From NCBI GenBank assembly GCA_001179505.1, contig CDMY01000748.1:1-64000 (forward strand): 64,000 bases of DNA, written 5' to 3'. This document shows positions 1 through 64,000 of this stretch, piece after piece (position 1 is the first letter of the stretch; every line of letters begins with the position of its first letter). The translations under genes and the position numbers were made by a program. The stretch is from Vitrella brassicaformis CCMP3155 (taxonomy: Eukaryota; Protista; Chromerida). Under the pieces are notes generated by a model, which saw nothing but the letters and a program-made list of their open reading frames with translations, made no database searches and was not told the DNA's origin.

Positions 1-134
1 ACGAAGGTCATGGTGCACGTCTCTCCCTCGGTGCTGCGGCGAAGGAGGACGGCGGCCATCGCACCGCGCTCATTGCAGATGATCACCACGATCAAGAGGA
101 CAGACCCTCCCAACAGAGACGGGAAGCGGGCCAT
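1..134 (-). CDS. 5' end of a putative secreted protein, runs off the window start
   Basis: Reverse strand ATG at 134 reads MARFPSLLGGSVLLIVVIICNERGAMAAVLLRRSTEGETCTMTF, a signal-peptide-like N-terminus; divergent from the kinase at 477. Confidence 0.5.
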   Translation of the reverse strand, partial: MARFPSLLGGSVLLIVVIICNERGAMAAVLLRRSTEGETCTMTF

Positions 135-476
135 GACTCACTGACACAATCGCTCTCAGGCTCGACGATAGGATGATTCGAGGGGATGATTGGGATGAAA
201 TGGGATTCGGGGAACTTCAAGAATGCCGGGGCGGCTCTTGACAGCCGAGGAACAAACAAATTGCGTAGCTCGCTGGGGGCCAAAGACCCCCATGCAGCCG
301 TCTCAGAAGAAAGGCAGCCTGAGGAGAACCAAAGCTGCCACCAGTCTGAGAGGGCCAGAGGTGTCGTGGAGGAGACTATTCGTCGACTCGGAGCAATCGC
401 TTTTCAGATCGGGCTCTGCCATTCGGCATGATCCTTGACTGAAGGACGGTGTCCGAGTCCTCCCCGCACCACCGTG

Positions 477-3400
477 ATGTTTAGTCGTCGTTTCTTTGGC
501 GGCTCTCCCACCTCGGATGGAAGGCCAGACGGCAGTCCCGTACAAGCGAGCCCCTACGCCGCAGCCAGCCGCGAGGACGACAAGCGGCAGGCCACGGACG
601 ATGACGCCGGCGAACTCCCCCCCCCTCCGCCCAAGAAGAGCATCTTTGGGTTTGCCCTCTCCAGCAAGAAGGACGACGAGGCGGCCGGGAGCGCGTGTGT
701 GGAGAACTGCTACCTGTATGAGTACGAGGACATCCGGCGGGCGACGGAGAACTGGAGCGACAAGTACAAGCTGGGGCAGGGGACGCACGGAACGGTCTAT
801 GCCGTCACGTTGAAGAGACAGAAGCTGGCGGTCAAACGACTCCTGGTAGACGATAGATCAGACAGCGCACAGACACAGAGAGGGCCACGTCTATCGTGCA
901 TGTGCTTGATGCAGATCCCTGACGAGGGCGGCTTTCTGCATGAGGTTCGTGTGTTGAACAAGCTGCGGCACGCGCACATAGTGGTGCTGATGGGGTGGGC
1001 GGGGAAGGGAAGCGAGAAGCTTCTCGTGTATGAGCTGCTGCCGGGAGGAGACGTCTCACGACTGCTCAGAGCACGAAATCGCACATTTCCATGGTGGGCA
1101 GAGCAGAGGACAGCATAGCGCCAGAAGCCCCCACATGCGTGTTTGTGTGGGTGCGTGTGCAGGTACCATCGTATAACGGTTGCAGTGGAGGCCGCATGTG
1201 GTTTGAATCACATGCACAATGCCAAGCCGAAGATTTTCCACCGAGACATCAAGTGTGCCAACATCATCCTGGATCGCTTCGGCCACGCCAAGCTCGCCGA
1301 CTTCGGCCTGGCGTGTCTCACCAAAGCCAAGAAGGACGAGGTTGTCGTGGCCAAAGCCGAAGGTCCGCCTGTGCCCAATGGCATCGCAACATGCCATCTG
1401 TTGACCCACGTTGCCTGTGTTGCAGGGACCCCCGGCTATGCGTGTCCGCACTACATCCGAACGAGGAAGGTGACGGACAAGACGGAGGTGTACGCCTTCG
1501 GGATGGTGCTGCTGGAGCTGCTCACCGCACGGCCGCCTGCGGTTCATGTCAACCCACAGGTGGGCTGACTTGACGTGTGGAGACAGGGGACCACGTTCAT
1601 TGCTGCATGGCTTGCGGCATGTGTGTATGGGTGTGTCCAGGGCGGTTTGGACTACCTTGTGCGTCACATCAACCCCAGTGATCCCCACAGCCTGCTGCCC
1701 CTTGTCGATCCAAGAGCCCACTTCCCCCCAGAGATCAAAGTCGGCATCGCTGAACTCGCTCTCAAGTGGGTGCCAGCTGGGAAATGATCAGACAAGAAAG
1801 AGGCCCAGGACTTATCGCGATCGGCCTGGTCTGTTCTGTTTTTCTCAGATGCATCAACCCGAACGATGCGAAGCGTCCGTCGAGCAACGAGATGTACTCA
1901 GAGCTGGAGCAGATGATCGAAGACTGGTGCAGGACACACCCACTCCTGGACTACGCCCTCAACCACGACCTCGCACTGCCATTCCCAACCGGTGCGCCCC
2001 CACACACACGAACACACAAGCGCATGTCTCTCCCATCTCCCCTTTCCCCTTGTTCAGAGGATCTCTCCAGCCTTGCTGAGCTGGTCCGCAGACGCACCAT
2101 CAGAAGCACAGACCAGCCGATCCCTGTGCACCCGTCGCTGCCCAGCCCTGTGTTGGTTGCCAGCGCCGACCTGTCCCCATCTATGGGCCGCAAGGGGTCG
2201 AATGTGAGCATCGGGCCAGGTGGCCCAGGGTTCCTAGTCGCCCCCATCGTCGCTGCAGGGGCGGGGGGTGGTGAGGGCCAGAAGGGTGGCGTCAAGGGGG
2301 GCATGAACCGACCGCCGACATCGGAAGAATCAAATGTCGAGGAAGGTATGGATGTGTCAGCGAAGTACCGGCCGACACAGAGACATCAAGGGCTTGTTTG
2401 AACATATATGTGTGTGCAGCGGTGAAGAGTGATGCGCTGGAGGAACCGGAGTCGCCTGAGCAAGCGTCTCGGGACCAGACTGTGCTCGAGGCTTCGCCCA
2501 ACGAGGCTCGATCGCGCGTTGCCGAGCCGCCCCGTTTCCCCCCTTACATGCCCCCCCAGATGCCCTTCCCCCATCCCCCAGTAATCGTGGCTCGCCGCCC
2601 ACCCATAGCCCAGGGCAAGTCGGTGCGCCGCATCAGCTCACACGGGGACGCTCTTAGGACCGACATTCACCGCGAGAGGAGCCAGTCGTTCGCTGAGGTG
2701 CCTCCTGCTGCGCCTGCTGCTGGTGTAGCCCCACCGGTGCCTCCCCTGCAGCAGCATCCCCCGTTCGTCGCTCCGCCCCCATTCGGGTTCATTGCTCCTC
2801 AGATGCGGCCACCGCTGCCGCCCCATCTCAACCACCCTGCCCTCTTCGCGGCCCGCGGACCTGCCGGCCCACCTCCTCCCCCCCACATCCACCAGAGCTT
2901 CAGCCCGCCCTTCCGGCCCTCGTTCCCACCAGCACAGCAGATGCCGCCGCACATGTACCGATCGGTGACGCCGGTCAAGCTTGAGGCGGCCGTCAACGCG
3001 CCCATCTGCGCGCCGGCGGGCGACAACGCCTCCTTCTCCTTTGAGGACGACAGGCGGCGGTCGTCTTTGGGCCCAATCTTGGCTCTGGGGTCTCTGTCTC
3101 ACATCGATTGTGCGGTGGCGCCATGCACCGGCAGTGAGAACGAGGGGGGCAGCGCGAGCAGTGCTAGTGCCGTTGCCAAGGAGGAGAGGGAGAGGGCAAG
3201 GGACGAGGCGCAGCAAGAGGAGGAGGCCATTGCAGATAGTCACGTGGTCGAGCGGGGAGGATCAGGATCGGCGGCGGCAAGTGATGGCATGGCGGAGGAG
3301 GCCTCGCTGATAGCAAAGGAAGAGACCGTGGACGGCGGCGCGCCAAGTGAGAGCGGGAGGATCGACACCAGTGACGAGCAGCAACCGTCAGACAATCCAG

Positions 3401-5715
3401 AGGAGGAGCTGGCGGACAAAAACACTACGACGGAGGGCAAGGGAGGGAGCGGTGGTCCAGCAGCCGACATCGGTGGGGAGGGCACTCACACTGCCACAGC
3501 GATGGAGGAGACCGCCACCTCTGAGGATCGGTACCACGACGCCAGTCCGGACAAGAAGGAGCTGCAGCCGACACACACTGACACAGACGACCTCGAGGCC
3601 GGCACCGGCAGCTGCCTAACCGAGAATAATAACAACAACAAGAAGGAGCAGGACCAGGACCAGGACCAGGAACGGGTGCCGGAGGGGGAGGGTGGATTGG
3701 CGGATGCAGAGAATGCGTTCGTGTTGGAGTTTTGCGGCGAGCATTTGGCTGAGGTGAGTGAGGAGGGGCGTCGGTATGGCGGCGGGCGGCTGGTGGTGCG
3801 GGCAGACGGGGGCATGGAGGGGCCGCCACCCGAGGTCCTCGGCCGACTGCACTCACACTTCAGGTGCGTGTGTGTGCCATCTGTCTGATCGGTTCCTGCC
3901 TGTCTCTCAAGATTGCGTCTTCTCTTTCTGTTCTCTCAGAATCCATTTCGAGAATCTGGGCTCTGACGAGATCTACACATGTAAACAGGAGACAGAAGAA
4001 GGACAAGGAATGCGGTGATTCGTCTCATTGATGTCTGTGATCTGTTGCGTACGTCAGGCGTCAGTCGCCACCATTGCCGTATCGACTTCTTCCCTCTGCC
4101 GGCATTGGCCGATCGGACGGACAAGGAGGCAGTGAAGCCCGCATTCGGATTCCTGCTGACCAACCTGAGTAGGCAGAAAGAATGGACGAATGCTCTTGAC
4201 AGACATGCCAACCATGTGTGTGTCTCCCATCCACCCACCGTGTGCAGGCGTGAACAACTCCTACTTGAACGGGCTGAAGCTCAAGCGCAACCAGAAGGCC
4301 TGGCTGCAGCCCAACGACATTATCGCACTCATCCTCTCCGACCCGCCCTTCCTCGACAACGACCCGCGCCAGCTCAACATCATGATGGGCTTCACCTTCA
4401 ACATCCCGACATCCCTTTTACCATATGTCCCAACTGACCCCGCCGCATACCCCAATGTGCCCATCGAGCTGCCCGGCGTCGAGAATGGCACGAAGCGCAG
4501 CATCCATGTGCCACCGCCGCCGCTCCGGGCGGTCCCTTTGCCTGCGCCTCCTCCTCCCCGGCCACCTGACGTTGGACAGGGGCAGAGGAGAATGATGGAC
4601 AAGAAGCAGACAGACGATTTGAGTGACCGTTTCCCGCTGCAGCTGTCTAATGCGTCCAACGGCATCGCCGGACCGCCCCCCAAGAAGCTCTCGGCCAAAC
4701 GGCGCGTTATCGGCAAGAAAGAGGAGGAGACCAACACCAACTCCAATCCCAGCTCCAATAGCAACACTTCCTCTGCTATCGTGTCGAAGCCCATAAGCGC
4801 GTTGAAGCTTCGTCTGGGACCAGGCGGCGGGATTGGGAGTGCAGAGAGCGTTGCTGTGGGTGTGGGTGTGAGTGCTGTTGAGGAGGGCAGACGGCTGGCG
4901 TCTTCGTTCAAGGAGCGCTATGTGCCGCGCAAGACGGGTGGGCTGCAGAAGAGCGTGACGACCGGCGATCGGGATCGAGACACCAAGGGCAGAGAGATTG
5001 CCAAGGGCAACGGGAGTGGGCCCGGCAGTGGGCTGAGCAAGGTGGCTGCGGCCATCGCCAGCCAGCAGCAGTCTCCCAAGGGGCCGCCGGGACAGCTGCA
5101 GCAGCCACATCTCAAAGTAAGGAGGAGAGAAGACCGTCGCAGGGCAGGCAAGCAGTGGGATTGTGTTGTGTCTCTGACTGACACTGATTGCAGCGTCTGC
5201 CGACAGGCCCGTCGGTGTGCAAGCGGATGGTGCCTGCAGCCCAGCAGCCACCCCAGTACAGACAGCCGCCAGCCGTCCAAGCCGCCCCCAAAGAGGCACT
5301 GACCAAGAAAGTGACAGCCCCCGCCCCCTCTACTGACAGCAGCTACGCCCCAGTAGGCATGGGCGTGCCAGTGCTGCCGCCTCATTATCATGGCTTCCCC
5401 TTCCACCCGATCCCCATGCCGCCCCCGGGGTTTCACCATCTGAATGAGGATATGGACCTCACGCGGCGGTCTGTCGGCCCACCACCGCCGCCACCGCCAC
5501 CGCTGCCGCAGAGCAGCCAGTCGTTCTACATGAGCAGCAGCACGGCACACACGGCCACCAATGTGACAGGGGCTGTGCACCCGCACATGCCAGTGCTGCT
5601 GGGGGACTATCGTGTTGTGATGCACCCACACCACCCCCACCACCACCACCTGCAGCAGCAGCAGCAGCCGGGGTCTTCGCACTTGCCATCGCAGTACCAC
5701 GCCCACCATGGCTGA
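477..5715 (+). CDS. IRAK/Pelle (RLK-like, TKL group) Ser/Thr kinase with a C-terminal FHA domain; multi-exon
   Basis: Kinase motifs LGQGTHGTVY, LAVKRL, LVYE, HRDIKCANI, DFG, GTPGY, EVYAFGMVLLELLT, RCINP..KRP. Phase-compatible GT-AG joins (e.g. GAA G|gtatgg..tgcag|CG GTG near 2345/2419) link Pro-rich and acidic exons to an FHA domain (VLGR..CVSRHH..LTNLSVNNSYLNG..LQPNDII) and a Pro/His/Gln tail ending at 5715. Confidence 0.8.
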
Positions 5716-5766
5716 GGGGTGGGTGTGCTGCACCAGGCAGAGATAAGCGCGGCACACCATCATTTG

Positions 5767-5800
<34 letters not shown>

Positions 5801-6327
5801 CGTGTGTGCGGACTGGTTGACGATTGAGAGGAGGCTGGTGGAGGCTGCATACGGATGGCTGGGTTGTTGTTCCGTTATGGATACAGTGTGTGAGTGGGGT
5901 GTTTTCGAAGACCGATGGGAATGAGACCAGATCACAATTTCATGACCGTGATGCAGTCATCGAACGAATTGATGAGCGGGATACCGGCCACACCCTCACA
6001 ACCCACCCACAGCACTGATCATTCCATCCGTCCACCATTGTCATGAAGATGTCATTCATATATGTCTGTGTACCACTAATGCCTGTCTCTGTGTGTGCAC
6101 GCAAATTGCGTTCTCCGTCCCATCGTCAACACACACGCTATGCCCCCCTTTGTCCTGCCTCGTTCTCCTCTCTCCCATCAATCGCACTTGGCCAGACAGA
6201 CAGGCAGCAGCACCCAGCTGTAGATCTCTCAGATTGAAGAGAGGAAACTTTCTCACCGCCAGCCACCACTTAGACAAATGCCGACAGCACACGCAGGCCT
6301 TCCATTCCCCCTGTTAGTCCCTCCCTA

Positions 6328-7250
6328 CTACCTCCCCAGTTCGGTGTCCTTGTCTGTCTCAGCCTCCATGATCATCTCGTAAGGCGCATACCCCGGCTGC
6401 ACGCCGGGCAGCTTGTAATACTTGAAGTGGTCGACGTACATGACCTCGGGCTCCCCGCCGGGGGGCAGCGTCACTTCCTCGGCCGTCGTGTCGGTCACCT
6501 GGCTCGTCAGAAAGGTGTACTGCCTTCGCAGCTCATTGGCACTGAACTTGCTGCTCAGGTCAAACTTGCGCACTGGGAAGCCGTCGAGATAGAAGAAGGC
6601 CTGCAGACACGCACACGGACACGGACACACACACAGACGATTGCTGTCATATAAGAGCTCGTTCTTGGCTGCAGCCAGCAGCGGACCACTTGAGGCGTGT
6701 AGAGCATGCCGTAGGTGTGCCAGTCGGCGGGGTTGAATTCCTCTGCCTCCCTCATCATTGTACTGTTCATGCCGGGCACCATCTGCTCGGGGTCGCCCTC
6801 CCACTGTGCCTTCTTCTCGACCTCCTCCTGCGTGAAGGACCTCGACAGCCGCATGACCTCGTAGGACAGACAAGAGTCGTAGTCGCGGGGCTGCTGCAGC
6901 TCGAGGCGGCTCTTGCCCACGATCTCATAGGGCCTCGGGCTCCATCTGCAGGCAGGCAGGCAGTCAGTCAATCGATGGACGGATGCATGGGCAAACGAAC
7001 GAACGACACCACACACGTGTGCCGCCACCGCACCTCCAGATGGTAATCTCGATGTACTCGTGGCCGCCTATGTACTCCACGATGTCATGCTCCTGCCGAG
7101 GACCAGGCACAGGGCTGCTTCGTGGGCATCCCATCCACGACAGACAGACAAGCACGTCAGTCAGTCTGGGGGGCCCAGCAGCTTCCCTGTTCGTTCGTTC
7201 ACCTGACAGAATTGGGCGAGGCGTTGAGCCAGAAGGCTTGCCTGTTGATC

Positions 7251-7281
<31 letters not shown>

Positions 7282-7807
7282 TTACTTCCCTCAATGAGCA
7301 GCCGTCATGCCGTACCAGAATCCCCCCGATGACGTGAACTTGACCCGTGCCTCGTAGTAGCCAAATCCCATCGACTCCTTGGTCACAACCCCCCCCACGT
7401 CAAACTCTATGTGCTTGCCGTCTTTCTCGTACGGCTGCTCCCGGTGCGTCATCCTGAGATGGAGCTGCCCGTCCTGCACCCACACTTGATCCGGCGTCCG
7501 GCAGGCCGCCCTAGGGCACTCGTCAAGCAGTGTCCATCGGCCGTGGATGTCGGCAAGCGAACCCTCAAATTGCTCGTCGAAGGCCAGGGGGAGCTCGCCG
7601 GTGGCTGCACAACACGGGCAGACACAGACAAGGATCAAGGAATTCGCCTGTGTGCCTGGCTGTCTGCCTGTCTGCCTGTCTGTCTGTCCTTCGTGTGCTG
7701 TGTGTCCGCATACGATTGCAGATGAGCTTTTGCGAGATGTCTTGCGCTTTACAGAGAGCTATCAGCAGCAGCAGCAGCAGCAGTAGCAGGCCGCCAAACA
7801 GGTGCAT
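6328..7807 (-). CDS. Secreted glycoside hydrolase family 16 (beta-bulge ExDxxE type; beta-glucanase/galactanase-like)
   Basis: Signal peptide MHLFGGLLLLLLLLLIALCKA; FDEQFEG, GFGYYEARVKF, spliced GGFWQAFWL, catalytic QEHDIVEY, DWHTYGMLYT, FYLDG, MYVDHFKYY; stop at 6328. Confidence 0.85.
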
Positions 7808-7875
7808 TTCGAGATCCGCCAACCGTCAAAAGCTGTACAGTGTGTGCGGCCGGGTGGCCAGGAACGGCTACCGGC

Positions 7876-8545
7876 ATGGCATTAATGTATGCCCTTCTTG
7901 CTGCATGCGGCCTTTTCGTCGCCCGTGCGCAGAACTGGTCGGCGGAAGACTTCATCCCTCAGAGAAGCCTGCAGTCCACCAACATGGGGCGGTTCCACAA
8001 CGCCACTGGCCTGCCCGAGGGCAGCAAAATCCACCTCCGCCTCCACCTTATGGCAGAGTCGCTCGAGGAGATGCTGCCCGAGATTGAGGACGGCTACCAG
8101 ATCGTCATGTACAAGCGGGCAGGGCGGATGGCGATGTCGGCGGTGCCGATGGGCTTGGCTAGGGCTGCGGGTGTGGGTGGGGGGGCAGAGGACAAAGTGC
8201 CCTCGCGAAGGAGAAGGAAGCCGATTATCGCCGACAAGACCACCCGGCCGCCACCTGATGGTGACGACACTCCGACTGATGACGACCCGAAGGACCTCGA
8301 AGACTGCCCTGGTCAGTCTGCCGATGATGCATAGAGGCTCGTCTGTGACATCACTGTGTGGAGTGCGAATCGCTGTTGCCATGCAGACGAGGTGTCTGGG
8401 AATGTGAAGTTGGACCTGCCGGTGCCCGACAATCTGCTCAACATTTCGTATTATCTGCCCGCCATCGACCTGCCGAAGGAAACAGCGCCGCTCCTCGGTC
8501 AGTAGCACGCCTGCTTGCCGCTCCCGCCTCCCCGATTGAGTGCTG

Positions 8546-8580
<35 letters not shown>

Positions 8581-9102
8581 CTACACACATGCAGTGGTGG
8601 GCCTGGACGTGACGAAGGGCAATGCCGACCTCATTGTGGCCACCGACACCGGCCTGGCGAGTTTCGCTTTCGGTGACCCTGCCGAGAAGCAACAGTACGA
8701 GGTCTGCGAGACAAGAGAAAGACGCTTGCCTGCCTGCATGGCCAGCACCTGAGGTCGCTTGTGTGTGTGCGCCCATGGCAGACGACCATCGTTGTCGACA
8801 CGGATGGCGTCAAGGAGGTGTACGTTCAGGTCAGGGAGGGAGGGAGGGAGCAAAGCAGAGATGCAGGTGCCGTATCTGTGTGTGTGTGTGTGTTGCGATG
8901 GATTCAGGTGTTGTGCTACAGCCTGTACCCCTACAACACGCCCCCCGTGCCGTGCAAGGCCGAGCTGATATGGTTCGAGCACACAGGCGAGTGTCTGCCG
9001 CCCACCGATGAGGTGGTGGGGGTCGACACCGCCGTCGATGAGACGCTCGTGACGACCGTCCCACGGTACCCAGGGTACTACGCTGCTCCGCAGCACTCCT
9101 AG
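7876..9102 (+). CDS. Secreted protein of unknown function, multi-exon
   Basis: Signal peptide MALMYALLAACGLFVARA followed by QRSLQS; exon blocks between (GT)n introns (VGLDVTKGNADLIVATD, TIVVDTDGVKEVYVQ, VLCYSLYPYNTPPVPCKAELIWFEHTGEC). Confidence 0.65.
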
Positions 9103-9832
9103 CCATGCTGCCCACAACCCTGCCTGCATCGATTTGTCGCCCGGATACACCAGCAACGTGGCGGTGGGTGCTGGTTTTTGTGTGAGTGTGTCTGATGGAT
9201 GTCTCAACCCACTGTGCTGTGCTGTGTTTCTCTGAGTGTGTGTTCGTGTCGTGTGTGTCATTTTCGTCATATATGAGGTTTGCGTGATTGAGTGAGCTCG
9301 GGTCTGATCAAAAAGGTCAGCCAGGCCGGGCCGTTCTATTAAGGGCTGGGATGGTCGGCGTTTTCCATCAAGGGCCGGCGGGCCGGCAGTGCTGTGCTGT
9401 GGTGTGTGTCTGCCAGTGATGGGCAAAGGCTGACTGGACTCCATCCACAGTCAGTGGCGTCAAGACTCTATTCGCTTCGTTGATCTCTTCAAAACCACCC
9501 CACTCACACACTGTCCCCATGATGGAACGACCCATCCATGACACCGTCCAATCAACACACACACACACACACACACACAGAAATGGTCTGCAGTGGATAA
9601 GGCCAGTGGGTACAGACAGAGACGGCAACAAGTGCAGCCAGCCCACAGAGTGGACCACCCCAGTCCATCCGCATCGCTCGAGTCCTTCTCAGAGAATGCC
9701 CACTAGTCTGAGCTCAACGTGACCCTCTCGCTTCGGCAGCAACGCCCACACTCATCGGCTCTCTTCAGCTGTCTTGCCATTGAACGAATCGCCCCATCAA
9801 ATAAGGCCGTACTCGATGGTCGTTGCCAGTTC

Positions 9833-10674
9833 CTAATACCACTTCACACGTAATTGGGCGGGCCCCTGAACGAGGTTGCTGCACTCGTGGCCAAGCTTGT
9901 CGAGGTCGTAGCCCGGCGGGCACTTCTTCACCTGAAGCACGGGAAGAGACCAGCAAGCACAACACAGACGAGTCAGCTGCCCCTGTGTGTGTCCGTTCGG
10001 TGCCTAAGTACCTACCATTACTGCCCTCTTGGTGTCGAGGCACTCCTTGCCGACCAGTTGTGAGCCGCCGGGGCATTTGTATTGCACGGGGAAGTTCTCA
10101 CGTTCGGTGCAGACGGCATCCTTGTCCGGCGAGGCTGAGGGACACGACCAACGGACACAACGAGCGAACGTATCGTCGTCTGCAACATGGCTTCGTGTGG
10201 TGAGGTGAGAGCTCACTCTTGTTGTCAGGGCAGCACGCCTCGGTGCCTGTCTTGGGGCAGCCAGGGCAGTAGGGCGTCGCGGGCGTCATGTGGTGTTTCA
10301 CGTAGAAGTGGTTGCTGACGGTGTAGCCCTTCGGGCAGTAGCTGCACACACAATCGACACATGCGCAGCACACATACGCAGCACACACACAGACACACAT
10401 GCAGGTGGACGCCTCAGGGTACGTCTGGGGGTGGGTGGCTTACGTCTGGGGCTTGACTTTCTCGATTCTGCAGCAGATGTTCTCATGACAGAGGTGGTAG
10501 CCCTCCGGGCACTTCGGTTTGGCCTTGGTCTGCCGTGGTTGCCACATTTCGCCATGGCTGCGATGCTCCCTGGCACCGCCGTTGATGACGAAGCCCACTC
10601 CGATCATCAGGAGGCCCACACACACGGCAGCCAGCAGCCACCAACGCCCCTTCAGCCATCCCCATGAGGACGAA
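9833..10674 (-). CDS. TM segment plus Cys-rich CPxGY repeats resembling oocyst wall protein (COWP/OWP-type); 3' part of the BTB-FKBP gene or a separate gene
   Basis: Phase-consistent exons give WWLLAAVCVGLLMIGVGFVI, then KCPEGYHLC, YCPKGY, YKCPGGSQLVGKECL, KKCPPGYDLDKLGHEC; the 3' end is approximate. Confidence 0.65.
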
Positions 10675-10758
10675 CTGACCAGGGAGGGAGGGAGGGAGGG
10701 AGGGCGGTAACACCACACACATTGAACCATCGGCCAATTAGCGGTGGTGCTCGTTGTC

Positions 10759-12509
10759 TTACCTCTTGTCGGGTGTTGTGGCGCCGTCAATGCCGTCAAT
10801 GCCGATCAGCCGATACTCAAGAAAAATGGGTTCCCTCCGCGAGACTTGTGGCGGAACCATGACCCGCCGCACCTCACCCACACGCATATCGATGTGGACC
10901 TCCTGGGCCCACCAAGCCAGCTCCGAGACCACTGTACTTCTTTGTCCCTCATTGTCTATTTCGCCGTCAAATGCGTCCCGCCAGGCGATCCGGTGGTACG
11001 TGATTCGCTGTGTACGTGTCGGCTTGGGCCCCCTACCCTCGCGCAGTACGCGATACATCATGCTCGACGCAATCGGGTGAAATACCTGCAGCATGACAGA
11101 CAGACAGACATGTGGCGAGAACACCAAACCCTTTTGCACCAAACCCTTTTTGTGGGCACCCTCTCTGTGTGCCAAGCGTGTCGTCAACAGTCTTGACGCC
11201 GTACATGGCGGCATTAATTTCGAATGCCTCCTGCTCTGTCGCACTGGCCATCTTCAGCGGCGCGGCGATCTCATCGGGCGAGGCACCAAGCCGTCTACGG
11301 CGATAGTGGTCGACCATACGGCTGACATGCTCGGGCGGGACGTCCTCCACTGGCCGAGACCACCTGCACAGACACTCACGGGGCGAGCAGCCGTCAATCG
11401 TGGTGTGTCTACTGCTCTTGAAGGCCTACATGTTCAATCGGTTCCGCAGGTTGTCATTCATGTGGTCGACGGTCGACTGTGTGGTGGCGATGGTGTGGCC
11501 GCAGACCTTCACTGAGTGAATGGGGTCGTCGCCACTCAGAGGCATCAGGAAAGGTGTGACAGCCTGTTGGTTCACACACACACACACACACACACAGAGA
11601 GAGAGAAAGAGAGAGAGAGACAAAGAGGGCGCAAGAGATGGATCGCTGGCTCCCTCTTTCGCCCCCATTGTTTCATCTCACCTTGATTTCGTTGTCGAGG
11701 TTCTCATATCGTCGTTTGACCGCCGCGAGCTCGCTCTCCAGCTGGGCCTTCTCAGCAACAAACGCCTTGACAAAAGAGCCGACCGCCGTCATGAAGTCAC
11801 CCAGGCCCTCAGGGGTGCCTGTTGCCGGCACCGTCGGCTCAGTGACCTCACTGTGAGTCGCCTCTGCTGCTGCAGCATCCTTGTCGATTGGCGACAGCAT
11901 CAGCTTGACCCAGTAGTCATGAAGCCCTGCACGTGTTCGTCCACACCAGAAGCCAGCCATTCGCACCATGGTGATCTATCCACGGCGGCCCTTCCCCTCT
12001 CTCCATCTTCACTCACCAGCGAAGTTTCGCTCTTTGGCTTCCTCGAAAAGGTGGCTGATAGACACCTGCCTACTGGCCGTGCGCGCCGTCGCGCTACGGA
12101 TGGTCTCCGCATCCAAGATGGCCCTGTGGATGAGCTTGAAGGCATCAGCGTCCATGTCAATGAACATCCGCTCCTTGCTGTCCCTGTCGGTGAGCTTGAT
12201 GAGCCTCCCGTCCCAGCTCCCAGAGAAGATAGTGGCCAGCAGGGTGCCCTCGACCCCCTCTCCATGTGTGAGCCGTCGGCGCTTGACACTCAGCTCGTAG
12301 CCGCCGATGTTGAGCAGCAGGACGTCGTCAGGGGAGGCATTCGCCGCATCCGATGCGCCATGTTTCTGCCGCTCTTGCTGCAGGTCGGCCTCAGCCTGTT
12401 GAACCTGTTGGTGAAGGGAGCCGATAGCGTCACTGGCGGCGGCTGCTGACGCGTTGAAGTGGTTGAGAATCGAGGTCACGCTGAATCTCTCCGCTGCCAG
12501 GTCAGCCAT
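10759..12509 (-). CDS. BTB/POZ (KCTD-like) protein with coiled coil, a second BTB-like segment and an FKBP-like domain
   Basis: DVLLLNIGGYELSVKRRRL..LATIFSGSWD..MFIDMDADAFKLI (BTB); IHSVKVCGHTIATT (BTB-like); YRVLREGRGPKPT..DMRVGEVRRVMVPP..LEYRLIGID (FKBP-like pattern). Confidence 0.75.
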
Positions 12510-12672
12510 CTTGGGTGTAAGCCACGAAACGCCGACTGCATCAAAGGCGTTGCACACATAGATGTGCGTGCGTCGATGGACAGATCTCTCTCTTTTCCCT
12601 TGTTTGTGGCACCTCCTCACCCGCCTGATCTGCTCAAGAAGCCCTCCGCAGCGTCGCTCCTTCCCAATCACT

Positions 12673-12680
12673 TGCGAGCT
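12673..12680 (-). promoter_or_regulatory. AGCTCGCA motif in a divergent promoter spacer (BTB gene / small mitochondrial-type gene)
   Basis: TGCGAGCT between the ATGs at 12509 (-) and 12815 (+); the same motif recurs in other spacers. Confidence 0.45.
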
Positions 12681-12814
12681 CGGAAGGAAAGCTCGCTGTG
12701 GAGAGTGGGAAGGCCAGAAAAGCCAGTGGGAGGCGCTGTCCAGTGGAAGAGGGAGCTTTCTGTGAGGCGGGCGCGGCTGCGCATCGGCCAACTGACGAGT
12801 CTACACCGACAACA

Positions 12815-13442
12815 ATGCTGCTGCGGCTGAGTGCGGTTCGTCTGGCTCATCCGTCCTTCTACGGGCAGACGAGGCTGTGGAGGCACCGGTTCGGCAAGGC
12901 GGGCGACTATGCGGTGGAGCGGCTGTTCATCTTCGCTAAGCGGTACTTGCCCTCGTGGTACCAGTTCTACTACTTCAAGGAGGGCATCTACGACATCATG
13001 ACGGCCGCCGCGGCGGCTCTCATGTACCTCCTCATTGGCTATATGGGTGGGTAATAAATACGAGTGCCAGGCAGGTTTGCACGTGTGTGTGCCGTGTATG
13101 GTGTCTGTCTGTCTGTGTGTGTATGGTGTCAGGTGTGAGCTGCGTATGGACGTGGAACGATGCGGTCCATCGCACCTGGAAGCACTACGTGCGCAAGGAG
13201 GTACACACACACACACACACACGTGTCAGTGTTTGGTACGAGTGTGTGTGTGTGTGTTTGATCCATTGACTCATTGGTTGACTGGTTGGTTCAGAAGGAG
13301 CGCAAGGCGCTGATGGACATCATTGCCCGGGCCCGGGAGGACGGACTCGTACCCGAATCCATCGTACACGACTTTGGTACCTACCAAACACACACAGACA
13401 CACACAAGATCTGTCGTCTTCTCTCCCGTGTCATCAGAGTGA
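12815..13442 (+). CDS. Small putative mitochondrial inner-membrane protein (~120 aa)
   Basis: Arg/Leu/Ser-rich N-terminus MLLRLSAVRLAHPSFYGQTRLWRHRF resembling a presequence; one hydrophobic stretch IMTAAAAALMYLLIGYMGVSCVW; basic helix RKERKALMDIIARAREDG. Last exon uncertain. Confidence 0.6.
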
Positions 13443-13952
13443 TCGACGGGCAGTTCCGTTCTGTTTCGTTTCATTTCATTTCGTTTGCCTGGGGTCCGAC
13501 CGATGTGCAGTTCGTCCATCCATCCACTCTGACTGACTCAGCTGGCTACACATGTTGGTTGGTGTAAGTGTCCTTCTTGCTCGGCTCGTGGGGCGTCAGA
13601 GCTTCAGGCCGGTATCTACCTTGTGTCGTGATAGTTGAATGCCTGTCACTCTGTCTGTCTGCGTGGGCATGGTGTGCGTGAGCAGAGGCGGGGGCACTGC
13701 GGTGTGTGCCATCATGCTGGCGTGCACTGAAGTGTCTCAGCAGCTACACACGCCTGCATTCGCCCCGTATGCAGCCAGGCAGTCGGGCAGTATGTCTGCA
13801 GAGAGCGATGTGAGTATGTTGATTGACACTTGTCTGTCTGTGACGCTCATCTCATGCACTCATGGCTTGAATGAGTCAGTCAACCCCATACCGATCCAAC
13901 CCTCGCACACACGTGCAGCTCATCACTCCCACCAACGAACACATCTGAGTGT

Positions 13953-15760
13953 CTAGGCGTTCCCCCCGCCCAGCTGCAGGGCGGCCAGAGCCATCTCCTC
14001 CAGCGCACTCACGTCGTTTGTCTTTGTCTTCTTGCGTCGCTTGGGCGCCCTCTCCTGCTGCTCCCCAGCACTGCTCTCCTCATCCGATGCCGATGCCGAT
14101 GCCGCACCGTCGTCTTGGTCCAGCATCATTGCTAGCGTTGCGCCGCCTGGCTCATGGTCATGGTCGTCCTCCTCACCGGCACCGCCCCGCTGCTCGCGGT
14201 GCCTCTGCTTCTTGAGCTGGGACTTTTTCCTCTTGTGCTTGGCCTGGACACGCTCACGCTGAAGCTCCTGCAGTCAGCCACACGCACACAGAGAGAGAGG
14301 GAGAGAGAGATTGAGAATAGCGGCTGGTGCATTGTGGGTGTGGTGTGCAGTCCTTACTGTGTCTTGTTGGCTTCTCCTTGCGAGTCGGCGCTTCATCTGT
14401 GCGAGGAAACGCTGCCGACCGCTCAGGCCGGCATCGGCCGTCGCATCATCGTCATCGCTCTGGTCTTCTTCTCGGTTGCAGCTCTCGTCGACGGGCGGCC
14501 TGATCGACAAGACAAGATATGTGGAGGGATGCACTGATTGTGTCTGTGTGCGTGTCTGTGTCTCGCTCTCATTCTCACTGTGTGTCTGCTGCAGGAGTGT
14601 GTTCGGCTTCCTGCTGCTCGTCAGAGTCGTCATCATCGTCGTGGAAGAAGGTGTGCCGCTCCTCACTCAGCTTGCTCAGCCCAGCTGCACACACGCACCG
14701 ACACACCGACACACACACACACACACACAGGGAGACCACCAGCTAGGCATGAGTGACCACTGGGTGTCTTGACGCCTGTGGGAGCAGGCATACCGAGTCC
14801 CTTGACCTTGGCCGTGCCGTCAGCGCGAAATCGAATGCGCTGCTTACGCAATGCTGCCGAGTATCACACACGGACAATCACACAGACAGACAGACAGGCA
14901 GAATCACAATTGGTAGGCAGCACTTCTCTGTCCGCTCACTCACTCACCTTGCTCCAGCATCTGCTGCCTCTTCCGCTGATGCACCGACTCGTCCACAATC
15001 GGCGGCTGCCTCTCTCGTGAGCCAGACGACCCACCCACGGGCACCAGCAGCTCATCGTCGTCATCCTCCTCCTCGTCGTCACCGTCACGAGCATCCGGCT
15101 CGTGAGCCTTCCGCTCTTGCGCGTGTCGTCTCTCTCCCTTGACGGTGTCGCCCCCTCGACGCTCGGTGGATGACGTCTGCGTGGGAGTTGGTAATGGTGT
15201 GTGTGTTGACACAGCGCCACCAGCACCACCCTCCCTCCTCAGCTGCTTCTCCACCTTGCGCAGCCGGATCTTCTCTTTCAGCTTCTCCAAGTTGCTCATC
15301 TTTCGCCCTCCTGGGGCGGGGGCGGGGGCAGACGCACCAATCTCACGCTGCTCGCCCTCGTCGTCGCCGTCGTCGTCGCTCTCCTCGCCGTTGCCGTCAT
15401 CCGCCGTCCCGCCCGCAGTACTGATGTGGATGTCTGGGGCGGTGGGGAGGCCCAGTGAGAGAGCGAAGGCGGGCAGGTCGGTCTGCTCGAGTGTGTTGGT
15501 GCCGCTGGACGATGGCGAGAGGAGATGGAGGGACCGGATGTACGAGCAGAAGGCGCGCTGGGCCAGGTACTTGATGTGCGGACTGAGAGGGGGAGGCACA
15601 CACACACGCGCGGGCAGACAGGAAGGCATTTGTGTGTGTGTGTGTGTGTGTGTGTGTTTGTGGCTGGCGTGACGTACTTTGCTACGAGTGTGGCTTGGAG
15701 CTTGCCTTGCACCGACATGCGCTTCTTGGGATTCATCGATATCACACTCACCTCAATCTG

Positions 15761-15795
<35 letters not shown>

Positions 15796-17187
15796 CAATG
15801 CCGCATCCAACCACCCCACCCCACTCCCCCTCCACCATACGGCTGACCTTTCTCTCCCTGAGTCTGTCGACGAATCCCTTCTCGCACGGCATGAGGAAGA
15901 GCAGCCCGTGGCCCACACTCGTGTACCTGGCCGTCCGGCCCACCCGATGAATGTACGAGTCGACACAGTCGGGACAGTCCACCTGCACCACCCAGTCCAC
16001 ATCAGGGAAGTCCACACCCCGCGCAGCCACGTCAGTCGCCAGCAGCGCCACACCACCCCCGCCGCCTCCTTTGCCGGCCGCTCGGCTGACGAACGACTGG
16101 AAAACCTCCAGCCGCTTTAGCTGCGACTGCTTGCCGTGCAGTTCCATCAGGGAACACCCTGCGCACACACACGAAGAGAGAGAGGGAGAGAGAGAGAGAA
16201 AGGGGGATGCATGTGTGTAGGTGTGTGTGTGTGACGTACCCGGTTTTAGTACTCTGAGGACTTCGTAGAGGTACCTGACTTGTTTGGTTGACGAGAGGAA
16301 CACGATCATCTTCTTGGCGGCGTGTGTGCGGAGGAAGGCAAAGAGCGTGTCGACCTTCCTCTCCAGCGGCACCACCATGTAGGTCTGCCGCAGACGGACC
16401 GGCGTCGCTGTCGACGCATTGGCGTGCACACGCAGGTACTCATGAGCCGACTGCAGACACAGACACACACACACAGACAGACAGGTGTGTGGCTGTTTCT
16501 CTCTCTCATCTGTGTGTGTGTTGGTGGCTGACCTTCATCATTGTCTTAGCGAGGTCCTTGACGGCATGGTGCAGGGTGGCCGAAAAGAGGAGCGTCTGCC
16601 TGTCGGAGGGCAGGTACTCGAGGATGCGCTCCATGGTGTCGCGGAAACCCATGTCCATCACGCGATCCGCCTCGTCCAACACTATGGCAACACACACACA
16701 CACACACACACCGATAGAACCACACACGCACACATAATGGCCAACGCACCGAGCATCTGCAGGTGCTGTGTGTCGAAGAGGGGCGTCTGCTCGAGGTGCT
16801 GCAGCAGCCTCCCCGGCGTGGCCACGATGACCGACAGCAGGCTCAGCCGCTCCTGCTCGTTCTTGACGTCCTTGCCGCCAATCAGACAACCATACGACAA
16901 AGTGTGGTACCTGACACACACACGCGCACACATACACACATGCATACAGAGAGGGGGAGGGATGCAGGCAGACAGGGAGGGAGAGAGGGAGTGTCATCTG
17001 TCTATTATCTTTCTTACTTGCCGACTTTGCTGAGTACGTCGAATATCTGTGCGGCCAGCTCTCGAGTGGGCGAGAGCAGCAGAGCCCCCAGCCCGTCGGT
17101 GCGGCCCCACCGACGCCGATACAGCAACTCCAACACCTGCAACACAAACACGCACAGCGAAACACATCCATCCATCCATCCATCCAG

Positions 17188-17230
<43 letters not shown>

Positions 17231-17797
17231 TGTGTGGTGTAAGCTGACCGGTATAACGAATGCGAGTGTCTTGCCCGATCCCGTCTTGGCCTCCCCCAGC
17301 ACGTCACGGCCACACAGGGCATGGGGGATGGCCGCACGCTGGATCTCCGTCATCCGCGCATAGCCCCCCTCACGCAGCCCCTGCAGCGAGTGACGCGATA
17401 TCGGCAAATCCGAGAACAGATGCACCGTCATGACGCCCGTGGCTGGCAGGTTGTCCTGGTCATCATCATGAGGGTCCTGATGTGATGATACTGATGCTTT
17501 GGCGAGAGAAGCGACGATGGGCGGCTGCCACTGCTGGCCTGGCTGCGGGCACTCGATGAGAGTTCGCTGGGTCAGCTCGGTGATCTCGGCAGCGTCCCGA
17601 TTGCTGCGGCTGACCTTTGGGTTTGCGGGCCGTCCTTGGCCTCTGCTCCCTCGTTTGTGATGGCCGCGGCCTCTGTGACCGCTGCCGCCTCGTCCCGACT
17701 GATGATAAGAATCACGGCCTCCGCTCTCTGTTGATGACGCGTTTCCACGAGGACGGGAAGAAGATGACCCGCGTTTTCGCTCCCGATTCTTCATCAT
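13953..17797 (-). CDS. DDX10: DEAD-box RNA helicase DDX10/DBP4
   Basis: Q motif, [80 protein letters not shown]; Dbp4-like C-terminus [13 protein letters not shown]. Confidence 0.93.
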
Positions 17798-17846
17798 GGT
17801 AACGTGTTGGCGATGACACGTAGGCTGAATGAGATCTGCTCCCGTC

Positions 17847-17875
17847 TGCGAGCTTAGCTTCTTTTCAAGCTCGCA
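17847..17875. promoter_or_regulatory. Two oppositely oriented AGCTCGCA motifs in the DBP4 / Zn-ribbon divergent spacer
   Basis: TGCGAGCTTAGCT (17847-17859, reverse complement AGCTAAGCTCGCA) and AGCTCGCA (17868-17875). Confidence 0.5.
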
Positions 17876-18015
17876 AGTGGAAAAGGGCGTTCCGGCGTCG
17901 TGAGGGGCACTCAGGTGAGGGAGGAAGAGCCACACGAACAGAAAGTGGCCAAGATCCATCACCACATTCATGATACATCTCTCTGTGTGTGTGCAGGTGC
18001 CGCAGATCTCTTGAA

Positions 18016-18594
18016 ATGATGGCATCCTGGAAGCGCCGAAGAAGGAAGAACCTCGCTACAGCACTGTGGTTCTTGGCTGCGCTGTGCGTCCTTACGAAGA
18101 GGCTCCACGGCTGTTTGATCACTGACAACTATCCGACGGCAGTTGAGCGGCCGCCCGAGCCCTGCTTCATCTTGCTTGGTAGCATCCCGAGAAGCATCTT
18201 GAATGGCGCAAGCGGCCATCCATCGACCATCCTAAACGCACAGGTCCGAAAAACACACATATCTGCACTCCCTTTGGCTCTCAATCCGTGTGCTGCCTGC
18301 CTGTCTGTTTGTCTGCCTGTCTGTCTGCCTGCGTGTGGGTGTGTGCAGCCGCGCAAGAGGTTGCCAGAGAGGACGGCCTTCGTGCACTGCGCCAAGTGCG
18401 GGGAGCTGCTCTATCGGTACAAGAAGGGCGGCAAGGGGACGCTCGTCAAGTGCTATGAGGAGCGCATCGTTGAGGACTTCACCAATGGCGACCTGACGTG
18501 CCACTCCTGCGGCAGTGAGTTCGCGCGGAGGACGCTCATCCACGGCAGACCGGCGCACAAGATGATCGGCGGCAAAGTCACCCTAAAGAAATAG
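18016..18594 (+). CDS. Small Zn-ribbon (2x CxxC) protein with an N-terminal targeting-like leader
   Basis: Hydrophobic leader [14 protein letters not shown]; one intron; C-terminal [47 protein letters not shown]. Confidence 0.7.
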
Positions 18595-19450
18595 AGGGCT
18601 GATGGTAAGGCAGATGAGGGTGTTCGTTCGTGGCTGAATGCAGCGGTTTTTCTGTCTGCGAGAGAGAGAGAGGGAGGGAGGGAGGCATGCTGTCTCTGTG
18701 TGGGGTATCATTGTCACTCGACGGACGCCAGCTCGTTTCTTTCGGCTGGATGGCGTCACTGGCGGTGGTGAGAGCAGTCCTTGGTTGAAACACGACCTGG
18801 GACATCTCATGATCCGTCCCATTGCCGCCGGCGGGCCACACGAGTTGCTGCCGCTGTAGGCCTCATCCTACACCAGCGTCGTGTAGGCGCCTTTGTGTAT
18901 ATGTGAGGAGAGAAATTGAGAGGGTGTGTGTGTGCGTGCGTGCCCGGTGAAGATGGGCCGTGAGGGACGGCACACTGGACGCATCGTCCGTGCAGAGGGA
19001 CAATTGAACGGGGCTGCATTGTGGTCCGGATTAAGGTGCCTACTCAAAGAGAATCACTTCACCGCTATGGCTGCCGTCAGCCCCCTCACGGTCATCCACA
19101 TGGAGCGGGCATCGGATGCCGAGGCAGCGGCTCCGATATCATCGGCAAATTCCGCGGCGGGGACAACGTTTACATCCTTTACATCTTTCGCCGCCGTTGC
19201 GGATCGCGCGCTCTCCTCTCTCTGCGTTAGCCGTGCGACGACAGCCCTCCTGCTATCTCCCTGTCTCTCTGCCCTCTGTCTTAACGGCCGCCCCCTTCTC
19301 TGTCCATCTGCAGCATCCCTCGACTCCACTGTCATCGCTTGACTCCGAGTCTCTCTCTCTCCTCAGCTTATTCTCTTCACCAAGCGCCTTGTTGTCGTTC
19401 ATCTGCCCGCTGCTCGTCTGCGTTTCCTTCCGACGTCCGCTCCACGACCG

Positions 19451-20031
19451 ATGAAGGCCCTCTCCCTTTCCATGCTGGTGTGCCTGCTCGGCATCGCACT
19501 GGTCTGCGCTGATGATATGAAGCCAGCTGCTCCTGCTGATGCGCCGTCTGCGGTGGCACGGCGTTTGAGAGGCGGGATAGCTGACGACGCCGACGAAGTG
19601 ACATCCGATGGTACGCACACACGATGGCTGTTTGCAGCTCGTGCACACACACGCTGCACAAGTACGTGCCTTTCCTGTGTGCCTGTGTGCCTGTAGGTGG
19701 TGTGTCTGATGCTCTTGTGGCGGGGCCAGCGGCAGCAGACTGTGAGGACGCGGCTGATGAGCCGACGGCTGCACCTCCAGGTGGGTGTGCAGACATCCCC
19801 ACCTCGCCCACACGTCATCCTTGTGTTGGCCACGTGTGTGTGTGTGTGTGTGTGTGTGCAGATGAAGATGAGCCCAGTGGCCTGGAGGCCGTGGAGGAGT
19901 CATCGAGTCCCACAGAGAGGAGGCTGGGCAAGGACAAGTGGTATGAGATCAAGGACAAGCTCAAGACGAAGTGGAACAAAATCAAGCGGAAGATCAAGGA
20001 CAAGTGGTATGGGGGCGGTGGCTACTATTAG
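19451..20031 (+). CDS. Secreted RRL-motif peptide precursor, copy A (one mature module)
   Basis: Three exons (introns 19611-19696, 19781-19861): signal peptide MKALSLSMLVCLLGIALVCA, ..AVARRL, acidic spacer, SSPTERRL, GKDKWYEIKDKLKTKWNKIKRKIKDKWYGGGGYY*. Confidence 0.85.
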
Positions 20032-20849
20032 ACGCACCACAGCACACATAGTGTGTGTGGTTGGGTGCGTGTGTGGACACCCACATGGTATAAGTGTACA
20101 TATCTTTGTTGATGGCTGTGTAAAAGGGGCTCGTGCGTCTTTGTTTAAGCACGAGCACCGTACCGTCCGTGTGGAGCTGTGGGTGACATCAAGTGGGTGG
20201 CTGGTGTGTGTTTGCGTCAAGTGAGTGGATGGATGGTCCATCCCATCCAGGTGTCGATTGTGCACACACTGCAGTGTACATATCTGCTCGTTCTTTGTAA
20301 GAGAGACAAGGGGTTCAGTACCGTACAAAAAGCGAGAGGGTGTGGTGTGGTTGATTCTGGCAGTATGTTCTGTCTGTCTAAGTGTCTGTCTGTGTGCCTG
20401 TCTGCCATGATTGATGCGACCCGTGTAGCCGCGTGGGTGAGTGGGCAAGTCTTTTCCCCGCGTTTTCTTTGCTCCATTGTTCCATGTATGTGTGTATCGT
20501 ACAGCACAGCACAAGCACGCTCTCTCTGCTTGGCGCCTTGATTCGTGTGCAGCATCCTTTGACCAGTGAGTGGGACGCACTACTGAATGCATGTGTGTGT
20601 TTGGAAAGATGAGATGAGATGAGCTACGTGGAAGGGCCACACACACATGTCGTCGCGCCACGCCAACGAAAAAAGAGAACAAAACCAACAAAACCATCCC
20701 ACCACCACCCAGGCACCCGCCCACCCACCCACAGCCAGTGCGCCGCTGGCATAGCGCAATGCAGGCGTCCACCCACCAAACTAGACGCATCACACAGACA
20801 TGCTGGTGGCGGTGATGGCTACTCTACGCGCGCGCGCGCGTGTGTGTGT

Positions 20850-21652
20850 CTATCTGTGGATTGGCTGCCGTCTGGCTGCTGCGAAAAGGGGTGCCGTGGG
20901 GGCGGGGGAGAGGGGGGTGTGGGACCTGCCGATGTCATGCTGGTGGTGAGAGGCGCCGCTGGCCCCCTCCCCGTTGGCTGCCGCCTTTTCGCGCACCTTT
21001 GTGAGCAGTCTCTGCATGGAACGGGGACAACACAGAGACACACAGGTGGTCTGGTCCTGTCTGTCTGATTGTGTGTGGTTGCCCTGACCTTGTGGTGGTG
21101 TTTGTGCCTGCCCATGACTCTGCTGTGCGCCATCCTGTACTCGTCATACCCACCCGCAACTGCACAAACACCCACACACACACAGAGACAACAGCATAAG
21201 TCGATGTGTCTCTGCCCCCTCGCGGCGCTCACCTTGGACGACCACAGCGGCGTCTTCATCAAAGCTGTCGTCCTCATCCTCATGCTCCTCATCCCACCAG
21301 GCCTGCCGCACCCACCAATGCGCCGTCGTCCCGTGATCTATCGGCCACCGCTGGTCGGCTGGTCTTGTGTCTGTGTGCTTGATATGTCCGTGTGGATTGT
21401 GCTGTGTGTTGAGGGGCAACAGCGACTGGCTGGGCAGCACGGCAAATGGGTAGTAGTCATTGTCCACCTGCACACAACGCGCATCCAGGAACCATTGCAA
21501 GGGGGAGAGATGGACACAGAGAGAGGTGTTTGCTGTGTCTTTGTCTTTGCCTCCGTCGTCTCACTGCAGTGGCTCACTTACGTCGTCAGAAATGACCCAG
21601 CCCTTCAGGTCAGGCGAGTAGAACAGAAACAGCGGACTGTGAGCATCCTGCG
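20850..21652 (-). pseudogene. 5'-truncated duplicate of the last exons of the 27987-30239 gene
   Basis: Exons DAHSPLFLFYSPDLKGWVISDD, VDNDYYPF.., VAGGYDEYRM.., RSMQRLLTKV..QPIHR* are copied, but the duplication ends in the intron above them, with no start or upstream exons. Confidence 0.75.
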
Positions 21653-22082
21653 CACGCATCCACCCACCCACTCACTCACATGAATGCACACAAACTCTTG
21701 TGTCTGAAGAAGGACAAATTAGAGTCACACGACACGCACTCGGTGCTGAAGAGCACTCGTTGCATGCATTTATGTGTCTGCCTGACCGTGGCTCACGAAG
21801 ATGGAGAAGCAGTCAGTCAGAGCTCAGATGGGATAAGAACTCATCAAATTCTCATGCTGACTCAAGATCTGCTCGACCGTCGTCGCGGTCGGCAACATGG
21901 AAAGCCGAGAGGCGAAAAGGGGAAACCCATCCCTCTGAGCGCGCAGATCGAAAGAGCGCGCCACATGGTCTGAGAAGGTGAGGACCAACCAGCCACTCTC
22001 ACATCTCCATGTCCGCCTACGTTGCGTGATGCGACGCAGGCAGGCGTCAATCGGTCACCCGGTGATCCGCCACCGCGGCAGA

Positions 22083-22734
22083 ATGGTCGTTTCTATGCGG
22101 CCCCTGTCCCTCTCCCGTATCGTCTGTGCTTTGCTCTCAATCGCGATGATGGGCCCTGCTGCTTCCCTGCCAAGCGGAAACAAGATGCGCATGAGTGCAC
22201 ACCATGGGAGGAGATCTAGGGGGACCACCTTCGTGAGAATCGTGACAGGGCGTCGAAAGCATCCTGTGAATGCCCACCACACTCAGGTAGACTGACGGTG
22301 CGGGTGCCCTTGACACACTTCCGTGTGTTTGTGTGTCTGTGTGTGCGTGTGCGGCTGACTCAGGTTGCCTTTCTGTCCGCATCTTCCCGCCTGTCACCGC
22401 ACTCGCTCATCACAAGGCACGAACAGAAAGCACACACGCACCCCCCACCCCCCACACTCACACACAGGTAGCTCGCTGCATGTGTGTGCCCGTCAGATGG
22501 CCGTCTATACAGAATCACACGGCCCTACTCTCCAGCGCCACGCAGTCTGAGATAGATGACGACCCAGACCGACAAGCGTACGATCGAATCGTGACGCGGC
22601 TGAGAGAGCAGGTCGGTTGGACAGACCCAGCCATGAAACGGCGCATTTTGTGCATTCCTTCCTCTATGTAGGGCGAGGAGGAGTTACTTGCGTCATTAAC
22701 CTTCGAACTTTGGAAAACATTCAAGGGCGCAGGT

Positions 22735-22765
<31 letters not shown>

Positions 22766-24839
22766 CAGCAAAGGTGTGTAGGCTGTTTGTCTGTCTGTTG
22801 TATGTCGGTGTCGATTTGGTTCAACGTGTGCCAACAGAGCGCGGCGAGCAACCTGTGCCAACAGAGCGTGTCGAGTTGACCAAGAATGACCTCATGGACC
22901 TGGCTGACGTGCCCTTGCCTGAAGAGATTATCGACCAAACCAAGGAGCCCCCAAAATTCATCGGCGATACCTATCTCAACAACGCCCTTATGTTGCTGGA
23001 GGCTGAGTATCAGCAAGAAACTGACTATGCTGCGTATCGTGTGGCGCCGATGACATTCACTCGCTTCTCGCGCGGTGGCAAAACGACAATGTTGTACGAG
23101 ATGGGCAACAGACTAAAAGCGAAGCGCATGAATCCGCTCTTTGTTTCCTTCAACGAGGGCTCATTGTACTCGACTGGCGCGAAAGGCGAGCAGGCCTTCG
23201 CCCCGACACTGCTCGACTCAGTCTACCTCCGGGCGGCGTGGGCGGCGGCCAAGACGGAGACGCGTGAGGCGGTTGCAGAGAGGGCAGGCGTCGCTGTGGA
23301 CAGGCTGCGTTTCTCGGATTGGCTCAAGCACGTGTCTGTCACAAGGGAGACGATTGACAACTGGCTTGGGGATCAACCATGTGTCATGCTTATCGACGAG
23401 TTAAACAAGGTGGTCAAGCGTGAGCGCTATCTTCATATGGAGAACGACCTAGGCGAGTACCTGAAGACCGACTTCCTCTTGAAGGGGCAGCGCTACTTCG
23501 TCTTCTCCAGCCACGTCACCACAATCAAGAACGACCTCAGGAAGTTTCTGAACTGTGACAGCAACCGACCGGTCCTTCAGCCACGGCTGCCCGTTATCGG
23601 TGTGGAGGATCTGAAGCACGTGCGAGACTTCTATGGAGCAAGCCCAGCTGTTACTTGCTGGGCTGGAAGGTCGCCCGCACTCCTGTGGGTCAGCCGCAAC
23701 TACAAAATCGCGAATGGCTGACGGACGACGTGGAAGAACCCTTCTATCGTGGTGAGCTGACGCGAGAGAAAGTATTGCTTTTGTTGGTCTGCGTACTGAA
23801 GACAGCTATCGACGGCCGCTTCCCTGCCGGCACCAAATCTGACGGCATCGGCGAGTGGTCGAGGCGAATGGACGTCTTCCAGGACGACAAGGGAGACGAG
23901 GTGCATGTGTGGCCTCCCTGCTATCTCGCCTCCACGCTTGCGTGGCTGTACTGGAGAGAAGCGACAAGAGACAAGCTTGGGATGCCGTTCAGCGAAGGGC
24001 TCTATGCTATGCAGGATTTCCTCAAGGAGCTCGCCACTGCAAAGGACGAGTCGGGAGAGCAGTGGGGGGCTCCCTGTCGGGCAGCCGTCACTCTGCGCAT
24101 GCTGCAAAGCGACTTGCTTCAGAGGAACGATACTGAACTGGAGGACATCCCCCCTATGCCAGCCGAGCTCTCGCAGCTTGTGCCGCCTGCCGTCTTCGCA
24201 GCCCCTGGGAGGTCCCGTGGCTGTCAGTTCGGCGGATGTATCGTCAATGATAGCTGGACAGGCACTATGACTCTTGCCGAGTGGCTGGAAGTTGGCGTCT
24301 CCCACGAGTTCACTCTGTTCCCCTCCCTCAAGAGCGGCACCACTGCCTTCCTGCTGCAGCCCGGTTTGGACCGCTTTTATGAGTTCGACTTCTTTATTGT
24401 CGTCACGAAGGATGGCAAACTGGACGACGTGTGGGCCTACCAGTGTCGGCGCGGGGCGGAAGCACCACCAGAAGAGACGGGGACTGAGGGCATGCCATTT
24501 GACCTCTCTGCAGCCAGCAATTCTTTCCCTCTCCCTTCGCCTGCACCCAGCGGGAGCGGCTTGCTGGGGGAACTTCGGCGGCGACTCCAGTCTGCCTTCG
24601 CCCCTCCCCCGGCATCCCCAGTCACGATGAAGTGTGTCTACCTTAGAAAGAGGTCTGACGACAAGGGAGAAACACGAGTCATCGTCGGCAAGGGCAGGGG
24701 GATCAAGTGGATCGTTCCATCGCAGAGTGACCTGCAGCTGCTGAGTGGTTCGTCATTGGCAGCAACGTGTCCTTTTGATCTGTTGAGCGAGCCGCTGGAC
24801 ACATGGATACGGAGGGAAGAGGGGTTGGATGGCAGGTAG
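22083..24839 (+). pseudogene. Crinkler-like P-loop NTPase plus restriction-endonuclease-fold protein, disrupted
   Basis: Signal-peptide-like exon MVVSMRPLSLSRIVCALLSIAMMGPAA; Walker A-like RFSRGGKTT, Walker B MLIDELN, FVFSSH; C-terminal P..DRFYEFDFFIV..WAYQCR. In-frame TAG at 22669-22671 and a frame change near 23700 within a ~2 kb intronless exon. Confidence 0.7.
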
Positions 24840-25586
24840 TGCAGTCACTCGCTGCACGCATTCTGCTCTTCTCGATGTACCCTGCCGCCCGTTTAGGTGA
24901 AGGTGTCTGTATGCAGCGATGATGTGTCTTATAGTGATGTGTGTATGTTTCAAACTGTGAAGGCTGTGACAGTTGTGTGTGAAGAAGACACTGACATTAC
25001 TTCTTTCTGTGGCAGGGCGCAGATAGAATGGATGACTTGTATGGATCAATATGCGCGAACCATACAGCACATACGTCCCAAAGCGACTACATAGCGAACA
25101 CACAAAACACTTCATACAGTGCCCCACCCCCCCACCCTCATTTGTCACGCTCATCATTCAGCGTTCAACATATGTACACATATAGTGTCGACACTAAATA
25201 CGCTCAGCCACACAGCGCAATCGATTGAATGAATGAATGTGTGCGTAGATGTTCATTCGATAATTCAAGGCACTTGTCTTTCTTTGAGCAAGGGTCCCTG
25301 AGCCTCAGTGAGCTTCAGTGAGAAGTTGCGTTCGTGTCAGCCTCATGTCATGATCATGGCTTTGTACGGTCGACTGTCTGGAAAGTCACAACTTGTTGTA
25401 CACACATACGCGAAAGAGCTCCGTCCGATAGTCACGCAGTTGAATGCACACGCCGCACACACATAGGTACACTAGTCCTCGTGGACGCATGTATCAGTCA
25501 GCCCACCATGACCGCATTCGCCTGCACGACACACGACACACAACAAAGTGACACATCCAGACAGACAGACAGACAGCTGGCCTACC

Positions 25587-27758
25587 CACCTCAGCAGCGG
25601 GTTCGATGGCCTCGAGTATGCGGTTGACTTTCATGCAGATGTGTCCGATCTTGGCGTCCCATCTTTTGAGGTGCTCACTCTCGGTGACGCCAAAGTGGAT
25701 GACGCCCTTGCGCTGGTCGATGTAGCCCTCCAGGTTGCTGTCCAATATCATGCGGGCCGCCACCTTCTCGGCCTTGCGGGGGTCCACCTCCAGCAGCGAC
25801 CCGAACTCACCCAGCAGCATATTGCTGTACACCTTGGAGGCCGCCAACACATCTGCACACACACAGAGACATGGTGAAGAACCACATGTGTGTTTGTGTG
25901 TGTGTTTGCGTGTGTGGTTGGCTTACTGTGTTGGAGTACGGCGCGGTCGAGTACTGTGGAGCCGTCAGCGAAGGAGGCCTTCTGGTGCTCCATCAGAGTC
26001 TCTGTAAAGACACACACACAACGTACAGACCAATACGGGAAGTGAATGTCTCTCTCCTCTCATACCTGCGAATTTGGCCACTTCTGCGCCTCGTATGATG
26101 CGTTCGTGGAACATCTTCTTGAGCACACCGTAGCTCTCCAGCTTGGGCACACGGTCGTCCTGCACTCACCACACACACGCACATACACACACGTCGGCTG
26201 TGTCGCGACCGACCTACCTTCATCAGAATGGCGAGGAGGCGAGACCGCTGCGGGCCTGATACAAACATCATGGCACAGCACAGCACGGTCAGGATGAACG
26301 AATTCGTGGATTTGCAGCATGGCGCGTGTGTGTGAGTGTGCCGTCCATCCATCCATCCATCCATCCATCGATGGTGCAGACCCCCCTACCAGCAGGTGCC
26401 AGGATGGCGCATGTGCAGGCATTCTTGAGGAGCTTCTCCAGGTCCTCCTCATCCTGACGACGGACGGATGCATGACTCATCCAGTCGACCATGACCCCTT
26501 TGCCGCGTCTGTGTGTGTGTGTTCGTACGATTTGCAGGTTGTTGAGGTTCAGCGACAGGTCATAGTACCTGAACCAACACACACAGGCACACACACACAC
26601 ACACACGCACGCACACACACAGACGTGAAGACGTGTGGGTCACACTCACTGCCTGACCGGTTTGCTGCGAGCTGGAACTGACGCTTCGAGTCCACAATGC
26701 GGGCATACGTCACCTACACGACACACACGGCACACACATGCACACACACACACAGGGGTCCCTCCATGTGTGTGTGTGGACTGGCGTGCGCGGCTGACTT
26801 TGTATCTGAGGTTGAGACTGACGTCGTCCACCTCGTGGATGATCATCGACGCACGAGTGCAGTAGGCCTCTGGACGGATGACACGCATCACATCAACCAC
26901 CACACACACACAATCACTCCTTCCGCCCACGCCGCCTCACCGGCCGACACGGCATCCTCGTCTTCGAGGAAGAGCTCGGCTATCTTGACATACTTCTCGG
27001 CCTTCTCTGCCACACTGCGCTGGCTGAACAAACACACACACACACACACACACACGCGCACAGATGTCTGTGTGTGTGTCTGTCTGTAAGAGGGAGGGGG
27101 TGTCTGTGCGGGCTCACCGTGAGCCGCTCTCCAGATTGATTTGGGCCAGGCAGCGGGCAGCGGCTGAAAACTCCTGTGTGCGGCGATGGAAAGCACACAA
27201 AACACACGCCACATGTGCCTGTACGTGTCATGTTTAGCCTCAGGTCAACACTCACCCCCTCATGCTGATGCACAGCAGCCAGGTGCTCGCGAATGATGTA
27301 ATCCTGCACACAGACACACACACACACACACATCCACAGGCGCCATTTGCCATCAACGTGTCCGTGTATGTGTGCATGTGAGCTGACCTCTTCCTCGTAG
27401 GACACCACTCGTGCGCGCATCTTGTCGAGTGCGTGTACGGCGAGTATCTTCTTGTTACCGTCCGCCATGCCGCCCATCTTCACCGCCACCTCGTGCAGCA
27501 GCGGACGCGAAAACAGCGCAAACTGAGACGAATCCTCACTCAGTACTTAACACACAAATCAACACATCACACTCGTGAGTGTGCTCCAACTCTTCTGTCT
27601 GACTGTGTTGACTCACTGAAGTCGACGAGCCGCGTGAGTTCTGGCACTTTCTCCTGTGCGCACAGTGCGGCGACGAGCTCGTTGAATCGCGCCATGCGGG
27701 CGCTGGCCTCGCTGACGCTGTTGAGGATGGCAGTGATTTCGGCAGGCGCCGTTGCCAT
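25587..27758 (-). CDS. COPS4: COP9 signalosome subunit 4 (PCI domain)
   Basis: MRARVVSYEEE, YVKIAELFLEDED, CAILAPAGPQRSRLLAILMKDDR, STVLDRAVLQHNVLAASKVYSN, AEKVAARMI..GYIDQ..IHF; 3' end approximate. Confidence 0.9.
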
Positions 27759-27854
27759 GATGAGATGAATGCGCAGCAAACAAACAACAATGCGCGTCGG
27801 ACAAAGGAAGATACCAACACAGCGGCTGTTGGGAGATCTTTCTGTACCCTTCAA

Positions 27855-27862
27855 AGCTCGCA
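27855..27862 (+). promoter_or_regulatory. AGCTCGCA motif in the COPS4 / membrane-protein divergent spacer
   Basis: Exact motif between the ATGs at 27758 (-) and 27987 (+). Confidence 0.45.
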
Positions 27863-27986
27863 AGCGATCCTGGTCGGGCCAGGGAGATCCTGGCACCCCG
27901 TTGAAGCCTTTTTCCCTCGTTGATGCATTCACGGAAGTGGTTGAGAGACCCTGGTACTTGGGCATCGTAGCTCGTGTGTGTGTGAG

Positions 27987-30239
27987 ATGGCGTCTTTCCG
28001 GGCGTTGAAGCGGCGGAGGGAGTCTGACTTTCGCGAAGGGCTGCTGATAGACGACGGGAGCAGCGATGGGAAGGCCAAGGGGCTGAACAAGGTGGGCGAA
28101 CGCACCGTCATCCACGAGGCGATGAGTGGAATGCATGGAGGGAAGGATGGACGCGTTGATCCTCTCTGTCTGTTTGTTACTCTCCTATTTCATCAGGTGC
28201 CTTTCATCGCTGTGTTGAGTGGCGTTGTGGTCGGGGTGATCCTCTTCACCCACTTCAGCATCAACTACTCGCCAATCGCCAGAAACAACGGTACCATTTC
28301 ACCAATTTCACCACACACACAAGGAGGCAAATCACGGACAACCATGTTTCCTTTTTTCTGTTCTGTGCCCCGCTCCGTTGTCAGGCTCTTCTCCCCATCA
28401 GACAGCCAACGACCACCCTCCCGCCTACCACTTCCACGAGTACGGCAAACACAACGATGCCAGCCACAGCAGCAGCAGCAGCAGTGCGGAGGACGACCAC
28501 CCCGGGGGCGGCCGCTACCGTGTGCAGTTTGAGGACGACTACGGGCACGATGACGGGTGGGGGGATGACTATGACGACTATGAGGAGGAGCTCGACGACT
28601 ACCGCTATGGCGACCCGGACAGATACTATGACGAGGAAGAACGGCGCGAAAAGGTCGGTGGGATGTGAGGAGGAAGGGGAAGCAGAGAAAGGGTGACTGA
28701 CGGTGTACAGCTGTGGCTCTCTTTCTGTTGGCTGGCCGGCCAGTTGCACGATGCTCTCGGCCGTCGATTTGCGTCGCATGAGCACAAGTCCAACAAACTC
28801 TCGTGGCTGGTACGAGAGCGACCACCGGCACACACTCCCCCCCCCCNNNNNNNNNNNNNNNNNNNNNNNNNNNNNNNNNNNNNNNNNNNNNNNNNNNNNN
28901 NNNNNNNNNNNNNNNNNNNNNNNNNNNNNNNNNNNNNNNNNNNNNNNNNNNNNNNNNNNNNNNNNNNNNNNNNNNNNNNNNNNNNNNNNNNNNNNNNNNN
29001 NNNNNNNNNNNNNNNNNNNNNNNNNNNNNNNNNNNNNNNNNNNNNNNNNNNNNNNNNNNNNNNNNNNNNNNNNNNNNNNNNNNNNNNNNNNNNNNNNNNN
29101 NNNNNNNNNNNNNNNNNNNNNNNNNNNNNNNNNNNNNNNNNNNNNNCCCCCCCCCACATGCATCCGTATTCTCTCTCTCAGCTCGGTGGGCGTGACATGG
29201 TGGCAATGCCGACCTCGCCAGCGTCACCATCGGCACCATCGTCGGGTCAGCAGAGCGACGTGGCCATTCCGCTGCACCTGATCGTCTTTGGGAGGACGGT
29301 CGAGAACACGGCACGCATCAACGGGCACTACCACTGGACGGGCACCAAGAACAAGAGGCCATGCTACAAAAAGGTTAGGGGGTCGGTGGCTGGGAGGGAG
29401 AAGGGGATGTCTGTCTGTCGTCTGTCGTCAATGTGTGTGCAGGACGCGCACAGTCCGCTGTTTCTGTTCTACTCGCCTGACCTGAAGGGCTGGGTCATTT
29501 CTGACGACGTAAGTGAGCCACTGCCGTGAGACGACAGAGGCAAAGACACAGAAAACACCTCCCTCTCTCTCTCTCTCTCTCTCTCTTTTTGCCATGGATT
29601 CCTGGATGCGCGCGTGCAGGTGGACAATGACTACTACCCATTTGCCGTGCTGCCCAGCCAGTCGCTGTTGCCCCTCAACACACAGCACGACCCACACGGA
29701 CATACCAAGCACACAGACACAACGCCGGCCGACCAGCGGTGGCCGATAGATCACGGGACGACGGCGCATTGGTGGGTGCGGCAGGCCTGGTGGGATGAGG
29801 AGCATGAGGATGAAGACGACAGCTTTGATGAAGACGCCGCTGTGGTCGTCCAAGGTGAGCGCCGCGAGGGGGCAGAGAGACACACATCGACTGATGCTGT
29901 TCTGTTGATGTGTGTGTTTGTGCAGTTGCGGGTGGGTATGACGAGTACAGGATGGCGCACAGCAGAGTCATGGGCAGGCACAAACACCACCACAAGGTCA
30001 GGGCAACCACACACAATCAGACAGACAGGACCAGACCACCTGTGTGTGTGTGTCTGTGTTGTCCCCGTTCCATGCAGAGACTGCTCACAAAGGTGCGCGA
30101 GAAGGCGGCCGCACACGGGGAGGCTGCCAGCGGCGCCTCTCACCACCAGCATGACATCGGCAGGTCCCACACACCCCCCTCCCCCGTCCCCACAGCACCC
30201 CTTTTCGCAGCAGCCAGACGGCAGCCAATCCACAGATAG
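27987..30239 (+). CDS. Type II membrane protein of unknown function (spans an assembly gap)
   Basis: Basic N-terminus, TM VPFIAVLSGVVVGVILFTHF, Asp/Tyr/His-rich exon, module ARINGHYHWTGTKNKRPCYKK..LFLFYSPDLKGWVISD, His-rich tail. Confidence 0.65.
28847..29146. other. Assembly gap (300 N)
   Basis: N run flanked by poly-C tracts. Confidence 0.99.
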
Positions 30240-32384
30240 ATCCACACACACACACACACACGTAGAGTAGCCATCACCGCCACCACAGCATATCTGTGTG
30301 ATGCGTCTGGTTCGGTGGGCGGACATGGGCATGGCGCTATGCCAACGGCGCACTGGCTGTGGGTGGTTGGGCGGGTGGGTGGGTCGGTGGCAGGGTGGGA
30401 TGCTTTTGTTGGTTTTGTTCTCTTTTTTGTTTGGGCGTGGCGCGACGACATGTGTGTGTGGCCCTTCCATGTAGCTCATCTCATCTCATCTCATCTATCT
30501 CAATGCAAAGACATGCTCAACGAAACGCCTCCGTTCATTGATGAGTTTCATTCGCTCGAGGTCTCTTCTTCACCATACACCCCCACACCCACCCACACAC
30601 CCACATGCATTCAGCAGTATACGTCCCACTCACTGGTCAAAGGATGCTGCACACGAATCAAGGCGCCAAGCAGAGAGAGCGTGCTTGTGCTGTGCTGTAC
30701 GATACACACATACACGGAAAAATGGAGCAAAGAAAACACGTGAAAAGACTTGCTCACTCACACACACGGCTACACGGGTCGCATCAATCATGGCAGACAG
30801 GCAAACAGACAGACACTTAGACAGACAGAACATACTGCCAGAATCAGCCACCCCACACCCTCTATCGCTTTGTGTCCGCTACTGAACCCCCTGTCTCACT
30901 AACAAAGAACGACCAGATATGTACATGTGTGTGCACAATGGACACCTGGATGGGATGGACCATCCATCCAGTCACTTGAGGCAAACACACACCAGCCACC
31001 CACCCACTTGATGTCATCCACAGCTCCACACGTACGGTACGGTGCTCGTGCTTAAACAAAGGCGCACGAGCATTTTACACAGCCATCAACAGAGATATGT
31101 ACACGCTATACCAAATGTGTGTGTCCACACACCCAACCCCACACACACTACGTGTGTGTCATCACACGCACCCGCACACACTATGTGTGTTGTGGTGTGT
31201 CTAATAGTATCCGCCGTAACCACCACCGTAGCCGCCGCCATACCCACCGCCACCATACCCACCGCTGCCATCCTTCTTGTTCTTGTACTTACCCCACTTG
31301 TCCTTGATCTTATCCCACTTGTCCTCGAGCTTGTCCCAGAAGTCCTTGCCCAGCCTCCTCTCTGTGGGACTCGATGCTTCCTCCACATCCTCCAGGCCGT
31401 ACCCACCACCGTACCCACCGCCGTACCCGCCGCCATACTTCTTGTTCTTGTAGCCATACTTCTTGGGCTTATACCTAAGCCAGTTGGGCTTGATCCTAAG
31501 CTTGTCCCAGAAGTCCGGGCCCAGCCTCCTCTCTGTGGGACTCGATGACTCCTCCACGGCCTCCAGGCCACTGGGCTCATCTTCATCTTCATCTCCATCT
31601 GCAAACATACTCACACACACGTGGCCAACACAATGACGTGTGGGCGGGGTGGCGATGTCTGCACACCCACCTATAGGTGCGGCCGTCGGCTCATCAGCCG
31701 CGTCCTCACTGTCTGCTGCCGCTGGCCCCGTCACAAGAGCATCAGGCACACCACCTACAGGCAGACAGGTACACAGGAAAGGCGTAATTGTGCAGTGTCT
31801 GCACCAGCTGCAAACAGCCATCGTGTGTGCGTACCATCGGATGTCACTTCGTCGGCGTCATCAGCTATCCCGCCTCTCAAACGCCGGGCCACCGCAGACG
31901 GAGCATCAGCAGGAGCAGCCCGCTTCATATCGTCAGCGCAGACCAGTGCGATGCCGAGCAGGCACACCAGCACCGAAAGGGAGAGGGCCTTCATCGGTCG
32001 TGGAGCGGACGTCGGGAGGAAGCGCAGACGAGCAGCGGGAAGACGAACAACGACAAGGGGCTTGCTGAAGAGAATAAGTCGAGGAGCGAGAGAGACTCGG
32101 AGTCAACCGATGAGAGTGGAGTCGAGGGATGCTGCAGATGGACAGAGAGGGGGGAGGCCGTTAAGACAGAGGGCAGAGAGACAGGGAGATAGCAGGAGGG
32201 CTGTCGTCGCACGGCTAACGCAGAGAGAGGAGAGCGCGGTGTGCCGCAACGGCGGCGAAAGATGTAAAGGATGTAAACGTTGTCCCCGCCGCGGAATTTG
32301 CCGATGATATCGGAGCCGCTGCCTCGGCATCCGATGCCCGCTCCATGTGGATGACCGGGAGGGGGCTGACGGCAGCCATAGCGG
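29431..32384 (-). repeat. Right arm of the inverted duplication
   Basis: Reverse complement of 19062-21659; longer mainly because of the extra peptide module and indels. Confidence 0.9.
31201..31994 (-). CDS. Secreted RRL-motif peptide precursor, copy B (two mature modules)
   Basis: MKALSLSVLVCLLGIALVCA..AVARRL..SSPTERRL-GPDFWDKLRIKPNWLRYKPKKYGYKNKKYGGGYGGGYGGGYG-LEDVEEASSPTERRL-GKDFWDKLEDKWDKIKDKWGKYKNKKDGSGGYGGGGYGGGYGGGYGGYY*. Confidence 0.85.
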
Positions 32385-35300
32385 CCGTGAGGCGGCCTCT
32401 TTTCTCTCTGTCTCTGGACATTGTATGTGGATTTGTAGCTGCCTTGTCTGCGTGCTTTGTTGATTGATGGCGCCGTCCGTCTCGCGCAAAGAGAGTAGTC
32501 AGTGAACAGCAGACCTCCAGCTGTGCCTGTGTCTGTGAGTATCATGATCGGTCAATCACAACAGTTACTGTACGTAGGCAGTCAGTCAGTATGTATGTAT
32601 GTATGCACATCTGTCTGTACGTAAGCAAGCACATGTGTTAGGGACGTATGTATGCATGTATGTATTTATGGAGGGCATCATTCGATCGAGGGCTCGACGA
32701 AAATCCCTCTCATGGATTAGATAGACACATCGAGTACGGACACATCATCGAATTTAAATCCACTCATATCATCGATCGACACGCATACGAAAACAGACAG
32801 TATGTATGCATTTGTGTATGCATGTGTATGTATGTACGTACATGCACACACATTGCACTTACACGCAAGTAGCGGCATCGTTGCATCCACGGCTGCCCAG
32901 TTGACACACGTCTGTGCAGTCAGCCAGCAGGGCAGCCGACGAGTAAGAGAGACGGATCAGGAGCAGCGCAGCGAAGCTCTAGAGAGAGGTGGAGAGGGCA
33001 AGACACAGAGAATGAGAGAGGGTGCAGGCAGGCAGGCAGCTCGTTCATTCCTTTCATACACACACTTTGGCTGCCTCGCAGCCAATGCCAATGTAGCGCG
33101 CATCATGCAATCAATACACAACAGACAGACAGGGGGATAGATGGCGGGGTGGATCGATGGACACATGGGTAGACAGATTGGCACGAGAAAGGCCGACCAC
33201 ACACAGCAACAACGGCGATACAGGCGATACACACTCAGGGAGACAAGGAAGGAGCCAGTCGGCAAAGCACAGCTCATTCACTCAACCAACCAACCAACCA
33301 ACCAAGTCACAAACAACCGACCAATCGGCAAAAAGATGCATGGACACGGCAACCATGTAATAGTACGTGGGATGGGATGAATGGGATGCATGGGTGGACA
33401 CGCGAAAAAGACCACACAGACACAGACACACACACACACACACACACGTGTACACAAACAACAGACAACCAACAAGAACGACAAAGTGTCACGCAGCTCT
33501 CTCCTCTCTCCTCTCTGGCATACAACCCAATCACTGTGGACGTACCTGCAATGCACATAATGAGAGTGAATGTATGTGAGTAGGTGCGCAGCGCAGGGAG
33601 GCTAGGAGAGCGATGGATGGATGGATGGATGGCATGTGGGCGCGTCGGCAAGGCACGTGCACCGACTTACTCAGTGACACGCCGCCTACCTACCTACACT
33701 CACGCACTCACTCGTTCATTGCATTGCGCTGCGCAGGAGGAGAAAAATGGGCCCTCATTCATTCATTCATTCATTGATTTCATGTCACATGTGAAGTGCA
33801 GCCAGCCGCGCTAATCTATGGAGATGGATGTCAGCGATCAGGCGAGTGAGTGAGTGTGTGAGGGTCCCCGTCTACCCACAAATAAGCGCTGATGGCCGTA
33901 GGTACTTGCGCGTTCATCCCCATGAATGCATAAATCTCTGCTGCCCTTGTCTGTGCTGACAAAGACGCCGTCTCGCGCCGCGTCGTGATCGCCATGCAGT
34001 CACTCACTCGCACCACATGTCGATTAATAAATACGCACAGCCACCCACGCACGCGCACAAACAAACAAGAGCCCGCCGATCGGGAGAGACACAGGCGGGC
34101 GGAAAACTGATAGATACGCTGCACACAAAACGGAAGGTAGAAGGTATCGAGAGGAAGGAAAGGGCAAAAACAAGGAAGAGAGAGGCAGAGGAAGAGGTCG
34201 CGGCCGTGTGTGTACACAGACAGCCACCTCGATCAGACGAGAAGAGAGAACACAACAAAACAAAGCCAAGTCATTAGCATGACAAAGCAGGCTCACTCGC
34301 TGCTCCATCGATCTATAGCTCCATAGCTCTGCTGAGTACCCAACCCAACCACCCACTCGGTTGACCATACCAGACCAGACCAACACGCAAGCGTATGTAT
34401 GTATGTATGTGTATGGGGGGGCATCGTTATATAATACGCACTCGCACACGCACATGTACACACACATAGGTATATAGAAAGCGGTCCCTCCGTCTCCCTC
34501 CCTCCCTCCTTCCCTCCCTGCCCCGCTATGTTGTATTGCTCACCCCGTTGACTCACCATCCCATGGATGCGCGAGCACGGAAAATCATGTGCAGACAAGT
34601 GGGGACGTGACAGTGAGTGAGTGAGTGAGTGAGCGATTGAGTTAGTGAGTCAATGAATGAATGGGTAGGCGAGCGATTTCAGCACACACACTCGCACACA
34701 CACTCGCACGTACACCCGCACAAAAGTACACAGCCCTTCGATGACACACGCGATGGAACGATTCAGGCATGCAATAATAGCTATAGTAGACAGACAGACA
34801 GACAGACAGGGGGCGCCGACGTCAATCTGGTCTAGATCCTTACGTACGATGCTTGCCGACACGGCCCCCTACACGGCCGCCGGCCGTTTCATTGACGGCC
34901 AGCCGCATTATCGGATATATTGTCACTCAAACAATGTTTGTATATTGCTCTCTGCATGTTGCCCCGACACACGACGATACCCAGGCAGGCAGGCAGGCCG
35001 ATCAGTGACTGAGGCGGCTGACCGGCAAGGCAGCAACCGACACAAAAAGACAGATGTAATACGCATTCATACGAACGAACCAACGAAGGAACGAATCACG
35101 TGATTTCCCCACCCCATCGACCCCAACCACCCCATCGAGAGACCCCACCCATATACGCTCATCCCCTGCACGTTTGCTCGATCGGATGCAACATGACAAA
35201 TACACGTAGCGGCCTCTTCCTTCTACCTATTCTCTTCCTTCTGTTCTCTTCCCTCCTTGTCTGTATGTGTACCCACCACTCAACCCTACCCACACCACCT

Positions 35301-36352
35301 ACCCACTATGGACGTGTACTTACGTAAAGACCCGGCCCGCCTACGCTATGTACGTGTTGTGACAGCGAGGTGAGCTCCCCTGCTCTCTGTTCTCTCCTCT
35401 TCTCTGCATTTCTCGGTGTCGCGCCAATCGCCAGCCATTCTTGGTCGTCATCACGGTTGCTCGCTCGCCCGCTCGCTGTCCAGATGTCAGTCAGGGCGCT
35501 CACTGCTCGCCCCAGATCTTCTTGATGTTTGTGTATCCCCTGTCGGTGGTGCGCTGATGTGGAGAGGGGGACCTGAGAGACAGACAGACGAGCAGAGAGA
35601 CAGACAGAAAGGGATGATTTCGTGTGATGTGTTTTGTTGCGTGTCGGTGTTCGTGTTTGTGTATGTGAGCATGTAGTTAGATGCATGTGTAGCAAGGAGC
35701 CCAGTGAGCCAGCCAGCCAGCCACCCACATGTCACGTACCGCTGTACCCGTACGCCAGCTTACAGCCAGTGAGCCACTCTCGTGGCCTGTGTGAGCAGTG
35801 TGTGCGCAGTGCGTGTGTGTGTGCGGTGTGCGTGGTCCTGTCGCTGTGATTGCTCTTATTTACAGAAAGAATGTGGGTTACATTCCGGTACATGACATAA
35901 ACACTGACGTCTTCCACACACACATGCACACACACAGGGACGCCCGAACGCACACAGGACGGTATGCAATTACTTCCCATTGGTGGAAACACCGACACCC
36001 ACCTTATCTAAATGTATGTGTGTGTGTACTCGAGAGAGAGAGAGAGGTGTGTGGAAACATCCACACAACCTTCATTCAGCTGTTCACCTGTCTGCATACA
36101 CACAAAAAGACTCTCGCTCTCTCGCTCGCTCATGCAATCAATCCATGCAATCGGCGACCAACACACACACACACATCACACACACACACGTGTATCAAAA
36201 CAGTCCATCAGAGTACGCACAAATACCGTTATACAGACAGACCGACAGACAGACAGACAGACTGACAGACTGACAGACAGACATACACGAATGTATGCAA
36301 TAACTGCCGTTCCTCACAACAACAAAACGGCTCTCCTGTACCTGAATGACCG

Positions 36353-36652
36353 NNNNNNNNNNNNNNNNNNNNNNNNNNNNNNNNNNNNNNNNNNNNNNNN
36401 NNNNNNNNNNNNNNNNNNNNNNNNNNNNNNNNNNNNNNNNNNNNNNNNNNNNNNNNNNNNNNNNNNNNNNNNNNNNNNNNNNNNNNNNNNNNNNNNNNNN
36501 NNNNNNNNNNNNNNNNNNNNNNNNNNNNNNNNNNNNNNNNNNNNNNNNNNNNNNNNNNNNNNNNNNNNNNNNNNNNNNNNNNNNNNNNNNNNNNNNNNNN
36601 NNNNNNNNNNNNNNNNNNNNNNNNNNNNNNNNNNNNNNNNNNNNNNNNNNNN
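36353..36652. other. Assembly gap (300 N)
   Basis: N run followed by poly-C and (CT)n. Confidence 0.99.
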
Positions 36653-36658
36653 CCCCCC

Positions 36659-36694
<36 letters not shown>

Positions 36695-36749
36695 CATGGC
36701 TGGCTGAGTACTCACTCGTACGTACTCGTACCGACAGACAGTCAGGCAC

Positions 36750-39226
36750 TCAGTAGGGCGATGCCCTGGATGCACCGGGCTCGGTTTTCACAAGTACAGC
36801 ACGATACTCATACTCGTGTGGCATGTCCCTAGCTGCTCTGTGTGTGTGCGCGTACGGGGAGGGCGAGATGCTCTGGGACGACATCGGCTGCTGCTGCTGC
36901 TGGTACTCCACCTGCTGCTGGGCGTAGGACGGCATCATGGCGGCCGCCGCCTGATAGTACTGCTGCTGCTGCTGATGGCCAGTGAATCGAATATCTACGC
37001 CGCCGCCCTCCACACCATAAGCTGACACATACAGACAGACAGACAGACAGACAGACAACAGAGGACACACATGAAGGTCTGCACATCATCCCATTCCCTC
37101 TCCCCTTCCCTCTTCTTACCAGCAAAAGCGGACGCCATCGGCACCGCCTGTGTCTGTGGCTGCACCATGGCCCCTCCACCCACCCCGCCCCCCTGTGGCT
37201 GAGCCGCATACACCACACCCACACCGCCACCACCCACACCCACACTCGTGTAGCCATGCGGCTGCTGAGCAAGAGAATGAGAGCGCGGCTGCGGCTGCAC
37301 CGCTTGGGGCGGCGGTGGGGCGCCGGCCTCGCCCGACGAGCGCGCATACGTGTAGGCCGCCTGGCCGTATGGATGCGACTGCATGACGGCCGCTGCTGGT
37401 GCTGGTGCTGCGGTGGCGTATGGGTACGGTGTGGACGGGGGTGGAGCGCCGTAAGCGGCCACTTGTGTGACGGCCGATGGGGTGGCGTATGGCGGGGTGG
37501 AGGTGCCGTAGGCGTGCACCTGTTGTGCTGCTGCTGTTGCTGCCGCTGCTGCGTATTGCGTGTGCTGCGAGGGGAGGGTGTACTGGACAGGGACGGACGC
37601 CTGGGCGGTGGCCTGATGGGTGGTCTGGGAGGGGTAGGNNNNNNNNNNNNNNNNNNNNNNNNNNNNNNNNNNNNNNNNNNNNNNNNNNNNNNNNNNNNNN
37701 NNNNNNNNNNNNNNNNNNNNNNNNNNNNNNNNNNNNNNNNNNNNNNNNNNNNNNNNNNNNNNNNNNNNNNNNNNNNNNNNNNNNNNNNNNNNNNNNNNNN
37801 NNNNNNNNNNNNNNNNNNNNNNNNNNNNNNNNNNNNNNNNNNNNNNNNNNNNNNNNNNNNNNNNNNNNNNNNNNNNNNNNNNNNNNNNNNNNNNNNNNNN
37901 NNNNNNNNNNNNNNNNNNNNNNNNNNNNNNNNNNNNNNGGGGGGATTATGTGTCAGTCAGTTGTCACGCTGCCATTGTGTGCGTACTGGCGGTGCCGGGC
38001 GTCCTGCCCTTGGTCTTCCACTCCTTCTGCAGCTCCTTGGGTGTGGCCTTCTTGACCTCCACCCACTTGTTCTTGAACTTGTGGTACGTGTTGTGCGCAA
38101 CCACCGCATCCGCACCCTCAGGACTCGCAAAGGTAATGAAACCGAACCTGACCGACCAGAGCAAAGCAGACAGACATACAGGGGGTGGATGGAGCGCTCC
38201 GTGTCCGTTCGGGTGTCATTCGCTCACCCCCTCGGCTTTTGTGTGTCCCTGTCCTTCATGAGCACGGCATCGACCACCTTGCCAAAGTTCTCAAAGTAAG
38301 AGCGGAACTCATCTGTGACACAACGCACACACACACGCACACACACACACACAGAGGACACACTGAGGCGTGCGTCAGACTCCGCGCATCGGGGTGTGTG
38401 TGTGTGTGTGTGTGAGGGTGCGTACCTTCTGTGAGGTCCGGCAGCCCGCCCACGAATATCTTTTCAGTCCTGAACGATTGAGGGACGTCAACCTGAACGG
38501 ACGGACACACGACAGAAACGACACGTGGGATATGCCGGAGGTCAGTCTGTCATCCTGTGTGCCTCCCTGACGTTGTGCGAAGGCTTCGACGTCGACACGG
38601 AGGTCGTCCCCGGCAGCGCATTGCGGGGGGCTGCACGCTTCACGTCAACCTGTACCCAGACACACACACACACGCGGCCGGTGCCTCTCTGCGTGTGCGT
38701 GAGTGTGTGTGTGTGTGTGTGACTGTGTACCTCCTTGCTGTCGAGCTGGTGTTTCCTTTCCCGAAGACACCGCTCCATGCTCGGCTCGTCTGCGTAGGTC
38801 ACGAAGCCGAAACCACGGCTGCGACCTGCACACGCACACGTACAATGTGTGTTGTGCGTATTTGTGTGGACGGGCGTTAACTGAGAGTGTGTGTCTGTGT
38901 CACCTGTCGAGCTGTCGTACATCACGATGGCATCGGCCAGAGGGCCGAACCGACTGAAGTACTCGTGAAGCGTCTCTGAGGCAACACACACACACACACA
39001 CACACAGTACACAGTACACAGTTCGCACGCCCAGCCAGCACTTCACAAGCAAGCTCCTCTGATCTTTGTCTTTGCTCAACCGTGACAAGCTCATCGACAC
39101 GAGCGCTCCCCCGCCCCCCGTGTGCGAGTGTCCCCTCCTTTGTCCCTCACCCTTGGTCGTCTCCTGGGACAGCCCTCCGATGAACAGCTTGAGACCGTCG
39201 TACACGCCGCCGCCATCAAACGACAT
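36750..39226 (-). CDS. Two-RRM Musashi/hnRNP A-DAZAP1-like RNA-binding protein with a Tyr/Ala/Gln/Pro low-complexity tail
   Basis: KLFIGGLSQETTKETLHEYFSRFG..GRSRGFGFVTY..EVDVKRA; KIFVGGLP..GFITF..KWVEVKKATPK; the gene spans the 37639-37938 gap. Confidence 0.88.
37639..37938. other. Assembly gap (300 N)
   Basis: N run flanked by G-rich sequence. Confidence 0.99.
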
Positions 39227-39451
39227 TCCAACGCAGCGCACACAAGGACACCGTCTCTCGGGAGGCGACGCAACGCCTTACGGGCACCCTTGAGGCAGAA
39301 ATGGACGGGCGGCGACGACCCAGAGATATGCGCGTCTGAGCGCCAGGTGGCGATCTCCTTGAAAAATGGTCGAGAAATGGTGTGAGAACACCTCTGTAGC
39401 TTCTCCAGAAGAGAAAATTCAGGTCGAAAGGAGAACGCAGGCCAACCTCCG

Positions 39452-39463
39452 AGCTAAGCTCGC
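39452..39463 (+). promoter_or_regulatory. AGCTAAGCTCGC motif in the RRM / WD40 divergent spacer
   Basis: Identical 12-mer at 55413-55424 and (reverse) 17848-17859; followed by tandem GCCCCCACTT. Confidence 0.5.
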
Positions 39464-39514
39464 GTCGTGGCCCCCACTTTGCCCCCACTTCGCCCCGCTC
39501 CAGTCGTTTCGGCA

Positions 39515-41201
39515 ATGGGGAATCTCACTAGCAGTGCCCTGGGTACGTGTTTCGACACCGACGTCAATAGGACATACAAGAGCGGGCAGCTCGGCTTCCT
39601 GCAGACGACGAGGAAATCGCAGAGGGGCGTGTCCAGGGAGATTGCACGGGTGGGTAGGTCTGCACCATGTGAAGAGGCATGCAGCCACCTCATATCAGAC
39701 GGACGCTGGTTCTGTTTCGTGCGTGTGTTCGCTTTGCTCTCGCAGGTCGGCGACCATGCCGACAGCACGGACGCGTGGGGTCTGCAGATGGCGTGTGACG
39801 CCGCTCACGACGACTACGTGAGGTGCCTGGCTGTGCTGCCCAGAAGCAACCTCATTGTGAGCGGCGGTGGGGACTCTGTCATCCGTGTTTGGAGTGCGGA
39901 GACGGGCAGGCTGCTGAGGGAGGTGGAGAATGATTCGCTGAGGGTCTTTCTGGTCAGGGAGGACCACAATGAGCTGCTGGCGGGCGCCAGGGACGGCAGG
40001 TGACTGTGTGCATGAGGTGAGTGGTGTTCATGCGATCTGTATGCGTGTTCGTTTTGTCGTACACAGCATCACCGTGTACGACACCAAATCGTGGAAGGTC
40101 AAGACCGCCTTCATGGACGACTCAGGCAGCGTCTTCGCCCTTGCCGAACACCACTACACACTCATCAGGTAGCCACCCCAAGAACGCTTCCAAATATTCT
40201 CTATATCCTTGCACCTGTGGTGTCTCAGCGGCTCAGACCACATCGCCATCTGGACCAACCCTGAGTGGCGGCCGGCGACTGACCCTACACCCGGACACAC
40301 TGGCATGATGGAGGGGCGGCCCAGCATGGGCCGTGAGGTGATCAGGGGGCAGAGGGGGGCGCCGTTGCCGTGGGGAGGGGTATGGAGGGCATCGCACGTC
40401 ATCGACGAGGCGTCGCGGTCACTCATGGTGCATGACGGCAAGCTGTATGTCGGGGCTATCGATCGGGCTCTCAAGGTGGCCTCCACAGGGATGGTTGGAG
40501 TGCGTGTGTAACAAGACACTTCGTTTTCCGTCGTGTGTCGTTGTGTGCAGGTGTATGACTTGAAGACGCTCGAGTGCATCGAGACACTTGTCCATCACGA
40601 GCGGTGCATTTGGTCGATGCTCGTCGTGAACCAGTTCCTGGTCACCGGCAGGTAGGCGACACCCAGCAAGCAGCCTTGACACAGCAGCACTACTGACGAT
40701 TCTCTCTCTTGTTGGTTCAGCGCGGATTTCACCCTGGGTGTGTGGCGGTTTGCTAAGGAGGACGGCGAGCCTGCGTTGCAGTTAGTGGCCAGCCTGGGCG
40801 ACCACAGCGGATGGATTGTGCAGCTGCTCTCATACGGCAACAAACTCGTCACGGCATGCCTGTACGTCACCAAGAGGACAACGCATGGATGTTTGCAACG
40901 ACGAGTGCTGTCCTCTCGACGTTGCTTTCCATGCAGTGATGGGTTTGTGCGTGTGTGGGACACGCACGGCGACCCAGTGGACTGGCGACGCGTCAAGGTC
41001 ATCGAAGTCAGCGAGAACGAAGAGAACGAGGTGGGGACTCATAAGAGAAGAAAGGAGTGTCCGGCAGTGAGTGTCGCTGTCCGTCTTCAGGTGTACTCTG
41101 TGGCTGCGATTGACAACAAGCTGGTCACCGCCAGCTCAGACGGGGCCATCCACGTCTACTTTGATGCACGGCAGCAGCACGAGCAGAGACAGAGCCAGTG
41201 A
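39515..41201 (+). CDS. WD40-repeat protein, probable N-myristoylation
   Basis: MGNLTSS start (G2, S6); repeats HDDYVRCLAV..IVSGGGDSVIRVWS, HERCIWSMLV..VTGSADFTLGVWR, HSGWIVQLL..VTACSDGFVRVWD. Confidence 0.88.
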
Positions 41202-41336
41202 TCCAATCGACATCCGCCTCTACGTGGCTTGCAAGGCGCGGTCTGACTCTGCGCGTCGCCCTCTGGCTCATTGCTTTTACGATTCAGTGTTAATCAAGTT
41301 GATGTCTCTCAATCGTTCAGTCAGTGCCGTTCAATC

Positions 41337-44300
41337 TCAGTGTATCTTTGTCTTGATCTGTGTCTCCATCTCCGCCAGCCTCTTGTCCATCTGTGTCAGT
41401 CGCTCCTCCAAGCGTCCGTCCATCGCCTGCAAGACTGAAATACGGGCCCGCACAGACACAGCGAGACACAGTGCTGCGTGGTTTTTCTGCATGCCTCAGC
41501 TTCGCCTCACCCGCCATGATGTCAGGAGAGGTCGCGTTATGGGAATTCGCTGCCCTGATCCATCCATCGATGACCTCCGTCGATACGTCCAACGTCGGGA
41601 CTCTAGCAGCTCGGTGACGCCGGCGCGCAGCTTCCGCAGCTTGCGAACCACCGGACTGACCTTTCGAAGCTTCCTGGCAGGCCTGAGTCAGACAGCAGAG
41701 TGGATTGCTTAGGTTTTGATCTCTCCCCTTCCCTACTTGGATTGCAAACACTATGAAGAAGAAGAGTACGCCAAATGGGAATAGAGTGACGAGCATGACG
41801 GTGTTCCACAGACGCTTCAAGAGCGAGTCTGCTGGCTGGGAGAGGCAGGGGTAGTAGCAACCGGTACCACTATCAGTCGAAGCTCCAGCATTCAGCACAT
41901 ATTCCTTGTCAAGGAGCACGTGTAGCAGCCGTTCGGGAGCTGAGAGGATCCAATCGGGTGTGAATGCCACGGTGAAGAGGAGCGCATCGATGAGGGCATA
42001 CAGAACCACCATGGACCAAAAGGCAATGCGGCAGACTGTCGACTGCTCACGCCGTTCTCTGCTTATGAGAGAGGCCAGATATCGCAAGGGGGCCGATACA
42101 ACGAAAGCTGCATAGTCCATGGTGCCATGAGCGTGCCGAGCATTTTGAATCGCATTCTCATTCTTATATATTGGTGAACTGACCGACGAGGTTGAATGGC
42201 GGCGGCAGCCGCTCGTGGAGCGGCATTGTGAGGTATTCATTCAACACGCGAATGCGCAGCAGCCTGGACAAAGCCATAAAGCCTCTGCCAGTCTCATCAC
42301 CGCCTGGTCGTCTTGTTTCGCTTACTGGTACTGCGCGTTCTGTGTCTCCTCGATCGCTGAATACGTTGATGCCTGACACACACACAGAGACATTCGATCG
42401 AAACAATCCGGTGGCACAATCAATTTGTATGGCGTGCGTCTCACCATGATGGCGATGAGCAGGTTGAGCTATTGATGCAAGGACAAAAGATAAGGAATGG
42501 GGGCCTTGTATGTGCAGAGTAGTATGGCAGAGGCTCACGAGTATGATGGACGAGAGGATGATGTAGGTGAACAGCAGCACAGCGCCCAGCGTGTCGTGGG
42601 TCTCTATGGCGTTGTTCAACGGGCCGTCGAAATTTCCCAGGCCGGCGTAGAAACTGCACAACGCAAAGACGCGACATGACCACCGTCGAGTGCGTATCCT
42701 CATGACCCCCCATACAGTGTGAGCATGGCTTTGTCGTAGGAGGCGAAGTAGTCACGGTCTTCGTCGGACGAGAGGATGGTGAAGACGCCCGCGAAGATCA
42801 GCAGGATGTAGGGGTACAGCAGCAGAAACATCCGGATGTCAGACAGCATCCTCACCACAGCTCTGACAGGTCAACAGGAGAGACACAGTGACATAGACAC
42901 GATAGACTCTCTGTGTCTGTGCTCACAGGATGAGCGGTCCGACGGTTGGATGCAGACTGGCCGTTTGTAAGAGGCGCAGGGCAAACAAGGGGCGATCACT
43001 ATTGCTGAGCCGACCTCAGCTTCCGCCCCCAGCCGATGAAGTAAATGGCGATGAAAGCGGCGATAGACGCGCCACTCGCGCAATCAAGCCAGTTCCTGCA
43101 TGCTCGCGGCGAGAGCATTGGCAGATAGAGCCCAAAGGTGTGATGGCGGTCATCTGGTGCGTACCAAGAGTCTTTCCAGTACGATCCTCCCAGGCGGAAG
43201 GCCTATCCCGTGCACAAATAGAAGCTGATCCAGATCTGTTTTTTGGAAGTCTCGGTTTACCTGGAAAATCTCGAGTAGAATAAATCCAGATCCAGTGGCC
43301 AGCACAATCCACAGCCACACGGACTTGTCCACTGCCGCGATCGTCATGCCGCTGTCTCCTTTGATGCTCTTGGTGTAGAGTAGCACAGAGAAGATCCTAC
43401 AGACAAGACAATGGCGCGTCTCTCCTGGCCTGCAGTGGCTTGTGCGTGCACTCTTACAGAAGGAGCATTGAAAACACGCGGCTGAAGAAGGAACTCCGAG
43501 GTGAGAACTCCGTCCCGAGAAGCTTCATCATCGTCAGAGGCTCCTTTGCTTCCAGTGGAAGAAAGCTTTCATAGATCCGCTGCCAGTGGTGTGTGACGAG
43601 AGACACGCAGTTTGCTGTCTCAACAGCACAAAAAGGGAGCACATGAAGTAAGAGCCGAACGGAGAAAAATAGCCCCATTTGTACCTTGGGTGACCACTGT
43701 CAGCGGCTCGGCGGACTCCAGCAGCTTGATGAACTTCTCCTCGCTGCCCTTGAGTGAGTCGCGAAATTCTTTTTCTCCTGTTCCCGTGCAAAAGCCCGTT
43801 ACGAATGCCTGAACCAATGCGGAAGTGCAAAACGAACACTGAGTGACGTTCGAAGCTGTACCTCGGACCAGCCAGCCGTCCCCTCAAGGTCGTCGGTGAG
43901 GGAGTCTTTGGGTCGTGACTGCATCAGGTGACGGAAGACGGAACAAGACTGAAGACTGTCGAGGCCGGGTGACGCAACGCGCTTCCTCAAGAACGCCTTC
44001 ATTGCAGGCACGACCTCCTGCAGGACCTCAGGCTTCACCACTCGATCGACCTTTTCGCCACTCGTCCCCAGCAGTTTCAGGGTCACCTCTCCAGCCACAC
44101 CAACCATCACAGCGACGACTTTGGGCTTGTCAAGGACAAGATCGAGAGGAGGCTTTCCATCCTGTCAGAATCACGAGCAGGGACGACTTTGATACGAAGT
44201 CTGATGCGTGTGGTGCAGCTTACATTGTTCTTGATCTTCAGCAGGTCTGGCTTCACCTTCAATACCAATCCCACCGCTTCAGCACGGCCATCCCCTGCAG

Positions 44301-46410
44301 GAGAGCACAAAGCGACACGTTGAAGCCTCACGGTGGCTGAGTGCACAAAGAGGCTGACGTGCTGCGTGATGAAGAAGCGTCCAACCATCCTGAATGAGAT
44401 CATGGAAGAGACACTGGGTGGTTCATGCGCCATTTGAGAAGTCTTCACTCTTACCTTGTCCTGGCTTTCGAGGGCATCCATATTGCCGCTTGACTTGAGA
44501 ATCTCTATGACCATGTCGCCGGCCGCGTCAAGCACCGCAGCCATGACTTTCGGCTCCGTGTTCTCGAAGAAGGCAACATCAATAGGCGTCTTTCCGGCCT
44601 GTACACACAGTCATGAGCAGGGACACTGTGACAGAGAATTGTTGCCCTGTCGCTTACGTTATCCTCCTTCTCGAGGAGGTCTGGCTGCATCCTCAGTATC
44701 AAATTCACCATCTTAACATTCCTCTGCCCTGCAGGAGAGCGCAAAAGAGGCGCTGAGAAGTGCTGCACTTGTGGCATTATCTATCTGCAGGACTGCAAAA
44801 ATGACTGACGTGCCGCAAAATGAAGAGGATTGCGTCCGTCCTGAATACGGGTGAGGAAGACACTGGCTGTGTCATGTACGGTTGAGAGGTTTTGATCGGG
44901 TAAAGTGTATCTTTTACCTTGGCCACAGCTTTCAGCAGCTCCTTTCCTCCCAAGTCGATGAGTTTCTCCACAGTATCACCGAGGTTATTCTCTGCTGCCG
45001 AATGAAGAGGCGTGTAGCCCCTCTGAATCAGAGCATGAAAGAGACACATGCTGTTCAATGCATCAGTCGACATTCCCTCGTCCTTACGTTGTCCCGAGCT
45101 TCCAGCAGCTCCTTTCCGCCCCTCTCGACAAACTTCTCCACAACACCAACTGACCCGTGCTTCGCTGCAAAATGAAGAGGCGTGTTGCCATACTACAGAC
45201 ACAACATGAAAATAGGAAAGAAGGCATTGGTCGGTTGATACGCGATATATACCTCATCAGTGGCATCCAACAAATCAGGGACGATCTCCAGCATCGTCTC
45301 CAACATACTTGCACTGCCGGATGCTGCCGCACGGCAACACGAGTCCTTACAGGAGCCGCACAGTCAATACACCCTACCTGCTGCCTACCTGCTGCAAAGT
45401 GCAAAGGGGTGCGACCATCCTGTCAGACGGACAACGATGCCACGCGTCACCCATTGGCAATTCATTGCCATCTTCACCTTGGTCTGAGCTTTCAGCAAGT
45501 CCTTCCCGCCCCACTGGATGAAGTTCTCAACAAGATGAGCTCCACCGCCTTTCTCCGCAACGCAATGGAGTGGTGTTCTGCCGTACTGTAGACACCGCAA
45601 GGAGGCAGCAGTGACGACGCGAGTCGGCGAACGAGGAGACTGAGCGTAATTGTCCAGCGTCTCCCTGATCCTTTCTCACCCTCACCGTGTCCTGAGCTTG
45701 CAGCAGGTCCTTTCTGCCCCACTCGATGAAGTTCTCAACAAGATGAGTTCCGCCGCCTTTCTCCACGACAACGTGAAGTGGCGTCTTGCTCCCTTCGCGC
45801 TGGATACACAGCAGGAGGATCCGCATGAAAGGAGAAGCGATGAGTCGGGCAGTCATGATTTCCTCTTCAGATGACGATGACCCTCGACCATGATACCTCA
45901 TTTCTCAGTTTGAGCAGGTGACGCCGGTTGTGCAGCAGGACCTCGAAGACCTCTACTGTTGTCGGCGTGTATTTGTCCACACTGTTATCTGGAAAGCACA
46001 CACGAACTTTGTGACTCCACATGTACATGGCGTGAGACGATGCATACGCGCAGCCAGGTGGATGGCAGATCTCCAAGACTGAGAGAGAGTTGAATGCTCC
46101 CAGTAACCAGTCGTCAGTATTCTCTCCGCTTGACCAGTCGGCAGACTGGCAAGATCCTTCCGCAACTGTTCCAGCTCTGCTGTGTTTGCGAGGCCCAAGG
46201 CTGCTGTTCTGACCCTGCGTCTGAGCGTTTTGGTCGCTTCGTCTTCCTCGACGGCAGGGGCACCCACCAGGGGGACCTGCGGATGAAGAGACACAAATGA
46301 CAGCACTCATGAGTTGCTCGACAAAGTGAACAAGGAAGCGGATGGACCTCTTCGAGGCGTCTCGGTGCCGGAGGGAGCTCATCCTTGACATCAGCCAGCT
46401 GCATCTTCAT
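41337..46410 (-). pseudogene. Ankyrin-repeat TRP-like cation channel with two apparent -1 frameshifts (pseudogene or assembly error); 5' end approximate
   Basis: About 8 ankyrin exons (GRTPLHCVAE, GNTPLHFAAK, GYTPLHSAAE, DGRNPLHFAA..); TM region SYWKDSWNWLD, GPLILAVVRMLSDIRMF, pore TLFYAGLGNFD, S6 ILLNLLIAIM. The frame breaks at runs 43026-43030 and 42989-42992. Confidence 0.75.
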
Positions 46411-46812
46411 CAGCCCCTCTTCCCCTGGATGGCTGGGCTCCAGAAGCGGTATCTGGTCACTCGAGGCCGACGCCGCCCGACGATACGCCGCCGTCATCTG
46501 CAATGCCACCGGCGTGAACAATTACAATGGCATTGCAGGCTGACCTCCATGTTGCCTGTCTCTCCGTGATTGATGGGACTCAGCGCAATGGCGTCATCAT
46601 CCTCTGAACACGGCAGCTGAGTGTAGCACCAATCACGAACAAGGCCCGGGGAGGGTGGCTGTCTCCTGGCGTCTCTCGAGCTGTTGTGCTCACGGCCCTG
46701 AACACGTGGGCCGTGCTCACGAGCGCTCCCTGGCCACAACTCCAACATTCTCCCCACGCTCCCCCCTGCACCTCAACCGGGAGACGCCAACAGCCCCCAG
46801 ACCCCCATGTTT

Positions 46813-46820
46813 AGCTCGCA
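46813..46820 (+). promoter_or_regulatory. AGCTCGCA motif immediately upstream of the ATG at 46823
   Basis: Exact motif in the TRP / J-like divergent spacer. Confidence 0.4.
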
Positions 46821-46822
46821 GG

Positions 46823-47560
46823 ATGCCGTCTTGCGAGGAGTCCAGTGCCAACGATGTGGGGTGCGACGACTGCACGTCCATTGTGCCTGCCACGAGCGCC
46901 AAACGGTCTCTGTCTGACGGCGGCCAAGACCGGCGACAGATCGAGAAGGCCTACGAGGTGCTCGGCCTTCAGCCGGGGAGGAGCAGAGAAGTCGTGGAGA
47001 GAAGATTCAAAGCCCTGACTAAGGGATCTCAATCAGTCCTAGCCAGCTTCTTACAGGGTCTCTTCTTCGGTGTTTGTCAGTCCGCCTGCACAACCCGGAA
47101 CGGGGGGAAGAATTGTAAGCAATGGGGCCCGGCAAGGACGCTTCAAACAGTGCCTGTTATGTGTGCCTGGCAATGCGGCTTCAAACAGTGCTGATTATGT
47201 GTGCAGGGATCGCTATGTGGAGATCACCACATCGGTTGGTGTGCTCCGCTCCCTCTTCGCGTCGGTCTACTCCATCGGCAACTCGTACCGCAACTGGGAC
47301 AAAATTCCACCTGGTGGGCACCACTTACAGAGGCAGCAATGTGGTGTCTCTGCACACACGAGAGGTGCACGGATGTCTCGCATGTCATTTCAGGCTGGTA
47401 TGAGACGGCCTGCCAAGAGATTTATTATCACGAAGGTGAGACACAAAGTCACTCCGAGAGAAAAGGGACAAAGGGCGTGTGCTAACTGGCCCGATTTGCC
47501 GTGTTCAGGCGGCCCTCTGCCTTCGCCACCGATAAGGCCGTGCGTGAGTATAAGTGACGA
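46823..47560 (+). CDS. Small J-domain-like protein (HPD degenerate), possibly a remnant; 3' end unresolved
   Basis: KAYEVLGLQPGRSREVVERRFKAL..VRLHNPERGEE|LDRYVEITTSVGVLR follows J-domain helix spacing; the first donor site is non-canonical. Confidence 0.4.
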
Positions 47561-50500
47561 TGACATCGCCCCAGAGACACACCCCCTCTACGACGTACCC
47601 ACACAAGAGACACACACGCGGAGACAGAGAGGCGTGTATGTCTGTGTGCACCTGTTTGCAGTGCATGGCTACGTCTCCGTTCATCGTGCGATGGTGGTTT
47701 CTGGGCGGCGGGGCGCGGCTGATGCGATGCTGCCTGGGGCCGCAGGAATGAGACAGACAGAGAGAGCAGGACCATGAGATCAAGATCGACCCACTGTTTC
47801 CTGACGACGATTGACTGATTGCTGGCGGCATGTGTGTGTGTGTGTGTGTGTGTTTTGGTGGGGGGTGGGGGGGCTTCTGGTTTTGTTGCTCTGTACACCA
47901 TTGGTCTGTTGAATGAGTGGGGACACGGGGCGGGGCGCATCAGATGCAGAGGTCCATGAATGGAATGGGTCACACGACAGAAAAACCTGCGCACACAGAC
48001 GGACGCACCGAGGCGCGACAGACAGACACTGCACAGACAAATCAACCAACACACACAAAACGACACGCACTCTCACGCAGAAAGTTGGCAGGCATGCACT
48101 AGAGGCAATCGACAGCAGCCAGGGATCGATGAGAACGCAGCAAACAGCAGGCAGTGTGTGTGTGTGCCTATGGTCGGCCGCCGGTTGGTGGCTACATGGG
48201 CGGGGCTGTACACGTGTGTGCGGATGGATGGATGGATGGATGGGCATGCAAATGTCTGTCTGTCTGAGTGTCTCTCTGTCTCTTTACGCTACCTGTATGT
48301 ATGCATGGTGTGTGGACACAGATGGATGCGATATGGATCCGGATCAATTGCAAAGCAGTGAGTGGTGTACGTACATTACATGCCAGCTGGCTCTCTCCCC
48401 GCATCACATCTCACTCTGATGTCGCTCTCCTCTCCCCGTACGCAGGCACTGTTCTCTCTCCCTCTCTGGCAATGCCTGTCAGTCAGTCTATCTGTATGTG
48501 TGTGTGTGTGTACGTAGGCAGGCAAGTGACTAGGTAAGCAGGTGGGCGTCCTGCCCTGCCCTGCCGTGCCTGCCGTGCCCTGCTGGGTGGGGTGCATTGC
48601 TGCTGTGTTGATGCAAACCACTACCAGCCATGCACTGCACGCAGACGGCCGCACCGCACGAGCATCGGTCTAAGTATGTATTTTAGTACACAGCCTCGCA
48701 ACAAATCGACTAGGCATGCCCCTCCTCCCCAGCAGCCACTGCGGCCAGCAGCAATCAAAACCAACAAAAATTCAAGTACACAGAGTGAGGAACACTGAGC
48801 CCCAGTCAGTCCACATAAGGCATACACACGCATGCGGTCGGCTGAAGATGAAGCGACAGCAGCTTACGCAACAAATCGTGAGCGAGTGAGTGAGGCAGTC
48901 AGTGGTGCGGTTGGTTGTATGCACTTAGGAAAGAAGAAACGTATGGATGGACGCCCCTCCTCGTGTTGACAAAAAAGCGCCTCTGCTGGTCCGTGGGGTT
49001 GCGGCAAGTTATTGGTCCGATGATCGATCGCATGAGTGCACTCACTCGTCTGCCCTTTTTCCGTCTGCCTGTCTGTAGGCCGCTGGCTGTGCCTTGACGC
49101 CCCTTGTGGCCACGTTCCCACCAGCCACTTGCTCACATGGCTGGCGGAAGCGTCACATCAATGGCCATCAAGGCACATCCAGACAGCCCATCCAGTAGGC
49201 AGCAGGGTGGGTTGCGAAACACTTGCCTGTTCTTCGCCTGTCCTTCATCGTCAATGTGCACGTGTGTGTCGGGGTGGTTTCCGTCAGGTGAGCCCAGTCA
49301 GCCGGTCAGCCGTTGGGTGAGTGAGTGAGTGAGTCAGCCACACACACACACACACATACACAGTCCCTAGTTACAGCGTTATTACACCACAATACCTACC
49401 AGTAGCTGTCTCTCTCTCTCCCCCTGAGTACGAATGTCTGCCTGTCTGTCTCTGTGCCATAATTCGATGAGCAGTGCACATTGATATCACACGTATCACA
49501 CGCTGTCTCTGTCTGACGGCACGCACTCTCGCACGCACACGCACCCCACACACAAGAGAAGATGCCAACATAGAGACGCAGGCCAGAGCAGAGCAGACCA
49601 GGGCTCACACAGACACACGAGGCGAAAGAGGCTTCCCCACACTGCACAAAGGGCAACCACGGTCGGTCGCCTCGCTTTGTGTCGGGGGCCAGCCCTTCCG
49701 ACTCACAGACAGACAGACAGACAGTCAGACAGACAGAGAGAGAGACAGAGAGGGAAGAGGGCGGCAGTGCACTGCGAGCAGTAGGTAGATTGGTAGCCTA
49801 CGCGAGCACATCGCGCCAGTCAGCCTCCTCTGTCGCTCCTCTTATCTGTTTGTCTGTCTGCCTGCCTGCTTGCTGCTATCCACAGGGGGTCTGCACAGAG
49901 GTCGACAAAACAGAGGGAGTGAGAGCACCGGGGCATGGGAGCCGACATGGAAGCATCGCGACAGACAGAAAGGCATGAATATCCAGAGAGCGTACGTGTG
50001 CAAGGTGGGTGCAGTGTGTGCGTTGCGTTGTGTGTGTGTGTGTGTGTGCCATCGGCCGGCTGTGCCCACACACATTCACACGTCGGTCATGGTACTGTCA
50101 AAACACAACAAAAGGTAGACGGTCGGTATGGTTAGTCATTCATTCATTCACTCGCGCAGTCATTCCCTCACTGGCTCACTCATGCCGGCCGGGGTGTATG
50201 GTACAGCAGATGGATAGAGAGAGAGAGCGAGCTGGACAGCAAAACTAAGGCACGCACGGCACTCACAGCCCCTCTCCCCTCTCCCTTCTGTGTGTGTGAG
50301 CGTATGGTACATCCCTAACCAAAGCGACCAAGCAAGCATCTCGTCTGTCAGCCAGTCAGACAGACAGGCAGGCAGACAGACGGGCCTCAGCCCAAGTTGA
50401 GCTGAGCCCCCCGCCTCGCCCGCCAGCTGACTCTTCCCGCAACTGTCTGTCTATCTGCATAGGTGTGCATGGTGCGTCGCGTCATTGTTGTGTCTTGTCG

Positions 50501-51565
50501 TCTGCTGCCCGCTCGCCGTCTGTCAGTGAGACTGGCGACGCAAAAAATGCCAACCACACTGCGGACCAGAGAGAAAGAGCGACAGACAGATTCCCTCCTG
50601 CAGGCAACGCATCACACCATGCCACACCATCGTCACGCCACTGTTGCTAATTGTAGTCCTGCCGTTGAGAATGGCAACCACACACACACACGGGGGGGAG
50701 AGAGGGAGAGAGAGAGCAGAGTGAGCGACAGGCGAGACGAGGCACTCCGAGCCAACGAAGACACGAACAGGTGGATGGATGGATGGATGGACGACCACCG
50801 ACCGACCGACCGACCTTTCTGCAGGCAATGACTGCACATCACATCATGTGCAGGGGCCGTGTGAGAGAAAAAGACGACCCACTGCGTTGCGTCGCGTTGC
50901 GTTGCATTATCCGACAGACAGCACACAAACAGTATGGTATGGCAGCGAAAGAAGCGGGCGAGAACAACACTCTCTTGTTAGTCGCTACGGCAGAGAGACA
51001 GGGTGAGCGAGAGGCTGGTGATGATGATGGACGAAAGGCAGGCAGGCAGGCAGGCATATGTATCTCTGGCTGAGCCAGCAGGCGACACAACGACGCACAC
51101 AACAAGAAGGCAGCGAGTCACTCTTGAAAAGACAGAGGGGGATGGATGGATGGATGGACCCTCGCCTCTTCTCTCTCTCTCTCTCTCTTTTGTCTCCGCT
51201 ATCGGCGCATCCAGCCACGGAGACGAGCAGGCAGACTTGGATTCTCACACGCACACGAACACACACATGCAAGTGTGACAGCAAATAAAGGGTCTTGCGC
51301 GTCTCTCAGCTGACCCCCACACGCACACAACGGACGGGCATCCATGGCATGGCATCCAGCCAGCCACCATCACAGACATACTTACACAAACACACACGCG
51401 ATACACACACAATATACATATAATGAATGCATGAGAGACATGATATGATATGGCGAGTGAGTGAGTCATCATGTTATGTGTGTGACCTTCTTTCTGCTGG
51501 TTAGTTAGCTAGTGTACACGCATCACACCACAACACACACACACACAAACGTCGTTACCCACGCG

Positions 51566-54500
51566 TCATGAGAACGCATCCCCAGCCTCTCCCTCTCCCT
51601 GTTGGCTGCTGTCGCCCTTCTGCCTCACAATATGTGCGAGTATGGTCTCAATATCCGACGGCCCCACCCCGGGGCTGCTCGCAAGCCGCTTCAAGATCGC
51701 CAACGTGTCCGCAGGGATGCCCCTGCTCCTCACACCGCCTAGCAGCGAGGAAAGCAGCGCCTCATGCTCATGCTGATGCTCGGCCGCCCTCTCCCTCTCC
51801 CTCTCCCTCTCCTCCTTGTTCGTCTCAGGATGATCCGCGGTGGCAGTTGCAGCGGTGTTGATGGCCTCCACCCCGCCGTCACTCTCGACCAGCATGCTGT
51901 CATCCCCCGGCTCGTTCAGACTCATCCCGGGGGCAGGGGAGCCGTCTCTCTCTTTCTCCCTGGTTCCAGCTGCTGCTGTGGCTGTGGCTGTGGCTGTCGC
52001 TGCGTGTGGTAGAGTGAGTGGCTGTGATGGTGGTGGTGGTGGAGGTGGTGATGGGCGGGAGGGTGGACTAGTGACGGCTGTCTTCTTGGGGAACTGCAGA
52101 CGAAGCGCATTGCCCAGGAACGTAACCTAACCAGCCCAATAAGGAGAGGTGTGCATGGATGGATATATATGGCCATACGGATGTCTGTGCGCGCCCATGT
52201 GAGCGCACCCCATTGAGTTGCAGTCCGGCATTCGCGGCTTCGACCGTCCGGAACTCAGCAAACGCATAGTGACCTGATCACACCAAACCAACCACGCCAC
52301 TTCAGCCAACGGACAGGCAAATCGCGCTTGTCGGCTCTCACATACCGTCTCGGCTGATCCAGGCACCAACAACCGGATCAGCGCCACACATCTGACAATT
52401 AATGAAGTGACATAGACAGACACCACACAAGTGACACAGACAGACACCGTGGGTGTGGTTCGCTGCCCCTTCTCAGCTCAGCCGCCTACGTGTTTGTTGG
52501 CGTAGGTGCGGAGGGCGTTGTTGAGGAATCTGACCAGGATGGGCGGCGTGCAGTTCCGGGGCAGATTGCCGATGTACAGCTCGCGGCCGGCCTTCTGACT
52601 CAGCACGCCCGCACCAGCACCAGCGCCAGCACCACTTGCCGCCGATGACGGACCACCGCACCTGCACACCCACAGCCATCCATCCATCCATCCGTCCATC
52701 AAAGCCTTTCTCTTACCCAGCAGCAGCAGCAGTGGACGAGGAGGCGCCCTCAGTGGGTCCCTGTGTCATGACGCCCGGACGACTGTCTTCTGTCTGCAGT
52801 GACAGCGACCGAGGGTTGAGCCAATCGCCGCCGCCCCTCGTGTCAGAAGGCTGCGGCGGCGGCTGCTGGTGGGTAGTGGCTGCATGATGGTGGTGCGACA
52901 CGTCCCTCACAGATGGCGTGACGGTGACGTTTGATCGGGGCGGCGGGAGGGGCCTGGATGAGGGGGGCGGGGGAGGGGGAGGGGGGCGGGTGGCACTAGC
53001 ACTAGCACTAGCGCTGCTGGTGCTCGAGGATGTATCGAGCTTCTTGGGCACTTCTAGACGGAGGGAATAGCCTGACAGACGACGGACGACCACACGGGGT
53101 GCTTCTCGAGGGGTGGTCTTGTGTGTGGTGTGGTTGTGCGAACCAAGTAGGTTGAGTCTGCCGTTGAGCAGCGCTGCCCGGTGGGCCTCTTCCACCGTCC
53201 GCAACTCTAGGAACGCAAAATGATCTGAACAATCACACACACCCCAACACACAACAAATCGATACCCCATTCGTTCCAGCCACAACATTCATCGCACTAC
53301 TCACTGTCTTTATTGATGTGGGCAGCCAGTATCGGTGCCGCCACAGACGTGTTGACTCGGTGGTCCACGAGCTTGCCGTTGAGGAAGTCCACCAGCTGCT
53401 GCGCCTGCACGCCCGGCGGCAGGTTGCCCACGTACAGCTCCCGCATGCGCTTCTCGCTCACAGCGGGGGCCGGTGGGGGGCCTGGGGCGGGGGCCGGGGT
53501 CATGGTGGGGGGGGAGGGGGGAGGGGGCGCTCGGTGGCCCCGGGGCGTGGTGGTCATGCATGGTGGGTGGGCAGGGGGCAGCTGGATGGAGGGGTGGCTG
53601 TGGGTGTGGGGGAGCATGTCCGATTCGGGACTGCCCAGCACCAGCCTGAAACGAAAAAGAAGAAAGAGAACAACACAGGTCAGGTGATGTGTCGCGTCCT
53701 TCCCTGCCTGCGTAGCGTACCCTCTAGGGTGTGTTGGGCTGTGCGGCATCTGGCCGACCCCTGCTACAGCCACTGGCACCACAATCGCCGCTGCCGCACC
53801 GGCAGGACAGACACCACGCACTCCCACCGGCCGAAGCGGGGGGCCACAAGGCCGTGCGCCCACCACCGGCAGCACATTCAGGGGCAGGGGCAGTGGGCGG
53901 GGCATCGCCATGCCGCCCCGTCCCACCATCCCCACGCCCATCTCTACTCCCATCCCCACTGCCATGCCCATGCCCAGCCCCCGGTGCCTCTCGTACGACC
54001 TCGACCGAGACGAAGAAGCGCGAAATCGGCCTCGGCTTCTGCTTCTACTCCTGCTGCGGGACCGGGATCGCCTTCGCCGCCTCTCGCGAGACCGATCCCG
54101 CGACGCAGAGGGCGACCGTCTCGGGGGCGACCTCGAGCGCGACGATGGTCTTCTGCGGATGGCGGGGGATCGGGGTGATCTGGATGTGGACCTCTTCTTC
54201 TGGGGGCTCCGCCGCCTGTCGCGGTCACGCGAGTGCGATCGCGGGGTCCGCAAACAGGTCGGGCAGCGGGCGGGGCACGCATGATGGCTGGCCGACACAT
54301 CATGGCTATGGCTGTGGCTGTGGCTGTGGCTGTGGTGTGGGGATGGGGGCCTCTCCCGCCGAGAGTCGCGCTCCCTCTCTCTGCTGGGAGGTGAAGGTCT
54401 TCTGTCTTGCGATCTGGGGGAGCGGCCTCGGGTGGGCAGGGAAGAGGGGGAGGCCGACGGGGAGGGCGATGGTGGCGGCGGCGAGCGACGGCGACGGGCA

Positions 54501-54811
54501 GCGCTGACACACAGAAGAAAAAGGCCATAGAGAGAATGCATGCAGACACTTGTGCATCTGTTTCTTGCTGCGTACGTGGCTCCTCTGCCGCGATCCGTGC
54601 CGCCTCTGCCCCGTCCCCTTCCGCCCCTATCTCGCTCTCGCGATGCGCTCCTCTCAGCCATGTGCCCCTCGGCCACACCATGATGGTAGTGGTGGCCGCG
54701 GGAGTGCGTCCCGCCCCTCACTGCAGAGCCGCGGCGACTGGTGGGGTGGTGGGGATGGTGAGAGGGGACCTCGTGATGCTGGTGCTGGTGTGTGACGACT
54801 GGTGATGACAT
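51566..54811 (-). CDS. RS-domain plus two U2AF65-type RRMs (U2AF2-like splicing factor); 5' end uncertain
   Basis: Long RS/RD tract (RSRSRSRSRSRG); RELYVGNLPPGV..LVDFLN..HFAFLELRTVEEA..LLNG; RELYIGNLPRN..EFRTVEAANAGLQLNG..FLGNALRLQFPKK. Confidence 0.75.
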
Positions 54812-55412
54812 GTGGGAGTGGGAGTGGGAGTGTGGGTGTGGGTATGGCGGCGACGGCAGCCTCCTCGACGGCTTGCGTGCCCTGTGGAGCCTCTCGACGG
54901 ATATGGCGCTATACAGACTTCGGACTGTTCCTCTGGTAGTCGACACACACACGCACAACCACACACAACCACACACATACACACATGCAAGTGTCCGTTG
55001 AGAGAGTGGTGTGGCTTGGCTGACCTGGAGCAGCTTCGTGATGAGCTGGCCGTATCGAACAGTCGTGATAGAGTCATCGAGCACCCGCCCTCCGGCAACT
55101 AACGCCTCGCGAACGACAGCAGGCAGACAGGCCACAGACAGACGCCCGAGAGCCACAACCAAATCAAGCAGTGTCACTGAAATCAAACCTCCAGGCCGTC
55201 CCCGAGTCTTCACAGCACCAATAGTACGTAGAGCTCGACGTAGAGAGTGCTGCGGTGAGCTACGGCTCTCACTTCCGGCAGAAGGAGGTCCGGCGGCCTG
55301 TCAGGATGGCCACCTGCCCCAGCCTCGCTTTCTTCGCCTCATGGCGGATGCCTACACCTTCTCTCCTACACCTTCTCCGTCTTGAAGTCAAAAGCTCGCA
55401 AATGGGAATAGC

Positions 55413-56408
55413 AGCTAAGCTCGCAGCCGCAGACGGCGAGGCGCGAAAGAAAAGACGAGGCCACAGTGCTGAATCTCTTGAGTTTGATTGTTTTTGAGGA
55501 TCAGTACTGCATTGAACAACGACCGCCAAGGGGCTGGACAACAAACCCCAACAACGATAACTGGTGAGCGTGAGATCTTCGCACCTCGGATGCTACCGGA
55601 CTGGATGAGCTCTCTGCCGCAGACCTCATGTTGTGGATACTGACGCCGTTTCTCTTTTCCCTGAGTTTGTCGCGGGCCGCTTTGGTGCGTCGATCTTCTG
55701 CATTCATCCCTCCTCATCTTTGGTGCATGACGCCGGCGTCGAGAGGGGCCCTGACACGCACAATCGCAAAAGAGGTGCGTGCGACGCACGCACACCTGGC
55801 ACACACGTAAGTCTAGTCGTGTGTGTCATCCTTTCAGAGTGATGGTGAGGAGCAGCCGATGCCAAGCAACCCTGATGGTGTGCCAGCAGGTGCGTCCATA
55901 CCAGACACAAAGACATACATGAGAGGGAGAGAGAGGCGAATCCATCCACACACACACACACACATCTGTGTGTCTGTGTGCCGATTGACTGCTTGATGTG
56001 CGTGATCCGTGTGTATGGTTCATTCGTTTAGGCATGCCAACGAAGTGTGGTGATTCGGAGGTTTATGGGCGGTCAGATGAGGACGTGCGGCTGGGCCTTG
56101 CCCGGTTGCCCAGGGTCACGCTCTCACCGGAATTCGTCCAACGACACAAATCCGTCCTTTCCAGAGAGACTCGCCGGTGAGTGTGTCGTCACAGAACAAT
56201 CAACACCTCAAGTTTGCAAAGCGTGTGTGTGTAGCTGGCCTACGGTGTGCCTCAAGGATAGGAATCTGCTCTTGGTGGTTTTCTACGTCTGGCCGTTGCT
56301 GGAGCAAATGATATTCCAGGTGTGTAGTCACCGCACAACACACACACACACACACACACACAGAGGACACCCACACGGATGGATGGGTGGGTGCATCAAT
56401 CAGCGCCG

Positions 56409-56439
<31 letters not shown>

Positions 56440-57319
56440 TGGACAGACAAACTGGCGCATCTACGCGAAACCTTACGACCAGGACAACCATGACGCCACG
56501 TCGGTGTCGTTCCTGGTCGGCAAGGACAGGGCCTATCGGAGGCACATTTGGGTGATGGCCGGCGACAATCGCGAGCAGCTGGAAGGGACAAATTTTTTTA
56601 AAGTCACCGCAAGAGCTCCTGAGGAGCCGCCTAGTGCGACAGGCGATCAGATACGGCTGCATTGTGGACGCGACCTTCAACACATGGACTTTCTACCGCT
56701 ACAACGACAAGAACTTTCTGCAGAAGATCAGAGAGTTTAAACACAACGACACTCAGACGAGGGAGGGCCAGCCGCAGGAGATAGTGGACTTCATGGCAGA
56801 GCTGCTGCACAAGAACGACACAAGCCTGTCCTTCCCCACATGGGAGGGAATCAGGCACGAAGAGCAGAAAAGGTGCGCGTGTCCTCAGGCAGGCAGGCAG
56901 GCAGACCGACAGGCAGAGAGACTGGAGGAGAGAAGCCACGTAGCGCGTTCAACGTATGTATAATGCGTTTGCAGAAAAAGGGCATTGCTGGATGAGGCAA
57001 GAGAAATGTATGGAGATGACTGAGAAAGGTTTGGAGGCATGACTGGTTGACTGACGACGGAGAGAGTCAGTAGATGGATGCTGGGCCTTAAGAGAGCTGA
57101 CTGCAATTTAATGCGGCAGGAGAGGACATACATACATGTACAGTAGCTAGATGGGATGGCCGTGGTTCGCAGCGCATTGCATATCCACCTGTTTGCTGCA
57201 TCTGCCCTCCGCGTGCTGGGTGTTGCGTGTCTGTGTTGCATGTTAGGGTGGTGTTTCATATTGCAACAGAGGACTTGGCCGCCAGGCCGCCTAGGGTGCT
57301 TCCTGAAACCGTAGGGGCA
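55413..57319 (+). repeat. Tandem duplication unit 1 (promoter-like block P plus gene X1)
   Basis: Colinear by eye with 57320-59336; the first ~170 bp resemble 59337-59530. Confidence 0.85.
55628..57023 (+). pseudogene. Unknown-family protein X1 with a bipartite (signal + SAF transit) leader; frameshifted
   Basis: MLWILTPFLFSLSLSRAALVRRSSAFIPP..; exons LPRVTLSPEF.., WPLLEQMIFQ, SVSFLVGKD, WTFYRYNDKNFLQKIRE. A 10-bp insertion (AATTTTTTTA, ~56591) relative to X2 shifts the frame. Confidence 0.7.
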
Positions 57320-58185
57320 AGCTAAGCTTGCAGATGAGGTGGAGGAGAAAGCATCTGTGTATCGGACTGGATGACCTCTCAGCCGTGGACCTCATACTGT
57401 GGATGCTGACGCCGTTTCTCTTTTCCCTGGCGAGTTGGTCGCGGGCTGCTATGGTGCGTCGATCTTCTGCATTCATCGCTCCTCCTCTTCCCCGCGCCAC
57501 ACCGGCGTCGAGAGGGGCCCTGACACGCACAATCGCAAAAGAGGTGCGTGCGACGCACGCACACCTGGCACACACGTAGGTCTAGTCGTGTGTGTCATCC
57601 TTTCAGAGTGATGGTGAGGAGCAGCCGATGCCGAGCAACCCTGATGGTGTGCCAGCAGGTGCGTCCATACCAGACACAAATACATACATGAGAGGGAGAG
57701 AGAGGCGAATCCATCCACACACACACACACATCTGTGTGTCTGTGTGCCGATTGACTGCTTGATGTGCGTGATCCGTGCGTATCCGTGTGTATGGTTCAA
57801 TCGTTTAGGCATGCCAACGAAGTGTGGTGATTCGGAGATTTATGGGAGATCAGACGAGGAGGTGCGCCTGGGCCTTTCCCCGTTGCCCAGGGTCACGCTC
57901 TCACCGGAATTCGTCCAACGACACAAATCCGTCATTTCCAGAAGGACTCGCCGGTGAGTGCCTCGTCCCAGATCAACCAACACCTCAAGTTTGCAAAGCG
58001 TGTGTGTGTAGCTGCCCTACGGTGTGCCTCAAGGATAGGAATCTGCTCTTGGTGGTTTTCTACGTCTGGCCGTTGCTGGAGCAAATGATATTCCAGGTGT
58101 GTAGTCACCGCACAACACACACACACGCACACACACACACAGGACACCCACACGGATGGATGGGTGTGTGCATCAATCAGCGCCG

Positions 58186-58219
<34 letters not shown>

Positions 58220-59336
58220 GGACAGACAGACTGGCGCATCTACGCGAAGGTAAGCCACACATGCAGACAAAGATCCGGGTGGGATGGTGTGTATTGGGGG
58301 ATGAATTCGCTGTCGACAGCCTTACGACCAGGACAACCATGACGCCACGTCGGTGTCGTTCCTGGTCGGCAAGGACAGGGCCTATCGGAGGCACATTTGG
58401 GTGATGGCCGGCGACGATCGCGAGGAGCTGGAAGGGACAAAGTCACCGCAAGAGCTCCTGAGGAGCCGCCTAGTGCGACAGGCGATCAGATACGGCTGCA
58501 TTGTGGACGTGGCCCTTAAAAACATGGACTTTTTATCGCTACAACGACAAGAACTTTCTGCAGAAGATCAGAGAGTTTGACCACGATGACAGTCAGACGA
58601 TAGAGGGCCAGCCGCAGGAGATAGTGGACTTCATGGCAGAGCTGCTGCACAAGAACGACCAAACCTCCCCTTCGGCACATGGGAGGAAGTCATGGTCGAG
58701 GAGCAGAGCAGGTGCGCGTGTCCTCAGGCAGGCACGCGGGCAGACAGGCAGAGAGAGAGAGAGAGAGGGAGGAAAGAGTAAGAGGAGAGAAGCCACATAC
58801 ACGTGGGTGCGTGAGTGAATGTCTGTTCAACGCATCTATAATGCGTTTGCAGAATACTGGATTTGCAGGATGAGGCAAGAGAAAGGTTTGGAATATAAGC
58901 TGAGAAAGGTTTGGAGCCATGACTGATTGACTGACTACGGAGAGAGTCAGTAGAGTAGATGCTCGGCTCAAGAGAGCTGACTGCAATTTTATGCGGCAGG
59001 GGAGGACATATACACATACATACATACATACATACACACATACATGTACAGTAGCCAGATGACCGGCTTCCCAGCGTTTGCTTGTTTTTCGTTCATCACT
59101 CATCGATTGCATCATTTGGCTGTCCGCTCATTTCATATGAACAAATACACGCAGCAGATACGAGTGCGTAATCGTATGTGGCCGTCGTTCGCAGCGCATT
59201 GCACATCCACCTCTTTGCTGCCTCTGCCCTCCGCGTGCTGCGTGTTGCGTGTCTGTGTTGCATGTTAGAGTGCGTGTCTGCATGTTCCAACAGGACTTGG
59301 CTCATGCCGCCTAGGGTGCTCCATGAAACCGTTGCA
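57320..59336 (+). repeat. Tandem duplication unit 2 (shortened P' plus gene X2)
   Basis: Starts AGCTAAGCTTGCA; colinear with unit 1. Confidence 0.85.
57403..58898 (+). pseudogene. Unknown-family protein X2, paralog of X1; frameshifted
   Basis: Same exon series; first ATG changed to ATA; +1 shift near 58510-58520 and -1 shift near 58665; extra intron 58250-58319. Confidence 0.7.
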
Positions 59337-59494
59337 AGCTGAGCTTGCACACGAGATGGTGGACTCGAGAGAGAAGGAGATTCGGTGGAGGGCAACAAGG
59401 TCGTTGTGCTGAGTCTTTTTCGTTTGATTGTTTTTGGGGATCAATGCATTGAACAACGATAGTGACAACGCCCTGGACAACGCCTTACACAAGG

Positions 59495-61794
59495 ATGACT
59501 GGTGAGCGTGGACAACTTTGAATCTTCGCGGGCCCTCTTCCACTTCATCTGTGTGTGTGTTTGTGTGTGTGTGTGTGTCTGCAGGCGAGGCGGAGGCGGT
59601 TGGCCCGCCAGCCGCCGAATACGATGAGTACGGCTTCGTCGTTCCGGCTGGCGCCCTGGGCCGTGAGATCGTCCGCTACAAGCAGCAGTTCCAGCCAAAA
59701 GCAGAGAGGAGGGTCACACGGTGAGCAGTGACAGTCACACCAGGCCATGGCACGCTGAGGCAGTGGAAGGTTCGTGTGCTTCTCGTCAGGTGGGAGAGGT
59801 TCCGTCGTGCAGATCCCTCTCTTTCGAACCGCCGGCGGCTCAAGCGGCTGGTGCGCAAGGGCATACCAGACTCGTTCAGGTCGGCAGACCGACTGCACTT
59901 GCACTTGCCGACCCCGACGGGCACTTGTCTTGTCTTGTCTGCTCTGCTGTGCCGTGTGGTGTGTGCGCAGGAAGGAGATTTGGGCTCACTGTCTGGGCAG
60001 TCAGCGGCTCAGGGATGCCAACCCAAACAAATTCGAAAGGCGAGCCGACAGACAACAGACAGACAAGGAAGAGGGGCACAGGACAGGTCGACTGTTCTGA
60101 CGTTTTTCGTCCCCGTCGTTTTGTCAGTTTGCTTCGCGAGCCGCTGTCTGACGAGACGCTGAGCCAGATCGAGCTCGACCTCACACGCACATTCCCTAAC
60201 AACAAACTGGTGAGTGGGGGAGGGGGGAGGGGAGGAGGGGAAGCACCGGCAGACATGGGTCTTTGTGTGTGCGTCAGTATAAGTACGAGGATGGTGTGGC
60301 GAAGCTGCGCCGGGTACTGCGGGCGTTCGCCGTCCACAACGTGCGGGTCAACTACTGCCAGTCGCTCAACTTCATCGCCGCGGTGCTGCTGCTCTTCATG
60401 GACGAGGAGCTCGCCTTCTGGACACTGGTACGTCCATCGGCGGTGTGATGCTCTCACCAACACCAGCACGTGTGCATTGCCTTTGCGTGTGTGCAGGCGC
60501 AGGTGGTGTCCAGTGAGGAGGGTGCGAAGGGTCTGCACATCGATGGCTACTACGTCGAGGGCATGGACCAACTCAGAGCAGACCTACGTGTAAGCACCCG
60601 ACTCACGCACCGCCAGCAGACACAAAGCACGGCCAAGTGTGGACTCATCGGTGTGTTAGGCGTTGGAGCGTATCGTCCAGCGCAAGTTCCCCAATGCGTA
60701 TGCGTCGCTGCGGCGGGAGGGTGTCGAGCTGGAGTGGGTCTGCCAAGAGTGGTTCCACACCCTCTTCTCGACTGTGCTGCCGGTAGACAGACATGTCACA
60801 CGCACCTTCATGAATGCCTCCGTGCCAGAAGCACCTTGTCTGGCTCGTTCGTTGCAGATCCAGACGACCCTCCGTGTGTGGGACTGCCTCTTCCTGGAAG
60901 GCCACAAGATCCTTTTCAGGTCCGCAGACAGACGGACAGACAGACAGACAGAGGGCCATGTGTGCGACAGCCGTCCGTTACCCACCGTCTTGTGTGTCGA
61001 TGTCATGCGTCAGGGTGGCGTTAGCGATCTTCAAGGAGAACGAGCTGCGGATCAGCAAGTTCCAGAGCCTCGAGGAAGTCATGGTCAGCATGCGAGAAAT
61101 CAGCAGCCACCAGGTCACACAAACAGACAGACCGACCGACCGACCGACAGACAGACAGCGAAAGCTTTGCAGACAGCGGCCAACCACCTTTACCTGCAGG
61201 TTGACCACAACTCGCTTCTCAAGGCAGCATTCAAGGGCATCGGAAGGCTCAAACGGTGAGTCACACACCATTGTTTCGCTGACTGAACGATACACTCTCT
61301 CCTATTTCCGGTCCGTCAGGGCTCAGATCCGTCGCGAGCAAGCCTACGGCGAGAGGATGGTCGCCGAGGAGAATGCCGCCGCCCAGGCGAGGCGCGAGAG
61401 GCACAACCAGGCCCACCCTCCACCCCCAGCGAAGCCGCAGCTACCGGCCCTTGACAATCCTGGGCATGGTGAAGCTGGAGGGAGCGGCGAGGAGAGCCCC
61501 GTGGGGGCGGCGGTGAGGGAGGCGGCACGGCGGCTCGAGAGTGTGATCGATAGCTGCTACGACTCCATCCTCGGCGATGGAGATGACGACGTGGACGTGT
61601 CGCCTGTGGATGGGGAGCCGCCGGCCGCCAGGCTCCCTGGCAGCATACCCGCACTTTCTCCAGACAGTGTCTTTTCTTATCTGGGAGTGTCGGTGTCGTC
61701 GATGCTGCAGCCGAGCAATTCGAGCGATGCGACGCGGTCGTCGGTCAATGTGCATCGGGGGGACAACGCACTGGCGACTTCGCCAGCCAAGTGA
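59495..61794 (+). CDS. TBC-domain Rab GTPase-activating protein
   Basis: DEYGF; [18 protein letters not shown]; [10 protein letters not shown] (R finger); YCQSLNFIA (Q finger); EWFHTLF; [23 protein letters not shown]. Confidence 0.93.
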
Positions 61795-62333
61795 TCGATC
61801 CAAGAGAGATGCTGGTGGGGCGGAGGGGGGGGAGATGGGGGGTTTTTGGTTGGTATTTGTGTAAGGCAGGCAGGTTACTTGGGGCCGGCTGGCTGCAGTA
61901 GTACGTGGGGTTGGCATTTGTTAAGTTGTGAGTGTGACGGACGGACGGACGGGTGTGCATCTGTCGTCAGTGAGACATCTGTCGACCTTCTCGGACACAA
62001 ACCAAGCTGGCTTGAGCTTGGATGAAATTATGCGATCAAGGTATGGGAACAGACGAACTTGTGCACTCACACACACGCCACTCATGCCCACCCACATCAT
62101 GGATGCATTTTTGGTACCTGTCGCGGTCTCCCTGCCCACTGCTCCAGTCTGCCTGCCAGGAATCGGCAGCCCACATCATCCCATACACACGCTGCTACCT
62201 TCATCCCTTCAAACCTCTCTACACACTGACTGGACAAATATCCGTCGGTTGGCACCAACAGACCACAGGCAGGCATATTCCAGTTGACATGAATAAAGAG
62301 AGAGAGAAAGAGAGACACGTGCCCTTTGCTTTT

Positions 62334-64000
62334 TCAGTGGCGCCTGTCGTCCGCCGACACCATGGGCGACAAGGGCGGCGAGCTGGGCGTGTGCACCTGC
62401 TCCTCTTCCCTCAGCTCACACGCTGCCGGGGAATCGTCATCCCCATCCTGCTGCTCCTGCTGGTGCTGGTGGTGGTGCTGCTGCTGTTGGCCAGAATGGG
62501 TGCTGCTGCTATTCCGGCCTGTCTTACTTGATGACTGGCTGGAAGGGGGGAGGCGGTCCTCAGATGATGCCGACTGCGGTGGTGAGGTGTGCTGGTTGGA
62601 CAGAGGGGTGATATCGTGTGGGGAGGAGTCGAGGAGGAAGGGGTGCTGCAGCGCCTCGGCTGCCGTCATCCTGTAGATGTTGTCCTTGACCAAAAGGCGC
62701 CGGACCAAGTCGGCAGCCAGTGGAGACACCTGCTGCACAGACAAAACAAAACAAAACAAAACAAAACAAGACTTAGAATGGCCGCTGAGACGCGGGTTTA
62801 TCTCACTCTTGTGGTGTAGGGCGGCTCCTCTGTCATGATTTTCTGCAGGACTGTCGTCTCATCGCCTCCATCGAAAGGCATGGTCCCATAAAGGATGCTG
62901 TAGGCGATCACACCAGCCTGACGTAATGACACACAAACGCTGCGACCTCTCTCTTTCTGTGTCTCTCTCTCTCTCTCTCTCACTCTCCCCCCAAGGCATG
63001 AAATGAGTGCCTCACCGCCCAGACGTCGGCCGATGGGTCGATCTTTCGATAGACAGACTCTGGGGCGAAGTAGTGCAGCGACCCGCGGGCCTTGGCCTTC
63101 TTGTCATGCGAGTCAGCACCTGATGGCACCTCATCGACGTGTGTGGCAAAACCTGCATGGCCACACATACAGTGTTGAATGGTAGTAAGACATGGTAGAG
63201 AGGCAGCTCACGGACCAAAATCGATGATGCGCAGCAAAGAATCTTCAAAAACGTCATTGTCGAGCTTCAGTTTGCGACTGAACATCACGTTCTCCATCTT
63301 CAAATCCCTGTGGATCCACCCAAGGCCATGGAGATAAGCCAGCCCCTCCAGCACTTGTCTGATAAGCTTCCTGGCAATACTCTCGGGCACCGCGCCATTG
63401 TCATATCGCAGCGAGTACTCTAATAGGTCCCCGCCGGTGCACAAGTCGATGACGAGCACGTACATCGGGTCTCCCGTGTAGAAGTCGTGGCGTTGAATGA
63501 TGTTCTTGTGCTGGTATTTCTTGAGGCATTCGGCCTCATTCAATGCCGACCAGCTCTCGCCCTCATCGGTGTCCGGGGGCTGCTCTCGCGCCGTCTGGTC
63601 CTTCCTCTGCCGCCTGAACTTCTTCTGCCGATAAGTCGCGTCCGTCTGGTTGGTCCTCCTCGTGATCTTCGCCGCCCTCTTCTCGCCTGACTGCTTATGC
63701 TGCACCATGATCACCTTGCCGTATGCACCTGCAGAACGAGAAAGACACAATAGGCATCAACAGTGTCTGATCCATCGCCCGTTGCACCACACAGTGTCAC
63801 TCCGGCTGACCTTCGCCGAGCTCCTGTCCGATCTCATAGTCTTGCAGGAAGGCCGGGGGGAAGACTTCGAGCCCCGCCTTCGAGCCCTTACCGCCCATCG
63901 CTGAGAGAAAATCCTCCGAGACGGGGGGCGGGGGGGGGGGCGTTTTGCGAGCTCAGTCTCGAACAACGTCGCATTACCACTGCGCACCTCTCCGTGTTGA
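62334..64000 (-). CDS. CAMK/CDPK-like Ser/Thr protein kinase, 5' end at or beyond the window end
   Basis: GAYGKV, RAAK, NEAECL, DLCTGGDL, IHRDLKMENVM, IIDFG, GSLHYFAPE, ADVW, LLVKD..RMTAAEALQHPF; no EF-hands seen in the Ser/Gln tail. Confidence 0.88.

Follow-up and report, generated by a model that had tools for sequence, protein, structure and literature searches.

A Vitrella-specific family of predicted prepropeptides with RxL junctions and candidate cationic defence-peptide products

Amphibian skin precursors (the preprodermaseptin superfamily) and cathelicidins combine a conserved signal and acidic pro-region with hypervariable cationic C-terminal peptides, and dibasic processing is the rule in the peptide precursors of animals and fungi. 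The essential parasite proteases plasmepsin V and ASP5 are drug targets. ASP5 cuts the sequence RRLxx after the Leu, at N- as well as C-terminal positions of its substrates (PMC4764566). The diatom precursor Sil1p of Cylindrotheca fusiformis contains a signal peptide, an RXL motif, an acidic domain, and Lys-rich units that are bounded by RR-x-L and released by an unidentified endopeptidase (PMC4557024). In Caenorhabditis elegans, the nlp-29 cluster gives rise to GGY/GRGY-type peptides from clustered, recently duplicated, diversifying genes (PMC2453101).

The locus described here lies in a window of 64,000 nucleotides (the whole stretch of DNA that was analysed) from Vitrella brassicaformis CCMP3155; a first-pass annotation of the sequence had placed its source among free-living apicomplexan relatives, which this alga is. 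That annotation had also described two paralogous genes for secreted, RRL-processed peptide precursors, and all of its sequence statements hold when each gene is read without its two GT-AG introns. Copy A (CEM32205.1, P0004) extends from ATG to stop at positions 19451–20031 of the forward strand and consists of three exons (19451–19610, 19697–19780, and 19862–20031). Exon 1 encodes the predicted signal peptide (19451–19510), the N-terminal pro-piece, with RRL codons at 19559–19567 (RRLRGG, 19559–19576), and the start of the acidic spacer, and it ends at a phase-1 donor, G/GTACGC. The spacer continues in exon 2, which is flanked by intron 1 (19611–19696, 86 nt, GT..AG) and intron 2 (19781–19861, 81 nt, GT..AG). 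Intron 2 has a length that is a multiple of 3, is stop-free, and has a GT microsatellite at its end. Exon 3 opens with the pro-segment DEDEPSGLEAVEESSSPTERRL (19862–19926; RRL codons 19918–19926), followed by the predicted mature peptide (19927–20028), which has 34 residues, a net charge of +8, and a predicted helix with a GGGGYY tail.

Copy B occupies positions 31201–31994 of the reverse strand, likewise in three exons (31994–31835, 31754–31671, and 31598–31201), and has a predicted product of 213 residues with N-terminal RRL codons (residues 37–39) at 31878–31886. Its SSPTERRL sequence (31545–31522) precedes the module 1 peptide (31396–31521; 42 residues, net +8, GPDFWDKL... to (GGGY)3G). 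This is followed by the inter-module linker LEDVEEASSPTERRL (31351–31395; net −3), which repeats the pro-segment internally (repeat I14), and by the module 2 peptide (31204–31350; 49 residues, net +3, GKDFWDKL... with a long GGGY tail). Both copies begin with a signal peptide of 20 residues that has a hydrophobic core and V-x-A ahead of the predicted cut, and both continue to ..PSAVARRL at residues 32–39 and to an Asp/Glu-rich spacer (net charge −16 in A and −19 in B). A single LE.VEE.SSPTERRL junction stands ahead of the C-terminal module of A, and each of the two modules of B is preceded by one. The composition given for the copy A peptide (34 residues with 11 K, 1 R, 3 D, and 1 E) was reproduced, as were the G.DFWDKL start and the terminal GGGY repeats of both copy B modules. 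With the same site ahead of each tandem module, copy B as predicted has the layout of a multi-peptide precursor.

The two genes are carried on the arms of a convergent inverted segmental duplication (left arm with copy A, 19062–21659; right arm with copy B, 29431–32384), in which 15 inverted pairs are 80–99% complementary. The unique sequence that separates the arms contains an assembly gap of 300 N (28847–29146), which falls within neither gene, is 2055 bases away from the copy B stop codon, and is crossed by no exon, intron, or arm. The convergent order of A and B spans this gap and so could rest on a scaffold join, while the gene models are unaffected; a second convergent paralogue pair, C748:98923(+)/110225(−), is gap-free between its members. 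At the nucleotide level, the copies are 95% and 93% identical in exons 1 and 2, 94% and 87% in introns 1 and 2, and 95% and 92% in the 5′ and 3′ flanks. The reported contrast between near-identical pro-regions and divergent peptides was borne out in exon 3, where identity is 100% (65/65) in the pro-segment up to RRL versus 72%, plus 216 gap columns, in the mature part.

The genome-wide search recommended by the first-pass annotation recovered 12 small secreted precursor genes in two subfamilies, all carrying both motifs. Both subfamilies share one build, which consists of a predicted signal peptide, ARRLRGG, an acidic spacer, an RxL site, and a cationic peptide. The signal region has an MK n-region, a 16-residue hydrophobic core, and V-x-A or A-x-A ahead of the cut, and RRL starts 17 residues (subfamily 1) or 20–22 residues (subfamily 2) past that predicted cut. 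The residues R37 R38 L39 R40 G41 G42 (RRLRGG) are invariant in 12/12 genes. The junction keeps R at P3 and L at P1 in every member of both subfamilies, within the form SSPTERRL in subfamily 1 and D/E-R-R-R/G-L in subfamily 2. The P1′-P2′ residues are RG at the N-terminal site and GK, GP, GL, LG, II, or QF at the junctions. Over the 12 genes, RRL is found in 24 of 25 RxL sites and RGL in one, the L020 junction. The proposed conservation of RRL therefore stands for the R and the L in both subfamilies but not for strict RRL, and the invariant core is RxL. The broader proposal of a secreted peptide-precursor system is similarly upheld in its conserved prepro cassette and divergent cationic peptides, but not in an RRL-only core. 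The sharing of the motifs goes beyond chance, because both are kept in 12 paralogues whose third exons are otherwise barely alignable. No homologues outside Vitrella were found among 1.84 billion proteins, and a Pfam search at E values up to 10 returned only noise, with no match to the oomycete RXLR family.

Database records and transcripts support the gene models. The uncharacterised protein CEM32205.1 has splice sites identical to those modelled for copy A and starts seven residues later, at an internal Met, while copy B is absent among the annotated proteins found. The database proteins P0001, P0002, P0004–P0007, and P0011 agree with the family gene models. The cDNA-like runs X1 and X8 hold spliced exon 1/exon 2 and copy-A-type exon 2/exon 3 junctions; the joint 31752>31833 in X1 marks the removal of an intron homologous to copy A intron 1. 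Runs X3 and X4 read through introns, and DNA-like contigs from these two runs match 31189–31456 without mismatch. The cDNA-like runs did not include the two-module part of copy B, with its second module. MMETSP transcripts are known for both subfamilies, and transcript P0003 ends in the copy A peptide.

Five members bear the automatic UniRef name 'RxLR effector protein', since their N-terminal RRLR formally matches RxLR. This name implies effectors translocated into a host, with RRLR and the acidic stretch delivering the C-terminal part into coral host cells. The family does resemble oomycete RxLR proteins in having a signal peptide, R-x-L-R within about 60 residues of the N-terminus (residues 37–40, spaced from the signal peptide as is usual), and an acidic stretch. 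However, the downstream DDADE is acidic without providing the EER motif, no WY-type or other folded effector domain appears in AlphaFold2 models, and the protein has a second, internal RxL site with just a tiny peptide behind it. As Vitrella is also free-living and the family has neither oomycete relatives nor the Pfam match noted above, delivery into host cells is very improbable.

The pattern of selection helps to distinguish the parts of the precursor. In line with the comparison of rates that had been proposed, the pro-segment is the most constrained part of the gene (pN/pS 0.12–0.15 ahead of RRL) and the mature part the most divergent. The subfamily 2 mature peptides have a pN/pS of 1.64, with 4% of bootstrap replicates at or below 1. 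In subfamily 1 the mature dN is 0.17 versus an intron divergence of 0.11–0.15 and the pN/pS is 0.59, although gene conversion in the flanks or misaligned low-complexity codons, and not selection, may have raised pS in this part. Purifying selection acts on the main subfamily 1 peptide type (pN 0–0.05 versus pS 0.18–0.28), and the mature peptides of L012 and L014 differ with pN 0 and pS 0.23. The constraint on the pro-segment, its repetition in copy B, and the near-neutral evolution of the spacer exon 2 (dN/dS about 1) fit a recognition site combined with a disposable spacer.

These observations also bear on the idea that the proteins are never cut and act as secreted disordered chains holding acidic and basic blocks together, for example as a self-neutralising coacervate or mucilage in which RRL serves sorting or binding. 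The whole pro-region is disordered in AlphaFold2, and the charge of the spacer (−15 to −20 in subfamily 1 and −3 to −7 in subfamily 2) nearly cancels that of the mature peptide (+3 to +13 across the family). Nevertheless, this idea is improbable, as the strongest purifying selection falls on about 20 residues that end in RRL, the same segment recurs between the copy B modules, and exon 2 of the spacer drifts neutrally.

Processing at the RxL sites is instead preferred. The signal peptide would direct entry of the precursor into the ER. The leader, with its invariant ARRLRGG some 17–20 residues past the predicted signal cut, would be followed by a disordered acidic spacer that may offset the charge of the C-terminal peptide. 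The conserved segment ending in R-x-L would mark an endoproteolytic site, and a cut after Leu would free the cationic peptide. Copy A would thereby yield a single amphipathic Lys/Trp helix of 34 residues ending in a short Gly/Tyr tail, and copy B two Lys/Trp/Tyr peptides with (GGGY)n tails. Against this model, 15 acidic-linker residues would stay attached to the C-terminus of copy B module 1 if no further cut followed.

The suggestion that such precursors represent ancestral substrates of RxL-directed proteases requires a plasmepsin V/ASP5-type enzyme, and the Vitrella genome encodes one. An ORF for a clade-D aspartyl protease of this type (L049:1468-2631:−, scaffold C688) matches PDB 4zl4/8tyf with an E value of 4e-39, as against 3e-7 for the next family and other pepsins, and the alignment covers the DTGS motif and the Cys-rich insert. 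This enzyme is the likeliest candidate for the predicted cleavage. Alternatively, a subtilisin-like convertase may cut after Arg-Arg, leaving Leu as the first residue of a peptide and conserved for other reasons. Taken alone, the sequence allows such a cut, as RR is present at 25/25 sites and L020 (RRGL) keeps the pair while the P2 residue in the RxL reading becomes Gly. Against this, Leu stays at a fixed distance from the invariant Arg in both subfamilies whereas the second Arg shifts register, and relatives of the plasmepsin V-type enzyme cut after RxL. A kexin-type cut is further disfavoured because the KR pairs within the predicted products of copy A, L016, L019, L020, and L022 would lead to the destruction of several mature peptides. 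A six-frame genome search found no kexin P-domain, which is a weak negative given short exons. On balance, cleavage by a convertase is unlikely.

The predicted products of the preferred RxL cleavage differ between the subfamilies. Those of subfamily 1 are predicted Lys/Trp/Tyr helices, in most cases followed by a (GGGY)n tail, and those of subfamily 2 are magainin-like predicted helices with a terminal Cys loop. In AlphaFold2 models, helices (pLDDT 63–81) are confined to the signal peptide (residues 2–27) and the mature peptide, such that the C-terminus is a single helix followed, where present, by a disordered Gly/Tyr tail. The amphipathic helix claimed for copy A is supported as a prediction: W/I/L residues occupy positions 5, 8, 12, 16, 19, 23, and 27 (spacing 3-4-4-3-4-4), the model places a helix at residues 98–125 (pLDDT about 80), and the hydrophobic moment of 0.56 is reached by 3.6% of shuffles. 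Copy B module 2 has the same moment (0.2% of shuffles), and L016 and subfamily 2 also exceed their shuffles. The amphipathic moment is not significant for the GP.FWDKLKYYKNK-type peptides that make up most of subfamily 1. The mature peptides are very hydrophilic and the hydrophobic face is narrow; both this and the weak moment of most subfamily 1 peptides weigh against the interpretation favoured here.

Extracellular defence or competition through microbial membranes, as in an algal host-defence-peptide system, is the most likely role of the released peptides, its chief competitor being a function in a wall or adhesive. Parallels for the latter are provided by the Tyr-rich peptides of coccidian oocyst walls, by diatom silaffins and cingulins, and by mussel foot proteins; here processed Lys/Tyr/Gly-rich products would be incorporated in the thick laminated cell or sporangium wall, or in an adhesive, and cross-linked through tyrosine (dityrosine or Lys-Tyr). 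The (GGGY)n or (GRGY)n tails in 7/8 subfamily 1 genes, together with 10–16 aromatic and 9–14 Lys/Arg residues per subfamily 1 peptide, are suggestive of such chemistry, as is the disorder of the tails. The purifying selection on the GP.FWDKLKYYKNK type fits a conserved structural role as well as it fits defence, and the build of the precursor matches that of Sil1p (PMC4557024). On the other hand, L016 and subfamily 2 share the prepro cassette and lack a Gly/Tyr tail, and the copy A tail has only six residues. The amphipathic helices, Cys loop, and pN/pS above 1 of subfamily 2 would be unusual in structural proteins. The searches matched the precursors to no wall protein family, and the near-absence of Ser, with a single one in copy B module 2 among the mature peptides of both copies, argues against silaffin-type phosphoserine chemistry. 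A wall or adhesive function consequently appears somewhat unlikely.

Taken together, the favoured interpretation is a Vitrella-only family of 12 prepropeptide genes with RxL cleavage and defence-peptide products, which is put forward tentatively, at slightly short of an even chance. We infer the cleavage itself, a cut that follows Leu and not Arg-Arg, the responsible enzyme, and an antimicrobial role. If correct, this would be a rare gene-encoded arsenal of cationic peptides in a single-celled alga whose surroundings are dense bacterial consortia; bacteria contributed about 80% of the reads from the Vitrella culture (PMC4501334). Should the wall reading be true, chromerid walls would be linked to the Tyr-rich chemistry of coccidian oocyst walls and to diatom RXL processing.

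The family also bears on the task that the ancestor of plasmepsin V and ASP5 performed before parasitism. Vitrella provides both the enzyme type and expressed candidate substrates, and since the two RxL sites lie in a simple context of signal peptide, site, spacer, site, and peptide, the question is directly testable. As in TEXEL and PEXEL proteins, a predicted signal peptide is followed by RRL, here 17–22 residues past the cut and within the 15–30 residues typical of PEXEL; the RRLxx consensus fits 24/25 Vitrella sites (RGL at one), and the protease gene is of the orthologous type. In contrast to PEXEL, E/Q/D at P2′ is absent from the Vitrella sites. Moreover, the products would be small free peptides rather than dense-granule effectors, and Vitrella is not a parasite. 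It is conceivable, though doubtful, that the Vitrella precursors are native substrates of the plasmepsin V/ASP5 orthologue and that the PEXEL/TEXEL pathway descended from a prohormone-convertase-like maturation of defence or wall peptides in a free-living photosynthetic ancestor. On that reading, no antimicrobial-peptide system would have been described from a chromerid before this one.

The resemblance to the diatom Sil1p, cingulins, silacidins, and frustulins is one of layout, with a signal peptide, an RXL behind it, an acidic domain, and Lys-rich RXL-bounded units that the tandem modules of copy B mirror. There is no sequence homology, however, and the Vitrella peptides lack KxxK boxes (Lys in copies A and B has K-x-K spacing), are nearly free of Ser, and instead have Trp, a Gly/Tyr tail, and a predicted helix. 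The Vitrella RxL is also located in the acidic linker ahead of the peptide and not at the end of the basic unit. Vitrella is an alveolate and, to our knowledge, is not known for silica production. In a comparison with coccidian oocyst-wall precursors of the GAM56/GAM82 type, Tyr-rich tails were seen in the Vitrella family and no homologue was found. The L017 and L018 tails, GYGRGYGRGYGGGYGGYW, are of the GGY/GRGY type seen in C. elegans NLP/CNC peptides, although Vitrella adds a Lys/Trp helix before the repeat and a long acidic pro-region, again without homology.

Amphibian and cathelicidin precursors differ from the Vitrella family in being cut at Lys-Arg rather than RxL, and the two groups are not homologous; Vitrella is, moreover, a unicellular alga. 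Nonetheless, one prepro cassette carries two unrelated peptide classes in Vitrella, as is known from these animal precursors, and subfamily 2 is akin to the magainin and brevinin types, with a disulfide loop at the C-terminus. Both synonymous and non-synonymous divergence is focused in the mature part as it is in the amphibian genes, such that the family evolves with a constant leader and a hypervariable product, like animal venom and skin peptides. The conserved prepro region, anionic spacer, and divergent cationic amphipathic mature peptide are thus features that Vitrella shares with host-defence precursors.

The two precursor genes described in the first-pass annotation are real and belong to a family wider than was first seen, in which copy A and its relatives, at the least, are expressed. 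The best-supported reading is that these genes encode prepropeptides with putative RxL cleavage. The open reading frame listing and direct reading place the three exons of copy A at 19451-19610, 19697-19780 and 19862-20031 on the forward strand, and those of copy B at 31994-31835, 31754-31671 and 31598-31201 on the reverse strand, with phase-1 GT-AG introns in both copies. The database protein CEM32205.1 has splicing identical to the copy A model and begins at an internal Met, 7 residues 3' of the ATG common to all paralogues. No annotated protein for copy B was among the matches of a word-based protein search, though its own exon 3 was the query. Intron 2 is 81 nt in copy A (19781-19861) and 72 nt in copy B (31670-31599), and as both are stop-free and a multiple of three, retention would keep the frame in either copy. 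The copy A intron 2 also carries a (GT)n microsatellite at its 3' end, directly before the acceptor site. Direct reading bore out the motifs noted earlier, the composition of the 34-residue copy A peptide and the periodic placing of its Trp, Ile and Leu residues (spacing 3-4-4-3-4-4), as well as the G.DFWDKL start and GGGY end of the copy B modules.

Both copies lie within the arms of a convergent inverted segmental duplication (19062-21659 and 29431-32384). The arms are about 2.6-2.9 kb long and about 84-99% complementary, and are separated by a unique spacer of roughly 7.8 kb. A 300-N gap at 28847-29146 falls within this spacer, 2055 bases from the copy B stop codon, and overlaps neither exon, intron nor arm; it may bear only on whether the relative orientation of the two copies reflects a scaffold join. 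Two more 300-N gaps in the window (36353-36652 and 37639-37938) are clear of both genes. The spacer also contains, at 22774-24839 on the forward strand, two long overlapping intron-less open frames of 315 and 394 aa, whose sole match, to an AAA ATPase, is sub-threshold (E 0.0025; 18.7 bits, cut-off 21.2). The full arms were found only in this pair, and the other paralogues on the same scaffold (C748, of which the window is positions 1-64000) share about 1.2 kb, comprising the gene and short flanks. A second convergent pair (C748:98923-99545, forward, and 110225-109630, reverse) is about 11 kb apart with no N gap between, and the fifth paralogue on the scaffold is a single copy (C748:157516, forward). 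Growth of the family is local, partly through inverted pairs.

The genome-wide search suggested at first pass was carried out over 72,700,666 bases in 1064 scaffolds, using six-frame searches with exon 1, exon 3 and an exon 1 profile, and recovered 12 family members with a common exon plan. Exon 1 encodes the signal peptide and an invariant ..PS..ARRLRGG, and exon 3 a short conserved segment up to the second site and then the cationic peptide. Subfamily 1 has eight close members (five on C748 and one each on scaffolds C366, C582 and C738), with Lys/Trp/Tyr-rich peptides ending in (GGGY)n or (GRGY)n tails; one member, L016, is tailless, and the mature peptide of another, L012, is 48 aa with a net charge of +10. 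Subfamily 2 has four members in two tandem pairs (L019-L022; C342:50034 and 52558, C338:108951 and 111484), which have the same signal peptide and RRLRGG exon. Their peptides resemble magainin-type helices (LGEFLGKVKQF..) and carry a C-terminal C-x3-C or C-x5-C. The pro-regions of L019 and L020 are lengthened by a block of about 39 residues, and L022 is without exon 2. Weak exon 1 profile matches on scaffolds C305, C613, C523 (two), C313 and C291 were not counted, as they share at most a similar signal peptide and have no RRL cassette.

The reads placed on the copy B stretch include two DNA-like runs (X3 and X4) whose contigs run through the introns with zero mismatches to copy B, including its two-module exon, indicating that copy B is real DNA. 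The cDNA-like runs X1 and X8 contain two kinds of join: in one, exon 1 is connected to exon 2 and the 80-nt intron is skipped, and in the other the inserted letters rebuild the copy A exon 2/exon 3 join (..GCACCT-CC-AGATGAAGATGAG..). X8 also has a loose end in which exon 2 runs on into the end of exon 1, and a 180-base skip that is the expected look of a single-module paralogue transcript placed on copy B. Transcript assemblies from MMETSP exist for subfamily 2 and for subfamily 1, where P0003 terminates in the copy A peptide. P0003 is a mosaic, with an exon 1 close to that of the C748:157516 gene, an exon 2 and pro-segment close to those of the C582 gene, and a mature peptide identical to that of copy A. 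Either the de novo assembly has fused different paralogues, or another strain has a recombinant gene of this form. The module 1/module 2 junction of copy B (31276-31416) has zero depth in X1 and X8, so the evidence for transcription covers copy A and its relatives rather than copy B itself.

The first-pass claim of near-identical pro-regions preceding divergent peptides was sustained. From the 5' flank through the 3' flank, copies A and B share 87-95% identity, except that the pro-segment as far as RRL reaches 100% and the mature part falls to 72%, with massive indels. The comparison of dN/dS between pro and mature regions, also suggested at first pass, gave 0.12 for the subfamily 1 pro-segment before RRL (pN/pS 0.15) versus 0.47 for the mature part (dN 0.17; introns 0.11-0.15), with 0.42 for exon 1 and 0.99 for exon 2; pN/pS of the mature part was 0.59 (CI 0.33-1.21). 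As the main subfamily 1 peptide is under purifying selection and Gly/Tyr tails are present, a wall or adhesive role of the peptides stays a live alternative. In subfamily 2 the prepro exons are almost identical (dN 0.02-0.03, dS 0-0.07), and in the mature part pN is greater than pS in all six pairs, with a pN/pS of 1.64 (CI 0.96-3.15; 4% of replicates at or below 1). Synonymous divergence is raised in the mature parts, indicating that some of the pattern stems from gene conversion in the leader or from noisy alignment of low-complexity codons. Consequently, positive selection on the mature peptides is taken as suggestive only.

The spacers have a net charge of -15 to -20 in subfamily 1 and -3 to -7 in subfamily 2, and the mature peptides one of +3 to +13. 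In the AlphaFold2 models, order is confined to the signal peptide and to one helix over the mature peptide before the Gly/Tyr tail (copy A residues 98-125, pLDDT about 80; database protein P0002 residues 106-130, pLDDT 63-75), and the rest is disordered. The 18-residue hydrophobic moment exceeds that of composition-matched shuffles for copy A (reached by 3.6%), copy B module 2 (0.2%), L016 (1.8%) and subfamily 2 (0.8-5.2%). For the common GP.FWDKLKYYKNK type it was not above composition-matched shuffles.

The RRL motif, which the first-pass annotation had treated as conserved, was found in 24 of 25 instances, and the remaining instance narrows the invariant part. In both subfamilies the junction has Arg at P3 and Leu at P1, with Arg or Gly at P2, so the invariant core is RxL. 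Two rival readings, that the cut falls after Arg-Arg and that the precursors stay unprocessed, are weaker than RxL cleavage; a search of the genome for a kexin P-domain found none, a weak negative. RxL cleavage alone does not explain where copy B module 1 would end on its C-terminal side. The genome contains about a dozen pepsin-type loci, and a 388-aa open frame at C688:~132600-133100 (L049:1468-2631, reverse) is a plasmepsin V/ASP5-type aspartyl protease (E 4e-39 to PDB 4zl4/8tyf). This frame, which covers part of the catalytic domain only, is plasmepsin V-like by a 100-bit margin, with the DTGS motif and Cys-rich insert aligned. Two other loci considered, L059 and L042, encode ordinary enzymes of the pepsin/cathepsin kind rather than plasmepsin V-like ones. 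ASP5 is known to cut behind the Leu of RRLxx, whether the motif lies N- or C-terminally in the substrate (PMC4764566).

On the sequence searches made, this is an orphan family, and it was not found in Chromera. Pfam searches with all exons and full-length database proteins gave sub-threshold noise only (NPR1_like_C, E 0.065; Cytomega_UL20A, 0.57; DUF2990, 0.21), word-based protein searches with exon 3 of copy B and of L019 matched only Vitrella, and a profile search run exhaustively against 1.84 billion representatives gave no accepted match beyond family members. A T/A/S-rich 832-aa protein in that search (E 2.8e-4) lacks any RxL and was discarded as low-complexity noise. In the ESM Atlas, the two mature peptides had no feature match, and their structure matches, to a generic helix or helical hairpin only, were uninformative. 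No account of the family was found in the literature on Vitrella antimicrobial peptides, Vitrella plasmepsin V or PEXEL in chromerids. UniRef automatically names five members (P0001, P0002 and P0005-P0007) 'RxLR effector protein', evidently because they combine a signal peptide with RRLR. All five lack an EER motif and do not match the Pfam RXLR family, and an effector role is a weaker rival to the prepropeptide reading.

As prepropeptides, the precursors would enter the ER through the signal peptide and then be cut at the RxL sites, most plausibly by a plasmepsin V/ASP5-type enzyme; the acidic spacer would be discarded and the cationic peptide freed outside the cell. A defence role for the released peptides is favoured over the wall or adhesive one, because a single leader is coupled to two unrelated cationic classes, as in frog skin, and because pN/pS in subfamily 2 exceeds 1, helices are predicted and the way of life is rich in bacteria. 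Given the Vitrella lineage, the family is relevant to how the PEXEL/TEXEL pathway arose. RXL sites are cut in the silaffin, cingulin and silacidin precursors of diatoms, where they lie behind the signal peptide and at the borders of Lys-rich units (PMC4557024). In its presumed cleavage and function, the Vitrella family is akin to RXL-processed polycationic precursors and to the precursors of host-defence peptides.
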